Shown: positions 1-43,103 of the stretch, one piece after another
Layout of the letters: every line of letters begins with the position of its first letter
Numbering within the stretch: the first letter of the stretch is position 1
Virus record (IMG/VR): IMGVR_UViG_3300032257_000031
Location: 1-43,103 of that record
DNA: 43,103 nucleotides
DNA from: a virus
Lineage: Duplodnaviria > Caudoviricetes
Reading direction: 5' to 3' (one strand)
Position numbers and translations under genes: made by a program
Notes under the pieces: model-generated
Database searches by the model: none
What the model was told of the DNA's origin: nothing
The model's input: only the letters and a program-made list of their open reading frames with translations

Positions 1-127
1 GTTCGAACTAACTGGCGGACAGTACGGGTATGAGGGGGCTAATTGGGGCAACCCAACTGCGTTAGGCGCTTTTGGCTATCAACAGGGAGACACCTTCGAT
101 ACAGCAGGATCAAACGTCCAGAACTTA
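1..127. repeat. 127-bp direct repeat of the contig end (circular overlap)
   Basis: 1-127 (gttcgaactaact...ccagaactta) is identical to 42977-43103, and an ORF reads through the junction. Confidence 0.95.
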
Positions 128-808
128 GGCGGTGGGTTTTACTATGACGCATACGATGAACAGCTATATGCGCCAGAAGGAACCACCAGAGGGCAAATTC
201 CCCTTTACGTCAAAAACTACCTTGGCAATGGCAGTAATTTAATATATTACAACCCAGAAACAGCACCAGTTGATGATGGCGGCGGCGGCGGCGGCGGCGC
301 GGGCGGCGGTGGAGCGGGCGGCGGCGATACTGGTCAGACTGGATTTGATTGGCGCACATCGCCTTCTTACCAATTCCGCCTAAACCAAGGCCTGCAATCA
401 CTGGATAGGGGTTACGGTGGCTTAGGACAAAGGCTGTCTGGAAATCGCTTATTGGGTCTTCAAGAGTTCGCCCAAAACACAGCCTCACAAGAATACCAAA
501 ACGTCTTTAATAATATTGGTACTCTGGCGGGTCTTGGGGCAAATGCTACATCGATTAGCGCAGGATCAGGCAATACAGCCGCATCTAACGTCGGCAACCT
601 CTCAGGCCAAATAGGGGCAGCTCAAGGGCAAGGGGCAGCAAACGCGGCCAATATCGGCCTAGCCAGCGGCATTAACACCGGCAACACTATCGGTAACGCA
701 GTCGGCGGCTTTATTAATAACGGCGGGTTTGGGGGTGGTATTAATACCGGATCTGCTCCAAATACTGATATTAACTCTCTCGGCTCAGCCGCGACCTTCT
801 TCGGGTAA
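2..808 (+). CDS. 3' part of a 359-aa gp7-like DNA ejection protein whose ORF starts at 42705 and crosses the junction
   Basis: Frame is open from ATG 42705 through the junction to TAA 808. SPSYQFRLNQGLQSLDR...QEFAQNTASQEYQN...LAGLG is typical of P22 gp7-like pilot proteins; Gly/Ala/Asn-rich tail. Confidence 0.8.
   Translation, partial: FELTGGQYGYEGANWGNPTALGAFGYQQGDTFDTAGSNVQNLGGGFYYDAYDEQLYAPEGTTRGQIPLYVKNYLGNGSNLIYYNPETAPVDDGGGGGGGAGGGGAGGGDTGQTGFDWRTSPSYQFRLNQGLQSLDRGYGGLGQRLSGNRLLGLQEFAQNTASQEYQNVFNNIGTLAGLGANATSISAGSGNTAASNVGNLSGQIGAAQGQGAANAANIGLASGINTGNTIGNAVGGFINNGGFGGGINTGSAPNTDINSLGSAATFFG
278..325 (+). repeat. (GGC)n microsatellite encoding a poly-Gly linker
   Basis: GGC x7 followed by GCG GGC GGC GGT GGA GCG GGC GGC GGC. 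Confidence 0.85.
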
Positions 809-813
809 CTATT

Positions 814-2220
814 ATGCAACCAGTACCAGCGCAACTACTCAACGCTCTCGCCACTCAAGGACAGGGAATACGCCAAGAATTACGCGGACAAGAAACGCAT
901 CAAGCCAATTTAGCCGCGATGGGTCAGCAGGGGAAGCTTCGAGATCAGCAGCTACAAAAAGGAAAGCTCGATTTAGAGGCTTTAGGTATTAAAAAACAGC
1001 AGCGCCAGCAATGGAATCAAATTCTAGAATCAGATGTATTTAAAAGCGGCGATCAAGCAACCCAGCAACAGCTTGCAGAAAGCGTAGGGATGGGCGAAGA
1101 ATACTCAAACCAGCTTAAAAGAATAAACTCTCTTTCAGACAGGCAAAAAGAGGCGGAAAACGCCAAGATCGAAGGGGAGGTGAATAAATATGCCGCTATG
1201 CTGCAATTCCCTCCAGAAATTGCCGCACAGAAATACAACGAACAACTGTCCGCGCTAGGCAAGCCTGCCAATGCAACAGCAGCGGACGCATACGCTCGCA
1301 TAAAATCAAACATGATTGAGTTAAATGCGGTAACAGATGCGTCAAAGAAAGCCCTTGCAGCGACTAAATCTAGTCGGCCTGTCGCTATCAAAAGAGGCGG
1401 CAAAAACATCTACGTTGATCCTCAAGAGGCGCTAGGAGAAGAAAAGGCGGGGGGCGCAACTAGTGCAGGCCGCGTAATCGAGACAACTAAAGGCTACTCC
1501 CGCGTGAATGAAGACAACAGCCTAACCCCTATTCTTGATAAAGACGGTAATCAGGTAAGATCACAATCTACCGCCAATGCTATCGTCAGGGATGAAAACG
1601 CCAAGAAAAACATAGAATTAAGAAAACAGCGCGAGAAGACCCGCAGAGATCAGCTTGCCTTACGCAAGAAATCCTATGAATTACGCGACAAAAAGCACAC
1701 TGACAAGCTCTATGGCGAATTTGCTGACGACTTCCGGACAGATACAAAGGTTCTCAATGGCATGACAGAAGAAATCGAGGGGGCGCAGTCTATTCTTAGC
1801 AAGAAAAACCCAACGCCCGCCGATACCGCTACGTTACAGCGTTTCCTTGCTGGTGTCCGTAAGGCAAACACAAGAGCGCAGTCTGAGATTGATGCTTGGA
1901 GTCCTGGCGAGGTTGGTGATTTGATTGAAAGAATCGAAGGCTCTCTATCTGGATTCTTTGCTGGCGAATACTCTGAGCGTGAAAACGCCATGACATCTAG
2001 GGCGCTAGACGAGCTAATGGATAACTTTATCAACCCGGCTTACGAAAGATTTGACACGTTCTACTCAATGAAGGCCAAAAGACGCGGCATGAACCCCGAT
2101 GAGATTATCCGTGATCGCTATAAAGGCGAAAAGAAGATCCCCAAAGCAGGGGACGTAAAGGGCGATTATAAGTTCTTAGGCGGAGATCCAGCCATTAAAG
2201 ATAATTGGGAGAAGATTTAA
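814..2220 (+). CDS. DNA ejection / internal virion protein (P22 gp20-like position)
   Basis: 468-aa Gln/Ala/Lys-rich helical protein between the gp7-like gene and the large ejection gene. Confidence 0.6.
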   Translation: MQPVPAQLLNALATQGQGIRQELRGQETHQANLAAMGQQGKLRDQQLQKGKLDLEALGIKKQQRQQWNQILESDVFKSGDQATQQQLAESVGMGEEYSNQLKRINSLSDRQKEAENAKIEGEVNKYAAMLQFPPEIAAQKYNEQLSALGKPANATAADAYARIKSNMIELNAVTDASKKALAATKSSRPVAIKRGGKNIYVDPQEALGEEKAGGATSAGRVIETTKGYSRVNEDNSLTPILDKDGNQVRSQSTANAIVRDENAKKNIELRKQREKTRRDQLALRKKSYELRDKKHTDKLYGEFADDFRTDTKVLNGMTEEIEGAQSILSKKNPTPADTATLQRFLAGVRKANTRAQSEIDAWSPGEVGDLIERIEGSLSGFFAGEYSERENAMTSRALDELMDNFINPAYERFDTFYSMKAKRRGMNPDEIIRDRYKGEKKIPKAGDVKGDYKFLGGDPAIKDNWEKI

Positions 2221-5030
2221 TGAACGAGCCTTGGCTGGAATACGAGCAGCCTAATAACGACTTGTCCGGCCAACAGATCCCAAAAGAATCTCAATCATCT
2301 ACGTCGGGCGTGACTCGAGAGGTTTCTACAACAAACTCAGAGTCGCCCGCACCGTGGGAAAGCTACCAAAAGGAAGAAGAAGCCGCGCCAGATTACAGCC
2401 TATTAGACAGGGCCACCCAGTACGCGTCTGGCTTTAATGAGATTATACCCAATACATTAGGGCTGCTAGGCGACGCTGCGGCAGGCATCCAGAATCTTCG
2501 CCCATCTTATGAAAACTACATGCAGCCAGAAGATTTGCCGAAACAGCCTACCGTTGAAGCAGATTATGGATCTGAGTTTTTCAGGGGTATAGCGAAAGAC
2601 ATTAACATGATCGGTGGCGACGAAACGGCTTTTACAAGGGCTGGTAACTATACATCGCTCGGCCTGTCTTTCTTGACCGGCGCAAGGGCTTTGCTTGGCT
2701 CGAAAATGAGCCGAAATATCAAAGACGTGAGAAGCGGAAAACCTGTTAGCTTGAAGCGTGACGTGACTCGGCGCATTGGTGAGAAAATGACCGCGCCTTT
2801 GACAGAATCGCCGGGGGCGACAATCGCGACAGAATTTGCTGGTTCTGGTGGTGCAGTATTAGGGGGAGAAATAGCCGCTGATACTCTGGGTGAAAACTGG
2901 CGTATGCCGTTCGAGTTAATCGCTGGCGTTCCTTCTGCTATGGCTGGCAATCTCGGCTATCGCTTTGCAAAAGTAACAGCCCCAACAATCCGCCTTGATT
3001 TAGAAAAGACGTTTCCGTTAGCGGTTGAGGCTGGCGGCCTTGCTGGTCTTGCGAAAAAGGGTTATTACGGCGCAAAAGCACTAGCAAACCCTAAGACCCG
3101 TGCAGCAAAAAGACTGGCGGAGGTGTCAGAGTCCCCTTCTAAGGCGCTAAAAGCACTAGAAACCGACCCAGAAAGAGTGCTGCCCGGCTTAAAGCAAACG
3201 CCAGCATCAAAAACTGGCGATCAGCATCTCATGGCGCTTGAGCAGGAAGTAATCAACGAAAACCCTGCTTTGTACAACCTAATCAAAGGCGAGTCTGCTA
3301 ATAATTACGACTTGATCCGACAAGAAATAAAGTCATTGTACAGCGACTTCCCTGTTGAGTTAGCGCAAGCAGAGCTACGCAAGAACACTGACGCGCAAAT
3401 CGCATTGCTGGACACGTCTTTGGCTAAGGCTAGAGATAAGGTGAAAGTGGCTATTGCAGCTTTAGGGCCTAATGCTGATAGACCTACGATCAACAAAATG
3501 ACAAGTGAAATCATTGAGGACGCGGCCAATACAGCCAAAATGCATGAAAAGCAGCTATGGTCTGTGATTGATGAAGATCTTTTGGTCAGCAACGACGCGC
3601 TATTATCAATAAAAGACAGTTACACAAAGCATATAGCGAGCATTATGGATGTTTCTGACATACCTAGTGTGCTGAAAAACCAATTAGGCAAAATGAAAGG
3701 CACAGAGCTTGTTGGCGGCGACACCTCTAAACTCGGCAAACTTGGTGGGCTGAAAAACCTGAGATCTTCTGTTATGACGGCAATCAGGTCTGAGAAGTCT
3801 GATCAATCACCTAACTGGAATAAAGTTAGGCTACTTCACAATTTTCAGCAAGACGTTCTTGATCAAATGCGGGTAACGGACAAATCGCCACACTTAGATA
3901 CAGCAATTGCTTTTTCTGGCGAGATGAACAGGAAGTTTCGGCAAGGCGCAGTAGGTAAGATTCGCGGCTATGACCCAACGGGCGGCGGCAGAATTGAGCC
4001 TGAATTAACACTTGAGCGCACAGTTGGCACAAGAGGCCCAGAAGCAGGCGTAGCAGCGAGACAGCTATCCGACATACAAGAAGTGGGCGGCAAACAGCTT
4101 CTACAAGAAGATCCTGCTAATCTTGTTCAGGAATACGTCAAGTCAAGAATCAAGATAGCGTCGCCAGATGGCAAGGTACGGGAAGCAACCGCGCTTACAT
4201 TTCTTGATAACAACCAAGACCTTATCGTTAGATTCCCCGCACTTGGCGCACAAGTAAAGCGCGCTATCCAGTTGGAACATTCTTATAAGGCTCTGGAAAC
4301 AGAGGTTATAGCAATGAAAGGCGGCTCAGACCTACGATTAACAGCTAAGCTCTTAGATAAATCCCCCGGTGACTTTGCCAGAACAATACTGTCTACGGGT
4401 AGCGGAGCTAAAGAAACTGCCCGCGTATGGAAGCAATTAAGCCCGAAAGCACGAAAAGCCATGACGGGCGACTTTTTAGAGTTTTTACAAAGGCATGGGC
4501 GTACACCACCAGATCAAAATGGTCACTATGGGCTGGATGGAAATAAGATGCGCGCCATGTACTTGCAGCATGAAAAATCATTTAATCATGTTCTTGATGG
4601 CGGTCAAAAGAAACGCCTTAACCAAATTATTAATTCAATATCTGAGTCACAATTCCCTAAGGAGGGCACGCCAAAGGTTGAGGGAGGCATGAACGACCTT
4701 CTAGCATCTATATTCCGCGTTCCGGCTAGAATATTGGGCGCAAAGATCGGGGCAAAAGCAGGTGGCGGTAAAAATGCTGGCGTTTCACTTCAAGCCGCTC
4801 AATTAGGCGCATCCAGAGCGCAAGGGATATACGAGAACCTCAATCCAGATAAAGCTGCGAAACTCTTAAATGATGCCGTGCTAGACGAAAAGCTGTATAA
4901 AAGCCTTTTACTGGAAGCCGAGCGAATTAAGAGCAGCAGCAAGGCGTTTAAATTGCCCCGTAGACCTAAATACTCAGTATTTCAAGCGTGGATGATAGCC
5001 AACGGCATTCAGGAGTTCCAAGAAAAATGA
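2220..5030 (+). CDS. Large DNA ejection / internal virion protein (P22 gp16-like position)
   Basis: ATG 2220 overlaps the upstream TAA (TAATG); ~936 aa; N-terminal PWxxY repeats; last gene before the lysis cassette. Confidence 0.6.
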   Translation: MNEPWLEYEQPNNDLSGQQIPKESQSSTSGVTREVSTTNSESPAPWESYQKEEEAAPDYSLLDRATQYASGFNEIIPNTLGLLGDAAAGIQNLRPSYENYMQPEDLPKQPTVEADYGSEFFRGIAKDINMIGGDETAFTRAGNYTSLGLSFLTGARALLGSKMSRNIKDVRSGKPVSLKRDVTRRIGEKMTAPLTESPGATIATEFAGSGGAVLGGEIAADTLGENWRMPFELIAGVPSAMAGNLGYRFAKVTAPTIRLDLEKTFPLAVEAGGLAGLAKKGYYGAKALANPKTRAAKRLAEVSESPSKALKALETDPERVLPGLKQTPASKTGDQHLMALEQEVINENPALYNLIKGESANNYDLIRQEIKSLYSDFPVELAQAELRKNTDAQIALLDTSLAKARDKVKVAIAALGPNADRPTINKMTSEIIEDAANTAKMHEKQLWSVIDEDLLVSNDALLSIKDSYTKHIASIMDVSDIPSVLKNQLGKMKGTELVGGDTSKLGKLGGLKNLRSSVMTAIRSEKSDQSPNWNKVRLLHNFQQDVLDQMRVTDKSPHLDTAIAFSGEMNRKFRQGAVGKIRGYDPTGGGRIEPELTLERTVGTRGPEAGVAARQLSDIQEVGGKQLLQEDPANLVQEYVKSRIKIASPDGKVREATALTFLDNNQDLIVRFPALGAQVKRAIQLEHSYKALETEVIAMKGGSDLRLTAKLLDKSPGDFARTILSTGSGAKETARVWKQLSPKARKAMTGDFLEFLQRHGRTPPDQNGHYGLDGNKMRAMYLQHEKSFNHVLDGGQKKRLNQIINSISESQFPKEGTPKVEGGMNDLLASIFRVPARILGAKIGAKAGGGKNAGVSLQAAQLGASRAQGIYENLNPDKAAKLLNDAVLDEKLYKSLLLEAERIKSSSKAFKLPRRPKYSVFQAWMIANGIQEFQEK

Positions 5031-5410
5031 ACAAGAGCGATAAAAAATATCTATTCGGTATGGAGGTAGCGACTCTCCTGAGTCTTGCTGGCGGATTTAT
5101 TTTAACTATCGTGGCGATTGGAGTGGCCTACGGGGTAATATCAACAAAACTTGAGGCCAGTGAAGCGGCAGATCAGAGCCAGTGGACGTATATAGAAAAA
5201 ATAGAGGTTCGGCACAGGGATGATACAGCTATTATAAGAAAGGAAGCTCAAGAGCGCGAAATCAGACAAAGGGAAGAAATGCACGAAGCGATGCGCGATC
5301 TAAAAGATGATATTGAGGACAAGCTAGACGATAGATTCCAGGATCTACAAGATAACATATCTGAAACAGTAGAGAGATCTGTTAAGTCGGCTATCGGTGG
5401 TGGTAAATGA
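5027..5410 (+). CDS. Single-TM coiled-coil protein of the lysis cassette (holin-like)
   Basis: ATGA overlap at 5027; hydrophobic segment LLSLAGGFILTIVAIGVAYGVI then a charged helix; directly upstream of the endolysin. Confidence 0.5.
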   Translation: MNKSDKKYLFGMEVATLLSLAGGFILTIVAIGVAYGVISTKLEASEAADQSQWTYIEKIEVRHRDDTAIIRKEAQEREIRQREEMHEAMRDLKDDIEDKLDDRFQDLQDNISETVERSVKSAIGGGK

Positions 5411-5799
5411 GCAAATTTAGCCGCCAATCACAGGAAAGGCTTTTAGAGTGCGATCCTGATTTACAGGAGCTATTCACTCACGTTCTACAAATACACGACT
5501 GCTCAATACTCGAAGGGTTTAGAGGGCAAGAACAGCAAAACGAGTATTTTAGGACTGGAAAATCTAAAGTTAAATACCCCAACGGAAAGCACAACCAAAG
5601 ACCAAGCAAGGCTATTGATGTAGCCCCTTACCCGATTGACTGGAACAACACTAAAAGGTTTTATTATTTTGCAGGTATCGTAAAGGCGGCTGCTTATTCG
5701 TTAGGCTTAAAGATAAGATGGGGAGGCGATTGGGACTCAGATAACGATCTGAATGACCAAGCGTTTATGGACTTAGTTCATTTTGAATTAGAGGATTAA
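5407..5799 (+). CDS. Endolysin, M15 family L-Ala-D-Glu peptidase (T5 Lys-like)
   Basis: EGFR, KH...SKAIDVAPYPIDW, IRWGGDW and DLVHFEL Zn-peptidase motifs. Confidence 0.9.
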   Translation: MSKFSRQSQERLLECDPDLQELFTHVLQIHDCSILEGFRGQEQQNEYFRTGKSKVKYPNGKHNQRPSKAIDVAPYPIDWNNTKRFYYFAGIVKAAAYSLGLKIRWGGDWDSDNDLNDQAFMDLVHFELED

Positions 5800-5801
5800 A
5801 C

Positions 5802-5984
5802 ATGAAAGGATATAGAACATTGGTATTTAATGTCGCAGCGGCAGCAGGCACGATAGCTACTCTTTTCGGTGCAGATATTCCGCCTGAAAAGCTAGACACT
5901 GTGGCAACAGGGCTAGTTTCCTTAATTGCATTAGGCAACCTGGTGCTGAGAGCGGTTACTGACTCGGCTATATTTAAGAAGTAG
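5802..5984 (+). CDS. Small two-TM holin-like protein
   Basis: MKGYRT start, two hydrophobic helices, LRAVT...KK end; follows the endolysin. Confidence 0.6.
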   Translation: MKGYRTLVFNVAAAAGTIATLFGADIPPEKLDTVATGLVSLIALGNLVLRAVTDSAIFKK

Positions 5985-6252
5985 GTTTATTAATTAGTTC
6001 ACTTATTCTGTCGGCTACAGCCCTTATCTCGGTTGAGCAGTTATAGAAATTTCTCTCGCTATTGTCTGCGGTCGCCTCCAATTCATCAACCAGCTTCTCT
6101 AAATCCTTTACTGGTATGGATGGCTCACCATGATCAATATGCCCTACAGTACCTACGTTTACGGCGATATAATAATTGCAGGTTTTGGCTAATTCGCCAA
6201 GTTCAGTAAACCTACAATCTGGTTTATTCTTACAGGTATCACATAAACTCAT
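5974..6252 (-). CDS. Small protein with Cys cluster and an EF-Tu G1-like motif (VNVGTVGHIDHG)
   Basis: ORF track; motif read directly at 6162-6127. Confidence 0.7.
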   Translation of the reverse strand: MSLCDTCKNKPDCRFTELGELAKTCNYYIAVNVGTVGHIDHGEPSIPVKDLEKLVDELEATADNSERNFYNCSTEIRAVADRISELINKPTS

Positions 6253-6782
6253 CACTCTCCCCCTGTGTTGGTAGTCGGGATAAATAATCCATGATTCTCG
6301 TGAAAATCATATTTTATATTGGCGGCTTTCCTTGCCTCAATTGCATCATCCTTATTGATAAACAGGCCAAGATTAATAAACTGGTTATTGACTTTGATCT
6401 GCGCTCTCCATTTCCTCGACCTTTTAATGAAAGTAACGCCAGTAAACCCGCTGGTATTATTTATGCGTAAAGTTCTGTTTTTGCAATTAACCAAATGAGG
6501 CGCTTCTCTCAGATTGCATATCCTGTTATCAGCCCTGCTGTGATTAATGTGGTCTAGGCTGGTTTTTGGCCACTCCCCGTAAACATAAAGCCAAGCAAGC
6601 CTATGCGCCCGATGATATTCACGATCCAAATTAATAAACCTATACCCTAAGTCATTTATTCCGCCAGCAATTGAGCCATCCGACTTGCCTCTGCGGAGCT
6701 TTTTCCACTTAAACAACCCAGTATCAGGATCGTAACTAAGTAATTCTTTTAATCGAGCTTGTGTTAATATCTTGTCAGGCAT
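6252..6782 (-). CDS. HNH endonuclease with C-terminal AP2 domain
   Basis: YDPDTGLF, AHRLAWLY, LDHINHSRADNRICNLR, NNTSGFTGV...KWRAQI. Confidence 0.92.
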   Translation of the reverse strand: MPDKILTQARLKELLSYDPDTGLFKWKKLRRGKSDGSIAGGINDLGYRFINLDREYHRAHRLAWLYVYGEWPKTSLDHINHSRADNRICNLREAPHLVNCKNRTLRINNTSGFTGVTFIKRSRKWRAQIKVNNQFINLGLFINKDDAIEARKAANIKYDFHENHGLFIPTTNTGGE

Positions 6783-6855
6783 TGGCTTGCTTCCTCAAGT
6801 TAGTGTTAGGTGACGGGGTGTTTGTAGCACCCCATAACCGAATTATACCACATAA

Positions 6856-7197
6856 TTACCCTCTCACCTCTTTAACTGCTGCTTGGAGTAGCGCGGTGGT
6901 GTAGTCTTTATCGCAAACCTGATCGCTGTATAGGGTCTTAACTTTGCGAAAGATATGCACACCGCTTACATATCTGTGTTTCCATTTACATTTTTCAGTT
7001 AGCCAAAGGAATATTTTTTCCCGTTGCGCTGGGTTGTTTTCGGGGGAAATTTCAACCTGTATCCCGTCAAGGTCTGCGTCAGGAATTTCATAGTAGATAT
7101 ATGGGCGGTTGTGGCTGTGACGTTTATCAACACCCTCGTAAACAGAGTAACCCCATACAGCCTCAGCAATTAGTTTTGATGTTTCTGGTTTCATCAT
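6856..7197 (-). CDS. Hypothetical protein (possibly NinX-like)
   Basis: Probable start MMKPETS at 7197, overlapping the Lar stop; IAEAVWG...SPENNPAQ...ALLQAA pattern. Confidence 0.4.
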   Translation of the reverse strand: MMKPETSKLIAEAVWGYSVYEGVDKRHSHNRPYIYYEIPDADLDGIQVEISPENNPAQREKIFLWLTEKCKWKHRYVSGVHIFRKVKTLYSDQVCDKDYTTALLQAAVKEVRG

Positions 7198-7379
7198 CCT
7201 TCCTTGTTGATTCGGGTGTTCCATGCTTTGATTGCTAATTCTTCTGTGTCTTTCCAGCCTGTTTCGCAATCGCAATCTTCGCATTGCCCCCAAAAGATAT
7301 GCTCGCTATCTGGAAAATTAATAAAAACATCATGTGAGCCACAAAACGGACAAGGCTTTAACTCTGTTTGTTCTTCCAT
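7194..7379 (-). CDS. lar: Lar family restriction alleviation protein
   Basis: ELKPCPFCGS...CEDC...AIKAWNTR signature. Confidence 0.8.
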   Translation of the reverse strand: MEEQTELKPCPFCGSHDVFINFPDSEHIFWGQCEDCDCETGWKDTEELAIKAWNTRINKEG

Positions 7380-7402
7380 CCCACACCTCTTATAAGTATT
7401 GG

Positions 7403-7591
7403 TTATCTAAATTCGCGCCTAAACTTTTTGCCCCACGGCTTATATGGCTTGTTGTCAATAAACGTAGCTTTTGGTATTTCAGGAATCATCTCTATGGTAG
7501 GCGGGGACTTAGAGACCACTACATCATCTCTATTAATACCCATCTCTAGCAGAGCTAACGCTATCCCTGCATTTAACACCATTAGTTTCAT
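7403..7591 (-). CDS. Hypothetical protein
   Basis: ATG preceded by the repeated GAGTAAATAGAT leader. Confidence 0.55.
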   Translation of the reverse strand: MKLMVLNAGIALALLEMGINRDDVVVSKSPPTIEMIPEIPKATFIDNKPYKPWGKKFRREFR

Positions 7592-7612
7592 ATCTATTTA
7601 CTCTGTTATAGG

Positions 7613-7990
7613 TTAAGCAAACCCCATGCCTTTCTCGTAAAGCACCCACTTACCATGCGAGTGCCTTTGATAATGTCGCTCACTCAATGGGGCAACCAAA
7701 TGTATTCGCCAATCATGGTCGGGGTTAAGTTGCGCGATAGTCTCAGCCATAATCACAGGCAAAAAACCTTTTCTGTCGTGAAATTTTTTCATAAATAACG
7801 GTATGTGGCGATTGTATCTAGGGTTGAATCCTTGCTGCTCGTCGTAAATACAATCCTCTGCATCTAGCGAGGCGCACCCGAAGCCAACCGCAATTATAGA
7901 TTCCATTGGCAAAGTCTCATATTGATACCCGCAACATTGACAGCCACCGTGACCGCCTTTAATTCCTTCAATCAATTCAAACTTCATCAT
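7613..7990 (-). CDS. Hypothetical protein
   Basis: GGAG RBS and ATG ATG at 7990. Confidence 0.65.
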   Translation of the reverse strand: MMKFELIEGIKGGHGGCQCCGYQYETLPMESIIAVGFGCASLDAEDCIYDEQQGFNPRYNRHIPLFMKKFHDRKGFLPVIMAETIAQLNPDHDWRIHLVAPLSERHYQRHSHGKWVLYEKGMGFA

Positions 7991-8004
7991 TCTTTCTCCA
8001 TTAA

Positions 8005-8268
8005 TCAAATAACTAAAGTGTAGCCATCTTCAAAAGCCTCGGCAGGGGAGTATGATTTATACCCTCCCTTATATTGCACGTAATAGCCGCCAGCTTTTGG
8101 GTTGTGTTTTCTGAAATAATCACCATCAACGTCCATAGCAGCAAATCCTTCATCTTCGAATACAAGTTCACCGTTTCCATCTGAATCATAAACCGTGGCA
8201 CTCTTTATTTTTAATGCCCACACTTGCTTGTGGCAGTTGTACTTCGGTAGTTCCCTTGATTCTGGCAT
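8005..8268 (-). CDS. Conserved phage protein with GYYVxYxxGYxSxSPxxxFExGY motif
   Basis: GAGGAG RBS; motif common in phage accessory proteins. Confidence 0.7.
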   Translation of the reverse strand: MPESRELPKYNCHKQVWALKIKSATVYDSDGNGELVFEDEGFAAMDVDGDYFRKHNPKAGGYYVQYKGGYKSYSPAEAFEDGYTLVI

Positions 8269-8317
8269 ATCTATTTACTCCTCTTATCCCTTATGGGGTT
8301 ATTTACTCTGTTATAGG

Positions 8318-8491
8318 TTAATCAATCCCTACGGATTTAAGTTTCCGCACAATCTCTATCGACTTCGCCTTAGCCCAATCCGGCAAATTACTCATAGTGG
8401 AATCAATCTGCTCAATCACGCTTACCAATTCAGCAGCCTCACTAATGTGCATCTTGATATGTACGTATTCTTGCTTGTCTACTTCCATCAT
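8318..8491 (-). CDS. Hypothetical protein
   Basis: GGAG RBS and ATG at 8491 within a repeated leader. Confidence 0.55.
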   Translation of the reverse strand: MMEVDKQEYVHIKMHISEAAELVSVIEQIDSTMSNLPDWAKAKSIEIVRKLKSVGID

Positions 8492-8501
8492 TCTTTCTCC
8501 A

Positions 8502-8663
8502 TTAATCAACTAATTCAATGTTTTCACAACGAACCCACCAATCAATCTCAAGGCTTACAAGGCACTCGTCAAAGGCCACGCCATTAACTTCTTTTTCTTC
8601 CCCGCGATAAATACATTTCATTCCCGCGCCCCATTCGGTCTTTTTAAAATCTTCTATCGTCAT
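8502..8663 (-). CDS. Hypothetical 53-aa protein (not in ORF track)
   Basis: MTIEDFKKTEWGAGMK...WVRCENIELVD; GGAG RBS. Confidence 0.6.
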   Translation of the reverse strand: MTIEDFKKTEWGAGMKCIYRGEEKEVNGVAFDECLVSLEIDWWVRCENIELVD

Positions 8664-8689
8664 TTCTATTTCTCCATTACCCTATAGGG

Positions 8690-9343
8690 TTATTCAGGTA
8701 CAAAATCTAAGTGCTGTTTAAGCAGGTTCTTATATTTAGTATTAGAATCTGGCGCTTTGTCGTGTAGCAATTTATCAACTTCAATGCGTTCATCATTGGA
8801 CAACCGATTATACGCGGCTACGATTTTCTGATAAGTAGCATCTGGATCGTCTTTATCTATTTCTACCTTAAAGAACTCAGCGGCTTTATTCACCTTAACC
8901 ATGTCAATCGGCTCAGGGCTTACCTGCTCATCTTCTGGGGGCAAGTCCTCACCGGCATAGATATATAATCCGAGGCCGTGTAGAGCGATAGCTTTAGCCA
9001 AGCAGCGCTGTATAGCCGTATTAATGTCAAACGCGCTCGGCTTGTCTACTGGCTTATTCTTAAAGTCCAGCACAGGGTGTATCTGTGTACGCCTAACGCC
9101 ATGAACAATCACCTCAACCTCAACAAAATGCCCTGCGCCTGTTTTCATGTAAGGCACCAGCATCTCAGGGATAGCTATAACATCGTCGCCGTTCTTAACA
9201 ATCATAGGGAATCGCTTTACCTCCCATTCAGCGTTAGGGCAAAATTCGATTAATTTATCAACAGCCCATGCCCAGCTTAGGTAGTTAAACTTGCCTTTCT
9301 TTTCCATTTTTGCTGAAACGTCTAAATTTCTAAGCTCGCTCAT
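8690..9343 (-). CDS. sak: Sak / DUF1071 Rad52-like single-strand annealing protein
   Basis: YLSWAWA...HPVLD..NK...INTAIQRCLAKAIALHGLGLYIYAGEDLP. Confidence 0.9.
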   Translation of the reverse strand: MSELRNLDVSAKMEKKGKFNYLSWAWAVDKLIEFCPNAEWEVKRFPMIVKNGDDVIAIPEMLVPYMKTGAGHFVEVEVIVHGVRRTQIHPVLDFKNKPVDKPSAFDINTAIQRCLAKAIALHGLGLYIYAGEDLPPEDEQVSPEPIDMVKVNKAAEFFKVEIDKDDPDATYQKIVAAYNRLSNDERIEVDKLLHDKAPDSNTKYKNLLKQHLDFVPE

Positions 9344-9494
9344 GTTCCTGCTCCAATTTATTAAGCCAATTATTCATCTCTTCTTCTGTTCTCGCCACTT
9401 GGTAATTGGCGTAATCCTCGGCATCCTGTACGCATTCACCACGCTCAATCGCTTCCTCATAATAACTAAGGTGTAGGTCTTTCATTCCGCTCAT
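9330..9494 (-). CDS. Small acidic hypothetical protein
   Basis: MSGMKDLHLSYYEEAIERG...; fills the gap with overlaps at both ends. Confidence 0.45.
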   Translation of the reverse strand: MSGMKDLHLSYYEEAIERGECVQDAEDYANYQVARTEEEMNNWLNKLEQEHERA

Positions 9495-9646
9495 AACGCT
9501 TGCGCTCCAAATTCTTTAACACACTGAGGTATTTCAGGGTGATTCTTGCATAACCGTTCAAACTTATTATGATTATGCTCAATAGCCGCATAGCCAAATA
9601 ATGTAAATATAGCGGTCATTAGCAATATGGTTAGAAGTGTTTTCAT
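9491..9646 (-). CDS. Small membrane protein
   Basis: MKTLLTILLMTAIFTLFGYAA; GGTGG RBS. Confidence 0.5.
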   Translation of the reverse strand: MKTLLTILLMTAIFTLFGYAAIEHNHNKFERLCKNHPEIPQCVKEFGAQAL

Positions 9647-9736
9647 ACCACCACCCTCAGAATAAAAGCCATATACATAAGTACAGCACCACCACATAAT
9701 CCAATTATTGCGCCTATTATTAAGGCTTGATTGTCG

Positions 9737-10048
9737 TTATTCATCTATCACCTCAATATATTTAACGGCTATACGAACGGCATCTAGGGCGTTACTACCA
9801 TCTGCACATTTTACGCCATCAACCGCGCTACTTTCTGAGTTATGCCCAGTCATAAGGTCGTCATACTCATTTACCCATATAACCTTTGGCTCTGGTTTAA
9901 TACGGTACTCGTATCTAGTGAAATCAAGCCTAGTGGTGTAAGCTGGCGATAACCTGCCATACCAGCCCCCTTCCGATAAGCGTTTTATCTGTATTTCCTT
10001 TCCGTCTTTATGCGCCTGAATAATGGCTATCATTTCATCGTGTGTCAT
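9737..10048 (-). CDS. Hypothetical phage protein
   Basis: GGAGG RBS; AHKDGKEIQ...YRIKPEPK pattern. Confidence 0.7.
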   Translation of the reverse strand: MTHDEMIAIIQAHKDGKEIQIKRLSEGGWYGRLSPAYTTRLDFTRYEYRIKPEPKVIWVNEYDDLMTGHNSESSAVDGVKCADGSNALDAVRIAVKYIEVIDE

Positions 10049-10160
10049 TCTCTGTCCTCCCCTTGTGATTCTAAATAATCATCACGATCATCGGTTGATT
10101 GCTCTGCTTCATCTTCTTCGTAGAAACGGTCGTTATCTACATCGTTTGGAAATTCGCTCA

Positions 10161-10361
10161 TTATTCAAGCCCCGAAAATGGATTGCCATGCTGCTTATTA
10201 ATGGCATTCATCATCTCAGCCATTTCCATAAAGAACGCACTCTTAGGTCTTTCGGGTTTAACCATTTCGCCATAGGCTGTAACCGTTAGGCCGGTTTCGT
10301 CTTGAATTTCATCTAACCGTGCGAGGGCTAGCGGTGATGGTAGTAAATGAATTTGTGCCAT
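10161..10361 (-). CDS. First gene of the leftward early operon, hypothetical
   Basis: GGGG RBS; directly downstream of the divergent promoter. Confidence 0.55.
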   Translation of the reverse strand: MAQIHLLPSPLALARLDEIQDETGLTVTAYGEMVKPERPKSAFFMEMAEMMNAINKQHGNPFSGLE

Positions 10362-10391
10362 GTTGTTTCCCCGTTTCGTTATTGTGAATCA

Positions 10392-10443
10392 ATCTTGGCA
10401 CATACAAATAAAATTTGCAAATTTATTTTGCACGTGTTACTTT
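10392..10443. promoter_or_regulatory. Divergent sigma70-type promoters sharing a palindromic -35
   Basis: TTGCAA 10415-10420 lies inside the inverted repeat AAATAAAATTTGCAAATTTATTT. Rightward: 17 bp to TGnTACTTT (10438-10443). Leftward: 17 bp to CAAGAT. Confidence 0.55.
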
Positions 10444-10450
10444 ACAAAAC

Positions 10451-11344
10451 ATGAATAAAGAAACTAAAGAAATATTTGAGAAGTTAGGGGGCAGGAATGC
10501 CGTGTCTTTTGTTTTTGATGTTACTTACGCCGCTGTTATGGTGTGGGAAAAGAAAGGTGTCCCTGCAAAATATGTACCTACCATGTCGTCTTTAACTGGT
10601 TGCGATAGAAGTGTTATTAGGCCGGATTTATACGGCAAAGAGGCCTATGTTGATATGGGCGCGCTGGAACGAGCGTCTGTAGGGCTGCATCTATACCAGA
10701 AGAAAAAAAGAGGCCGAAAGATAAATGAACCCAAAAAAGCGGAGCTTAGCGCCAGCAGGGATAATGATATTTATACTATGTACACATCTGGAAAAACACT
10801 ACAGGAAATAGGGGATAAGTACGGCTTCACGAGAGAGCGTGCGCGGCAAATATTATCTAAGTACGGAGTGTCTCGATTGGATGGCGGTCAGGCAATGAGG
10901 TCATTTGCTTGTGTTGCACACAGAGGAAAAGAACAAAAAGAAAAAACCGCAAAGAGATTGGCGAAATCGTGGGGCTGCACAAAAGAACAGTATGATTTTT
11001 TAAGAGGTTTTAACGAGGACTATCGTAAAACTCCATTGCGCGCCTATACTGAGCAAAAGAGAAACGCGAAAGTTAGAGGTATATCATGGGATTTCAATCT
11101 CTGGAGTTGGTGGAAGGCCTGGGATGAATCTGGAAAGTGGTCTTGTAGAGGAAGGGGTAGAGATAAATACGTTATGGCTAGAATCGCGGATTTAGGCGGT
11201 TATAATAAAGGCAATGTCGAGATTATAACAATGTCACAAAACGCAAAAGATTATTATAAATACCATCTTGACGAGCATAAAGAGATTGTAAGGAAGGCGA
11301 AGAAAAATAAGCCCTGCGCGGTGCGCCGGATGCCAAAAAAATAA
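10451..11344 (+). CDS. Cro-like HTH fused to a sigma-4-like HTH and an HNH-like domain
   Basis: LGGRNAVS...AVMVW...VP...IRPDLYG (Cro/YdaS-like); GKTLQEIGDKYGFTRERARQIL; MARIADLGGYNKGNVEIITMSQN. Confidence 0.75.
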   Translation: MNKETKEIFEKLGGRNAVSFVFDVTYAAVMVWEKKGVPAKYVPTMSSLTGCDRSVIRPDLYGKEAYVDMGALERASVGLHLYQKKKRGRKINEPKKAELSASRDNDIYTMYTSGKTLQEIGDKYGFTRERARQILSKYGVSRLDGGQAMRSFACVAHRGKEQKEKTAKRLAKSWGCTKEQYDFLRGFNEDYRKTPLRAYTEQKRNAKVRGISWDFNLWSWWKAWDESGKWSCRGRGRDKYVMARIADLGGYNKGNVEIITMSQNAKDYYKYHLDEHKEIVRKAKKNKPCAVRRMPKK

Positions 11345-11498
11345 CACATCAGGATACAAGGGCGTTAGCTGGAGTAAGGCTGCTAAAAAATGGTGCGTGA
11401 ATATAGTGGTTAATGGTAAGCAAAAATATATAGGCCTTTACGCAGATAAATCTGACGCAGTTAAGGCGAGGGATGCAGCAGATAAACAGCAGGATTGA
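11340..11498 (+). pseudogene. AP2 DNA-binding domain in the +1 frame of the preceding gene
   Basis: NNTSGYKGVSWSKAAKKWCVNI...YIGLYADKSDAVKAR; no start codon of its own; A7 run at 11335-11341. Confidence 0.75.
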
Positions 11499-11621
11499 AA
11501 TTAAATAATCTCCCCATATAGCCGGGTTCCCTCGTTATTACCGGCTATATATTGCTCCCTCGGTTGAGGTTGAGCGCCCCTTATCGGAATATTGGTAAGG
11601 GTTATTTTATTAAGGACAGTT

Positions 11622-11909
11622 ATGCCGCGACAAAGAGCAGACAGAATCGACACCGGCCAAGCTGAGATAGTCAAAGCCCTGAGAAAAATGGGCTATTCAG
11701 TGATAACCGGCATGGATGATCTGCTAATCGGTCACAATGGCATCAACTATTGGATAGAGCTTAAACGCCCTGAGAGCCGTTCTAAGCGTACTGGCGAGAT
11801 ACTGCCATCATATATCAAAGAAGGGCAGAAACAGCTTCTAATTACGTATAAAGGCCAATACGCGATGTGCACAAGCCTAGATGATATTTTAAGGGTAATT
11901 AACCCCTAA
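11622..11909 (+). CDS. VRR-NUC / PD-(D/E)xK nuclease (putative resolvase)
   Basis: D.GQAEIVKALRKMGYSV...DLLIG...WIELK. Confidence 0.75.
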   Translation: MPRQRADRIDTGQAEIVKALRKMGYSVITGMDDLLIGHNGINYWIELKRPESRSKRTGEILPSYIKEGQKQLLITYKGQYAMCTSLDDILRVINP

Positions 11910-11923
11910 CAAGAGGAATAGAG

Positions 11924-12118
11924 ATGGCAACAAAAATCGAGGGCAGCGGATGGGGTGAGAATAAGGTTTTGCCAATAAAGATAATCCATGATGATTGTGG
12001 CGGCATTGTGTCACTAGAGGATGATTCTGGATGCGGCACGTCATGGACTGGCTGCTGGGGCGGGGTAAAAGTTAAGTGCGACAAATGTGAGTATGAAGAA
12101 TACATTCACGAAAACTAA
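11924..12118 (+). CDS. Small Cys-containing hypothetical protein
   Basis: HxxC...CxxC; GAGG RBS. Confidence 0.5.
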   Translation: MATKIEGSGWGENKVLPIKIIHDDCGGIVSLEDDSGCGTSWTGCWGGVKVKCDKCEYEEYIHEN

Positions 12119-12145
12119 TTTAGACTAAATATAAAGGGATAGAAG

Positions 12146-12328
12146 ATGAGCTTTAATCCAACGCTAGAAGAAACGAAACGGGAAGCCAAGAGGTTTATAG
12201 ATAGTAACATCCATGATGGCGAGGATAGATCTGGATGCGCTAATGATTGGCATAAATTCAGCCCTGACGACTTACAGGAGCTTATTGACGACCTTCTCGG
12301 CCACTTGCGCGACGGAAACTACATTTAA
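12146..12328 (+). CDS. Hypothetical protein
   Basis: ORF track; purine-rich RBS. Confidence 0.5.
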   Translation: MSFNPTLEETKREAKRFIDSNIHDGEDRSGCANDWHKFSPDDLQELIDDLLGHLRDGNYI

Positions 12329-12361
12329 CATTGCATATAACGAACTAAAGGGGAAAGAGGC

Positions 12362-12526
12362 ATGGCTAAAACAATACCCAAAGCAATAAATCACGGCTCT
12401 ATTAAGATTATTGGACACACTAAAAGCTTATTTGGTTTAGTGCCTATATTCAAGATTGCTAAGGACGTTCAACAAGAGCGTATTTATCACGCAGATAAGT
12501 TCAAACCTACCTTGAGAGATATTTGA
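12362..12526 (+). CDS. Hypothetical 54-aa protein (not in ORF track)
   Basis: MAKTIPKAINHGSIK...; GAGG RBS. Confidence 0.45.
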   Translation: MAKTIPKAINHGSIKIIGHTKSLFGLVPIFKIAKDVQQERIYHADKFKPTLRDI

Positions 12527-12584
12527 CTTACAGGGTAACAAGAGTAATACATTCCTAGCAGGAATATGACTAACCAAAAGGAAT

Positions 12585-12900
12585 TTGACTATCATCACTA
12601 ATATGGTAGTTTAGGTAGTAGAAATAAAGAGGGGTTGACCAGAAAGGCCAACCCCGTATCGGATAGAGCTTTGCAGGCAGCTCCGATATAGTCGAATTAT
12701 ATATGATTATATCCTTGTGCGTAAAGCCCTATCCCGCAAAATGAGCGCGAAAGCTCTAGCGTGGACATGGTATCTGGTGAGTGAAAAGCCAGCGCATAAC
12801 CCCAGTCCCGACAACGGTGCAGGCCGAACGTCGATAAACATATGTTGATAAAGCGCACCTGTAGGTTAAGCTAAATGCCTGAATTAGCGGGGTTTATTTT
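12585..12900 (+). ncRNA. Candidate structured RNA or replication origin
   Basis: No long ORF; promoter-like TTGACT...TGnTAGTTT; several nested stems (see findings). Confidence 0.4.
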
Positions 12901-12949
12901 GTCTAAAATTTGAGATATGTTTTTAAAAGACGTTTAACAGGAGAGTGTT

Positions 12950-13162
12950 ATGAATACTTGGCCTAATGGATATAAACATGCCATGACGCAATGCGAGCAT
13001 GAAAAATGGAACTCAGGAAATTATCCTGGCACGTTAGAGATTTGCTGTAAATGCGGCGAACCAACTGGAAACTGCGAAGAAGATAACATTGTAAATGAGG
13101 ATGGTGATGCTCATTGTTATGATTGCGCTATTGGCGCGGGGTTAATAGAGGAAGATGTATGA
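12950..13162 (+). CDS. Small Zn-finger-like protein
   Basis: CCKC...C...HCYDC; AGGAG RBS. Confidence 0.6.
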   Translation: MNTWPNGYKHAMTQCEHEKWNSGNYPGTLEICCKCGEPTGNCEEDNIVNEDGDAHCYDCAIGAGLIEEDV

Positions 13163-13470
13163 TTAGCTTTGATGAGTTTTGGTCAATAGTGCCTAGAAAG
13201 GCTGGCAGCAAGCCAAAAGCTAGAAAGATATGGGACAAGCTTAGTAAAAAAAAGCAGGAAATTATCATTGAGGACTATCCGAAAAGATACATCAACACTG
13301 ATAAAGCCTATATTCCTTATCCGACTACGTACTTAAATGGTGAGTATTGGGAATGCGAGATTGAGGTAATTGAAAATGAAAGAAAACATGGAGCATATCG
13401 AAACGATAGTAGAGCGAAGCGCGTCCACGACAAGCTGCGAGAAATTGCCGAAAGAGACACTACCTCCTAA
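13159..13470 (+). CDS. Replication initiator C-terminal domain (O-like), lacking an N-terminal DNA-binding domain
   Basis: FDEFWSIVPRK..SK.KA.K.W.KL...YIPYPTTYLNG..WE; ATGA overlap at 13159. Confidence 0.7.
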   Translation: MISFDEFWSIVPRKAGSKPKARKIWDKLSKKKQEIIIEDYPKRYINTDKAYIPYPTTYLNGEYWECEIEVIENERKHGAYRNDSRAKRVHDKLREIAERDTTS

Positions 13471-13807
13471 ATGGGTAGCGGCTCTCTTTGCAAGGTTTCA
13501 GGTTCGTTATCTTCACAAGTGGACAAGTGCTATTGAAGGCATTGAAGAACTGGCTGTGCAAGAATGGGGTGAAATACTGGCAGGCGTTACACCCGATCAA
13601 ATAACAACCGGCTTGGCTAATTTGGATAGCGAATGGCCTCCAACAGCGCAGGGCTTTAGAGATTTATGCTTATGCAAGAGTACGAAGGAAGCATTTAAGC
13701 TATTTGCACCAGCACTACCAGCACCAAAAATAGCCGAGGAAGATTTCCAGAGCTTAATGGGTGAGATGAGAGGCATTCTAAATAAAGATAGCAACGATGA
13801 GGGCTAA
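13376..13807 (+). CDS. Lambda P-like helicase loader
   Basis: LFARF..RY..KW...EW...L...WPPT...FRDLC; overlaps the O-like gene. Confidence 0.65.
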   Translation: MKENMEHIETIVERSASTTSCEKLPKETLPPKWVAALFARFQVRYLHKWTSAIEGIEELAVQEWGEILAGVTPDQITTGLANLDSEWPPTAQGFRDLCLCKSTKEAFKLFAPALPAPKIAEEDFQSLMGEMRGILNKDSNDEG

Positions 13808-13812
13808 ATTAG

Positions 13813-14073
13813 ATGAGTAAAGATACGATTGATAAGCTTAAAATCGCCAAGCTAGAAGAATACGCTGGTTACGTCAACGATGAATATGGTGAATATTGCT
13901 ATAAATTATGCGCTTTAGCGCGAGATTGCTACATGATGGAACAGGGTTTAATTAAGGCACTAAGAGAAGAAATAGAAGCAAGGCTATCAGAATTCAAGAG
14001 TGAAACTAGGCTTGTTAAAAAAGAAGAAACAATAACCAGAAAATATACTGAATTAGAATGGATTAACGAATAA
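13813..14073 (+). CDS. Hypothetical protein
   Basis: ORF track; operon context. Confidence 0.55.
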   Translation: MSKDTIDKLKIAKLEEYAGYVNDEYGEYCYKLCALARDCYMMEQGLIKALREEIEARLSEFKSETRLVKKEETITRKYTELEWINE

Positions 14074-14106
14074 AGACCGCATAAGCGCGGCAATGAGGAG
14101 CTAGAT

Positions 14107-14274
14107 ATGAATAAACCAGAAGCACTTAGTGAATACGATTTCCCTGACAGAATACAAATTCCTGACGGGTATGATATGAAATCAATTCCAGATTTGACGA
14201 GGGATAATTTTCAGGTATTAATCGACGCGCATAACGAGCTTGTAGAAGTGGTGCGTTATTTGAGTGATATTTAA
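14107..14274 (+). CDS. Hypothetical 55-aa protein (not in ORF track)
   Basis: GAGGAG RBS; MNKPEALSEYDFPDRI... Confidence 0.55.
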   Translation: MNKPEALSEYDFPDRIQIPDGYDMKSIPDLTRDNFQVLIDAHNELVEVVRYLSDI

Positions 14275-14304
14275 TGCGTAATATATTAAACAAGGGAGAG
14301 TGAT

Positions 14305-14643
14305 ATGAGGCACGGAAAAGAATTGGTTTTAGTCGCCATGAAAAAAGAGTTAAGCGTTCTATCAAAAAAAGCCGACAAAGCAAAAGCAGAATGTGACGAG
14401 GCTATCGGTATTGGCAGCGAAGCGATAAGAATACATGAAGATTTTGCGGCAATAGTTAAGTTAAAAAGCCACAGCAAAGAAACTATGCGTAAGCTGGAGG
14501 CGTTACAAAAACGGCAAAAGAATGTCGATAAGGTGATTAGAAAAGACCTAGTAAAGCTAATGGATAAAGAGCATGAAACAAGACTTGCCGTGAACAGCTT
14601 GCAGGCTGAAATTTCATCTATGGAATATTACGCAAGCAAATAA
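14305..14643 (+). CDS. Hypothetical coiled-coil protein
   Basis: GGAG RBS; helical charged sequence. Confidence 0.6.
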   Translation: MRHGKELVLVAMKKELSVLSKKADKAKAECDEAIGIGSEAIRIHEDFAAIVKLKSHSKETMRKLEALQKRQKNVDKVIRKDLVKLMDKEHETRLAVNSLQAEISSMEYYASK

Positions 14644-14662
14644 CCCTGCCTATGGAGGCTAT

Positions 14663-14860
14663 ATGAGTGAATGGATAAGAAAAGAAATGATATTTTTAAC
14701 AAGCTGGCCTAGCGGCAGGTTACGCATGGTGACGACACTTGGTAGGCATCCATCTATTCGTGGCGGCATTTACATTGAATACTTGGACGGGAAAGGCGGA
14801 ACAGATACCACCACGAAGGACTTTTTATTTGAACCACCTAAAACTAATAAGAGGGATTAA
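14663..14860 (+). CDS. Hypothetical protein
   Basis: GGAGG RBS. Confidence 0.55.
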   Translation: MSEWIRKEMIFLTSWPSGRLRMVTTLGRHPSIRGGIYIEYLDGKGGTDTTTKDFLFEPPKTNKRD

Positions 14861-14862
14861 CA

Positions 14863-15039
14863 ATGCAATCTAAAACAGAAAAGATAACAGAAGTATTAGA
14901 GAAACAAGGAATACTACAAACCAGTGAAGTAGCGGAACACACAGGGCTAAAGGCTGAGATATGCGAAAGGGTGCTAATTAAGCTCGAAGATTCGGGCATC
15001 GTGTTCGCGGTCGAGTCAGACTCTTGGATGCTTAACTAA
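14863..15039 (+). CDS. Small winged-HTH protein (not in ORF track)
   Basis: ITEVLEKQG.LQTSEVAEHTGL....CERVLIKLEDSGIV. Confidence 0.6.
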   Translation: MQSKTEKITEVLEKQGILQTSEVAEHTGLKAEICERVLIKLEDSGIVFAVESDSWMLN

Positions 15040-15239
15040 TGAACTCAATACACCATCACGGAAAGGAGTTTGTCCACCAGGACAGCTTCACCGATCAAAA
15101 AGGCGCTGATTACACCGCATCACTACTTAAATCTCACGGCTACCGCTACAGAATAAAGAAAAGAAGCCTAAACCCGCATTGTATAGCGGGACTTGGAAGG
15201 GGTATATTTTACGCGGTTTATAGAGGGGCATCGAAATGA
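15039..15239 (+). CDS. Hypothetical protein
   Basis: TAATG coupling to the upstream gene. Confidence 0.5.
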   Translation: MNSIHHHGKEFVHQDSFTDQKGADYTASLLKSHGYRYRIKKRSLNPHCIAGLGRGIFYAVYRGASK

Positions 15240-15592
15240 AACCAAACTACCACCAATACCACATAACCGAAACAGGCAAGATATACCTAAACGGCAAACT
15301 ACATCCAACTAGGAAGAACAAAGACGGCGATGTAATAGCCTATCTAAAAATAGGCAGCATAGGCGATTCAATAAGAACAAACAGAACCGTACGAGTAGCT
15401 CAGGCTGTTTGTGATGTTTACATGACCCGCGAAAAAGGACAGCAAGCGATCATATTTAAAGATGGGGATAAAACGAATATTCATCCAGATAACATGATCC
15501 CGATGAGTACCAGCGAAGCCGGACGGTATCACGCAGCACCAAAACCAAAGCCGAAAGAGGTTGATATAGATATTATGAGAATGAAATGGTAA
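15236..15592 (+). CDS. Degenerate HNH-like protein
   Basis: YHITETGKIY...VRVAQAVCDVY...IIFKDGDKTNIHPDNM; the usual catalytic His appears replaced by F. Confidence 0.6.
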   Translation: MKPNYHQYHITETGKIYLNGKLHPTRKNKDGDVIAYLKIGSIGDSIRTNRTVRVAQAVCDVYMTREKGQQAIIFKDGDKTNIHPDNMIPMSTSEAGRYHAAPKPKPKEVDIDIMRMKW

Positions 15593-15598
15593 TAGGGC

Positions 15599-15626
15599 TT
15601 GTATTATGTGTGTACGTGTGTATACT
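15599..15626 (+). promoter_or_regulatory. Putative sigma70 promoter for the SPFH gene
   Basis: TTGTAT-16 bp-TATACT. Confidence 0.45.
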
Positions 15627-15666
15627 AAGCATGTACATTTAATTTATAACTTAGGAGATAATTATA

Positions 15667-16506
15667 ATGCGAAAAATCATATTGTGGTCGGCTGTTGTCC
15701 TATTTGCTTCCGTTTTTGTTTTTGATGGGTGGAAGATAGTGGAAACTGGAAATGTTGGCGTAAGCAAGACTTTGGGGACGATTTCAGAAGAAGAAAAAAC
15801 AAGCGGCTTTATGCTTAAATTGCCACTAATAACTAGCATAGACGAATTTATCGGCAAGGAAATAGCTGTTGATCTAAATAATTTAACCCCGAAAGCGGCA
15901 GACAATCTATCACTGAGGGATATGGATGTAACCGTATTTTATAGCGTTGTGTCGTCTAATATTTCAGACATGAGAACCAAGTACGCAAATTCCCATGAGA
16001 TTGACGGCGAGTCTGGATATTATATGCCCGCATACGGACTAGTCTTTCGCGAGGCAAGAAGCGCATCCTATAAAGCAATCGCAAAAGTCGATTCGTTGCA
16101 AATGCACAAAGAAAGAGAAAGCATCGCTATCGCTATAAAAGAAGACCTGCAAAAGGCTTTAGATAAAGACGACAATGGTGTATTTGTTGTTTCACGAGTA
16201 GTCATTCGCTCCGTGCTAACAGATGCATCAATTGAGGAATCAATCAGAGACGCAGTTGCCAATACCAAAAAATTAGAAGCGAAGGCGGTTAAGGTAGAAA
16301 TTGCCAAGAAAGACGCAGAGATCAAGATAGAAGAAGCTAAGGGTATTGCTACAGCTAACAATATTATCGATAAATCTTTAACTAAAGAATATCTACAGCA
16401 TGAGATGAATTTAGCGATGATGGAGTTTGCTAAGTCTGGCGCTAATACTGTCGTGGTTCCGGCTAACATGGGTAATATGAGTATGATACTTCCTCAAGGC
16501 AAATAA
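15667..16506 (+). CDS. SPFH / Band-7 / prohibitin-family membrane protein
   Basis: N-terminal TM, IVETGNVGV..TLG, C-terminal EIAKKDAEIKIEEAKGIA..N.II.KSLT. Confidence 0.9.
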   Translation: MRKIILWSAVVLFASVFVFDGWKIVETGNVGVSKTLGTISEEEKTSGFMLKLPLITSIDEFIGKEIAVDLNNLTPKAADNLSLRDMDVTVFYSVVSSNISDMRTKYANSHEIDGESGYYMPAYGLVFREARSASYKAIAKVDSLQMHKERESIAIAIKEDLQKALDKDDNGVFVVSRVVIRSVLTDASIEESIRDAVANTKKLEAKAVKVEIAKKDAEIKIEEAKGIATANNIIDKSLTKEYLQHEMNLAMMEFAKSGANTVVVPANMGNMSMILPQGK

Positions 16507-16507
16507 T

Positions 16508-16672
16508 ATGGAAAAGAAAATAAGAACCCAAATGAAGCTAACCGAGCCAAGAAGAAAGAAGGCTGCAAGGATTGGCAAGAAGCTAACCGGTAAAGCTGAT
16601 ATGACCGCAGGCGTTAACGAGGCTTTAGATCAATGTGATTTAACTGCTGTAATGGCGCATAAGAGCAAATAA
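16508..16672 (+). CDS. Small basic protein, possibly ribbon-helix-helix (not in ORF track)
   Basis: MEKKIRTQMKLTEPRRKKAARIGKK...MTAGVNEALD. Confidence 0.45.
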   Translation: MEKKIRTQMKLTEPRRKKAARIGKKLTGKADMTAGVNEALDQCDLTAVMAHKSK

Positions 16673-16685
16673 AGAGGGCAAAGCA

Positions 16686-16958
16686 ATGATAAGACAAACA
16701 TCACTAGAAGCATTTAAAGACCTGCCTGTAATTCATGTGAATCGTCAAGAAAAGGCTATATTAAAGTTTGTTAATACTCGCAAAGACTGTACAAGGCGAG
16801 AAATAGCTAAAGCACTCAGCATGGAAACTAGCACAGTAAGCGCAAGAGTAAACCACATGGTCAAATATGGCGTACTGGATGAGTACAAAAAAAGAAAATG
16901 CCGCGTATCAGGAAAAATGGTTAATGTGGTTAGCTCTTATTCGGGGCAGGCTTTTTGA
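16686..16958 (+). CDS. Winged-HTH DNA-binding protein
   Basis: TRREIAKALSMETSTVSARVNHMVKYGVL...RKCRVSGK. Confidence 0.75.
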   Translation: MIRQTSLEAFKDLPVIHVNRQEKAILKFVNTRKDCTRREIAKALSMETSTVSARVNHMVKYGVLDEYKKRKCRVSGKMVNVVSSYSGQAF

Positions 16959-17094
16959 TATGCGCTAATTATCAAGCATTAATAACCCGCTGTAAAACCA
17001 AGGCAGCGCAGAAAGAGATTATAAAAAGCGCGCCAATTGAAATGAAAAAGCGACTAGATATACATGCTGAAATGGTGTTTTTGATGAGGACAAA

Positions 17095-17406
17095 ATGAGC
17101 GAAACACGCACAATCCAGCAGAACAAGGCATTACATAAGTATTTTTCTATGCTGTCTGAGCAATTAAGCGATGCTGGCTATGATATGCGATCAACATTAA
17201 AGCATGACGTTGAAATACCTTGGTCACAAGACAACGTAAAAGCATGTATGGCTAAACCAATAATGATGGCTATGTTTGAAAAAGAGCATACGAGCGAGTT
17301 AAGCACTAAAGAAATCAATGAATTATATGAGGTTTTAAACAGGCATACGGCATCTAAACTTGGAATATCAGTACCTTTTCCAAGCAATGAGCCACCAATG
17401 ATTTAA
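17095..17406 (+). CDS. ninB: NinB-like protein
   Basis: RTIQQNKALH...TSELSTKEINELYE. Confidence 0.65.
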   Translation: MSETRTIQQNKALHKYFSMLSEQLSDAGYDMRSTLKHDVEIPWSQDNVKACMAKPIMMAMFEKEHTSELSTKEINELYEVLNRHTASKLGISVPFPSNEPPMI

Positions 17407-17426
17407 TAGATAATGAGGACTGCAAG

Positions 17427-17609
17427 ATGTTAACTGTTAAGAAGCTGATTAGTGAGCTATCTAAATTTAATGATGATGACGAATGTTATGCGTATGAAGG
17501 AGAGGTTACAGGGATAATTATACAAAGAGATGGGTTTACAGGTCAGGGAATTATTTATTGCTCTGAGGGAGATGATATAGAAATAGAAACCAAAGCGTTT
17601 AATAGCTAG
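17427..17609 (+). CDS. Hypothetical protein
   Basis: GAGG RBS; MLTVKKLISELSKF. Confidence 0.55.
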   Translation: MLTVKKLISELSKFNDDDECYAYEGEVTGIIIQRDGFTGQGIIYCSEGDDIEIETKAFNS

Positions 17610-17626
17610 ATAATGAGGAAGATATT

Positions 17627-17983
17627 ATGCAACCATACGACATAAAGAGAATGAAAAAGGATGATCTGCTTGAGTATGCCTTAAATGCCCGCGATGAGCT
17701 GATAGACGCTCAGCGATACAATAAAGCGGAGCAAGATAAAACAAGCAAGCTAAGAAAAGAGCTTAACAAAAGCAAAGAAAATGCATTGCTTGTTAATTTT
17801 GCAATAGATACACAAATAAGAGCAGAGTACCCGCAATTACAGCTTTTACAAATCCCGCCAGAGCAAAGACCGGATGACATGGAATTTACACCACCCGATA
17901 GATGGTATGATTTCCTTGTCTGCTTGAGAAATAAACTGTCTGATGTGTATATTGGAGACACTAATCGTCGCGAGTTTTATTAA
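17627..17983 (+). CDS. Hypothetical protein
   Basis: GAGG RBS; ORF track. Confidence 0.6.
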   Translation: MQPYDIKRMKKDDLLEYALNARDELIDAQRYNKAEQDKTSKLRKELNKSKENALLVNFAIDTQIRAEYPQLQLLQIPPEQRPDDMEFTPPDRWYDFLVCLRNKLSDVYIGDTNRREFY

Positions 17984-18001
17984 TGATTAAGGGGAATAAC
18001 A

Positions 18002-18220
18002 ATGAATCAGTTTAGATTTTGTTTTCATCCGTGCTTTGAATCAGATGATAGCCACTTTGAGTCTGCTGTATGCGGCTCGTATGATGCAGCAAAGAGCCGG
18101 ATGGACGCTGTGGCTGATTACACTTTGTATCTGCATAACCATGATTTGATGCACGATCATTCTAATTTTGGATGGGTAGAGCAGAAAGTAGGCGATGAAT
18201 GGATCGCTTTTGATGAATAA
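18002..18220 (+). CDS. Hypothetical protein
   Basis: GGGG RBS; ORF track. Confidence 0.55.
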   Translation: MNQFRFCFHPCFESDDSHFESAVCGSYDAAKSRMDAVADYTLYLHNHDLMHDHSNFGWVEQKVGDEWIAFDE

Positions 18221-18246
18221 CCCCATAAACCAATAAGGAGAGCAAG

Positions 18247-18546
18247 ATGGCTAAGCAAACAAAAATAACTAAGTCGGCTCGCAATCAGCCATGCCTTATC
18301 CGCATCCCAGGTGTTTGTAATGGCGTAGATGAAACTACCGTACTATGCCACCTTAACGGGGGTGGTATGGGAATGAAAAGGGCGTCTTATGAGGCGGCCT
18401 ACGCTTGCAATAAATGCCATGATGCTATAGACTTTAGGTCTAAGACAAAATATTCGGCAGAGGAGTTGAAGCTATGGCATCTGGAAGGGGTGATGAGAAC
18501 GATAAAGATTCTAGTGGAGAAGGGGTTGATAGTAATAAACGAATAG
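18247..18546 (+). CDS. DUF1364 (YbcO-like) nuclease-family protein
   Basis: SARNQPCLIRIPGVCN...TTVLCHL...GMGMK...AYACNKCHDAID. Confidence 0.85.
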   Translation: MAKQTKITKSARNQPCLIRIPGVCNGVDETTVLCHLNGGGMGMKRASYEAAYACNKCHDAIDFRSKTKYSAEELKLWHLEGVMRTIKILVEKGLIVINE

Positions 18547-19085
18547 AAAAAGAGTGCAGGTTTTGTAAAAAACTATTTAGCCTTCCAAGATGCAGGGACT
18601 ATAGAGACCACTATTGCAGCAGGGCTTGCGGAAATAAACATAGAGAAGCCATAAAGCAGAGCAGGAAAGCCAAGTGCCCGAATTGCGAGAAAGAATTTAT
18701 AGCAAGAAATGCGCAATTAAGAGATGGGAATAAGCCGTATTGTTCCATTAGCTGCATAACAAAAGGGAAAAAACAAAAAGAAGATCATAAGCGTAAGCGA
18801 CTAGAATCATATATGAGAGGCAATCACCTACATCCAAGCGGGGCAGATGTTCATAACTGGAAAGGCGGAATTGCTCTTACTACGCAAGGGTATTATAAAT
18901 ACTCTGCTGGTGAAAATGCCGGAAGAAATGTACATACGGTTTTAATAGAGCAAAAGATTGGCAGAAGAATTACCAACCAAGAAGTTGTACATCACATTAA
19001 CCATGTAAAAACGGATAATCGAATAGAAAACCTGCGGCTAATGACTAGAGCAGAACACATGAGACATCATTTGCATGAGTCTTGA
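18474..19085 (+). CDS. HNH homing endonuclease with N-terminal Cys4 repeats
   Basis: CRFC..YCSRAC, CPNC..YCSISC, NWKGG, EVVHHINHVKTDNRIENLRLMTRAEH; GAGGAG RBS at 18460. Confidence 0.88.
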   Translation: MASGRGDENDKDSSGEGVDSNKRIEKECRFCKKLFSLPRCRDYRDHYCSRACGNKHREAIKQSRKAKCPNCEKEFIARNAQLRDGNKPYCSISCITKGKKQKEDHKRKRLESYMRGNHLHPSGADVHNWKGGIALTTQGYYKYSAGENAGRNVHTVLIEQKIGRRITNQEVVHHINHVKTDNRIENLRLMTRAEHMRHHLHES

Positions 19086-19143
19086 AGGGGTGGCAAGAAC
19101 GTTGCCCATATTGTTTGAAAAAGGGTTGCTGGAGGTTAAGTGA
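19081..19143 (+). pseudogene. Displaced original 3' end of the DUF1364 gene
   Basis: LEGVARTLPILFEKGLLEVK* parallels LEGVMRTIKILVEKGLIVINE* at 18481-18546. Confidence 0.8.
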
Positions 19144-19352
19144 TGATAAAATTTTGGATGGCATTCTCATTCTTTTTTGTTGGCGTTAATTTTATTCTAT
19201 ATATCGCGGTTGCTTATATTTTTTGTAATCTATCGTGGATGCCGCATATATCATCATGGGGTAACAGTGCTAGAGGATGTTTTCTTCTTTTGGAGGCGGT
19301 TATTTTATTTTACTCCGTTATCTACGCCAACCTCCCTTGGAATAAAGCATGA
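19140..19352 (+). CDS. Small two-TM membrane protein
   Basis: Two hydrophobic segments; GGAGG RBS. Confidence 0.55.
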   Translation: MMIKFWMAFSFFFVGVNFILYIAVAYIFCNLSWMPHISSWGNSARGCFLLLEAVILFYSVIYANLPWNKA

Positions 19353-19386
19353 ATCGCATAAACAAAACATAACCGGAGGTGAAATA

Positions 19387-19677
19387 ATGAATATTAAAGC
19401 AGGAATGATGGTTGAGATTGTTGATACAAAGATAACGTTAGGCGCTAACGTGGGTCTTGATGATACCGCCTTTCTAGGTCATGTCGGCAGAGTGTTGCGG
19501 CCGTGTAATCGTCACGCAGATGCATGGGATATTGAGGGTGCAGAGAGATCGTCTACCGGAAATGCAAGATCTTTTTATAGCGGGGCGCTGCGCCCCATTC
19601 CTGACCAACAAGAACTATCATCATGGGAAGCCATACAAGAACTAACTAAATGGCATCCCCAAAAGATAGAAGCATGA
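19387..19677 (+). CDS. Hypothetical protein
   Basis: GGAGG RBS before ATG 19387. Confidence 0.6.
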   Translation: MNIKAGMMVEIVDTKITLGANVGLDDTAFLGHVGRVLRPCNRHADAWDIEGAERSSTGNARSFYSGALRPIPDQQELSSWEAIQELTKWHPQKIEA

Positions 19678-19816
19678 AACACATAGCTAAAGCATGTTTA
19701 TGCGGCATAATGTGGGCTATCGGATTATTAATGGCTTTGGTGGTTATGATTGAGATTAATAGCTATATTAGTAAAATGTGGTAAAATGTGGCTATGATAA
19801 CGAATAGACATGGATT

Positions 19817-20008
19817 ATGGATACCTTTAACCCTGAGTTATGGGGATACAAGAACGTGCGAGCCGAGCCGTTTGGTAACGGATGGATCGTTGTCGCAAAA
19901 GATCTACCAGTACTGATTGACGAAAATAATACTGGTGATTGGTTTTGCCCGACTCCAGCGTTTTACGAACAAGATTTTATTCCGGTAGCGCGGGCTTTAT
20001 TTGGCTAA
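19817..20008 (+). CDS. Hypothetical protein
   Basis: ORF track. Confidence 0.5.
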   Translation: MDTFNPELWGYKNVRAEPFGNGWIVVAKDLPVLIDENNTGDWFCPTPAFYEQDFIPVARALFG

Positions 20009-20024
20009 TTAAAGGTGTTTAAGC

Positions 20025-20231
20025 ATGAGAATGTCACCAAAGCGGCGCGAAACCATAAAAATGCAGATAGAACATGCCCTTAACATCGGCATGAATGTGT
20101 GCTTTGTTAGCAATAACGGATCGGCAAGAGAAAGGCGCGTTAATGGCATGACCCTGCATAAGTGGGAGTCATTTAAAATCAAAGGGATCAAACCCGACCT
20201 AATTATTTGTGATGACATAGGTGTTAATTAA
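20025..20231 (+). CDS. Small protein carrying a terminase-like Walker-B segment
   Basis: KIKGIKPDLIICDDI vs TerL KIRG...RPGLIICDDM; AAGGT RBS; TAATG coupling to the Q-like gene. Confidence 0.65.
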   Translation: MRMSPKRRETIKMQIEHALNIGMNVCFVSNNGSARERRVNGMTLHKWESFKIKGIKPDLIICDDIGVN

Positions 20232-20812
20232 TGAACTCTGATATTATCTCGCACCTTAACCCTAAAACACAGACCATAGCGGCTACTATAGGCGGCTACG
20301 GAGGACTTAAACCAGAAGATATATGTCATGCCCTATCTGGCCTAAATAAAGGCTCATACACGCTAGGACTCGCCATGCACGGATATGAGGACGCCAGAAA
20401 AGATTTAACAAATTGTTTGATCGAATCAATCCAAGACAAAATAAAACCGCTCGGCACGAATTACACTAGAATATTAGCCTTAATCGCAGTACATGAAGAA
20501 ATTGGCGATAGCCCATGTCAAGTATGCAAGGGGCGCGGATTCGTTTATAAGCAAATAGAACACCCCGATCAAATAGCAATGACTGAAAACGGACTACTTC
20601 CAACGCCATGCACCGCACCGCAATGCGTAGAAGGCGGATATAGAATGACAGACCGGGAGCGCGGCGAACTCATAGCCGAAGCGATAGATCAAAATTACAC
20701 CCAATCAGCATGGCGTAACGGCTGGTCATGGGATTTATCCGAAGCACTTTCTACGCTGTCAGAATGGCAGCATAAACTTAATATTCATTTAGGCGTGAGA
20801 CTGGAAAGATGA
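20231..20812 (+). CDS. Q-like late antitermination protein
   Basis: CQVCKGRG...C...C Zn finger; position at the end of the nin-like region. Confidence 0.55.
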   Translation: MNSDIISHLNPKTQTIAATIGGYGGLKPEDICHALSGLNKGSYTLGLAMHGYEDARKDLTNCLIESIQDKIKPLGTNYTRILALIAVHEEIGDSPCQVCKGRGFVYKQIEHPDQIAMTENGLLPTPCTAPQCVEGGYRMTDRERGELIAEAIDQNYTQSAWRNGWSWDLSEALSTLSEWQHKLNIHLGVRLER

Positions 20813-20997
20813 TCGGATTAGCCCAGATAAAGCCGGAAGGATATGCTTGCATTGTCACATGCCATAGCAAGGGCTATAAATTACCCTATATCAGTAATTG
20901 TCGCGGTGTTGTCGTGGACAATCAGGCTTACACCATGAAGGAATATTCTCGACTATATGTTAAACAGCAGCCATTTTATAAGGGAGCGCAGATATGA
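20809..20997 (+). CDS. Small protein starting with a capsid E-loop-like motif
   Basis: GLAQIKPEG; ATGA overlap with the Q-like gene. Confidence 0.55.
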   Translation: MIGLAQIKPEGYACIVTCHSKGYKLPYISNCRGVVVDNQAYTMKEYSRLYVKQQPFYKGAQI

Positions 20998-21143
20998 AAA
21001 TTAGACGTCTTGATGTTGGCGACGAATTCAAAATAGCCTATTTTCTTGGTATGCGCGCACTCAGAAGGATCGGACATTCAAACAACAAAATATTGAAAGA
21101 TATATTTAAAAAACACCCATTTTATAGAGGCACAGGGCAATGA
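20994..21143 (+). CDS. Hypothetical 49-aa protein (not in ORF track)
   Basis: ATGA overlaps at both ends; GGAG RBS. Confidence 0.5.
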   Translation: MKIRRLDVGDEFKIAYFLGMRALRRIGHSNNKILKDIFKKHPFYRGTGQ

Positions 21144-21460
21144 AAAGACGTTCATTTTTGAAATTATTAGGCGGTGCAGCAGTAGCGGCAACAGCGCCAG
21201 GCGTAGCTATAGAGGCGGCGGTTAAGCCAGAGATTAAGAAAAGTGCAGGGGTAGCGGATAAAAGCAGCCTTGGCCTAGCCGAAATCAAGCAAGAAGGAGT
21301 GGTTGTTAAAAGTGAATTTGGAAATGCACTATGGCCTGGCGCAGAAAAATACTATAAAGCATCTTATGATACCTATAGCCATGAATTGGCTAAAGCATTG
21401 GCTGAATCAATGCGAGAAACACAGAAAAAGGTCGTGTCCAATGTAAAATATGGCTTTTAA
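21140..21460 (+). CDS. Tat-signal protein composed of permuted major-capsid segments
   Basis: MKRRSFLK plus hydrophobic stretch; ALWPG, GLAEIKQEG and ALAESMRET match the MCP. Confidence 0.8.
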   Translation: MKRRSFLKLLGGAAVAATAPGVAIEAAVKPEIKKSAGVADKSSLGLAEIKQEGVVVKSEFGNALWPGAEKYYKASYDTYSHELAKALAESMRETQKKVVSNVKYGF

Positions 21461-21515
21461 GTAGATTTATATCGCAATAATTGCTACTATTAACTAAACA
21501 ATTCCCCCGTTCCCC

Positions 21516-21535
21516 GCCCCTTTTCAGGGGCTTTT
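21516..21535 (+). terminator. Rho-independent terminator
   Basis: GCCCCT-tttc-AGGGGC-TTTT between convergent operons. Confidence 0.6.
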
Positions 21536-21562
21536 GAGGTATAAAGACCAACTCGCTTGTAT

Positions 21563-21712
21563 TTAGGCGTTATCTAATTGCTTTAGCTTACGAAGTGCTA
21601 CTTGGTAAGCGATATAAAGCGGTAACGCTGGCGGCTTATTAACCGGACAATCGTACTCATAGCCAAAGGCCTTGATATATTGCTCACGCATGAATTTTTC
21701 ACCTTGTTTCAT
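21563..21712 (-). CDS. Hypothetical 49-aa protein (not in ORF track)
   Basis: MKQGEKFMREQYIKAFGYEY...; GGGGA RBS. Confidence 0.45.
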   Translation of the reverse strand: MKQGEKFMREQYIKAFGYEYDCPVNKPPALPLYIAYQVALRKLKQLDNA

Positions 21713-21763
21713 TGTATTCCCCTTATAAGCCCACTAGCCACAATCGACTAGGGGCTATATTGT

Positions 21764-23944
21764 TTATTTATCGATAACGACTAGAACAGTATTGATTCCC
21801 GTTCCTGATTCTTTGAAAGATCCCTCTGGAAGCTCTATTTTTTCGCCCCCAAGATTATCGAACCAAGCGCGGAAAGCTTCGCACTTCTTATCGGAGCGGA
21901 AAAAAGGGCTAGGTGACATGATAGCCACAAGCCGACCGGTATCGCTTAGCTGTTTATACGCCCGCATGACATGATCAACATCTTGCAGGTTTTCAAAAGG
22001 CGGATTCATTAAAACACGATCATAAGTTGTTATTTCTTCCCATTTAACGGTTAAAAAATCACGCTTTTCTATCAAATAGTCTTTAGCGTCGGCTATTTCC
22101 GCTAGTGTGTGATTGATTTCAAAGCCTTTTACCTCAGAGCAAAGAGGCGCAACCGCATCGGCAATAGAGCATGATCCTAGATTCGGCTCTAGTATTCTGT
22201 GATGTGGTTGAATATCGGCATAATCTATCATTAAATCGATAACGGCTTTAGGTGTTGGGAAATAGCCTGGTATTTTAGAGAATTGCAGCCCGTCAATGGT
22301 GCGTTTTAGCTCCTCGGCTTGCTTTTGTTCTTCGGTCTTGCCAGTAATCAAAGACCAAAGCGCAACGGCTTCGGGTGTCGTGTGGTGTGGCTCGCCAGTA
22401 CATACAGAGTATGAATGATAACCATTAGGGATATTTGTTTTAACTGTTCCCATAAGATCAAATACGGCTTTTTTGCTGGTTATATTGGCAAGCACAGCGG
22501 GAACTGTTCCAGCATCGTGCATATCAGCCAAGCCTAAAAGGGCTTGCTGTGTTCTTTGCAGCTTTTCCCCCTCTAGGCGTGAATGGTTAGCCTGCGCTAG
22601 TCGTTTTGCTGTATTGGTCGGACGATCTGCAAGCTTGTTGTCGATAACCGGCTGCATTTTGTCAGCCATTGCGCGGAACTTCTCGCCCATGCCCTTGCGG
22701 GGCTTTGGTGGCTCATCGTTTGGGGATTCACCAGACAGAGAAGCAAGAAAAGACTCGGCGCGCTCTTTATCTTCAAAGGCAAAGCCGCCAGGCGTTGATC
22801 CCCATTTGCGAGAGTACCAACCACCAGCGGCCTTGGCATCGTTTCGCACTTCGTTGAAGGTGTCACGATCTAGCCTTGTATCAGGAACAACCATATACAT
22901 GACAAAACCTTTTTTAGTATGTGTGTGCTCCTCAATGTGGGCTTGAATTAAGCTAGAAGATCGAGCAACGGCAGGAGCCGCCACAACTGGCGCGGCTTCA
23001 AACTCAGCCACATAGGATCCTGTTTCTAGGCTCACGCCTTTATAATTGCCGGAAATATCGACACCAGACAGGGCTTGATAAACAGCATCAGACAGCCATT
23101 GACCGCCAATACGCGCATTATTTTCGTATTCGACGCCATAAGACAGGCAAATGTCTTGCCCTACTAGGGTTTTAACTGATTCGCTAATGGTGCGTGACTC
23201 GATTACATACTTAGATTGACCAAGTACAGTAGAAACAGCGGTAGAATATGCGCTATTATCGTTTTCGTAGATGTCATCCATGCCGTTAAAAGATCCATAT
23301 TGATACTTATCAGTGATCTTTTTAATTTCTGAGGCTGGCGCGCCATCCGTCCAGGATACGCTGATAGAGTTACCCATAGAGAAACTATCGGAAGTGACAG
23401 AAAACTTAATATGGGGATAAGCTTGCTTAAGCTCCTTTTTCATATTCTTAGCCGCCCGCGCATGGCTTGACATTCCAGCGTCCAAGCCAATAGCCCACGG
23501 ATACAAGGCGCGAAGCTCATCGGCTTTAGCAGATACCTGGCGAGACTTGTCGGCTTGTTCGGCTTCTCGCTCGCGGTTTTGTTCGGCTATCTCAGCTTGT
23601 CGATCTGTTCTTTGCTCAGGTGTTTCGCGGTTGTCATCTATCGGCATTGCTTCGCGGGCAACTGGCAAAGCGCCTTTAACGGCTTCAATAACTTGATCGG
23701 CGTTATCCTTAGTGATCATCCAGTCGAACTGATCGCCAATTTCACAAAAAAGATCCTCGGCTTTTTGGTTTTCAGTACCCGAAAACATAGTACTAATAAT
23801 ATACTCAGATTCATCTACGCCAGTGACACCAGACTTTTGCAGCCGCTCAAAGCGTAACCGGTCAAGTTCTTTTATAGCGTGCATAGCATTTTTGTGCCAT
23901 TGGTGGCGGTTAGTTGTTCCTGCTGGTAGTTGAAATTTATTCAT
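21764..23944 (-). CDS. Polyvalent protein: LPD29-like domain plus N6-adenine DNA methyltransferase (DarB-like antirestriction candidate)
   Basis: AAKNMKKELKQAYP.IKFSV.S....GNSI.VSWTDG (LPD29-like); YFPTP, ILEPNLGS, VLMNPPF, GRLVAIM, LPEGSFKESGT. Confidence 0.85.
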   Translation of the reverse strand: MNKFQLPAGTTNRHQWHKNAMHAIKELDRLRFERLQKSGVTGVDESEYIISTMFSGTENQKAEDLFCEIGDQFDWMITKDNADQVIEAVKGALPVAREAMPIDDNRETPEQRTDRQAEIAEQNREREAEQADKSRQVSAKADELRALYPWAIGLDAGMSSHARAAKNMKKELKQAYPHIKFSVTSDSFSMGNSISVSWTDGAPASEIKKITDKYQYGSFNGMDDIYENDNSAYSTAVSTVLGQSKYVIESRTISESVKTLVGQDICLSYGVEYENNARIGGQWLSDAVYQALSGVDISGNYKGVSLETGSYVAEFEAAPVVAAPAVARSSSLIQAHIEEHTHTKKGFVMYMVVPDTRLDRDTFNEVRNDAKAAGGWYSRKWGSTPGGFAFEDKERAESFLASLSGESPNDEPPKPRKGMGEKFRAMADKMQPVIDNKLADRPTNTAKRLAQANHSRLEGEKLQRTQQALLGLADMHDAGTVPAVLANITSKKAVFDLMGTVKTNIPNGYHSYSVCTGEPHHTTPEAVALWSLITGKTEEQKQAEELKRTIDGLQFSKIPGYFPTPKAVIDLMIDYADIQPHHRILEPNLGSCSIADAVAPLCSEVKGFEINHTLAEIADAKDYLIEKRDFLTVKWEEITTYDRVLMNPPFENLQDVDHVMRAYKQLSDTGRLVAIMSPSPFFRSDKKCEAFRAWFDNLGGEKIELPEGSFKESGTGINTVLVVIDK

Positions 23945-23976
23945 TATATTACCCTCGTTTTATGGTTGTATTAGTG

Positions 23977-24168
23977 TTATTTATAGTGTGAATTATTGGC
24001 AAGGTTGCGAGAAATAACGCCGGAACGCTCTAGGCTGTCGATATAATCAACATAAACCATGCGCGTATCGGCTGGCTGTTCGTTTTGAGGCTTTCCGCGC
24101 CGTAACTCGATGTTATTCTCACGACAAAAGGCACGAAATGAAGTATTAACTTGCTTTAAACTGTTCAT
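23977..24168 (-). CDS. Hypothetical protein
   Basis: DTRMVYVDYIDSLERSGVIS; GGGG RBS. Confidence 0.6.
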   Translation of the reverse strand: MNSLKQVNTSFRAFCRENNIELRRGKPQNEQPADTRMVYVDYIDSLERSGVISRNLANNSHYK

Positions 24169-24271
24169 AATTAACCCCTTATTTTTTCAATTGCTTCACA
24201 TATAGCAGTCATAACCATAACTACTACGATAATTATTGATGCGATTATTAGAAATTCCATAATATACCCCT

Positions 24272-24460
24272 TTATGCGTTTATGTCTTGAATGTAATACT
24301 GGCTAACAGCAGAAACAAAATTATCTATCTGCAATAAACGAACGCCTAAAGGGCTGTCATAGTAAAACTTACGGGCAAGCTCTAGATCTTCGACCTTTGC
24401 GGGCTTATGGTCTAAAGCGACTAGCTTATTAAATACTGCTTTTGTGATTTCTGAGTACAT
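24272..24460 (-). CDS. Hypothetical protein, first gene of the inverted cassette
   Basis: GAGGA RBS. Confidence 0.6.
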   Translation of the reverse strand: MYSEITKAVFNKLVALDHKPAKVEDLELARKFYYDSPLGVRLLQIDNFVSAVSQYYIQDINA

Positions 24461-24671
24461 GGTTAGATCCTCTTGATTGACGTTATAAACAGCTTAGAGA
24501 AGAAAAGAACATAAATATAATGAAAAGATTCTATACCCACATAAACAGATTTAATGAGGAGGTGATTTATATCTACCAATGACATTACAGGCGACAAACT
24601 ACAGTCAAAGCCTAATACAAAAGCATACCGCGATAACTTCGATAAGATATTTAATAAAGGAGACAAACCCA

Positions 24672-24830
24672 ATGCCGAATCCAAGCTACAGCAACAAAAC
24701 CGGAACCAGCGCAATAGGTAATGCTAAGAAACTATTAACAGGCGCAACGGCACGAATAGACAAAGCCCTTAAAGAAGCCAATCCACACGAGAAAGGCACT
24801 AAACGTTTCTATAAACATGGTGGTAAGTAA
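24672..24830 (+). CDS. Small basic protein upstream of TerS
   Basis: AAGGAG RBS; ATG 24672. Confidence 0.5.
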   Translation: MPNPSYSNKTGTSAIGNAKKLLTGATARIDKALKEANPHEKGTKRFYKHGGK

Positions 24831-24831
24831 T

Positions 24832-25317
24832 ATGACACAAGGTAGTAAGTACTCAGATGAGATTAAAGATCAAGCCGTTATTGAGTATTGCATTACAGGC
24901 AATGTAGAGAAGGTATGTAAAAGCATAGGGGTGCCTAAACGTACTGTTTATGAATGGATAACTAAGCAATGGTTTATTGATAAGCTTGCAAACCTCCGCA
25001 CCGAAAAAGATCAGGAGTTAGACGCCCTTTACACGGAGACAATACAGTTAGCCAAAGAAAAAGCCCTAGAACGCTTACGGGACGGGGATTACGCCAAACA
25101 CGACGCCGACGGCAATGTACTATATAAGCCCGTATCCGCTAAGGATTGCACGATGGTGGCCGCTATTGACTGGGATAAACGCACGTTACAACGTGGTGGC
25201 GTAACCAGTCGGACAGAAAAAGTGAGCACTGACAAGATGTTAGACGGGTTAACGGAACGGTTCACGCAAGTGTCTAACCTGGCCAAGTCACAAGACGATG
25301 AGCAGGTTAAACATTAG
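24832..25317 (+). CDS. terS: Terminase small subunit (HTH type)
   Basis: KYSDEIKDQA...GNVEKVCKSIGVPKRTVYEW HTH, then helical region; upstream of TerL. Confidence 0.65.
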   Translation: MTQGSKYSDEIKDQAVIEYCITGNVEKVCKSIGVPKRTVYEWITKQWFIDKLANLRTEKDQELDALYTETIQLAKEKALERLRDGDYAKHDADGNVLYKPVSAKDCTMVAAIDWDKRTLQRGGVTSRTEKVSTDKMLDGLTERFTQVSNLAKSQDDEQVKH

Positions 25318-25320
25318 TAC

Positions 25321-25536
25321 ATGCTTAATAACCCTGAATACGCCCTTACAAGCCCTGTCAGCCACGATCTATCATTAGTGATGGCATTGCATAACCTTGC
25401 TATTGATTGCACGCTCACGGCCTCATACGGCGCATATGGTATCCAATACACCATAGATACAAGGGAACATCTGCCAAGCTATCAGGCTATGCACGCTACA
25501 AGCCGCACCATACATAGGCAGTACCATGATGGATAA
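25321..25536 (+). CDS. Hypothetical protein (weak capsid-like motif YGIQYTIDTRE)
   Basis: ORF track. Confidence 0.35.
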   Translation: MLNNPEYALTSPVSHDLSLVMALHNLAIDCTLTASYGAYGIQYTIDTREHLPSYQAMHATSRTIHRQYHDG

Positions 25537-25610
25537 GACTGGCGCGCTACGTGTTACGGCTGGCGAAGGGGTGAACGGGCTACATCATGCGGTAAACTGT
25601 TGATTTCTAA

Positions 25611-25646
25611 GGGTGGGGGCGGGAACATCTGGAGGGGGCGGGAGGG
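25611..25646 (+). other. G-tract cluster; candidate packaging-initiation region
   Basis: GGGTGGGGGCGGGAACATCTGGAGGGGGCGGGAGGG downstream of terS. Confidence 0.35.
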
Positions 25647-25693
25647 AGCGTATTACCCCTTCCCATACTTTAACCAAAACAAAAGAGGCCTTT

Positions 25694-25954
25694 ATGATTC
25701 GTGATATTGATATTTATCCTCCAGACAAAGACGTTATTGAGAAGCTAGAAGACTTGCTAGAAGGCGCTAAGACAGGAGAGATTCAGTCTGTAGCCTTTGT
25801 TACCTCTAAAGGAAACCTGCTAACAGGCAATGGATGGGCGGGCATGTGTAAGAACAACATGGCTATCATAGGGGAGCTAAGATGCTTAGACCAAGAGCTA
25901 TTAGATTTCTTTGTAGAGCGACGAAAAGAGCCTGTTTTTTACGATGAGGACTAA
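25694..25954 (+). CDS. Hypothetical phage protein
   Basis: GAGG RBS; VIEKLEDLLE.AKTGEIQSVAFV. Confidence 0.65.
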   Translation: MIRDIDIYPPDKDVIEKLEDLLEGAKTGEIQSVAFVTSKGNLLTGNGWAGMCKNNMAIIGELRCLDQELLDFFVERRKEPVFYDED

Positions 25955-26095
25955 ACCCCCATATTTTTTTAGCATTTTTCTCAATTTTGCGTTTTGAGAA
26001 TCTCTTTAGATTCCCATAGCTTAGTTACCCCCTTCTCAGTACAGATATACCGAGGGGTAAAAATAAAAATTTCCCTTCGGGAATAGTGCTGGTAT

Positions 26096-26123
26096 TAGAC
26101 CATTGCGAGATATGTGCTATCAT
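26096..26123 (+). promoter_or_regulatory. Putative extended -10 promoter upstream of the 26150-27134 genes
   Basis: TAGACC-16 bp-TATCAT with TG at the extended position. Confidence 0.3.
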
Positions 26124-26149
26124 CAATTAACTTCAATGAGGTTTGAGAT

Positions 26150-26461
26150 ATGATTGATTCCAGTAAGCTGCTTAGTAGCATGCAAGAAACTAATTCCATC
26201 CTTAAAGATGCTTTGCGCCCCACAAACACGCAAGAATGTTTATATTACGGGTACAAGCTATCCAATATTGATTGTGACGATATTGAGACGACTTTTCGGG
26301 ATATATGTATTGGTGCAGAAAGAGACGACGAAAGGGCTATTAAAGAGCGGGTTAAAATATTCCTTCCTGATTCAGGAGATGAAATAGACTTAGAAGATGT
26401 GTTGCGATTTTCCGCTAAGCATTGTCGAGGCATTTACGACAGAGTTGGGAGCGAGATATGA
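26150..26461 (+). CDS. Hypothetical protein
   Basis: GAGGT RBS; ATGA overlap with the next gene. Confidence 0.6.
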   Translation: MIDSSKLLSSMQETNSILKDALRPTNTQECLYYGYKLSNIDCDDIETTFRDICIGAERDDERAIKERVKIFLPDSGDEIDLEDVLRFSAKHCRGIYDRVGSEI

Positions 26462-26922
26462 AAAGACGTAATTTCCTAAAAGCACTTGGTTGCGCCCCAT
26501 TACTATATGCTGCTCCAGCTATTGCGATACCCGAAAAAAAATCGATCGTTCCGAAAACGGTGAGCGAGTTGAACGAAATGATTTTGGCTTACCTGCCTAA
26601 CGATCCAGTAATTAATTATGGCGACGCGATAGCTATATCAAGTATTGGCATAATCCCGCCATCTGCATATAAAGATATGTCGAAATCTAAGCATCACAGT
26701 TATCGCCATGAGTATGTTGTCGCTCAGTACCGCAAAAACATAGATTACGAAGAAGATGACGAAGTAGAAAGCCTCGTCATGCTTGCTTGGCTAGATTTTC
26801 AGAAAAAGGCGAAGGGGGCTAAAAAGATGTATGTGCGGAGAAACATGGAACTAAGCCATGTAACCGATCGGGGTAATATGACGGATTGGCGTATTGCTGG
26901 CCGGTATTCATTTTACCGATGA
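26458..26922 (+). CDS. Tat-signal protein with capsid P-domain-like segments
   Basis: MKRRNFLK...AIA signal; YRH......Y.......EDD..E and KMYVRRNMEL...D...RYSF match the MCP. Confidence 0.75.
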   Translation: MKRRNFLKALGCAPLLYAAPAIAIPEKKSIVPKTVSELNEMILAYLPNDPVINYGDAIAISSIGIIPPSAYKDMSKSKHHSYRHEYVVAQYRKNIDYEEDDEVESLVMLAWLDFQKKAKGAKKMYVRRNMELSHVTDRGNMTDWRIAGRYSFYR

Positions 26923-27134
26923 AAGACCTTAACGAATTCAACCTGCGCCGAGCCGTTCAGCTTTTAGACGAGAGGTCTGGAGGCAAGGACGGCGTTGTGT
27001 TGCATATTAACGTTTCCTTATTTTCCGAAGCGCAAGAGTTTATTGCGAAAGGACTTGTTTCTCGATTGGTCACAATGGGAAATGATGGCTGGTCTTTATC
27101 CCGTAACGGGGTTGGCGTGAATGGTAACACCTGA
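26919..27134 (+). CDS. Small protein resembling the capsid A-domain
   Basis: DLNE...G.KD, L......F..A and DGWSL registers match MCP residues 165-250; ATGA overlap. Confidence 0.55.
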   Translation: MKDLNEFNLRRAVQLLDERSGGKDGVVLHINVSLFSEAQEFIAKGLVSRLVTMGNDGWSLSRNGVGVNGNT

Positions 27135-28554
27135 TGCGGTATTTGGTTTCGTTAATACGATTCTCGCCTCTGGGTTAGACGGATACAAGAAAACCCCTGA
27201 CTGCCATCGTGAGTGGTGGGAATTATGCTGCTCCGACGATGAAAAGGTTGCGATAGCCGCCCCCCGAAATCACGCAAAGACTTCCGCGATAACCATTGCC
27301 TATTTGTTAATGGAGCTGCTTTACCGACAGCAGAAATACGCAATCATTATTTCGGATACCGAAGATCAAGCGATTGAGTTTTTAGACGGCGTTAAATTCC
27401 ACCTAAAAGACAACGAAGAACTGATACAAGCCTTTGGGGTTTCTAAGCTCACTAAAGACGGGCAAACAGATACCATTGTTCAAATGTCAGATGGGCATGA
27501 GTTCAGAATCCTTGCGAAAGGCGCAGAGCAGAAGATTCGTGGCCGTAACTGGCGCGGCGGGCGGCCTGGTTTAATCATCTGTGATGACATGGAAAATGAC
27601 GAGTCGGTAATGAATTCTGAGCGGCGCGCTAAGTTCCGTAGATGGTTCTTCTCAGCAGTTAGACAATCACTACGCGATGGTGGTAAGATACGCGTCGTAG
27701 GGACAATTTTGCATGATGATAGCCTACTGTCCCGATTAATGAAGAACAAAACGTGGACTTCACGCCTTTATTCCGCCCACAAATCCTTTAATGACTTTTC
27801 CGATATTCTATGGCTTGAAAAATGGCCTAAAGAAAGGCTAATGGAGAAAAGGCAGGAATATATTGAAGAAAATGACCCAGAAGGCTATTCACAAGAATAT
27901 TTAAACGATCCGGTTGTATCGCAAAACGCCTATTTCCGCAAAGACGACTTTGTTGAAATGGCAAAAGAAGAACATAACTTGCGAATGACCTATTACTCGG
28001 CGGCTGATTTCGCCATATCCCAAGCTAAAAGAGCGGACAACACCGCCATTATCACGGTAGGCATCTGTCCAGAAGGGTTGATGTACGTCGTTGATCTAAG
28101 AATGGGTCAGTGGGATTCGCTTGAGATCGAAGCCGAGCTATTTGCCGTACAAAGAAAGTACAACCCTGAAATCTTTACCTTTGAGACTGAGAAGATTGAT
28201 AAGGCGATCGGGCCTTATTTAAGGCAGTCTATGATAAGAGAGAACGTTTATCTCAATATCGATAAAATCGTACCATCGAAAGATTTAACGGTGCGTTGCC
28301 GAGGCATTCAGGCGCGACATAAAGCCGGAACAATCAAATACGACATGGACAAAGACTGGTTTGCTATTCTGCAAGAACAGATGATGCGCTTTCCAAAATC
28401 AACAAAAGACGACGCTGTAGCCGCTTTTGCGCTTATCGGCATGACTCTCGATAAACAAATCGAGCCTTCCAACGACGAGGAGTATGAAGACGAAATGTAC
28501 GAAGAAGAATTCGGGCAATCATACTTCGGTCAAGATGCGGTGACAGGATATTGA
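27121..28554 (+). CDS. terL: Terminase large subunit
   Basis: APRNHAKT Walker A, LIICDD Walker B, VVGT, YSQEYLNDP, AADFA and KDDAV nuclease motifs. Confidence 0.95.
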   Translation: MVTPDAVFGFVNTILASGLDGYKKTPDCHREWWELCCSDDEKVAIAAPRNHAKTSAITIAYLLMELLYRQQKYAIIISDTEDQAIEFLDGVKFHLKDNEELIQAFGVSKLTKDGQTDTIVQMSDGHEFRILAKGAEQKIRGRNWRGGRPGLIICDDMENDESVMNSERRAKFRRWFFSAVRQSLRDGGKIRVVGTILHDDSLLSRLMKNKTWTSRLYSAHKSFNDFSDILWLEKWPKERLMEKRQEYIEENDPEGYSQEYLNDPVVSQNAYFRKDDFVEMAKEEHNLRMTYYSAADFAISQAKRADNTAIITVGICPEGLMYVVDLRMGQWDSLEIEAELFAVQRKYNPEIFTFETEKIDKAIGPYLRQSMIRENVYLNIDKIVPSKDLTVRCRGIQARHKAGTIKYDMDKDWFAILQEQMMRFPKSTKDDAVAAFALIGMTLDKQIEPSNDEEYEDEMYEEEFGQSYFGQDAVTGY

Positions 28555-30605
28555 AAACAGAAGATATTATTGCCTACGCTGAGAGCGGGGAGAACATAGC
28601 CGAGCACCTAAGCAACGAAATGCTGGATGACATTGGCTCAACGGTCGTTAAAGAGTGCGTATTAGACGAAACTGCGCGTAAACCGTGGGAAGAACGGAAC
28701 AAGGGCGCTTTTGATCTTGCCTTGCAGGTAATGGAGCAAAAATCTTACCCGTGGGAAAAAGCATCCAACATAAAATTTCCGCTTTTAACCATCGCGGCTT
28801 TGCAGTTCCATTCCCGTGCCTATCCTGCCCTTATCACCTCTGGCGACTTGGTTAAGTGTAAGTCTCACGGAAAAGATCCTAATGGCTCGAAAAGAGACAG
28901 GGCGATTCGTGTTGGCAAACATCTTTCTTATCAGTTTATGGAACAGGATGAGGACTGGGAAGAAGAAATGGACAGGCTGCTTATTTCCCTGCCCATTATT
29001 GGGTCTGCCTTTAAAAAGACATATTTCGATTCCGATAAAGGTCATAATGTGTCGTGCAACGTCCTTGCTAACGATTTAATTGTCCCTTATTACACAAAAT
29101 CACTTAAAACCACGCCTCGTATCACGCAAAGGCTGACCTACACCCCCAACGAGGTGAATGAGAAGCAAGCAGAGGGCGTGTGGCTAGACATTGATATGGG
29201 TATTGCTGCCGTTACTCCTAATCCTCTTGATGTTGCCAAGCAAGAAGCTCAGGGCGTTACACAGCAAACCGATGATGACCAGCCTTTTGAGGTTTTAGAG
29301 CAGCACAGATGGCTAGATTTAGACGATGACGGCATAAAAGAGCCTTACATTGTCACCGTAAACCGATCTAACATGAAAGTGGTTCGATTGGTGGCTCGCT
29401 TTGACCCTGAAAACCTCAAAGTAAAAGGCCGTGTTATTTACAAGTTTGAACCCGATCATTACTTCACTAAGTATTGCTTTATTCCTTCGCCGGATGGCGG
29501 GTTTTATGATTTAGGATTTGGCGTTTTATTAGGCCCGATAAACCGCTCTATCAACACCATAATGAATTTATTAATCGATGGCGGTCATCTTCATACCTTG
29601 CAAGCCGGTTTCTTGGGTCGAGGCGCGAGAATGAAATCAGGGCAAGCGCCGTTTAGACCAGGAGAATGGCGAAAAACCGCTGCATCTGGTGATGATTTGC
29701 GTAAAAATATTATCCCACTGCCGACAAAAGAGCCTTCTACCGTTCTTTTCTCTTTATTGGGTATGCTGATAAATTACGGCGAAAGGCTCGGGTCTTCCAC
29801 CGATATGATGGTTGGAGAGAACCCAGGTCAGAACCAGAAAGCCCAAACCTCTCAGCTAGTGGTTGAGCAGGGCATGAAGATGTTTAACGGCGTCTTTAAA
29901 CGCGTTTATCGCTCAATGAGAGAAGAATTCCGCAAGGCGTACTATTTGAACCGGCTTTATTTGGATAACGAAGAATATTTCGAGTATTTAGATAGCGAAG
30001 ACAACAAGATTTATGCAGATGATTATGCAGGGGACGCGAAAGACATATCGCCTGCGGCAGATCCAAACGTGTCGTCTATGACGCAAAAATTACAGCAAGC
30101 ACAGTTATTGATTGAGAGATCACAGGCTTATCCGGGTTACAAGAGGCATGAGGTAGAGAAGTTCTTGCTTTCCGCTGTCCAAGTGCCAGATCCAGATACC
30201 TTCTTGATGCAAGAGGAAGAAATCCCGCCCCAAGAAGATCCTAAGATGAAGGTTGAGCAAGCTAAGTTACAACTCAAAGCGACTACCGACCAAGCCAATG
30301 TCAAACTTAAAGAGTCTGAATTTGGACTCAAGAAGATGAAACAGATGGTTGAGTTAAACAAGATGGAAGCCGAGACTATGAAGCTTCTAGCAGAGGCAGA
30401 GTCTATTGAAGCTGGCGATCAAATCAAAGAATATCAGCTTCAACTCGATGAGATGAGAGCTAAGAGAGAAGGTTTACGAGATTTAATCAGTGCAACAGAG
30501 GAAATGAGAAATGGAGAAGGAAACGTTCGGACTATGGAAGAACGACCCGACGACGCAGGCAGTATGGAGAGCGATTCAGCTCAAACACAAACACCTGCAA
30601 CGTGA
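28551..30605 (+). CDS. Portal protein (P22-like, with C-terminal barrel coiled coil)
   Basis: PW..ASN...PLL..A.LQF..RAY, G.AFKK.YFD, DGIKEPYIVT, GFYDLG; follows TerL. Confidence 0.9.
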   Translation: MKTEDIIAYAESGENIAEHLSNEMLDDIGSTVVKECVLDETARKPWEERNKGAFDLALQVMEQKSYPWEKASNIKFPLLTIAALQFHSRAYPALITSGDLVKCKSHGKDPNGSKRDRAIRVGKHLSYQFMEQDEDWEEEMDRLLISLPIIGSAFKKTYFDSDKGHNVSCNVLANDLIVPYYTKSLKTTPRITQRLTYTPNEVNEKQAEGVWLDIDMGIAAVTPNPLDVAKQEAQGVTQQTDDDQPFEVLEQHRWLDLDDDGIKEPYIVTVNRSNMKVVRLVARFDPENLKVKGRVIYKFEPDHYFTKYCFIPSPDGGFYDLGFGVLLGPINRSINTIMNLLIDGGHLHTLQAGFLGRGARMKSGQAPFRPGEWRKTAASGDDLRKNIIPLPTKEPSTVLFSLLGMLINYGERLGSSTDMMVGENPGQNQKAQTSQLVVEQGMKMFNGVFKRVYRSMREEFRKAYYLNRLYLDNEEYFEYLDSEDNKIYADDYAGDAKDISPAADPNVSSMTQKLQQAQLLIERSQAYPGYKRHEVEKFLLSAVQVPDPDTFLMQEEEIPPQEDPKMKVEQAKLQLKATTDQANVKLKESEFGLKKMKQMVELNKMEAETMKLLAEAESIEAGDQIKEYQLQLDEMRAKREGLRDLISATEEMRNGEGNVRTMEERPDDAGSMESDSAQTQTPAT

Positions 30606-30753
30606 TTGGGAGCTGGGCACACTTGATGCCAGTGATGAGTGGGTAAGGGGTCATTTGGGCGCTTTATCCGATATTCTTGAAGTGACGGTTGAAGGCCTTG
30701 AATATGAAAGTGAGATCGAAAAAGAGATAAAGGAAGCCGCTCATGGAGAATGA
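30511..30753 (+). CDS. Hypothetical head-module protein
   Basis: F..WK.DP.TQ motif typical of the post-portal gene. Confidence 0.6.
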   Translation: MEKETFGLWKNDPTTQAVWRAIQLKHKHLQRDWELGTLDASDEWVRGHLGALSDILEVTVEGLEYESEIEKEIKEAAHGE

Positions 30754-31054
30754 ATCCGGTTATGATCCGTTAGATTTACGCGTCTTGATTCGCCTTGACG
30801 AAGTAGATGATACATTTGAAAACTCCAAGATTATTAAGCTCGAAAAGACCGTTAATGAAGGGAATATGCAGCAAGTCACAGGCACTATCATTGCTTGCGG
30901 TGAAAATGCGTTTTGCGAGTTAAATAATAAGCCGAAAGCTGGCGACAGAGTGGTTATCGGTAAATATGTTGGTTGGCTAACAACCGGCGACGACGAGAAA
31001 GAATACAGAATCATCAATGATGAAGACGTAATTGCATTTAGGAGAGAGAAATGA
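30743..31054 (+). CDS. groES: GroES-like co-chaperonin
   Basis: PLDLRVLI...GTIIACG...K.GDRV..GKY.G...EYRIINDEDVIA. Confidence 0.85.
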   Translation: MENESGYDPLDLRVLIRLDEVDDTFENSKIIKLEKTVNEGNMQQVTGTIIACGENAFCELNNKPKAGDRVVIGKYVGWLTTGDDEKEYRIINDEDVIAFRREK

Positions 31055-31830
31055 GTGAAGAAGCAGAGAAAATAGTTGAAGACGAACCAAGCCAAGCCGA
31101 GCATGACGCAGCCCTTTTGGGGTGGTCTGAGAAAGAAAACTGGCGTGGTGATGATGGTGACTGGGTAGATGCGGAAGCTTTCCTTGAAAGAGGCAAGCAG
31201 ATCAATCCAATCTTGAGAAAGAACAACGAAAAGCTAACCGGCAAACTCAATGCGCTAGAAAAACGCCTTGAAGAACAAAGAGAGACGTTTAAACAGTTCA
31301 CAGAGCATGAGCGAAACAAGCATAACCGTGAAATACAAAATCGCGTTGACTCGCTTGTGCAAGAAAAGATCGAGGCCATTAGCGAAGGTGACGGGCAGCG
31401 AGTGGTTGAGATTGAGAAGAAGATCACAGAAGAATCAAGGACTTACCAGAATCCTCCGACTCAAGTTCCAGATACGCCTAGCCCCGATTTTGAGACGTGG
31501 CGATCTAAGAACGAATGGGTGAACGATAAGGAGAATGGCGCGATTGCTACGGCGATTGGCTATACGCTCGCAGAAGAACAGCCTAATTTACAAGGCGAAG
31601 CATTTTACAACGAAGTGAAAAGGCGCGTTTTTGAGAAGATACCGTCTTTAAATACGAACCCGAGAAAAGAAAGACCGTCATCTGTTGATGGTGCGAAACC
31701 GGCAGGTCAAAAAAGTGGCAAGAGCTTTTCTGACCTCCCAGCCGATGCACAAGCAACAGCGAAGCGATTTGAGGCAGAAGGGCTAATGAAGATAGATGAA
31801 TACCTTAAAGAATACGAATGGGAGCAATAA
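31051..31830 (+). CDS. Capsid scaffolding protein
   Basis: GW...E.W.GD...WVDAE.FL, coiled coil, LPADA...A.RF...Y.KEY terminus. Confidence 0.75.
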   Translation: MSEEAEKIVEDEPSQAEHDAALLGWSEKENWRGDDGDWVDAEAFLERGKQINPILRKNNEKLTGKLNALEKRLEEQRETFKQFTEHERNKHNREIQNRVDSLVQEKIEAISEGDGQRVVEIEKKITEESRTYQNPPTQVPDTPSPDFETWRSKNEWVNDKENGAIATAIGYTLAEEQPNLQGEAFYNEVKRRVFEKIPSLNTNPRKERPSSVDGAKPAGQKSGKSFSDLPADAQATAKRFEAEGLMKIDEYLKEYEWEQ

Positions 31831-31831
31831 A

Positions 31832-32356
31832 ATGAGCAAAAAACGAGCAAAGAAAACATCGAAAAAAGTAGCGTCAAAGGCAGCAGCTAAACCAGCAACC
31901 CTTTCATTGGATGCAGATGAGCCGCAAGAGGCGGTGGCTGTAACAAGGACAAAACGACGAGAAAGAGTCCCTTTTGGCACACACAAAGCTAAGTTAAGTT
32001 TTAAGAATAAAGATCCGAATTATCATTATCATGTCGTCACAGATAAAGGCGGCAGATTGAGCGATGCTCAAGAAGGTGGTTATGAATTCGTGGTCGATGA
32101 ACAGGCGTTAGGAGCGAATGAGGTGGGTCGAGGCGCGTCCTTAGACTCTCGCGTTGTTGCTAACACCGGCACAAACGAAGATGGCTCACCTGAGCGCGGG
32201 TATTTAATGCGGATACCAATTGATCTTTATGAAGAAGACCAAAAGGCCAAGCAGCATAATGTCAACACAAAAGAGCGTGCCATCACACATGCACATGAGG
32301 AGATCAAAGAAGGCTACGATGCCGGAACGTCAATAAAGACCTCCGACAACTTCTGA
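31832..32356 (+). CDS. Head-module hypothetical protein
   Basis: Y.Y..V.D..GR...A..GGYEFV...YLMRIP..LYEEDQ..K. Confidence 0.65.
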   Translation: MSKKRAKKTSKKVASKAAAKPATLSLDADEPQEAVAVTRTKRRERVPFGTHKAKLSFKNKDPNYHYHVVTDKGGRLSDAQEGGYEFVVDEQALGANEVGRGASLDSRVVANTGTNEDGSPERGYLMRIPIDLYEEDQKAKQHNVNTKERAITHAHEEIKEGYDAGTSIKTSDNF

Positions 32357-32387
32357 CAATCTCCTTTCAATTTAGGAGATCTAAAAA

Positions 32388-32990
32388 ATGGCTAATACTG
32401 ATAGCCCACATGGACTCGTCCCTATTCGGCACAAAAATGGTGCTCCGTATAATGGGGCGGTCAATGCGTACTACATCAACTCATCTTATGCGACAGCATT
32501 GGGTATAGGCGATCCGGTACTCATCAACGGCACTTCAAACACAACTGGTATTAACGGCTATCCAGCCGGAGCATTACCAGAAATCGAAAAATCAGCGGCA
32601 GCGGCAGGCGGTTACATCTCTGGCGTCATTGTTGGCTTTGATGTGAATGAAGACAACCTTTCGCAGCAGTACAACCCAGCATCAACAGAGCGCGTTGCTT
32701 TTGTGTGTGACGATCCAGATGTTGTTTTCCGCATTCAGGAAGACGGCGACACCACACCTCTTGCAGCAACCAGTGTTGGCTTAAATGCTGATCTAATCTT
32801 CACCAACGCAGTCGATACCGCTACTGGTATTTCTGGCGTGGAATTAGATTCTGATACCGCAGCAACAACCGCTACGCTCAAGATGAAAATCTTACGCATG
32901 GCTTCTATGAACAACAACGAAATCGGTGCTTACGCAGAGTGGGAAGTTATGATTAACCTCCACACCCAACGTAACGCAACCGGCTACTAA
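32388..32990 (+). CDS. Capsid decoration / cement-like protein
   Basis: MAN.D.P.GL.P...GDPV...V.DDPDV.F.IQ; directly upstream of the MCP. Confidence 0.65.
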   Translation: MANTDSPHGLVPIRHKNGAPYNGAVNAYYINSSYATALGIGDPVLINGTSNTTGINGYPAGALPEIEKSAAAAGGYISGVIVGFDVNEDNLSQQYNPASTERVAFVCDDPDVVFRIQEDGDTTPLAATSVGLNADLIFTNAVDTATGISGVELDSDTAATTATLKMKILRMASMNNNEIGAYAEWEVMINLHTQRNATGY

Positions 32991-33000
32991 GGAGTAATTT

Positions 33001-33030
33001 ATGGCAGTTATAACATCGGGAAATCACCCT
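33001..33030 (+). CDS. Major capsid protein, exon 1 (MAVITSGNHP)
   Basis: AAGGAG RBS; joins in frame to KALWPGV at 33919. Confidence 0.88.
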
Positions 33031-33918
33031 TCTTGCTGAGGGGCCTTAACAAGTAATTGTTGAGTAAACAGGCATTTAACTGCTGGGAACTCTCGTAGGC
33101 CTATGGTAGGATAATACATGGCGACATGTATCGACCCCTTATAATCCATAGGATAGAGACAATCAGCATCCAATCTTAAAATGTATTACGTATATAGACT
33201 TCTTAATAAAGCCAATCAGAAATCATACATTGGTATAACCTCCAGAACCGTAAAAGAACGGTGGCTTGAACATGTTTCAAGAATCAAGTCCGGTAGGAAC
33301 AGTAGGATATATGCAGCTTTAAGAAAGTATGGACAGGATGGCTTTGAAGTCATCACTCTTGAGGAAACTAGCTCAGAAGATGAAGTGAGAAAACTAGAGG
33401 AAGATTACATTAAACTCTATGACTCATATAGTAATGGCTACAACTGCAATTATGGCGGGTGTGGCACATTATGTTTTTCTGACGAAATCCGGAAAAAGAT
33501 TAGCAAAGCCCAGATCGGCAAAGTCATATCTTTAGAAACAAGAAAGAAAATGTCCGAAGCGAAACTTGGAGACACCAGATGCGCTAAGCATTTCGGAGAA
33601 CATACCTCTAAGGGCGGCAAAAATCCCAGATCAAAATATTTTTTAATCGGATTGCCAGATGGCACCGAAAAAGCCATACAAGGGATTAGAGAATTTTGCA
33701 GAGATAATAATTTGCAATATGCCAAACTTAGCTCGAAAGGTAAGACCAAGGGATTTAGCATTTTAAGAAGGTTCATCGACTATCCAGAAATGGAGTACAC
33801 TCAAGTGAGTGGAAATGGTGCCTACCCCTCAGGGGTAAAGATATAGTCAGCTCTGCATGGAGACATGCAGCAGTCGAAAGACGGGCAAGGGGTTAACGAA
33901 CCTTGTTGAACATAAAGG
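33031..33918 (+). mobile_element. Group I intron (IA2-like), 888 nt
   Basis: P1 CCCU|UC paired to GAGGGG with U-G at the splice site; P AACUGCUGGGAA 33078; Q AAUCAGCA 33161; P7 GACUAU 33778 / AUAGUC 33843; P3 GGCAUU/GGUGCC; P7.1, P7.2, P8 and P9 hairpins; terminal G 33918. Confidence 0.93.
33181..33846 (+). CDS. Intron-encoded GIY-YIG homing endonuclease with NUMOD3-like repeats
   Basis: YVYRL.N..N.KSYIGIT...RW.EH, E..YI..YDS..NGYN, SDEIRKKISKA / SLETRKKMSEA. Confidence 0.92.
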   Translation: MYYVYRLLNKANQKSYIGITSRTVKERWLEHVSRIKSGRNSRIYAALRKYGQDGFEVITLEETSSEDEVRKLEEDYIKLYDSYSNGYNCNYGGCGTLCFSDEIRKKISKAQIGKVISLETRKKMSEAKLGDTRCAKHFGEHTSKGGKNPRSKYFLIGLPDGTEKAIQGIREFCRDNNLQYAKLSSKGKTKGFSILRRFIDYPEMEYTQVSGNGAYPSGVKI

Positions 33919-34800
33919 AAAGCACTCTGGCCGGGCGTAAAAGCATGGTGGGGTCATGAATACGATGAGTGGAATGAAGAATATAAAGACTTATTCGACA
34001 TGGACACTTCAACCCAAAACTACGAAGAAGATGTACAGCTAACCGGCTTCCAAGCTGCTCCTATTAAGGGCGAAGGCGCTGGCGTTGCATACGATTCTGA
34101 AACACAAGGCTTTGTAACTCGTTACAAGCATGTTGTTTACGGTTTGGGCTACATTGTTACGCGCGAAGAAATGGAAGACGGCTTGTACGAAAAAGTCTCT
34201 AAAGGCCGTGTTACTGCATTAGCAGCCGCTATGCGTAATACAAAAGAAACTGTTGGCGCAAATATCTACAACCGCGCATTTAACACTTCTTACACCTTTG
34301 GCGACGGCAAGCGAATGATCTCTAACGATCATCCAAATGCTATCGGCGGCACGTTCTCTAACGTGGCAGATACGGCGTCCGATTTATCGGAAGCGTCTAT
34401 CGAGGACTTGAATATTCAGATCATGGGGGCTAAAGGCCCGAAAGATTTGCAAATCAACCTTATGCCACGCTGCTTAATCGTTCCGCGCCAAGAATTCTAT
34501 AATGCTAACCGCATTTTGAAATCTGTGCTGCAAAACGATACCGGCAATAACGCTATCAACGTACTGAAATCAACTAATGCACTCCCAGATGGCATTAAGG
34601 TGAACCATTACCTTACTGACTCTGACGCATTCTTTATTCGTACCAGCGTTAAGAACGGCTTAAAGTGCTACCAACGACGCGCTATTGAGTTTACTAAAGA
34701 CAACGATTTCAGCACTGAAAACGCCCTTGCGAAAGCAACTGAGCGGTATTCTTTCGGTGTAACAGATGTTCGTGCTGTCTACGGAAACCCAGGCGTATAA
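33919..34800 (+). CDS. Major capsid protein, exon 2 (HK97 fold; spliced product 303 aa)
   Basis: KALWPG, A.IK.EG, YKH..Y.LGY.VTRE..ED.LY, ALA..M..TKE, GDG, DLSE, YLTD.DA.F, ERYSFG. Confidence 0.92.
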   Translation, partial: KALWPGVKAWWGHEYDEWNEEYKDLFDMDTSTQNYEEDVQLTGFQAAPIKGEGAGVAYDSETQGFVTRYKHVVYGLGYIVTREEMEDGLYEKVSKGRVTALAAAMRNTKETVGANIYNRAFNTSYTFGDGKRMISNDHPNAIGGTFSNVADTASDLSEASIEDLNIQIMGAKGPKDLQINLMPRCLIVPRQEFYNANRILKSVLQNDTGNNAINVLKSTNALPDGIKVNHYLTDSDAFFIRTSVKNGLKCYQRRAIEFTKDNDFSTENALAKATERYSFGVTDVRAVYGNPGV

Positions 34801-34807
34801 CTAGACT

Positions 34808-34831
34808 GGGAGGGGCAACCCTCCCTTTTTT
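34808..34831 (+). terminator. Rho-independent terminator after the MCP gene
   Basis: GGGAGGG-gcaa-CCCTCCC-TTTTTT. Confidence 0.85.
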
Positions 34832-34886
34832 AATATAGATCTCCAAATGGAGAGTTGACTTCCGGTCACGGAAAGGAATAAATAAT

Positions 34887-35324
34887 ATGACTTATAAACC
34901 TACACGATTTACACAACTTGAGGCTACTAACGGCCTCATTCAAGGCACGGGTTCTGTCGAAGACATTACCGCAGCCAAAACACTTACCTCTCAAGACAAT
35001 GGTAAGACATTCTTTCTCAATGCCGCCGCAGGAGCGACGGTAACGCTTCCGGCTATTGCAGCAGGGCTACGATTTGAAATTATTGTTGGCGCTCTTTTCG
35101 CTACAACTAACTGGGTCGTCGCATCTGCCGAGGGCGACAACATTGACGGCTCGATTGAAGTAGCTGGCGCTGTTGTTGTTGCTGGCGCAGAAGATCAAAT
35201 CAACTTCGTTGCCTCAGCAGAAGCATTAGGCGATAGAATCTTTCTGATTTGCGATGGCGTCCAATGGTTTGTTTCTGGTACAGCCGCGCTAACTGGTGGT
35301 ATTACTGTCACCGATCCAGCTTAA
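34887..35324 (+). CDS. Virion structural protein (head fibre / decoration-like)
   Basis: TLT..DNGKTF.LNAAAG.TVTLPA..AGLRF...DG.QWFV beta-rich pattern. Confidence 0.6.
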   Translation: MTYKPTRFTQLEATNGLIQGTGSVEDITAAKTLTSQDNGKTFFLNAAAGATVTLPAIAAGLRFEIIVGALFATTNWVVASAEGDNIDGSIEVAGAVVVAGAEDQINFVASAEALGDRIFLICDGVQWFVSGTAALTGGITVTDPA

Positions 35325-35336
35325 TAGGGGGCTATC

Positions 35337-35732
35337 ATGGCTACAGTAAAGGTACTACATAGCGGTGGCCGTAACTACATCGTCAACATCACAGGCGCGT
35401 TCAGCGTCTCCGATGAAACTGACGTTATTGTAGTTGATCGATCCGCCCTAACAACCGCTAACGGCAATGTTCCCAACAAGATCCGAGTGAATGAAATCAC
35501 ATGGGCTGTTGGCGTTGGTTTTGATTATGTTCTATTGGAATGGGACGACGCCACTGACGAAGTAATTGAATATCTGCAAGGACAGGGGTATATGGATTAT
35601 TCTACGTTCGGCGGAAAATCGCCAGCCGCAGATCCAGGTGGCGTAGCTGAGGGTGATATTATCCTTAGCACGTCAGGGGGCGCTTCTGGCGATACGTACT
35701 CCATTCTTCTTCACTGTATTCTCAAGGATTAA
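35337..35732 (+). CDS. Putative virion structural protein
   Basis: L.WD.ATD, GDI...T, YSI.L...K pattern; structural operon. Confidence 0.55.
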   Translation: MATVKVLHSGGRNYIVNITGAFSVSDETDVIVVDRSALTTANGNVPNKIRVNEITWAVGVGFDYVLLEWDDATDEVIEYLQGQGYMDYSTFGGKSPAADPGGVAEGDIILSTSGGASGDTYSILLHCILKD

Positions 35733-35734
35733 CT

Positions 35735-36223
35735 ATGACAGACATTAAAGCGACAGAAATAGTAGGCGATTTGCGTAAAGCGCATCGCCTATTTAAAGTG
35801 TTTGAATCAGCCTTGGACGCGGCAGAGGTCATGTCAGGAGCGGAAAAAAGAAATGCTGATTTAGAAAAAAGAAACGGCTATTTGGTTGCCGAAAAGGAGG
35901 ATCTAACCGCTGAAATATCAAAGCTAAACAAGTCAAAGAGCGGATTGGTTAAGAAGATCAAAGAGCTTACCCCGCAGCTTGATGAGGTTTCGGCAGAGGT
36001 TAAATCTGTTGCAGATAGCTATATCCGCGAAGCCAACGACAAGTCTACAGCCATTCTGGATGACGCCAATGGCAAGCTAAAAGAAATTAATACCAAGACA
36101 AAATCAGCCCTTGCTTCGATGGAAGATGCCATCAACAAAAAGGCTCAGGCCAGCAAGCAATTGCTTGATATTGAGGCTCAAATCTCAAATGCTAAGCAGG
36201 CCATGATTAAGAAGTTTAGCTAA
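35735..36223 (+). CDS. Coiled-coil protein
   Basis: Heptad-rich Ala/Lys/Glu sequence. Confidence 0.6.
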   Translation: MTDIKATEIVGDLRKAHRLFKVFESALDAAEVMSGAEKRNADLEKRNGYLVAEKEDLTAEISKLNKSKSGLVKKIKELTPQLDEVSAEVKSVADSYIREANDKSTAILDDANGKLKEINTKTKSALASMEDAINKKAQASKQLLDIEAQISNAKQAMIKKFS

Positions 36224-36232
36224 GGAAGCGGT

Positions 36233-36736
36233 ATGACTTTAAAAAATGAGCTAATAAACGACCCACTAGCACTAGGGTACGCGACTATGACTGACGCTCA
36301 GGTTGTCACGTCAATTAACAATCCTATTTACTCAAATACTAATCCTGTAGGGAAGATATACGAGTATCTGTTTAACAAGAATCATCGCACTAATCAGGTT
36401 TCTGATACTCAATACGTGCCTATTATTGGTCGATTAACAATGGCAGCAGAGGCGGCGGTAGGTTCAGATCCATTTGGTAGAGGTGCTGGAAAAGAAATAA
36501 ACCTTATCCAAAAAACAGCCTGCATCACATTACTTGAATTACTGAGAAGCCCTAACGCACCATCAATAGATTTTACAGATTCTAACTTTCCATTAGGCTC
36601 TGTAAACGGCGCTGGTGTTATCTCAACATTGCAGAAAACCGCTATTGAGGCATTGAGCGCAAATCAAATAAGTCGAGCGCAGGATTTAGGCTTACCTAAA
36701 GTTAAAACATATCATGTAACGGAGGCTAGAGCGTAA
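36233..36736 (+). CDS. Hypothetical structural-module protein
   Basis: LKNEL.NDP..LGY...SRA..LGL..V....V..AR. Confidence 0.6.
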   Translation: MTLKNELINDPLALGYATMTDAQVVTSINNPIYSNTNPVGKIYEYLFNKNHRTNQVSDTQYVPIIGRLTMAAEAAVGSDPFGRGAGKEINLIQKTACITLLELLRSPNAPSIDFTDSNFPLGSVNGAGVISTLQKTAIEALSANQISRAQDLGLPKVKTYHVTEARA

Positions 36737-37284
36737 TGCCAACAGAAGCACTCGTAAAGAACGGTACACCGGTCGTATGGGCTGATACCACAGATTACAC
36801 TGGAACCGTCTCAGGCTTAACCAGAACATCGCAGATTGACCTAACCAGCGTAGCGTCAGGTGCATCACGGCAAGGCGCTAAAGTCGATTTGGGGGCAACA
36901 CGCGCAGCTAAGTATGAAGTATTGATTGCGGTTGAGTTTGCCTCTGGCGCGATTAGTGATGAAACAGTCGATATTTACCTTGCGTGGTCGCCATCTTCTA
37001 CGGCAGCCAACGCGAATCCGGGCGGCGTTTCAGGCTCAGACGCAGCATATACAGGTACGGCGGGTGATTCATTAGCAGATTCTGTCAAACAGTTAGAATA
37101 TGTTGGTTCTTTAACCACTACAGCAGATCAAACCACAGTCGTTCAATACGGCAAAGTCGGCGAGCTATTCGCACCATCACGTTATGTTAGCCCTGTTTTG
37201 GTAAATAACAGCACAGGCGCATTAGTCGCTGATGCGGTAGAAATGTATATAGCCCTCATTCCAATCATTGATGAGCTTCAATAG
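36736..37284 (+). CDS. Putative beta-sandwich virion protein
   Basis: Ala/Thr/Ser-rich; TAATG coupling. Confidence 0.55.
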   Translation: MPTEALVKNGTPVVWADTTDYTGTVSGLTRTSQIDLTSVASGASRQGAKVDLGATRAAKYEVLIAVEFASGAISDETVDIYLAWSPSSTAANANPGGVSGSDAAYTGTAGDSLADSVKQLEYVGSLTTTADQTTVVQYGKVGELFAPSRYVSPVLVNNSTGALVADAVEMYIALIPIIDELQ

Positions 37285-38046
37285 ATGGGCATAAGACGGA
37301 CAATTCCGCATAAGGTAAAGCCTAGCTATCCGGTTGGCATTGACTGGTCTAATCCTTTAAGTAAAGGGTTGGTTTCAGCTTATCTTGGTGACGAATATGT
37401 GCAAGGTAGGCCGAGCGGTCTTATCGCCAAGTCAGGCACAGTAACAAAACAAGCCGATTTTATAAATGTTGACGAAGCTGCTTATATAGATTTTGACTCT
37501 AATGTGTCAGGCGCAACAGAGTTAACCGTTATTACTTTGGTAAGAAGAAATAGCGGTTCAGGTTACGGATCTTTCGTAGGCACAGAAACCACTTACAATG
37601 CTTCATTTTTATTCGGCGTTGAAAGCGGCGCTGCAACTCAATTTATCATAAATAGTAATTGGGCGCCTTCTGGTACTTTAGGGGCGGCGGTATTTGCAAC
37701 GCGAGCAGTAACTTATAATGGGGGATCTTTCCAAAGAATATATCTTAATGGCGAACTTGACGCAGAAACAACAACAACTGTTCCTGCAAGTATAAACTCG
37801 CACACTACTATACGCATAGGAAAGAACGGAGGTTACGGTGAGGACTTAGATGTTAAGTATACTTATATATTTAACAAGGCTTTATCACACGCAGAAATAA
37901 AAGAGCTTACCGACAACCCATACCAAATACTCCAACCCCGCACCCAATACATACCTATAGCGGCAGAGGTTCTTGCGGCTATAAATGGCGGGATGCTTTC
38001 GTCTAAGATAATGCGTAGACGAATGAGGCGAGGTCGGCATGGGTGA
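37285..38046 (+). CDS. LamG / ConA-like lectin-fold protein (possible receptor binding)
   Basis: IDWSNPLSKGL, AVTYNG...IYLNG, IFNKALS.AEI..L..NPYQ. Confidence 0.7.
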   Translation: MGIRRTIPHKVKPSYPVGIDWSNPLSKGLVSAYLGDEYVQGRPSGLIAKSGTVTKQADFINVDEAAYIDFDSNVSGATELTVITLVRRNSGSGYGSFVGTETTYNASFLFGVESGAATQFIINSNWAPSGTLGAAVFATRAVTYNGGSFQRIYLNGELDAETTTTVPASINSHTTIRIGKNGGYGEDLDVKYTYIFNKALSHAEIKELTDNPYQILQPRTQYIPIAAEVLAAINGGMLSSKIMRRRMRRGRHG

Positions 38047-38308
38047 TCATTATGTTTCAGGCTCTCACAACTTCATCTGCGATATATGCGGATTTGAGTA
38101 TAAAGCCGAGAATAAGCGAAAAACATGGGATGGCAAGATTGTCTGTAAGGCAGACTGGGAGCCACGACACCCGCAGGACTTTGTTCGCTCTAAATATGAC
38201 AAGCAAAGCATAGAAGATTCTCGCCCTAGAGCGACAGAAGTTTTTGTATGCGCTCCAGTTTATGAAGCTGATGTATATTACCCGAATGTTTATGAGGAAT
38301 GTGTATGA
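38039..38308 (+). CDS. Conserved Zn-binding hypothetical protein
   Basis: ICDICGF.YK...WDG..VC..DWEPRHPQ. Confidence 0.7.
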   Translation: MGDHYVSGSHNFICDICGFEYKAENKRKTWDGKIVCKADWEPRHPQDFVRSKYDKQSIEDSRPRATEVFVCAPVYEADVYYPNVYEECV

Positions 38309-38793
38309 CCACGATAATAACGAGATCATCTAAGGGGTCTGCGATAAGCGCGACAGAGAACGATGCCAATCTTAATAACCTGAATAACGATAAAGTAGAA
38401 GAAACCTCTGGCGCATGGACGCCCGTTTTAACTGACACAATAACTCCGGCGACGCTTTCTACAGCCTACGGCGACTATGTACGAATAGGTAGCATGGTAC
38501 ACGCCAAAGGACGGATTACAGCAAGCGACATAACCGGAATGTCAGGGGCGATAGTTATACAAGGCCTCCCATTCACATCATCATCTACACCGAACAGCCA
38601 TGGCGGCGGAGCTGTCACTGGTGCGTCAGGGCTGTCTATCACAGCAGGACAAAGCCTTGCGTGCAGGGTTAGCGTTAACTCCGCAGAGATTAAAATAAGA
38701 AAATGGTCGGCAACCACTGGCACAGCAGAGCTTGACGCAGCCAATCTAACTGCGACTGTCGATATTCAGTTTGAAGTTACGTATTATGTTTAG
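38305..38793 (+). CDS. Short tail-fibre-like protein
   Basis: R..KGS.....E.D.N..NLN.DK anchor; G.WTP, G.YVRIG.MV, I.GLPFT. Confidence 0.65.
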   Translation: MTTIITRSSKGSAISATENDANLNNLNNDKVEETSGAWTPVLTDTITPATLSTAYGDYVRIGSMVHAKGRITASDITGMSGAIVIQGLPFTSSSTPNSHGGGAVTGASGLSITAGQSLACRVSVNSAEIKIRKWSATTGTAELDAANLTATVDIQFEVTYYV

Positions 38794-38802
38794 GGGCGAT
38801 TA

Positions 38803-39738
38803 ATGGCTACTTCTGGATCAACTGACTTCTCAGTTTCACGCGACGACATAATCACGGAAGCGTTAGAGCATTGTGGCGTTTTGGCAATGGGGCAAACCCC
38901 TAATGCAGCGCAATTAACGTCGTGTAGCAGAACTTTAAACATGATGATTAAACATTGGATGGCTGACGGCCTCCAGTTGTGGAAGATTCAGCGTGCGACC
39001 ATATTGCTTGAAAAAGGCAAGACAGAGTACGATTTATCCGCGACAGGAGATCTAGCCACTCAATCATACGTTGAAACCGCTCTTTCTGCCGCCTCTGCTG
39101 CCTCTGACACAACTTTAACCGTTGATTCCATAACAGGCATATCTGCAAGCGATGTTATCGCCATACAGCTTGACGACGGCACGCTGCACAAAGACGCAGT
39201 AAACGGCGCACCTTCTGGCTCAACCGTCACAATAACTACAGGTTTGTCCTCTGCCGCCGCAATAGATAGACCTGTGTACGCATTCACAACCAAGATTAAT
39301 CGCCCTAATCGGATTATTAATGCGTTCACAAGGGATTCAAGTGGTAATGATGTTGATGTTGATCTTATCTCAAGAGAGGAATACTGGAGATTAGGCGATA
39401 AAGACGCCTCTGGCACGCCTACACAGCTTTACCATGATCCGCAATTAGCGGTAAATACGGTAAGAATATTCCCTGCGCCGGATGATGTGACTGTTTCAAT
39501 GGAAATAACCTATGAAACGCCTATTGAGGACTTTGATAACGCATCTGATACCCCAGACTTCCCGCAGGAATGGTACGAACCACTAGCGACTAACCTTGCT
39601 TTAAGATTAACCACTAAATTCGGCACACCGGCCGAAACGACTCAAAAGATTGCCCTTCTCGCAGAGAAATCTTACATGATGGCGATAGAATTTGACAACG
39701 AAGACACTAGCATAATGCTTGTACCGGATTCACGTTAA
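38803..39738 (+). CDS. Head-to-tail adaptor (P22 gp4 / tail tubular A-like)
   Basis: MATSG..DF...II.EA, LN.M...W, ISR.EY...K...GTP, P.PD, DFPQEW. Confidence 0.75.
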   Translation: MATSGSTDFSVSRDDIITEALEHCGVLAMGQTPNAAQLTSCSRTLNMMIKHWMADGLQLWKIQRATILLEKGKTEYDLSATGDLATQSYVETALSAASAASDTTLTVDSITGISASDVIAIQLDDGTLHKDAVNGAPSGSTVTITTGLSSAAAIDRPVYAFTTKINRPNRIINAFTRDSSGNDVDVDLISREEYWRLGDKDASGTPTQLYHDPQLAVNTVRIFPAPDDVTVSMEITYETPIEDFDNASDTPDFPQEWYEPLATNLALRLTTKFGTPAETTQKIALLAEKSYMMAIEFDNEDTSIMLVPDSR

Positions 39739-41300
39739 TGCCTGTCCAGACAGTTTCAGCGCCATTAGTGGCCGCAACACAAAGAAGATCAAGGGCTACG
39801 CTTGGTGGAGGGACTGGATACGCAAACGCAGCCCCCAGAGGAAAGGGTAAGCAGTATATTAATTGCTATCCGTACTCAGAGGGAGGAGAGGTCTATATCC
39901 GGCCTAGAAACGGATGGGAGATCGATACAATAGTGCTGTCAACTGGTGTAACGGCAGTGCGAGGATTATTTAGCTGGAACGTAGATGGCTCTGTGTACTC
40001 AGCGATAGATAGTAAAGTTTATAAAGACACGACAGCTAACGCTGCAACGATAGTTAATGGATCTGCTTCAAATGTTTACTTTACCTCTATCGACACTGGG
40101 ACGCAGTACGTTGTCGCCCTGACAGAAGATAAAATGTACACGTATGACACAGCTTTTACGCAGGTTGCTGTAACAGATGGCGATTTCCCGACAAACTTAG
40201 TTCCAGGCATCGTTTCATTGGACGGCTTTATTTTTGTAATGGATAACCAAGGGTTTATTTATAACTCAAATGTCAATGATCCGACCGCGTGGAATCCAGA
40301 AGATTTTATTAATGCAGAATACGAGACAGATAAAGGTGTTGCGATACACAAACTAGGTAATTATGTAGTGGCTTTAGGGTCTAATACTGCCCAGATATTT
40401 TACAACGCCAGCTTATCGCCAGGCTCTCCACTAAGGCCAATCAAGCAAGCCACAAGAAACATAGGATGCTATGACGCGAATACCGTCGCATCTGCGGAAG
40501 ACTCGATGTATTGGGTTGCTGAGTCAGACGCGCCCGGCTCGCTAGGGGTTGTTATGCTTCAAGGCACTACGATAAAAAAAATATCGCCTCCGTGGGTTGA
40601 TGCTATCCTTGACACCTACAGGGCGGCTTCTGGGAAAGGGCTTCCTTTGTCATCAACAAATCAGCCAGCATTTTGTTATCGAGACAGGGGGCAGCTCCTA
40701 TATGTCGTTTCCACTGGATCTAGCTCTATTTGCTACAACGCAATCAATGGGGAATGGGCTGAATGGACGGCGGTTACTGGGGGGAAAAGCAACCCGATAC
40801 AATATTCTACAAATGGGATATTGTTTGGCCAGCCAGATCAAGGGTATTCCGGTAGCGATAGCTTTAAATGCCTACAGCAGCATAGAAACCTTGGCGCAAC
40901 GAGCGCAAATACATGGATCTCTGTAGATACGAATTTGGAAGATATAGGAAACCACAATTCGGCAACATTTACTCAGAACTTCTTTGCCGAATTCTATCCT
41001 GTAATCATAACAGCCAATATTAATTTAGGAACAAGGGCTAATAAATTCCATCATATTCTTGAGGTTATTGGCGACAAAATGACCTCAACTTCAAATGCTG
41101 TCATCTCATATTCTGACGATGACGGGAACACATGGGTTGCGGCTGGAACTGTGGATATGAACGATTTTAGGCCACAGCTTCATGCTCTAGGCAGGTTTCA
41201 GGAAAGGGTTTTTTGCATTGAAATGGAAGCCCAGCAGCGGATTAAAGCCCTTGAATTAACTGTAAACGTAGGCGCAAACGCAGAAGGAACTAACGCATGA
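39738..41300 (+). CDS. Tail hub / DNA stabilisation protein (P22 gp10-like)
   Basis: N.YP, VRG, LDGFIF, S...DPTAW...F..AE...D, ISYSDDDG.TW. Confidence 0.75.
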   Translation: MPVQTVSAPLVAATQRRSRATLGGGTGYANAAPRGKGKQYINCYPYSEGGEVYIRPRNGWEIDTIVLSTGVTAVRGLFSWNVDGSVYSAIDSKVYKDTTANAATIVNGSASNVYFTSIDTGTQYVVALTEDKMYTYDTAFTQVAVTDGDFPTNLVPGIVSLDGFIFVMDNQGFIYNSNVNDPTAWNPEDFINAEYETDKGVAIHKLGNYVVALGSNTAQIFYNASLSPGSPLRPIKQATRNIGCYDANTVASAEDSMYWVAESDAPGSLGVVMLQGTTIKKISPPWVDAILDTYRAASGKGLPLSSTNQPAFCYRDRGQLLYVVSTGSSSICYNAINGEWAEWTAVTGGKSNPIQYSTNGILFGQPDQGYSGSDSFKCLQQHRNLGATSANTWISVDTNLEDIGNHNSATFTQNFFAEFYPVIITANINLGTRANKFHHILEVIGDKMTSTSNAVISYSDDDGNTWVAAGTVDMNDFRPQLHALGRFQERVFCIEMEAQQRIKALELTVNVGANAEGTNA

Positions 41301-41455
41301 TTAGATTTACGCAAGTCCCGCTATCAACAAATTTTGGGCATTCTAATCAGGATACGGGTCAGGTGGACATGGGCTTTATATGGCAAGAATTCTTTAGGGA
41401 GTTAAACGACGAATTGCAGCGCCCAGCGAAGCAGTTTTTCTTTAATTTATTATGA
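41297..41455 (+). CDS. Small tail-associated protein (not in ORF track)
   Basis: ATGA overlaps at both ends; W..FF..L motif. Confidence 0.5.
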   Translation: MIRFTQVPLSTNFGHSNQDTGQVDMGFIWQEFFRELNDELQRPAKQFFFNLL

Positions 41456-41769
41456 GCGGAAGACTAGGCGCATTAGACACGCAAGCCGCCACGAACGAGC
41501 TGCTTTACCTTGCTCCGCAGAATAAGACCGCGACGGTTATTGTTCAGTTTTGTAACCGAACCGGCACAGCGATAACGGTCAGATTGGCGCATATTGATGA
41601 CAACGTGATTACTTCCATAGCTGACGAAGACTACCTTGCTTATGGGGTGTCTGTTGCGGCTAACGCAACACTCGAATATCGAGGCATTGTTGTTGGCTCT
41701 CAGCACTGTCTAATGACGTGGGCTTCGGCAGTAGATATGTCGATAACGTGCCACGGCTTTGAGGAATGA
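41452..41769 (+). CDS. Putative virion protein
   Basis: LY.AP....A......CNR...I.VRLA...G.E. Confidence 0.6.
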   Translation: MSGRLGALDTQAATNELLYLAPQNKTATVIVQFCNRTGTAITVRLAHIDDNVITSIADEDYLAYGVSVAANATLEYRGIVVGSQHCLMTWASAVDMSITCHGFEE

Positions 41770-42170
41770 GGGTAAAAGACCCCGCCATTATAAAAGCAAT
41801 TCTTGAGCATGAATCTATTAACATGACTGAAAACCTAACAGTAAATGACGATATTTACTGGCTAACCAATCAAGAAAATGATTGCTTAGCTTGTGCGTAT
41901 CGGTACGTCAATGACGTGTATATGTGCCACATCTATGTAAAGAAGTCGGCAAGAGGCAAGAAAGCAATTCAATTCGGTAAAGATTCGATCAAGTGGTGGC
42001 AAGACAATACATCTGCTATCAAATTAGTCGGTTTTACCCCTTCATATTTAAAACACGCATACCTTTATGCTTTGCGGATCGGCTTTAAGAAACAAGGGTT
42101 TTTTAGAGACTCAATCAAGCATAATGGCAAGATGTACGGGCATTACATAACAGGAGTATCAAATGGGTGA
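41766..42170 (+). CDS. GNAT-fold protein (DUF2824 / P22 gp14 / T7 gp13-like)
   Basis: CH.Y....ARGK.A...A..IGFK..G; immediately before the ejection genes. Confidence 0.7.
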   Translation: MRVKDPAIIKAILEHESINMTENLTVNDDIYWLTNQENDCLACAYRYVNDVYMCHIYVKKSARGKKAIQFGKDSIKWWQDNTSAIKLVGFTPSYLKHAYLYALRIGFKKQGFFRDSIKHNGKMYGHYITGVSNG

Positions 42171-42705
42171 TGTTGTAGGCTCAATCGTTGGCGGGGCTAT
42201 CAGTAGCTCAGCAGCAGGTGACGCGGCAGACGCGCAAGTTGCGGCCGCACAAATACAAGCAGACTCAATACGCGAAGGGCTGGACTTTCAGAAAGAGGTT
42301 TATAGCGAAAACAGGCAAGATTTTGCGCCTTATCGTGGGGTTGGGTACAACGCGCTTTATGCCATGTCTGATATGCTAGGCCTTCCTAGACGATTCGGTG
42401 AGTCAGAGGCTTTTACCGACTTCTCTGATACATCGGAATACACGCCTAGAGACATTCTTGCAGAGCAGGAAGCCGCGGCAGCGCCGACTGACGGCACGCC
42501 AATGCCGGATATGCAAGATCAAGATATGCAGGGCACTCAAATGCCCGCCACTCAAGGCCAGCCTCCGGCTCAGCTAATGCAGCAGATACCGCCACAAGTC
42601 CAACAATTTCAGCAAATGACAAGACGGGCTGACCCGCGATTAATGCAGGGGAAGCCTAAAATTGACCCTCGCTTACTACAACTTCAACAGTCTGGAGGAA
42701 GATAA
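42163..42705 (+). CDS. N-terminal half of a gp7-like ejection protein
   Basis: G.IVGG..SS.AA..AA.AQ...Q.E.Y...R.D.APYR..G.NAL..M..MLGL, then a Gln/Pro-rich tail. Confidence 0.75.
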   Translation: MGDVVGSIVGGAISSSAAGDAADAQVAAAQIQADSIREGLDFQKEVYSENRQDFAPYRGVGYNALYAMSDMLGLPRRFGESEAFTDFSDTSEYTPRDILAEQEAAAAPTDGTPMPDMQDQDMQGTQMPATQGQPPAQLMQQIPPQVQQFQQMTRRADPRLMQGKPKIDPRLLQLQQSGGR

Positions 42706-43103
42706 TGTATTCCCCGCAAATCCCTTTGAATCAATACGGGCTTGGCCCAACCGCTAGAGAGTTAATGGCACAAAGCCAGGAATTTGGATCTACCCCCTTT
42801 CTTGACGGTTACGGAAGGGTTGTTGACCAGCCCGCGGCCGACCAAGGCGTACTCGAAACTGACCCAACTCCAATAAGACCCTCGCCTGACAGAGATATGC
42901 AGCAGGATAAGATAGACGCCCTAGCAAATGGGGCTGTCGCCACTCAGCAGCCCGTATCAAGACGCCCCGCCAGCCAGTTCGAACTAACTGGCGGACAGTA
43001 CGGGTATGAGGGGGCTAATTGGGGCAACCCAACTGCGTTAGGCGCTTTTGGCTATCAACAGGGAGACACCTTCGATACAGCAGGATCAAACGTCCAGAAC
43101 TTA
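42705..43103 (+). CDS. 5' part of the second gp7-like ORF (continues at 2-808)
   Basis: GGAGG RBS, TAATG coupling, open to the window end. Confidence 0.75.
   Translation, partial: MYSPQIPLNQYGLGPTARELMAQSQEFGSTPFLDGYGRVVDQPAADQGVLETDPTPIRPSPDRDMQQDKIDALANGAVATQQPVSRRPASQFELTGGQYGYEGANWGNPTALGAFGYQQGDTFDTAGSNVQNL
42977..43103. repeat. Copy of bases 1-127
   Basis: Exact match. Confidence 0.95.

Follow-up and report, generated by a model that had tools for sequence, protein, structure and literature searches.

The window analysed here is a stretch of 43,103 nucleotides from an uncultured phage of a microbial mat. Directly upstream of its packaging genes, and in one case overlapping them, lie two small open reading frames (ORFs) that are mosaics of major capsid protein (MCP) or large terminase (TerL) segments, together with three that show a partial or weaker likeness to the MCP. 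The relevant features are the following:

20025..20231, plus strand: 68-aa terminase mosaic without a leader (the helix after Walker B, the next core strand, then Walker B)
20231..20812, plus strand: candidate Q-like antiterminator (phrog_127, E=0.0029), a context gene and not a fragment gene
20809..20997, plus strand: 62-aa ORF with the MCP E-loop-tip motif at its start
20994..21143, plus strand: 49-aa ORF without a capsid or terminase match
21140..21460, plus strand: 106-aa protein with a Tat-type leader, then the MCP E-loop tip (52-63), N-arm helix (3-31) and spine helix (108-126)
24817..25317, plus strand: candidate small terminase (TerS; phrog_2538, E=1.1e-4), between the two clusters
26458..26922, plus strand: 154-aa protein with a twin-arginine leader and cargo possibly from the MCP P-domain (weak)
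26919..27134, plus strand: 71-aa probable stand-alone MCP A-domain (two helices, strands and a C-terminal strand; P-hairpin omitted), overlapping the TerL start
27121..28554, plus strand: large terminase (phrog_38, E=1.5e-74), the reference for the pieces in ORF 20025
33001..34800, plus strand: MCP gene of the Mu gpT-like HK97 fold, interrupted at 33031-33918 by a putative group I intron with a GIY-YIG ORF

The ORFs, coordinates and overlaps given in a preliminary description of this DNA are all correct. ORFs 20025 and 20231 overlap by 1 nt, 4-nt overlaps occur at 20809, 20994, 21140, 26458 and 26919, and ORF 26919 runs 14 nt into TerL. The genes do not form the single cassette proposed there; they fall into two clusters with 5 kb between them, where the small terminase and a block of the minus strand (21563-24460) are located. 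ORFs 20994 and 20809 have a 41-nt 3' stretch in common. Promoter and terminator counts in the window are no different from those of shuffled sequence, and no integrase was seen among the scanned ORFs, which fits a role in the lytic cycle better than prophage defence.

The 303-aa spliced MCP was assigned correctly. It is encoded by exon 33001-33030 joined to 33919-34800, and its homologues are uninterrupted and 302-304 aa long; the intron has no Rfam match. A cultured relative, Alcaligenes phage vB_Af_QDWS535, has an MCP with 49% identity. In the MCP model, the N-arm helix spans residues 16-26, the E-loop 37-80 and the spine helix 100-128, and the A-domain comprises 168-252 plus a strand at 297-300. 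In shells of the HK97 fold, subunits make contact through the N-arm, the E-loop and the spine helix.

ORF 21140 is a mosaic of MCP segments. Its MCP pieces, claimed earlier by eye, are recovered by the MCP profile in a six-frame search of the window (E=2.8e-5) and by hhalign (probability 87.9), and its mosaic score against the profile (z=14) ranks third among 15,664 small ORFs. The pieces are out of order, with the E-loop first, followed by the N-arm and the spine helix. ORF 20025 is likewise a mosaic, here of terminase ATPase segments. The Walker-B match claimed for it holds and extends further, to three permuted segments of the TerL profile (165-181, 192-200 and 143-158). In the mosaic test it scores z=7.2, ranks second among the 15,664 small ORFs and exceeds every reversed control; none of 150 shuffles and none of 250 real ORFs reaches its score. 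Plain hmmsearch against TerL gives E=1.3 only. Compared with the large terminase, ORF 20025 lacks Walker A and the full ATPase and nuclease domains, its best segments lying within profile positions 143-200 only. Pairwise alignment with shuffles supports these two ORFs only (p=0.004 for 21140 and p=0.01 for 20025). No convincing fragment emerged in the window when portal, scaffold, decoration, GroES, tail and TerS profiles were put through the mosaic test; helical or composition-biased profiles were the source of the higher z values. ORFs 20994 and 26150 had no matches.

The MCP segments claimed for the other three ORFs fared less well. In ORF 20809 only the E-loop motif stands; this motif occurs twice in 57,544 six-frame residues of the window (in 20809 and 21140) and in none of 19,804 reversed ORFs. 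Taken as a whole, the ORF does not reach significance against the MCP (z=2.6; hhalign E=0.0016, probability 16), and MCPs make up 9 of the 12 phmmer matches listed, at E 0.2-0.5. The case for ORF 26919 is moderate. A direct MCP match is absent (its score is reached by 13/150 shuffles and 8/250 real ORFs), and the ORF aligns end to end with an independent A-domain mini-protein of another phage, L047:1319-1579, at a score reached by 0/2000 shuffles and by 3 of 5,787 real ORFs, L047 among them. Its predicted order is helix-strand-helix-strand-strand. Fold searches with the single-sequence model (pLDDT 60) found no capsid match (best Z 5.1; Foldseek E above 0.4), and no further relatives of the A-domain mini-proteins were found. 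By way of this relative, identification of ORF 26919 as an A-domain mini-protein is moderately supported. For ORF 26458, the cargo gives no significant match to the whole MCP (28/150 shuffles reach its score) and is borderline against a P-domain-only profile picked post hoc (9-24/400 shuffles, 3/400 real ORFs), which points weakly to a possible P-domain origin. Hhalign and hmmsearch returned nothing for either 26458 or 26919; atlas searches gave no feature match for these two ORFs, and their models were of low confidence.

Two Tat signals had been claimed. The leader of ORF 21140 passes TIGR01409 (17.7 bits against a cut-off of 16.7) and falls below the PF10518 cut-off (19.2 against 22.7). The motif of ORF 26458 is plain in the sequence but misses TIGR01409 and has no Pfam match; the family leader profile finds it at E=3e-4. 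Against the L273/L003 leader family, ORF 26458 is not significant pairwise, gives E=0.088 by hhalign and has a mosaic score reached by 2-5/400 real ORFs; no relatives of it were found in 50,697 phage records. The likeness to twin-arginine signal peptides lies in the RRxFLK motif, the hydrophobic stretch and the Ala-rich end; the differences are a very short n-region and a cargo that is a phage structural mosaic rather than a cofactor enzyme. Matches to the window's MCP family are confined to 3 of 117 viral ORFs that bear the leader, so the leader is not tied to capsid cargo.

The arrangement recurs in other phages carrying the same MCP family, as had been anticipated. The ORF 21140 family comprises about 30 proteins, mostly singletons. 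A word-indexed search of 5.8 billion proteins returned no relative of ORF 21140 itself. Both motifs are present in 19 of 32 family proteins, and in all 19 the E-loop precedes the N-arm, the reverse of the MCP order; other combinations of pieces also occur, indicating that junctions are both kept and reshuffled. The same permuted junction persists across clusters below 50% identity. Arrangements vary between phages: L258 carries three MCP-piece ORFs and a Walker-B piece, all between TerS and TerL, and the L047 mini-gene is an insertion within the head module. Such pieces were found at a handful of 270 MCP-bearing loci, with flanks of up to 10 kb covered. When the family member P0139 was searched in the 50,697 phage records, MCP genes were the only matches, and hence no cultured carrier was found. 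A bacterial genome scan gave three loci, of which L432 encodes a long protein that bears the leader and lacks capsid pieces.

Neither the phage's own MCP nor its own TerL has been copied recently into the window pieces, which resemble other family members more. The phage's own MCP ranks 249th of 357 for the window pieces and is outscored by 347 of 356 homologues at the E-loop, where it deviates from the consensus motif that 20809 and 21140 both retain. Codon matches to the own MCP gene number 34/60, 36/60 and 18/60 at positions 1, 2 and 3; third positions are saturated and residues retained. Elsewhere, other MCPs outscore the own one for the minis of L047 (353/355), L044 (262/355) and L208 (248/355), and self-like minis also exist (L346, best on its own MCP with 0/356 higher; L399, 29; L228, 40; L255, 45). 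dN/dS is 0.04-0.26 among seven close sister-family sequences and 0.34 for L256/L258, compared with 0.18 for TerS and 0.12 for TerL; one of the sister families ties to the MCP weakly (hhalign E=0.013). The sister families, whose genomes carry the same MCP family, are under purifying selection, and by extension from them the window's own genes would be under selection as well. Three DNA sequencing runs, one of them possibly the source of the window, gave no usable variants. Six-frame reading of 4.4 Mb gave 24 fragments above the reversed null, 23 of them free of stops and 21 with an ATG in frame; homologue searches as such favour in-frame similarity. Decaying debris is accordingly unlikely given purifying selection in the sister families, but the overlaps advanced as an argument against it are ordinary in phage small-gene arrays.

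No paper on capsid or terminase mini-protein mosaics with export-type leaders was found in the literature searched. The segments derive from Mu gpT-like HK97-fold MCPs (PF10124, PF25209, phrog_371). Unlike a full MCP, the minis comprise 10-35% of the chain in a changed order and never a complete N-arm, E-loop, P- and A-domain in order; alone they presumably could not make the HK97 fold or a shell. The Gol peptide is part of T4 gp23 and acts with Lit and EF-Tu; it shows that a short capsid segment alone can act on host immunity, but it lies inside a full capsid gene of another capsid family and triggers defence. T4 vs.8 and Ksap1/2, non-terminase activators of Avs2, are likewise small accessory proteins of phages with a likeness to the terminase ATPase (PMC13601566). 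T4 vs.8 retains Walker A, Walker B and the ATPase fold, whereas the 68-aa ORF 20025 is permuted and without Walker A; unlike for the window minis, the available text of that report mentions neither a leader nor a counterpart from the capsid, and its authors raise an anti-defence role and leave function open (PMC13601566). The Tai/Tab assembly-inhibition systems are also small accessory genes by packaging modules that could block rival assembly, but they target tails and, as far as the available account goes, do not derive from the structural protein they block (PMC11364771). No Tai/Tab-like match was found in the window with Pfam, PHROG or NCBIfam.

We tentatively favour a reading in which the minis are late-expressed decoys against capsid- and terminase-sensing immunity. 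Mini-genes assembled from conserved capsid and terminase segments would be produced together with the late genes; the products would bind host capsid or terminase sensors without firing them, and the twin-arginine leader might tow a bound partner to the inner membrane or through it, or tether it there. Expression, export, sensor binding and towing are steps that we infer. The reading is supported by both donors being known immune triggers: the MCP triggers Avs7/8/10 (PMC13581612) and Thoeris (PMC11312562), and the TerL ATPase triggers Avs2 and Upx, the latter modelled on unfolded core strands (PMC13601566). The pieces also track structural units of the MCP model, and Tat can transport bound partners by hitchhiker export (PMC4273604). 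It is weakened by terminase look-alikes such as T4 vs.8, which are toxic with Avs2 and appear to activate it (PMC13601566), and by the broad folded MCP surface that Avs7 recognises (PMC13581612), which short scrambled pieces may not mimic. An exported decoy would also leave the cytoplasm unless its partner travels along, and the untied leader, the sister-family origin of the dN/dS values and the in-frame bias of the searches weigh against it too.

The better fit of the pieces to MCPs of other phages, a further point against the decoy reading, suits a role against competitors. Lattice-contact pieces could bind, cap or drag to the membrane the capsid or terminase subunits of co-infecting relatives, the phage's own MCP having drifted away. 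This unlikely assembly poison draws on the N-arm, E-loop and spine helix being subunit contacts, on the own MCP being off consensus exactly at the retained E-loop motif, on the distant minis of L047, L044 and L208, and on phage-encoded assembly inhibitors that sit upstream of packaging modules (PMC11364771). The self-like minis of L346, L399, L228 and L255 speak against it, as do the risk of self-poisoning upon late expression and the missing integrase, without which a resident state in need of defence may not exist. It is unlikely that function resides in the leader (which would jam or use Tat, or anchor in the membrane), with cargo filled in by illegitimate recombination from abundant late-gene DNA and leaderless ORFs as young or fading by-products. 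The very diverse cargo behind the same leader would be explained, as would the mostly singleton family, the lack of relatives of 21140 and the hardly recognisable 26458, 26919 and most of 20809; the cargo itself, on the other hand, shows dN/dS near 0.2, permuted junctions persist, residues outlast saturated third positions and leaderless fragments recur. Very improbable, finally, is a helper role in the phage's own morphogenesis, with the minis as minor components of the virion, as chaperones or as tethers that hold procapsids and the packaging motor at the membrane: the late-region position, the TerL overlap, the L047 insertion and some self-like cases agree with it, but the distribution is patchy, arrangements differ among phages and the window pieces are non-self.

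The decoy reading extends to a speculative and rather improbable form, a combinatorial self-mimic library in which capsid and terminase epitopes (perhaps also an EF-Tu loop, 5974-6252) are cut by domain, shuffled and fused to Tat leaders, and the host translocase expels bound immune sensors or rival subunits. If true, anti-defence would here work through hitchhiker export, and the choice of segments would show which epitopes bacterial sensors read. Capsid and terminase are too constrained for mutational escape from pattern-recognition sensors. Widespread, selected fragment mimics would represent a new counter-defence or a phage-versus-phage weapon, and such a class would explain many unannotated small phage genes.

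The window carries members of a real and undescribed class of small genes, the minis, here named by start coordinate, in which segments from the major capsid protein (MCP) or the large terminase (TerL) are joined in new orders. Judged by sequence, two of the five candidates are firm members (ORFs 21140 and 20025), one partial (20809), one probable (26919) and one doubtful (26458). No family in Pfam, PHROG or NCBIfam covers the cargo of the minis, and no paper on leader-plus-capsid-fragment genes was found in the literature searched, which omits most subscription journals and supplements. The nearest described case is T4 vs.8, whose analysis sits in supplements outside that literature.

The record is complete (43,103 bases, terminal repeats present) and its sequence is contained in microbial-mat DNA runs. 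The head module runs from the small terminase (TerS) through TerL, portal, GroES-like and scaffold genes to MCP, which is Mu gpT-like by family matches; the predicted structure of the MCP homologue P0003 has an HK97 fold (pLDDT 88). The spliced 303-aa MCP of the preliminary description is confirmed: the gene reads as two exons, and its relatives are uninterrupted at 302–304 aa. No Rfam model reaches threshold in the putative intron.

Features of the window
7194–7379, minus strand: Lar restriction-alleviation protein
8690–9343, minus strand: Sak annealing protein
15667–16506, plus strand: SPFH/Band 7 protein
21563–24460, minus strand: opposite-strand insertion in the late region, with a 726-aa LPD29 + methyltransferase protein and three small ORFs
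24817: TerS, first in the head module
27121: TerL, after TerS
33001: MCP exon 1, 10 codons
33031–33918: putative group I intron, after MCP codon 10
33181–33846: GIY-YIG endonuclease ORF, between the MCP exons, inside the putative intron
From 33919: MCP exon 2, completing 303 aa

MCP and TerL profiles were made from homologues, with the window's own genes excluded, and a mosaic score that admits several ungapped segments in any order was computed for the 15,664 small ORFs of 390 sequences, with each ORF reversed as control. ORF 21140 ranked 3/15,664 against the MCP profile (z = 14); its leader is followed by the E-loop tip, the N-arm helix and the spine helix. ORF 20025 ranked 2/15,664 against the TerL profile (z = 7.2), behind a broken TerL start, with segments at profile positions 165–181, 192–200 and 143–158 in that order and a score matched by no reversed control. 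The MCP and TerL pieces proposed by eye in these two ORFs are real.

The other three candidates fared less evenly. Residues 1–10 of ORF 20809 are the family E-loop motif, which in the window is limited to 20809 and 21140 and occurs in 0/19,804 reversed ORFs, but the whole ORF scored only z = 2.6. ORFs 26919 and 26458 failed direct tests against the MCP profile. ORF 26919 nevertheless aligns along its length with a clear A-domain mini-protein of another viral locus (L047:1319–1579, z = 8.1), at a score reached by 0/2000 shuffles and by 3/5,787 real ORFs, that of L047 among them; the pair matched MCP residues 161–255 with E = 0.0015 and probability 17. It is probably MCP-derived. For ORF 26458 the chances seem evenly balanced: a P-domain-only profile, in a test designed around the by-eye proposal, gave a borderline score (3/400 real ORFs, 9–24/400 shuffles), and an A-domain control profile also scored mildly (15–36/400). 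A 41-nt repeat (71%) at 20960–21000 and 21106–21146 spans the 3′ ends of ORFs 20809 and 20994 together with the ribosome-binding site that follows, with a third, partial copy at 15217; it may mark shared gene junctions.

Among 1.84 billion representative proteins, phmmer found 11 relatives of 21140, and a profile search gave 25 matches, counting 21140 itself and one partial MCP. In all 31 family proteins (four near-duplicates) the sequence begins with RRxF[LF], which is in part a selection effect, as the query contained the leader. Of 32 proteins including 21140, the E-loop precedes the N-arm in 19/19 with both motifs, reversing the MCP order; other members bring together a P-domain strand, the spine helix and an A-domain helix. 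A DNA-pattern search found four viral loci. The clearest sister cassette is L258:10001–13773, between TerS and TerL, with three ORFs that contain MCP pieces, one bearing a leader and one a membrane helix, and a Walker-B piece at 11073. Co-occurrence with the same MCP family, a check proposed in the preliminary description, was seen often: in 2/5 records reached via mini-genes (the remaining three 25–68% complete) and 4/5 of a second set, against an estimated background, uncorrected for lengths, of ~11,000 stretches in 2.9 million contigs.

A set of 117 distinct viral twin-arginine-leader ORFs (L259–L376) carries highly varied cargo; by eye, that of L297, L277 and L265 resembles pieces of other capsid families or terminase nuclease. 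Only 3/117 match the MCP profile at P < 0.01 (118 of ~280 stretches scanned), which speaks against generality of the design. L273:2800–3456 and 26 related loci form a conserved ~220-aa leader-bearing family under purifying selection, with weak, scattered P-domain-like segments and a gpT-like MCP in 4/5 records tested, the second set above.

The class is probably under selection. The test is indirect because the window mini-genes have no close homologues found, and other sequencing runs gave no usable variants. The expected dN/dS below 1 was therefore seen in sister sequences only: 0.34 for the L256/L258 pair (TerS 0.18, TerL 0.12) and 0.04–0.26 for seven close sequences of a sister leader family weakly tied to MCP. 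Between the 21140 segments and the own MCP gene, codon positions 1, 2 and 3 are kept at 34/60, 36/60 and 18/60. A stop-tolerant six-frame scan of 4.4 Mb gave 24 fragments that outscored every reversed control, 23 of them free of stops and 21 with an upstream ATG; chance probably explains several of the low scorers, and one fragment is the genuine start of an MCP at the edge of a contig.

The pieces were aligned by eye to this phage's own MCP in the preliminary description; they are not recent copies of its MCP or TerL. Own MCP ranks 249/357 for the three 21140 segments and is outscored on the E-loop by 347/356 homologues; own TerL is outscored on two 20025 segments by 38/53 and 31/53. Seven other phages give no uniform pattern, L346 being strictly self-like and L047 lying far from self at the other extreme. 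Modules of this kind must then be old or mobile rather than newly duplicated. Sak could supply the mosaic-building recombination.

Capsid sensing involves EF-Tu as a cofactor or target. A 92-aa early-region ORF (5974–6252, minus strand) reproduces the P-loop of EF-Tu over 12 residues (10/12 identical) and is the motif's sole carrier among 19,804 ORFs. Its best PDB match has E = 0.018, all 60 matches listed being of EF-Tu or eIF2-gamma type; no convincing homologue appeared among phage records.

Composition, order, position and recurrence of the minis are observed directly; as to function, it is quite possible, if short of even, that they are decoys of pattern-recognition sensors. Poisoning of competitors' assembly, also raised in the preliminary description, better accounts for the non-self drift and is rather unlikely overall. 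That the leader alone is functional, with the cargo as filler, is unlikely, and a role as morphogenesis helper very much so. Against decoys, vs.8 appears to activate Avs2 in the account of PMC13601566, and Avs7 is described as needing broad shape complementarity (PMC13581612).

The decoy reading is favoured on two grounds: each donor protein is an established trigger, and the mini-genes would be expressed alongside both. MCP is reported to be sensed by Avs7, 8 and 10 (PMC13581612), Thoeris (PMC11312562) and CapRel (PMC9712102, PMC13728456), and the terminase ATPase by Avs2 and by Upx, which is modelled as binding unfolded core strands (PMC13601566). In Tat export, a bound partner is described as able to travel with the leader-bearing protein (PMC4273604). 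Expressed together with MCP and TerL, the mini-genes would act as decoys: short segments of the 20025 type may offer the kind of unfolded core strand that Upx is modelled to bind, and the Tat leader may carry a bound partner along or anchor the bait.

Follow-up and report, generated by a model that had tools for sequence, protein, structure and literature searches.

A small orphan phage gene with a terminase-type Walker-B-like tail ahead of a Q-like gene

The last small gene ahead of the putative late switch of this phage encodes 68 residues that end in a segment reminiscent of the Walker B region of large terminases, which raises the questions of whether this likeness reflects descent from a terminase and, if so, what the product of so short a gene might do. 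The original prediction proposed a decoy of the phage's own terminase, directed at the Avs receptors that recognise this enzyme and built from two matched segments, one at the tail of the protein and one further upstream. We consider these claims in the window, by which we mean the whole stretch of 43,103 nucleotides that was analysed. The record is that of a whole 43-kb phage with direct terminal repeats. Two microbial-mat runs contain its DNA, the record possibly deriving from one of them, and no RNA run is listed as containing it.

The frame and its genomic setting

Gene order in the window is lambdoid, leading from a leftward Sak-like recombinase gene through genes for replication initiation, a NinB/Orf-like protein and a YbcO nuclease to HNH genes and, further on, from small genes of no named function through a Q-like gene to terS, terL, portal and head genes (Table 1). 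The 68-codon frame is the final small gene before the Q-like gene, in an accessory region which we take to be a nin region. The predicted placement just ahead of Q holds in that the frame directly precedes this gene, the identity of which as Q is itself weak (phrog_127, E 0.003). The open frame and its translation bear out the predicted product of 68 aa on the plus strand, with KIKGIKPDLIICDDI close to its end.

Judging from a putative ribosome-binding site, coding-like codons and an overlap between its stop and the first codon of the Q-like gene (TAATG), the frame reads like a gene. Its codon score of 0.024 compares with -0.224 +/- 0.111 in non-coding frames (4 of 300 as high) and with 0.163 +/- 0.109 in coding windows, which are part of the training set and of which 9 of 60 score as low. 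An antisense frame of 69 codons was rejected as the true gene (codon score -0.243). The DNA from 20004 to 20229 recurs, identical in sequence, in a contig from a second microbial-mat sample. A scan for promoters performed at chance, with 19 found against 18.6 expected.

Other features of the record are of separate interest. Between the Q-like gene and terS, and on the opposite strand, lie a polyvalent-protein gene and two small leftward genes, a group which is a candidate counter-defence cassette. Two paralogous genes (mutual E 2e-5) begin with twin-arginine-signal-like leaders, and a GroES-like co-chaperonin gene sits between the portal and scaffold genes. An 888-base insert interrupts the major capsid gene after codon 10 and, from its sequence, looks like a group I intron: its features include a U.G pair in a 5'-end hairpin, a final G and an S-like AAGATATAGTC element, it houses a GIY-YIG homing endonuclease gene, and in related phages the two flanks form one continuous frame (14 capsid starts). 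Rfam at gathering score returned no match in this insert.

Table 1. Positions, within the window, of the features discussed in the text
Feature	Position	Strand	Remarks
Replication initiation gene	at 13123		
NinB/Orf-like gene	17095..17406	+	phrog_72, E 1.4e-4; marks the lambdoid nin-type accessory region, of which the 68-aa ORF is the last gene
Shine-Dalgarno-like AAAGGTG	20011..20017	+	7 bases upstream of the ATG; read from the sequence, putative function
68-aa orphan ORF	20025..20231	+	open frame; alternative start at 20031
NVCFVSNN	20094..20117	+	strand predicted behind a helix; resembles terminase motif Ia no more than expected by chance
Terminase-type Walker-B-like segment KIKGIKPDLIICDDI	20175..20219	+	ORF residues 51-65; predicted strand 57-62
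Q-like antiterminator gene	20231..20812	+	phrog_127, E 0.0029 (weak call); ATG overlaps the ORF stop
Paralogous gene, first copy	21140-21460	+	twin-arginine-signal-like leader
Polyvalent-protein gene	21764-23944	-	726 aa; LPD29 domain and C-terminal DNA methyltransferase-like domain
Paralogous gene, second copy	26422-26922	+	twin-arginine-signal-like leader
Large terminase TerL	27121..28554	+	intact, 477 aa; phrog_38, E 1.5e-74; NF033889, E 1.8e-11
TerL Walker B segment	27547-27591	+	residues 145-157 in the BLASTP alignment
GroES-like co-chaperonin gene	30743-31054	+	phrog_3188, E 2e-8
Major capsid gene	33001-34800	+	split gene
Capsid-gene insert	33031-33918		888 bases
GIY-YIG homing endonuclease	33181-33846		inside the capsid-gene insert

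The terminase-like tail and the rest of the protein

BLASTP aligned the product with the Walker B region of the phage's own TerL at 8 of 13 identities, with P.LIICDD common to both; this core of the original observation stands, and the longer pairing originally drawn needs a 5-residue gap. The alignment score was reached by 16 of 5000 shuffles, and among 258 ORFs compared with TerL the frame came first once length was corrected for. In an all-against-all comparison of 259 window ORFs the same pair reached E 0.03, a weaker match than that of an evident chance pair (E 0.001). A first terminase profile matched the frame at E 2e-4, but five members of that profile had been found using the frame itself. 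Against an independent profile of 19 terminases, collected without its use, the frame ranked first among 2727 short ORFs (E 0.03, the next at 0.49) and scored 11.2 bits, a value reached by 0 of 5000 shuffles. At the level of sequence, then, residues 51-65 match the terminase Walker-B segment beyond chance, with a corrected chance estimated at about 1 in 100 when some 60 small genes are allowed for.

These figures bear on the possibility of a chance or convergent motif, in which the product of a genuine small gene, unrelated in fold, happens to end in a hydrophobic strand and two aspartates. The pair was chosen by eye out of many gene pairs, its all-against-all E value lies among those of chance pairs, the rest of the protein scores at chance (below) and Pfam, PHROG and NCBIfam yielded no match to any family, all of which such a motif would accommodate. 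It would have more difficulty with the independent profile, the score of which no shuffle attained, and with the location of the match, which falls on the most conserved motif of terminases, upstream KG and P positions included: a Walker B (hhhhD[DE]) preceded by RG/KG is present in the frame. On balance we regard coincidence or convergence as unlikely.

The company kept by this motif was surveyed with a DNA pattern for [RK]G-x-x-P-D-h-h-I-x-D-[DE], which returned 119 viral loci from the 18 of 64 parts of the collection that were scanned. With the motif masked, 88 of the 119 belong to this terminase family, 87 of them carrying DD like the frame, and inspection by eye assigned the remaining 31 mostly to other terminases, together with three SF2 helicases, one DnaB-like protein and two accessory proteins. 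The last two (L044:2-679, and L134, minus strand, 3-635) are unrelated viral proteins with an isolated KG/RG-x-x-PD-hhh-x-DE patch; that of L134 is preceded by a strand and helix some 40 residues upstream, and the protein resembles a condensed ATPase core. Separately, two copies of a 127-kb record (L031 and L033) bear, at about 1501-1551, a Walker-B-like stretch of 25 codons with stops on both sides, which may come from a terminase or helicase gene that has been interrupted. Non-self matches from the locus searches fell in terminases throughout (4 of 4 and 2 of 2), a result which is partly circular because the motif itself had served as the seed. Among 21 records whose terminases are related or share the motif (5 of these records being at least 90% complete), the 4 matches obtained all lay inside terL.

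The likeness stops at the tail. The Walker A P-loop (R-x-x-[GA]-K-[ST]) is absent from the translation and a profile test for it performed at chance, as do residues 1-50 as a whole on a profile of 50 terminases (drawn from 105 usable loci, 9 loci having been dropped by eye as non-terminase or unclear), where 592 of 3000 shuffles equalled or beat the best segment and 1445 of 3000 equalled the two-segment chain. The upstream segment NVCFVSNN, which had been likened to TerL YAIIISDT, has 1 of 8 identities with it; its placement on motif Ia is third best, with 8.7 bits where shuffles average 10.7. A two-part mimic is thus unsupported, and the second match amounts to no evidence, because residues 1-50 score at chance. 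The full ASCE core and the C-terminal nuclease domain are also absent, the protein ending 3 residues past the matched segment. Since there is no Walker A, the product is predicted to be non-catalytic, in agreement with the earlier view that it is no ATPase.

Structure prediction yielded a model of mean pLDDT 58, with helices at residues 5-20 and 44-49 and strands at 24-29, 35-38 and 57-62. A condensed P-loop half might show this order of elements (a helix following the P-loop, then the motif Ia strand, an edge strand and Walker B), an arrangement suggested by the model and without backing from the sequence. With a model of such low confidence, fold searches carry no weight either way: Foldseek returned no match at E 0.001 or better from viral and PDB libraries, and VIA-align gave RuBisCO small subunits as its best match (Z 5.0), with no terminase among the best 50 matches listed. 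Structure neighbours of the low-confidence model in the Atlas include KdpD, RecA and thymidine kinase at a TM of about 0.55, which is below the bar for naming.

The relation of the tail to the resident terL is likewise distant. The spacing KG-x-x-PDL fits short-type terminases, such as that of locus L117, better than it fits the phage's own TerL, where 5 residues are inserted, and the segment and its counterpart in terL are identical at 24 of 45 bases. Because of this spacing and the low DNA identity, a recent copy of the phage's own terL was rejected, and the same two results count against mimicry of the genome's own TerL. A decayed second terL was also rejected, because no further terminase remnant occurs in 226 six-frame pieces of the region 18500-24500. 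We infer that the tail may instead descend from the terminase of another phage.

Searches for relatives were uniformly negative. The frame and its parts drew no family match from Pfam, PHROG or NCBIfam; among proteins of similar length the frame matched only itself, and among longer ones nothing; a mixed profile built from the frame and 12 Walker-B pieces recovered the frame alone. A phmmer search of 1.84 billion representatives returned the frame and four rows, three of which, on examination, proved to be repeat proteins or long proteins unrelated to it, the fourth being of 5033 aa. A sequence search of solved structures yielded designed repeat proteins only, and a metagenome scan (57 of 64 parts) the same contig only. 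No other short gene ending in the motif was found at any of 4 loci, nor among at least 239 loci listed, in the latter case with regard to start-stop-coupled genes only. The nearest feature neighbours listed in the ESM Atlas are 30 unnamed clusters, the top three of which are viral, 69-78 aa long and score 0.87 (below the lead threshold of 0.9), and the nearest named neighbours are P-loop domains of helicase or AAA type. The frame is an orphan accessory gene, the tail of which is likely terminase-derived.

Possible origins and roles of the product

The reading that we prefer, with a confidence somewhat short of even, is that of a non-catalytic accessory protein with a tail from a terminase-type ATPase, translated together with Q and binding a host protein, the target and effect being conjectural. 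Under this proposal the last 15-18 residues would be the ATPase remnant, within what may be a small alpha/beta fold; translation would be coupled to that of Q and would presumably precede synthesis of the terminase; and the product might act through contacts with other proteins, in taking over the host or in countering its defences, as the kind of protein typified by the T4 protein vs.8 and by Ksap1 and Ksap2. Should it fit the pocket of Avs2, precedent suggests that triggering would be likelier than blocking. The signal behind this explanation is confined to 15 residues of a single sequence.

A terminase decoy proper, as originally predicted, would be made before TerL and sit in a sensor (Avs1-3 or Upx) that it does not activate, thereby shielding the real terminase from detection. 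The motif is of terminase type, and the position before Q would place expression ahead of that of TerL. Terminase is sensed by Avs1-3 and Upx (PMC13601566). As Upx has been modelled on unfolded strands of the ATPase core, by beta-augmentation, and Avs3 contacts active-site residues of the terminase (PMC13601566), a short strand mimic is conceivable; moreover, the authors of PMC11564622 suspect that a further factor hides the terminase of SECphi18 from KpAvs2. Set against this, vs.8, Ksap1 and Ksap2 all activate Avs2 in co-expression tests (PMC11564622; PMC13601566), and Avs2 reads shape rather than a linear Walker-B peptide, the interface of EcAvs2 burying 2833 Å2 with a bridging ATP (PMC13601566). 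The product has no ATP-binding loop. Upx toxicity is largely retained when the aspartates of Walker B and nuclease are mutated (PMC13601566), so that DD need not be under selection by a sensor. Further, the 21 records with related terminases (5 at least 90% complete) hold no match to the frame outside terL. A complex prediction that paired the product with the C-terminal 680 residues of one Avs2 (genome G289, a stand-in host) scored 0.00 with a partner of uncertain fold, and speaks neither for nor against binding. No terminase decoy is described in the accessible parts of PMC13581612, PMC12409349, 10.1101/2025.06.06.658234 and 10.64898/2026.06.04.730250, nor did one emerge from a literature search the coverage of which leaves out most subscription papers. 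We consider a decoy of this kind improbable, chiefly because all three small proteins tested switch Avs2 on and because the sensors read shape or backbone; what speaks for it above all is the position ahead of the late switch and the strand-binding mode modelled for Upx.

We attach a similarly low probability to a more specific version, in which a terminase ATPase has shrunk to a 68-residue, ATP-blind core that is produced shortly ahead of late transcription and plugs a terminase sensor, most plausibly strand-binding Upx or the pocket of Avs2, without activation. If true, bacterial NLR-like immunity would here be countered by a pattern decoy, and vs.8, Ksap1 and Ksap2 might then be decoys too, ones which some sensors learned to read.

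Very improbable, in our judgement, is a recently captured terminase fragment, functionless so far and retained only as a spacer for translational coupling with Q: orphan status and the overlap of its stop with the Q start are compatible with such an origin, which is at odds with residues 1-50 that do not read as terminase, the lack of other fragments nearby, the frame's own ribosome-binding site and its coding-like codons. The Walker-B strand of terminases lies buried within the ATPase sheet and makes no subunit contact, which, together with spacing unlike that of the phage's own TerL, renders barely credible a brake on the packaging motor that would bind TerL or TerS and delay packaging until late, for all that a terminase-like segment in a gene ahead of the late switch might hint at one. 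A remnant of a response-regulator receiver (helix, strand, PDLIIxD), acting on host two-component signalling, is just as hard to credit: a 30-sequence receiver profile gave 3.3 bits over a weak, 13-residue match (54 of 5000 shuffles as high), far below the terminase score (11.2 bits, 0 of 5000), the first strand with its acidic pair and the C-terminal half are missing and there is no match to the Pfam receiver (PF00072), the marginal receiver-like structure matches of Ksap1 (PMC11564622) notwithstanding.

Comparison with terminases and small terminase-like proteins

Large terminase ATPases (phrog_38 / NF033889-like, the phage's own TerL included) have RG/KG-x-x-P-D-hhh-x-DD in common with the product, which differs from them in its length (68 against 477 aa), in the lack of Walker A, coupling motif and nuclease domain, and in residues 1-50, which are not detectably related. 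The role of countering a sensor, as proposed for the frame, is filled against Avs3 by the anti-Avs proteins ORF55 and ORF83 of DruSM1 (EVADES); these are DNA ligase-like and DprA/phosphoribohydrolase-like, respectively, unlike a terminase mimic (10.1101/2025.06.06.658234).

Closer in kind is T4 vs.8, a terminase-ATPase-like phage protein which shares with the product its small size, its accessory nature, a terminase-like Walker-B region and a location outside the packaging module; unlike the product, it spans 167-219 aa, keeps both Walker A and Walker B and is toxic with EcAvs2 (PMC13601566). A pairwise comparison of the two was at chance (987 of 2000 shuffles as high). Ksap1 (74 aa, Dhillonvirus; 158 records found) and Ksap2 (111 aa, Stephanstirmvirinae) resemble the product in their very small size and in a predicted terminase-like sheet with helices, a secondary structure also ascribed to them in PMC13601566. 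They differ in lacking a clear Walker-B motif, in being conserved within genera and in binding and activating Avs2, specifically KpAvs2, from which ksap1 mutants escape (PMC11564622; PMC13601566). In a pairwise comparison with Ksap1 from Dhillonvirus, 253 of 2000 shuffles (90 of 2000 with cheap gaps) scored as high as the product, and tblastn of the frame against annotated phages gave no match to Ksap2 (Bas60_220).

In sequence, the product stands outside the vs.8 and Ksap1 families; as a kind, it would belong among the small terminase-like accessory proteins. What benefit such proteins bring to phages is a question posed in PMC13601566, the authors of which suggest that they may serve in anti-defence and have come to be recognised by Avs2. 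With 68 residues and no more of a terminase than the Walker-B end, the product would be shorter than vs.8, Ksap1 or Ksap2 and, depending on whether it blocks a sensor or triggers it, would represent either a decoy of a sensed phage pattern or a fourth non-terminase activator.

What the first reader, a model, noticed from the sequence alone, without database searches (positions are those of the whole stretch)
21140..21460. Tat signal fused to three capsid segments in permuted order
The N-terminus MKRRSFLKLLGGAAVAATAPGVAIEA fits the Tat consensus RRxFLK plus h-region. Three MCP-like blocks follow: SSLGLAEIKQEG ~ TGFQAAPIKGEG (52-63); VVKSEFGNALWPGAEKYYKASYDTYSHE ~ ITSGNHPKALWPGVKAWWGHEYDEWNEE (gapless, 4-31); LAKALAESMRETQKKVVSNV ~ RVTALAAAMRNTKETVGANI (107-126). 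The order differs from the MCP, so this is a rearranged mosaic and not a simple truncation. Inference: Tat exports folded complexes, so the protein could carry a bound sensor or capsid subunit to or across the membrane, or engage the Tat translocase.
Basis: partly seen in the sequence, partly recalled or inferred. Interest (0 to 1): 0.9.

Follow-up and report, generated by a model that had tools for sequence, protein, structure and literature searches.

The report
Twin-arginine capsid-mosaic decoy protein family
A small phage gene joins an export-type (twin-arginine) leader to three reshuffled pieces of capsid-protein sequence; it belongs to a conserved gene family that I found in no paper and likely works as a decoy that distracts the host's capsid-sensing defences.

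Summary
ORF 21140-21460 (106 aa), in a complete 43-kb phage, has a twin-arginine leader (passes TIGR01409, misses Pfam's cut-off) followed by three blocks of Mu-gpT-like/HK97-fold major capsid protein (MCP): E-loop tip, N-arm, spine helix, out of native order. Against a profile of other MCPs it is the only significant non-MCP hit among 44,427 frames (E 3e-5). It is no one-off: 72 related proteins (19 clusters at 50% identity) join the same leader to MCP blocks in 18 arrangements, with dN/dS 0.17-0.54. In other phages, 6 of 10 twin-arginine-led short ORFs match their own, often unrelated, capsid type, against 2 of 1,759 other short ORFs. The blocks are old (no DNA match to the own MCP gene), and the E-loop block fits other MCPs better than the phage's own. 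Best reading: decoy for host capsid sensors, held at or moved across the membrane (0.45); main rival: poison of related phages' capsid assembly (0.22). Export, binding and function are untested. Eight literature searches found no description; earlier notes of this scan report the same class on other genomes.

The parts
21140..21460 (+). Twin-arginine-led capsid-mosaic gene, 106 aa
   Evidence: ORF; 11 relatives by phmmer; 72-member family; ATG overlaps the stop of 20994-21143
21127..21137 (+). Ribosome-binding-site-like GAGG / AGGG
   Evidence: sequence directly; inference
21140..21217 (+). Twin-arginine leader, residues 1-26 (K-R-R-S-F-L-K, then 16 uncharged residues; possible signal-peptidase site after Ala23, judged by eye)
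   Evidence: TIGR01409 17.7 bits over cut-off 16.7; PF10518 19.2 under 22.7
21263..21298 (+). Block B, residues 42-53: MCP 52-63, tip of the E-loop
   Evidence: PSSM 18.6 bits, 0 of 3000 shuffles; present in 64 of 72 members; element assigned from the MCP model
21299..21385 (+). Block A, residues 54-82: MCP 3-31, N-arm and its helix
   Evidence: score 56 vs own MCP, 0 of 600 shuffles; PSSM 27.4 bits; in 34 of 72 members
21386..21445 (+). Block D, residues 83-102: MCP 107-126, spine helix
   Evidence: PSSM 29.4 bits, 0 of 3000; HMM E 8.6e-4; in 11 of 72 members
21516..21535 (+). GC-rich hairpin followed by four T, possible terminator of the operon
   Evidence: fold; not called by the terminator scan, which needs five T
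20231..20812 (+). Q-like antiterminator candidate heading the overlapping run of genes that ends with the mosaic gene
   Evidence: phrog_127 E 0.0029, weak; stop/start overlaps
33001..33030 (+). MCP exon 1 (residues 1-10)
   Evidence: matches the N-termini of uninterrupted relatives
33031..33918 (+). Group I-like intron in the MCP gene, carrying a GIY-YIG endonuclease (33181-33846)
   Evidence: RF00028 40.9 bits, E 8.9e-9, under gathering score 50; U before and G at the end; PF01541
33919..34800 (+). MCP exon 2 (residues 11-303), Mu-gpT-like, HK97 fold; the family that the blocks copy
   Evidence: phrog_371 E 1.4e-8, PF10124; AF2 pLDDT 89, Foldseek HK97-fold capsids E 1e-12

Best explanation
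The gene encodes a twin-arginine leader fused to three conserved capsid-protein motifs, and the protein likely acts as a decoy that binds host capsid-sensing immune proteins without activating them and would hold them at, or carry them through, the Tat translocase before the real capsid protein is made. Shown: the mosaic anatomy, its recurrence as a selected family, its tracking of the carrier's own capsid type, its place behind a Q-like gene far from the head genes. Inferred: expression before the late genes, sensor binding, non-activation, Tat engagement. The block set would be refreshed now and then by short-patch recombination from MCP genes onto an ancestral leader + E-loop core.
For: (1) Family of 72 sequences, 71 starting M..RRxF, 18 block arrangements, E-loop block in 64. 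(2) Protein-level selection: dN/dS 0.17 for L195/L213, 0.20 in the capsid blocks alone (Fisher p 0.0018); 0.27-0.54 in six pairs among L367-L370. (3) Mimic follows the carrier's capsid type: tail-by-MCP matrix is diagonal across unrelated head families; 6 of 10 RR-led short ORFs vs 2 of 1,759 others score 48 or more against the own MCP. (4) Accessory and patchy: none found in 13 nearly wholly read complete relatives (11 IMG/VR, 2 GenBank) nor as a short frame in 33 bacterial genomes with such prophages; one clade carries 2-3 such genes per genome covering different blocks, as expected of arms-race genes. (5) Too little of the fold is kept to build a shell: 61 of 303 residues, model pTM 0.35. 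(6) Precedent read in papers: staphylococcal Thoeris ThsB1 needs the MCP E-loop to bind, while activation needs a distant P-loop, so binding and activation can be separated (PMC12578639, passages); DSAD1 blocks DSR2 by taking the trigger's site (PMC11087589, passages); small unstructured hydrophilic Tat substrates are tolerated (PMC13673990, passages).
Against: No sensor, host or phenotype is identified. Avs7 recognises a broad folded surface, mainly the A-domain (PMC13581612, passages), which short peptides would mimic badly, and the blocks seen come almost wholly from MCP 1-190 (only 1 of 72 from beyond 192, though ascertainment began from this ORF). A cleaved, exported decoy leaves the cytoplasm where sensors act, so the model needs hitchhiking or a stalled tether. 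The E-loop block matches other phages' MCPs better than the carrier's own in 6 of 8 carriers with a known MCP, which fits the kin-poison rival at least as well; part of this is a clade trait. Short MCP peptides can also trigger defence (T4 Gol peptide and Lit; recalled).
Confidence: 0.45

Rival explanations
1. Kin-interference: the N-arm, E-loop and spine segments would dock into subunit-contact sites of a co-infecting related phage's MCP and cap, mis-route or export it, with the carrier protected by a diverged E-loop and pocket.
For: The blocks are subunit-contact elements of the HK97 fold (established knowledge; elements placed). The own MCP has lost the G-L of the E-loop motif in G000, G052 and G088-G091 while the mosaics keep it (one has S-L); 116 of 122 reference MCPs have that glycine.
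Against: N-arm, 160-180 and spine blocks fit the OWN MCP better than 84-99% of the reference MCPs in G088-G091, which would make the protein self-toxic. In that MCP subfamily the F-G-L-A form is absent in all 79 motifs read, so the mismatch is partly inherited, and the four genomes are one clade. G053 and G054 keep the motif in both gene and mosaic.
Confidence: 0.22
2. Assembly aid: the leader would anchor capsid-like motifs at the inner membrane to nucleate, time or buffer the phage's own head assembly.
For: Blocks follow the own capsid type; in the G055/G088-G092 clade the genes lie next to terminase genes.
Against: Absent from 13 complete relatives; block content and order vary freely; here it lies 11.5 kb from the MCP gene behind a Q-like gene; the E-loop block fits the own MCP poorly.
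Confidence: 0.1
3. The leader is the working part: it would occupy TatBC or signal-peptide chaperones to slow host export, and the capsid pieces are a convenient passenger.
For: RR is kept in all 72 members; many phage RR-led ORFs carry tails with no capsid match (4 of 10; the second one in this window, 26458-26922, scores 29); some block Tat-incompatible passengers stall transport (PMC13673990, passages).
Against: The capsid blocks are themselves under purifying selection (dN/dS 0.20), keep the most conserved MCP residues, and are far enriched over chance.
Confidence: 0.1
4. Functionless debris: illegitimate recombination drops MCP pieces behind a well-expressed leader and they drift.
For: The ORF is a singleton at 90% identity; members are short and variable; dN/dS up to 0.54 in one clade; no expression data.
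Against: dN/dS well below 1 in all seven pairs tested; motifs conserved at protein level while DNA identity to any MCP gene is 69% at most for the window's blocks; same design over unrelated capsid families.
Confidence: 0.07

Closest known systems
Twin-arginine (Tat) signal peptides, TIGR01409 / PF10518, including hitchhiker export of partner proteins
   Same: Z-R-R-x-hydrophobic-hydrophobic motif at the n/h boundary, then an Ala/Gly/Val-rich stretch; the ORF passes the TIGR01409 cut-off.
   Different: Phage-encoded; passenger is a 60-80-residue patchwork of capsid motifs without a predicted globular fold; K instead of S/T before RR; short uncharged stretch in most members; only 9 of 33 members match TIGR01409 at E 0.1.
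Mu-gpT-like (PF10124, phrog_371) HK97-fold major capsid protein, as in Alcaligenes phage QDWS535, Pelagibacter phage HTVC023P, Caulobacter phage RW
   Same: Source of all three blocks.
   Different: Only about a fifth of the chain, out of order, no P- or A-domain sheet; cannot be a shell subunit.
DSAD1 (anti-DSR2) and Tad3-Tad7 (bind the Thoeris sensor ThsB): phage proteins that block immune sensors
   Same: Small accessory phage proteins; the proposed mode (occupy the trigger's site on a sensor) is that of DSAD1 (PMC11087589, passages; PMC13728456, passages).
   Different: The passages read describe no derivation from shuffled pieces of the trigger and no export leader; no sensor is known for this family.
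Capsid-interference proteins of phage satellites (P4 Sid/Psu, PICI Cpm/Ccm, PLE TcaP; recalled, not tested)
   Same: Small proteins acting on an HK97-fold capsid; some are capsid homologues.
   Different: Those are satellite genes with their own folds; this one sits in an autonomous phage, has a twin-arginine leader and is made of short permuted motifs.

Membership tests
Tat substrate | Z-R-R-x-hydrophobic-hydrophobic motif between n- and h-region (PMC13673990) | tested here: met
   K-R-R-S-F-L; TIGR01409 17.7 bits over cut-off 16.7; RR in 72 of 72, M..RRxF in 71 of 72 (searches favoured this motif)
Tat substrate | Strict S/T-R-R-x-F-L-K consensus and Pfam PF10518 cut-off | tested here: not met
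   Lys before RR (54 of 72 members K, none S/T); 19.2 bits under 22.7
Tat substrate | Hydrophobic h-region long enough to cross the membrane | tested here: inconclusive
   16 uncharged residues in this ORF; only 11-12 in 50 of 72 members
Tat substrate | AxA-like signal peptidase site or lipobox | tested here: inconclusive
   G-V-A at 21-23 by eye; a loose pattern in 24 of 72; no SignalP/TatP available
Tat substrate | RR- and TatC-dependent export or membrane insertion | not testable with these tools
   needs fractionation; host unknown
HK97-fold major capsid protein | Complete N-arm, E-loop, P- and A-domain in order, about 280-300 residues | tested here: not met
   61 residues of 303, permuted; no capsid family hit in Pfam/PHROGs; model is one leader helix, a disordered stretch and one long helix, pTM 0.35
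HK97-fold major capsid protein | Sequence homology to MCP motifs | tested here: met
Sensor-blocking anti-defence protein (DSAD1, Tad3-7 type) | Binds an immune sensor and rescues phage growth | not testable with these tools
   no sensor or host known
Sensor-blocking anti-defence protein (DSAD1, Tad3-7 type) | Sequence match to a described family | tested here: not met
   no such hit in Pfam, NCBIfam, PHROGs or PADLOC

The most novel reading that the evidence does not exclude
Tailed phages of many unrelated capsid families keep a shuffled 'epitope library': a twin-arginine leader fused to the most conserved motifs of their own head protein, used to catch capsid-sensing immune proteins and evict them through, or pin them at, the host Tat translocase. 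The fragments would then be a readout of which capsid surfaces bacterial immunity recognises in nature.
Probability: 0.3. Interest if true: 0.95.

Novelty: categorically new. Interest (0 to 1): 0.83.

Why it matters
Capsid proteins are major triggers of bacterial immunity (Avs7, Dsr1, Thoeris), yet phages can hardly change them. A gene class made of reshuffled capsid motifs behind an export leader would be a new counter-defence (or phage-versus-phage) design, the first phage use of the Tat pathway that I could find, and a ready-made map of which capsid motifs are under attack: each natural mosaic is a 60-130-residue bait that can be cloned to fish out unknown sensors. It is also a clear case of new genes built by motif shuffling from an essential gene.

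Tried and rejected
Single-sequence word search found only the ORF itself; tblastn in GenBank phages gave only chance helicase hits, E 2-8; the first viral scan found five leader-only matches. A composite alignment of leader and block pieces misaligned and was not used. The family alignment had no stretch conserved enough for a locus scan. The leader + LWPG DNA pattern gave 6 loci, none counted as members. Of 27 metagenome pattern hits only 4 were new members; one was the window, one a duplicate, the rest out of frame or ordinary cellular Tat proteins. P0024 is a truncated true MCP and was dropped. PHROGs on 71 RR-led viral ORFs gave few structural hits (L291 major head E 0.003, L274 scaffold 1.4e-5, L272 tail fibre 0.001) and nothing for most, so by-eye terminase, baseplate and decoration matches remain untested. 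G057, G059, G062, G076, G077: best own-genome match within the shuffle range. The E-loop-like start of 20809-20997 (24 bits) and L046:7178-7594 lie in the background range of a 15,858-ORF scan and are not counted. ESM Atlas: best feature hit 0.89, best TM 0.44, no named family. PDB sequence search for the MCP: only Mu-gpT-like chains at E 0.19-0.25. Complex prediction of residues 30-106 with MCP exon 2: no verdict, score 0.00, neither for nor against. Sequencing runs: no RNA holder listed. Promoter scan: 15 sites vs 14.4 by chance. Literature searches without a description of this class: (open-licence PMC and bioRxiv only; listings seen).

Full report
Setting. The window is a complete 43,103-nt phage record with terminal repeats; its two listed sequencing holders are microbial-mat DNA runs. 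Terminase, portal, GroES-like, head and connector genes lie at 27-41 kb. The MCP gene is split: a 10-codon exon at 33001-33030, an 888-nt intron with a GIY-YIG endonuclease and a sub-threshold Rfam group I match (40.9 bits, E 8.9e-9), and exon 2 at 33919-34800. The MCP is Mu-gpT-like and models as an HK97 fold (pLDDT 89; Foldseek E 1e-12). From the order of elements in that model I assign MCP 14-25 to the N-arm helix, 37-90 to the E-loop with 52-72 at its tip, and 100-128 to the spine helix (labels from established knowledge of the fold). The finding's ORF, 21140-21460, is the last of a run of overlapping genes behind a weak Q-antiterminator match and is followed by a GC hairpin with four T, 11.5 kb from the MCP gene. 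That it is expressed before the late genes is an inference from this position.

Observation. Leader and blocks are as described. Against the own MCP only the N-arm block is clearly significant (56; 0 of 600 shuffles), the E-loop block is not (19). Against profiles built from other phages' MCPs all three blocks beat 3000 of 3000 shuffles, and the ORF is the only significant non-MCP frame among 17,283 and then 44,427 frames (E 3.6e-4; 3.2e-5 with the N-terminal model). The family profile in turn finds prophage MCPs as its best hits in 28 of 33 bacterial genomes and no short member there. An independent assembly spans the region without a difference (possibly the same sample).

A family. phmmer over 1.84 billion representatives returned 11 relatives (E 1e-8 to 9e-4, 40-54% identity). 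Two profile rounds and DNA-pattern scans raised this to 72 distinct sequences of 59-136 aa (one truncated MCP dropped), in 19 clusters at 50% and 33 at 60% identity. 71 of 72 begin M..RRxF. Mapped on a PSSM of 122 MCPs (20-bit bar; shuffled members p99 19.7), they carry MCP 45-72 (64 members), 1-38 (34), 160-190 (34), 137-155 (31), 95-134 (11), 78-98 (5) and one C-terminal block, in 18 arrangements; 61 have two or more blocks and 51 of these are out of native order. The window's order recurs in P0002, P0003 and P0015. The search started from this ORF, so block frequencies are biased toward it; blocks absent from the query still turned up. dN/dS is 0.17 for L195/L213 (0.20 in the blocks, Fisher p 0.0018) and 0.27-0.54 for six pairs among four alleles of another clade.

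Distribution. Carriers with enough sequence hold an MCP of the same family (3 of 5 records, the other two 66% and 35% complete; 4 of 5, the fifth 20% complete). One clade has two or three RR-led genes per genome that cover different blocks. An ATG-only scan of short ORFs found none in 13 complete MCP relatives read nearly whole (11 IMG/VR records, two lacking their first 1-2.3 kb, and 2 GenBank phages). The gene is accessory.

Source of the blocks. They are old: the longest exact DNA match to the own MCP gene is 8-9 nt in four carriers. For the window, 113, 16 and 59 of 122 reference MCPs fit blocks B, A and D better than the own MCP. In G088-G091 the N-arm, 160-180 and spine blocks fit the own MCP better than all but 1-19 of 122, whereas the E-loop block is fitted better by 74-113. 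The own MCP lacks the motif's glycine in G000, G052 and G088-G091 but keeps it in G053 and G054; 116 of 122 references have it. Against over-reading: G088-G091 are one clade, and none of 79 motifs read in their MCP subfamily has the F-G-L-A form. The simplest history is an ancestral leader + E-loop core held near the family consensus, with further blocks added from local MCP genes.

Generality. A leader-only DNA pattern gave 92 viral loci and 78 distinct ORFs. In five the tail's best match in its own genome was above all 12 shuffles and is labelled major head by PHROGs (G063, G065, G074, G075, G084); in G061 it is an unlabelled 369-aa ORF behind three large terminase-, portal- and scaffold-sized genes (MCP by position only); G057, G059 and G062 stayed within the null. 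The tail-by-MCP matrix is diagonal over unrelated head families. Control: 6 of 10 RR-led short ORFs in eight genomes (G059 dropped, no MCP identified) score 48 or more against the own MCP, versus 2 of 1,759 other short six-frame ORFs; the threshold was set after seeing the data. The window's second RR-led gene (26458-26922) shows no capsid match (29). Eight earlier notes of this scan describe the same design in other genomes; they are unchecked AI notes, were read after my own note of the idea, and none covers this genome or sequence.

The leader. It fits the general Tat motif given in PMC13673990 (passages) and passes TIGR01409 but not PF10518; ordinary cellular Tat-type proteins with the same minimal n-region were caught by the same pattern (L197, L198, L219). 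The uncharged stretch is 16 residues here but 11-12 in 50 of 72 members, and a cleavage-like pattern is seen in 24 of 72. The model shows a leader helix, disorder at 15-38 and one long helix at 61-104, pTM 0.35. Export, anchoring and stalling at TatBC all remain open.

Mechanism. A selected, patchy, fast-shuffling gene that copies the most conserved motifs of the carrier's own capsid type, too incomplete to assemble, is best read as a mimic aimed at something that recognises capsid protein. I commit to a decoy for host sensors (0.45). Passages of PMC12578639 show that ThsB1 binds MCP through the E-loop while activation needs a distant loop, which is the property an E-loop bait needs; DSAD1 shows trigger-site competition (PMC11087589). 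Against it, Avs7 reads a broad folded surface centred on the A-domain (PMC13581612), and a decoy that is simply exported would be useless unless the sensor rides along or the complex stalls at the membrane. The main rival is interference with related phages' head assembly (0.22), favoured by the non-self E-loop and disfavoured by self-like N-arm and spine blocks. Assembly aid (0.10), Tat jamming with a passive passenger (0.10) and debris (0.07) fit worse.

Novelty. No Pfam, NCBIfam, PHROGs or PADLOC family covers the tail. Eight full-text searches of open PMC and bioRxiv found no description (listings seen); six papers were read as matched passages only, no supplements. Subscription papers were not searchable. 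Verdict: real, part of an apparently undescribed class, function untested; interest 0.83.

Noticed in passing
window 33031-33918: Group I-like intron with a GIY-YIG/NUMOD3 homing endonuclease inserted after codon 10 of the major capsid gene; relatives' MCP genes read here are uninterrupted at this place.
   Followed up: partly
window 26458-26922 +: Second twin-arginine-led gene (154 aa) just upstream of the terminase large subunit; its tail matches no window protein above chance (best 36; MCP 29).
   Followed up: partly
window 20809-20997 +: 62-aa ORF two genes upstream starts with an E-loop-like stretch in register with MCP 55-76 (24 bits); within multi-genome background, so only a lead.
   Followed up: partly
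window 21764-23944 -: 726-aa gene convergent on the mosaic gene, with a C-terminal methyltransferase-like domain resembling large polyvalent phage proteins.
   Followed up: no
L186 11759-12115 and 13444-13773 (G055): Two more MCP-fragment genes in one record: one with MCP 280-298 and a C-terminal hydrophobic tail but no RR leader, one RR-led from a GTG start with MCP 80-131.
   Followed up: partly
L184 9552-10001 (G053): Tandem RR-led gene directly upstream of a family member, with a weak match to the A-domain part of phrog_371 (E 0.22).
   Followed up: no
L046 7178-7594: Leaderless 122-aa ORF with N-arm-like and E-loop-like stretches (E 0.075); possible mosaic without the RR leader.
   Followed up: partly
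L275, L323, L248, L274, L282, L305, L272, L324: RR-led viral ORFs whose tails look by eye like terminase Walker-B, baseplate, decoration or tail motifs (recalled motifs); only L274 and L272 got PHROGs support.
   Followed up: partly
L241, L254, L268, L281, L284, L293, L300, L311, L312, L005: A conserved RR-led family of about 220-280 aa in viral contigs with no PHROGs hit for the member tested (L241); apparently not a capsid mosaic.
   Followed up: no
window 30743-31054 +: GroES-like co-chaperonin inside the head gene cluster, shared with related phages.
   Followed up: no

Follow-up and report, generated by a model that had tools for sequence, protein, structure and literature searches.

The phage record studied here, complete at 43.1 kb and bearing terminal repeats, carries, between the genes for its two terminase subunits, a short open reading frame (orf) whose product, P0001, begins with a twin-arginine-type leader. 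A first-pass annotation of the whole 43,103-nucleotide stretch (the window) saw in this protein an isolated P-domain of an HK97-fold capsid, with the A-domain cut out. We ask here whether P0001 is descended from a major capsid protein (MCP), which parts of an MCP it keeps, and what use a phage might have for such a product. A capsid copy sent to the export route for folded proteins would fit no described mechanism of anti-defence, exclusion or assembly.

The phage record and its capsid gene

The record's sequence is present in microbial-mat sequencing runs. Its early genes are of lambdoid type (Sak, NinB and a Q-like antiterminator), the head module is also in the window, and comparison of 52 window orfs with PHROGs found no integrase. 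A GroES-like co-chaperonin (30743–31054) is encoded between the portal and scaffold genes, and a gene for a 726-residue polyvalent protein (LPD29 plus methyltransferase; 21764–23944, minus strand) sits between the two leader genes and runs counter to the late operon. Coordinates of the features discussed are given in Table 1.

Table 1. Features of the window considered in the analysis of the mini-capsid gene.
Feature	Coordinates	Strand	Remarks
Q-like antiterminator	20231..20812	+	phrog_127, E 0.003; lies upstream of the two leader genes, in a late-operon setting
Second twin-arginine-leader gene (orf 21140), 106 aa	21140..21460	+	matches pieces of MCP N-arm (profile 2–32) and spine helix (100–126)
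Terminase small (24817–25317) and large (27121–28554) subunit genes	24817..28554	+	mini-capsid gene lies between them
Mini-capsid gene (P0001), 154 aa	26458..26922	+	orf; homologue P0105, E 6.5e-8 over residues 1–151
P0001 residues 1–23	26458..26526	+	twin-arginine-type leader: K-R-R-N-F-L-K, moderately hydrophobic stretch, A-I-A as possible cleavage site
P0001 residues 27–47	26536..26598	+	conserved with P0105; predicted helix; N-arm and A-domain registers both non-significant
P0001 residues 53–77	26614..26688	+	likely E-loop hairpin with shortened tip (MCP profile 44–74); weak
P0001 residues 74–109	26677..26784	+	aligned with MCP 76–99 (strand from E-loop into P-domain sheet, short helix), possibly first spine-helix turns
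P0001 residues 110–154	26785..26919	+	aligned with MCP 247–291, which holds AW, a long C-terminal strand, the P-loop and a final strand bearing RYSF; a beta-hairpin is predicted
Major capsid gene, HK97 fold	33001..34800	+	exon 1 33001–33030, exon 2 33919–34800
Likely group I intron with GIY-YIG orf	33031–33918	+	interrupts major capsid gene

The major capsid gene is interrupted. MCP relatives begin with the ten residues encoded at 33001–33030 and run unbroken into the sequence at 33919, and 56 related MCPs are uninterrupted at this site, after codon 10. The insert contains an orf for a GIY-YIG endonuclease (33181–33846), the final base of exon 1 is U with a GAGGGG partner close behind, and the final base of the insert is G; no Rfam intron model matched. 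From these features we infer that the insert is likely a group I intron. All MCP positions below refer to the full-length protein (exon-2 position plus 10). The predicted structure of the exon-2 product has a pLDDT of 87.8 and matches HK97-fold capsids with an E-value of 4e-13; the protein belongs to the Mu gpT-like / phrog_371 group, with relatives in Pelagibacter phage HTVC023P, Roseobacter phage CRP-901 and Alcaligenes phage vB_Af_QDWS535.

The mini-capsid gene and its leader

The P0001 orf is real. Its start had been placed at the ATG at 26458, which holds, giving 154 codons that open with MKRRNFLK and end at the stop 26920–26922; GGAG lies just upstream, and an ATGA overlap joins the orf to each neighbour (the upstream orf being 26150–26461 and the downstream ATG lying at 26919). 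Codon use is 0.73, as compared with 0.71–0.83 in other genes, and a contig from run X2—a sample and study different from those of run X1, the probable source—spans 26191–27316 with zero differences. The first-pass annotation was also right that the 5′ codons are shared with orf 21140: the window has exactly two copies of the 12-mer ATGAAAAGACGT, one at each of these starts, so that the first four codons are the same, and the two orfs agree at 20 of their first 30 bases. Promoter and terminator scans gave chance-level results only. Because the gene sits between the terminase genes, in the late operon, we infer that P0001 is made late, alongside the real capsid protein.

The leader follows the twin-arginine (Tat) consensus Z-R-R-x-hydrophobic-hydrophobic (taken from PMC13673990), which in P0105, the homologue described below, reads N-R-R-N-F-L-K. 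A simple scan gives a best 12-residue hydropathy of 1.76 for the h-region and finds sites of A-x-A type at residues 21–23 of P0001 and 20–22 of P0105 (G-W-A). The P0001 leader scores below the curated cut-offs of both Tat models (TIGR01409, 12.3 of 16.7 bits; PF10518, 12.1 of 22.7 bits), and P0105 has no NCBIfam match; the orf 21140 leader exceeds the TIGR01409 cut-off at 17.7 bits. The P0001 leader resembles a Tat signal peptide, sharing the Z-R-R-x-F-L-K motif, the moderate h-region and the A-x-A site, but differing in that it is phage-encoded, has a short n-region and a sub-cut-off score, and carries a capsid fragment as cargo; export is predicted.

One full-length homologue

A phmmer search of 1.84 billion representatives returned three matches: P0001 itself; P0106, a repeat protein that we set aside as a chance match; and P0105, a protein of 172 residues that is 36% identical to P0001 over nearly its whole length. 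The relationship does not depend on the leader, as the mature parts alone match at 44.2 bits (E-value 1.9e-6). Searches for further full-length homologues were negative. A 5.8-billion word search recovered only P0001 among 62 candidates, and only the pair among 452 when both were used as queries; none was found in IMG/VR (three leader-only loci), in 8 of 64 parts of a set of metagenome contigs (two leader-only loci), in GTDB genomes, or in 50 virus records, of which 46 carry related MCP or terminase genes (two matches to the leader end only). GenBank phages gave matches at E-values of 1 or worse, and the ESM Atlas no usable match.

Descent from the capsid protein

The first-pass annotation aligned two segments of P0001 with the MCP of the same phage. 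These segments exist, and their MCP numbering is right if the 10 codons of exon 1 are counted, but the likeness (6 of 24 identities in the first segment, 6 of 15 plus RYSF in the second) does not rise above chance when P0001 is taken by itself. BLAST gives P0001 an E-value of 2.1 and hhalign one of 0.24. With an in-house profile aligner that allows long jumps, used for the shuffle and decoy tests, 60–158 of 400 shuffles score as high against a profile of 56 MCPs, 7–43 of 200 against a profile of 144, and 84 of 300 against the phage's own MCP; 50 of 493 decoys, real orfs of similar length, do as well. Three registers compete for the middle of P0001, and an A-domain register competes for its start. 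P0001 alone is thus not significantly MCP-like. Its own MCP, to which it is about 22% identical (26 of 117 aligned positions), ranks 82nd of 145 MCPs (20.5 bits versus a median of 21.5). At the DNA level the P0001 gene shows no likeness to the MCP gene apart from 13 identical bases, at 26746–26758, with the E-loop region (YEED codons; E-value 0.015); their register is different from the supported one and we take them as chance.

The evidence for descent comes from P0105. Against the profile of 144 MCPs it matches at 73–99 and 245–291 (domain matches at 73–99 and 253–290), the two regions named in the first-pass annotation; none of 500 shuffles reaches its score in any of six settings, and its 43.7 exceeds the maximum of 35.6 among 493 decoy orfs. 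Against the window phage's own MCP, none of 300 shuffles scores as high. Taken jointly, in a pairwise alignment built without any MCP, P0001 and P0105 score 30.9, compared with 12.4 ± 2.1 for 500 shuffles, none of which does as well. Comparison of the pair with 23 MCPs by hhalign gives a probability of 1.4% and an E-value of 0.036 (0.043 in another run), weak values that fit two short matching segments lying far apart. At 34 columns P0001 and P0105 are identical, and at 16 of these the residue is the MCP consensus, a count that is partly circular in that the alignment was made with those MCPs. Both proteins keep the MCP-invariant residues A-W, R-R, D and R-Y-S with about two thirds of positions changed, which suggests that a capsid surface is being maintained. 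As to the motifs that the first-pass annotation expected homologues to conserve, YxRR and RYS are retained in the sole homologue found, which has RYSV where P0001 has RYSF.

Since P0105 matches the MCP profile at both regions, we conclude that P0001 derives from an HK97-fold MCP. That it is a genuine orf with a leader motif and one full-length homologue, descended from MCP 76–99 and 247–291 with loss of the A-domain, we regard as highly probable, and with intact frames in both P0001 and P0105 the leader-plus-capsid design has been kept over a long time.

Segments retained and lost

In a MAFFT alignment of P0001, P0105 and 14 MCPs (10 of these chosen as good P0105 matches), both proteins are colinear with the MCPs apart from one large gap. 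Residues 74–95 of P0001 fall on MCP 76–99 and residues 96–154 on MCP 240–291, and MCP 100–239 is without a partner, so that no A-domain is present; in an alternative joint alignment MCP 100–111 is kept and the match resumes at 247, leaving the junction uncertain by about 12 residues. A deletion from P0001 of about 135–140 central MCP residues, comprising the A-domain together with a large part of the spine helix, is thereby supported.

The individual segments differ in strength. For the match of the pair to MCP 76–99, which is driven by P0105, none of 1000 shuffles scores as high. The gapless register originally proposed for this segment (MCP 78–101) picks out the right region but is probably five residues off: shifting the first strand by five residues raises the score over 15 columns from 0.3–3 to 10–11 bits, and the shifted register also agrees better with P0105 (BLOSUM62 sum of 13 versus 7). 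The E-loop match of residues 53–77 is equalled by 3–4 of 300 shuffles for P0001 and by 50–63 of 300 for P0105, and part of the E-loop seems, on this weak match, to be kept. The block at residues 27–47 matches no MCP segment, as 758–810 of 1000 shuffles score as high.

A different register would make P0001 the C-terminal third of an MCP, with residues 22–67 representing the A-domain (profile 189–233), which would then be only partly lost. The best pairwise matches of P0001 (L119, L103 and L097) use this register, it recurs in patchwork alignments, and L163:8001 seems to be built in this way from another capsid family; but it is non-significant (best E-value 0.07 among 144), the joint P0001 and P0105 block scores 2.3 bits or less there, and it never appears in the best alignments of P0105. 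We regard it as very improbable.

On the MCP model the parts kept under the two-segment mapping are strands 73–90, helix 92–96 and strands 248–291, and those lost are most of the 100–128 helix plus the elements lying between 168 and 238. In the HK97 topology, distant strands that flank the A-domain pair in the P-domain sheet. The A-domain forms the capsomer core, and both the E-loop and the P-domain make inter-subunit contacts (10.1101/2022.09.09.507160, PMC8569155). It follows from this topology and these articles that the lost part would be the A-domain and that the kept strands would pair in the P-domain sheet. Descent from an MCP with loss of the A-domain, as first proposed, is thus upheld, but the description as an isolated P-domain is too neat: the spine helix (MCP 100–128), of which at most 100–111 is kept, belongs to the P-domain and is mostly missing, and P0001 is better described as a partial P-domain with E-loop. 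Assembly of a shell by P0001 is unlikely because the A-domain, the capsomer core, is absent.

Structure prediction for the mature protein gave a low-confidence model (AlphaFold pLDDT 41.5), even though the P0105 and 14 MCP rows supplied should favour a capsid fold. Its elements (helices 35–45 and 101–117 and a hairpin 125–135 / 143–153) agree with the mapping only in part. Foldseek found no match to it at an E-value of 0.001 or better and VIA-align none at a Z of 5 or more, the model being too poor for either result to count in either direction; the Atlas model of P0001 is also poor (pTM 0.26). P0001 may fold only with a partner.

Other leader genes with capsid pieces

Orf 21140 is a clearer capsid match than P0001: none of 400 shuffles reaches its score against the MCP profile, and its E-value is 0.0012 among 32,239 orfs. 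By sequence it is clearly built from pieces of the N-arm and the spine helix, together with a weak, out-of-order E-loop piece, and the MCP pieces that it and P0001 hold are largely complementary. A contig of run X1 shares 36 bases at 21138–21173 and then diverges, and probably represents a further gene in that sample that carries this leader.

Outside the window, L101:984–1217 joins a leader to a spine-helix fragment of this MCP family (E-value 0.014 among 32,239 orfs), and L163:8001–8456 weakly matches its own N4-type capsid protein (E-value 0.010; TIGR04387, E-value 0.14). The latter is the second of two adjacent twin-arginine-leader orfs (L163:7723–8456) that lie between terminase and portal genes, and it seems to combine part of the A-domain with the C-terminal strands of that capsid protein. 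Nine of the 11 leader orfs outside the window have no capsid match to this MCP profile, with which, rather than with their own MCPs, most were compared. TIGR01409 matches one of 49 related records, this being the model that also misses the P0001 leader.

The leader may be a mobile cassette that captured MCP pieces, with P0001 now acting in the envelope independently of any capsid mimicry, or having hardly any function, and the leader serving perhaps only translation or membrane anchoring. The unmatched tails of so many leader orfs, the best-conserved N-terminal block without an MCP counterpart, the poor fold prediction and the rarity of the family are all in keeping with such an exaptation or relic. 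It is harder to reconcile with the intact frames and invariant residues that P0001 and P0105 keep despite their divergence, and with a design common to two separate genes of one phage, and we consider it doubtful.

Relationship to known systems and possible function

Compared with HK97-fold MCPs, P0001 shares, in the order of the MCP, the 76–99 strand and the last 45 residues, and probably a portion of the E-loop, but is half their length, has neither A-domain nor G-loop, is missing most of the spine helix and bears an export-type leader. Ccm of SaPIbov5 (PMC8569155) is likewise a diverged capsid homologue repurposed as an accessory factor, 24% identical to the capsid protein of its helper. 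It differs in having the whole fold and A-domain pentamers, in being satellite-encoded, and in that the available part of that article describes no leader for it; P0001 is half-length, and its gene lies in a complete phage record that has an MCP of its own. The open-access literature, as far as its text was accessible, yielded no description of phage genes joining a twin-arginine leader to capsid pieces, and the architecture of leader plus cut-down capsid appears to be new in kind, neither MCP nor Ccm-type. P0001 would show that selection can maintain an HK97 fold truncated at the boundary of the A-domain, and its family, two members that have cleanly lost one internal stretch, is a compact object for structure and export assays.

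One possible use is against a co-infecting relative, whose MCP or scaffold an A-domain-less subunit could bind through its E-loop and P-domain, stopping shell growth while the leader removes the complex. Ccm is a capsid homologue that redirects the assembly of another phage (PMC8569155), the retained regions are those of inter-subunit contact, and the middling rank of the phage's own MCP is expected if self is avoided. The late-operon position would, however, have such a poison made beside the phage's own MCP, the lack of an integrase leaves exclusion at the lysogen stage unsupported, and similarity to any MCP is low; we think this use unlikely. Alternatively, an uncleaved, membrane-anchored fragment, possibly with orf 21140, could serve at the inner membrane to tether or nucleate procapsids or the packaging motor. 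The position between terminase genes, the ATGA coupling to both neighbours and the complementary MCP pieces of the two leader genes would suit such a helper, but the lack of a full-length homologue in the 50 virus records argues against a core part and the A-x-A sites suggest cleavage, so that we hold it to be quite unlikely.

Our preferred reading, at a probability of about 0.38, is that P0001 is a leader fused to a diverged, centrally deleted capsid copy that serves as a capsid decoy, taken to the inner membrane or through it. Lacking the A-domain it could fill neither hexamer nor pentamer, yet would retain E-loop and P-domain surfaces through which it might bind, without activating it, an MCP-recognising protein, most probably an immune sensor of the host. 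The Tat machinery would then remove or tether the P0001–sensor complex by piggyback export, and orf 21140 would be a putative second decoy presenting other MCP surfaces. Bacterial sensors of MCPs (Avs7, Avs8, Avs10 and Dsr1) are common and detect the HK97 fold through its shape even at low sequence identity (PMC13581612), a property that a diverged mimic could turn to use. Tat copes with small substrates that are unfolded but expose no hydrophobic stretches (PMC13673990) and exports signal-less partners in complexes by hitchhiking (PMC4273604). The long-kept design of P0001 and P0105, the second leader-plus-MCP gene in the same phage and the related designs L101:984–1217 and, weakly, L163:8001–8456 also favour a decoy.

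Several points tell against it. P0001 alone is not significantly MCP-like and its fold models are poor, the leader falls below the Tat cut-offs with P0105 unmatched in NCBIfam, and only two family members are known. A mimic of the phage's own capsid would hardly be expected to have diverged so far, with that phage's MCP ranked so low. The contacts of Avs7 are mostly with the A-domain, the part that P0001 has lost, and PMC13581612 describes no capsid decoy, using the word only of proteomics databases. The known sensors are cytoplasmic, so that export of the free protein would carry the decoy away from them. The broader form of the proposal, that P0001 and orf 21140 make up a Tat-addressed set of capsid mimics that bind host sensors or rival capsid subunits and expel them through the folded-protein exporter, a counter-defence by hitchhiker export, we consider improbable. 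P0001 offers a direct test of phage escape from sensors of the conserved capsid fold, which cannot easily be mutated away.

Patchwork and interrupted genes

A search for short MCP relatives gave 103 matches, and of seven inspected six are plain MCP fragments and one (P0104) is a patchwork without visible leader, its N-arm joined to the last strand. L044:7178–7597 is a further MCP patchwork without visible leader, made of weak N-arm and E-loop pieces (E-value 0.88). P0017 and P0079, and P0078, are MCP pieces on long contigs (43,770 and 52,638 bases) and are possibly capsid genes split by frameshift or intron. A terminase match at L174:234–2201 takes up 1,968 bases for 477 residues, which suggests an intein or intron. 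In the window itself, four HNH-type orfs accompany the GIY-YIG orf, in the regions 6252–6782, 15236–15592 and 18247–19085.
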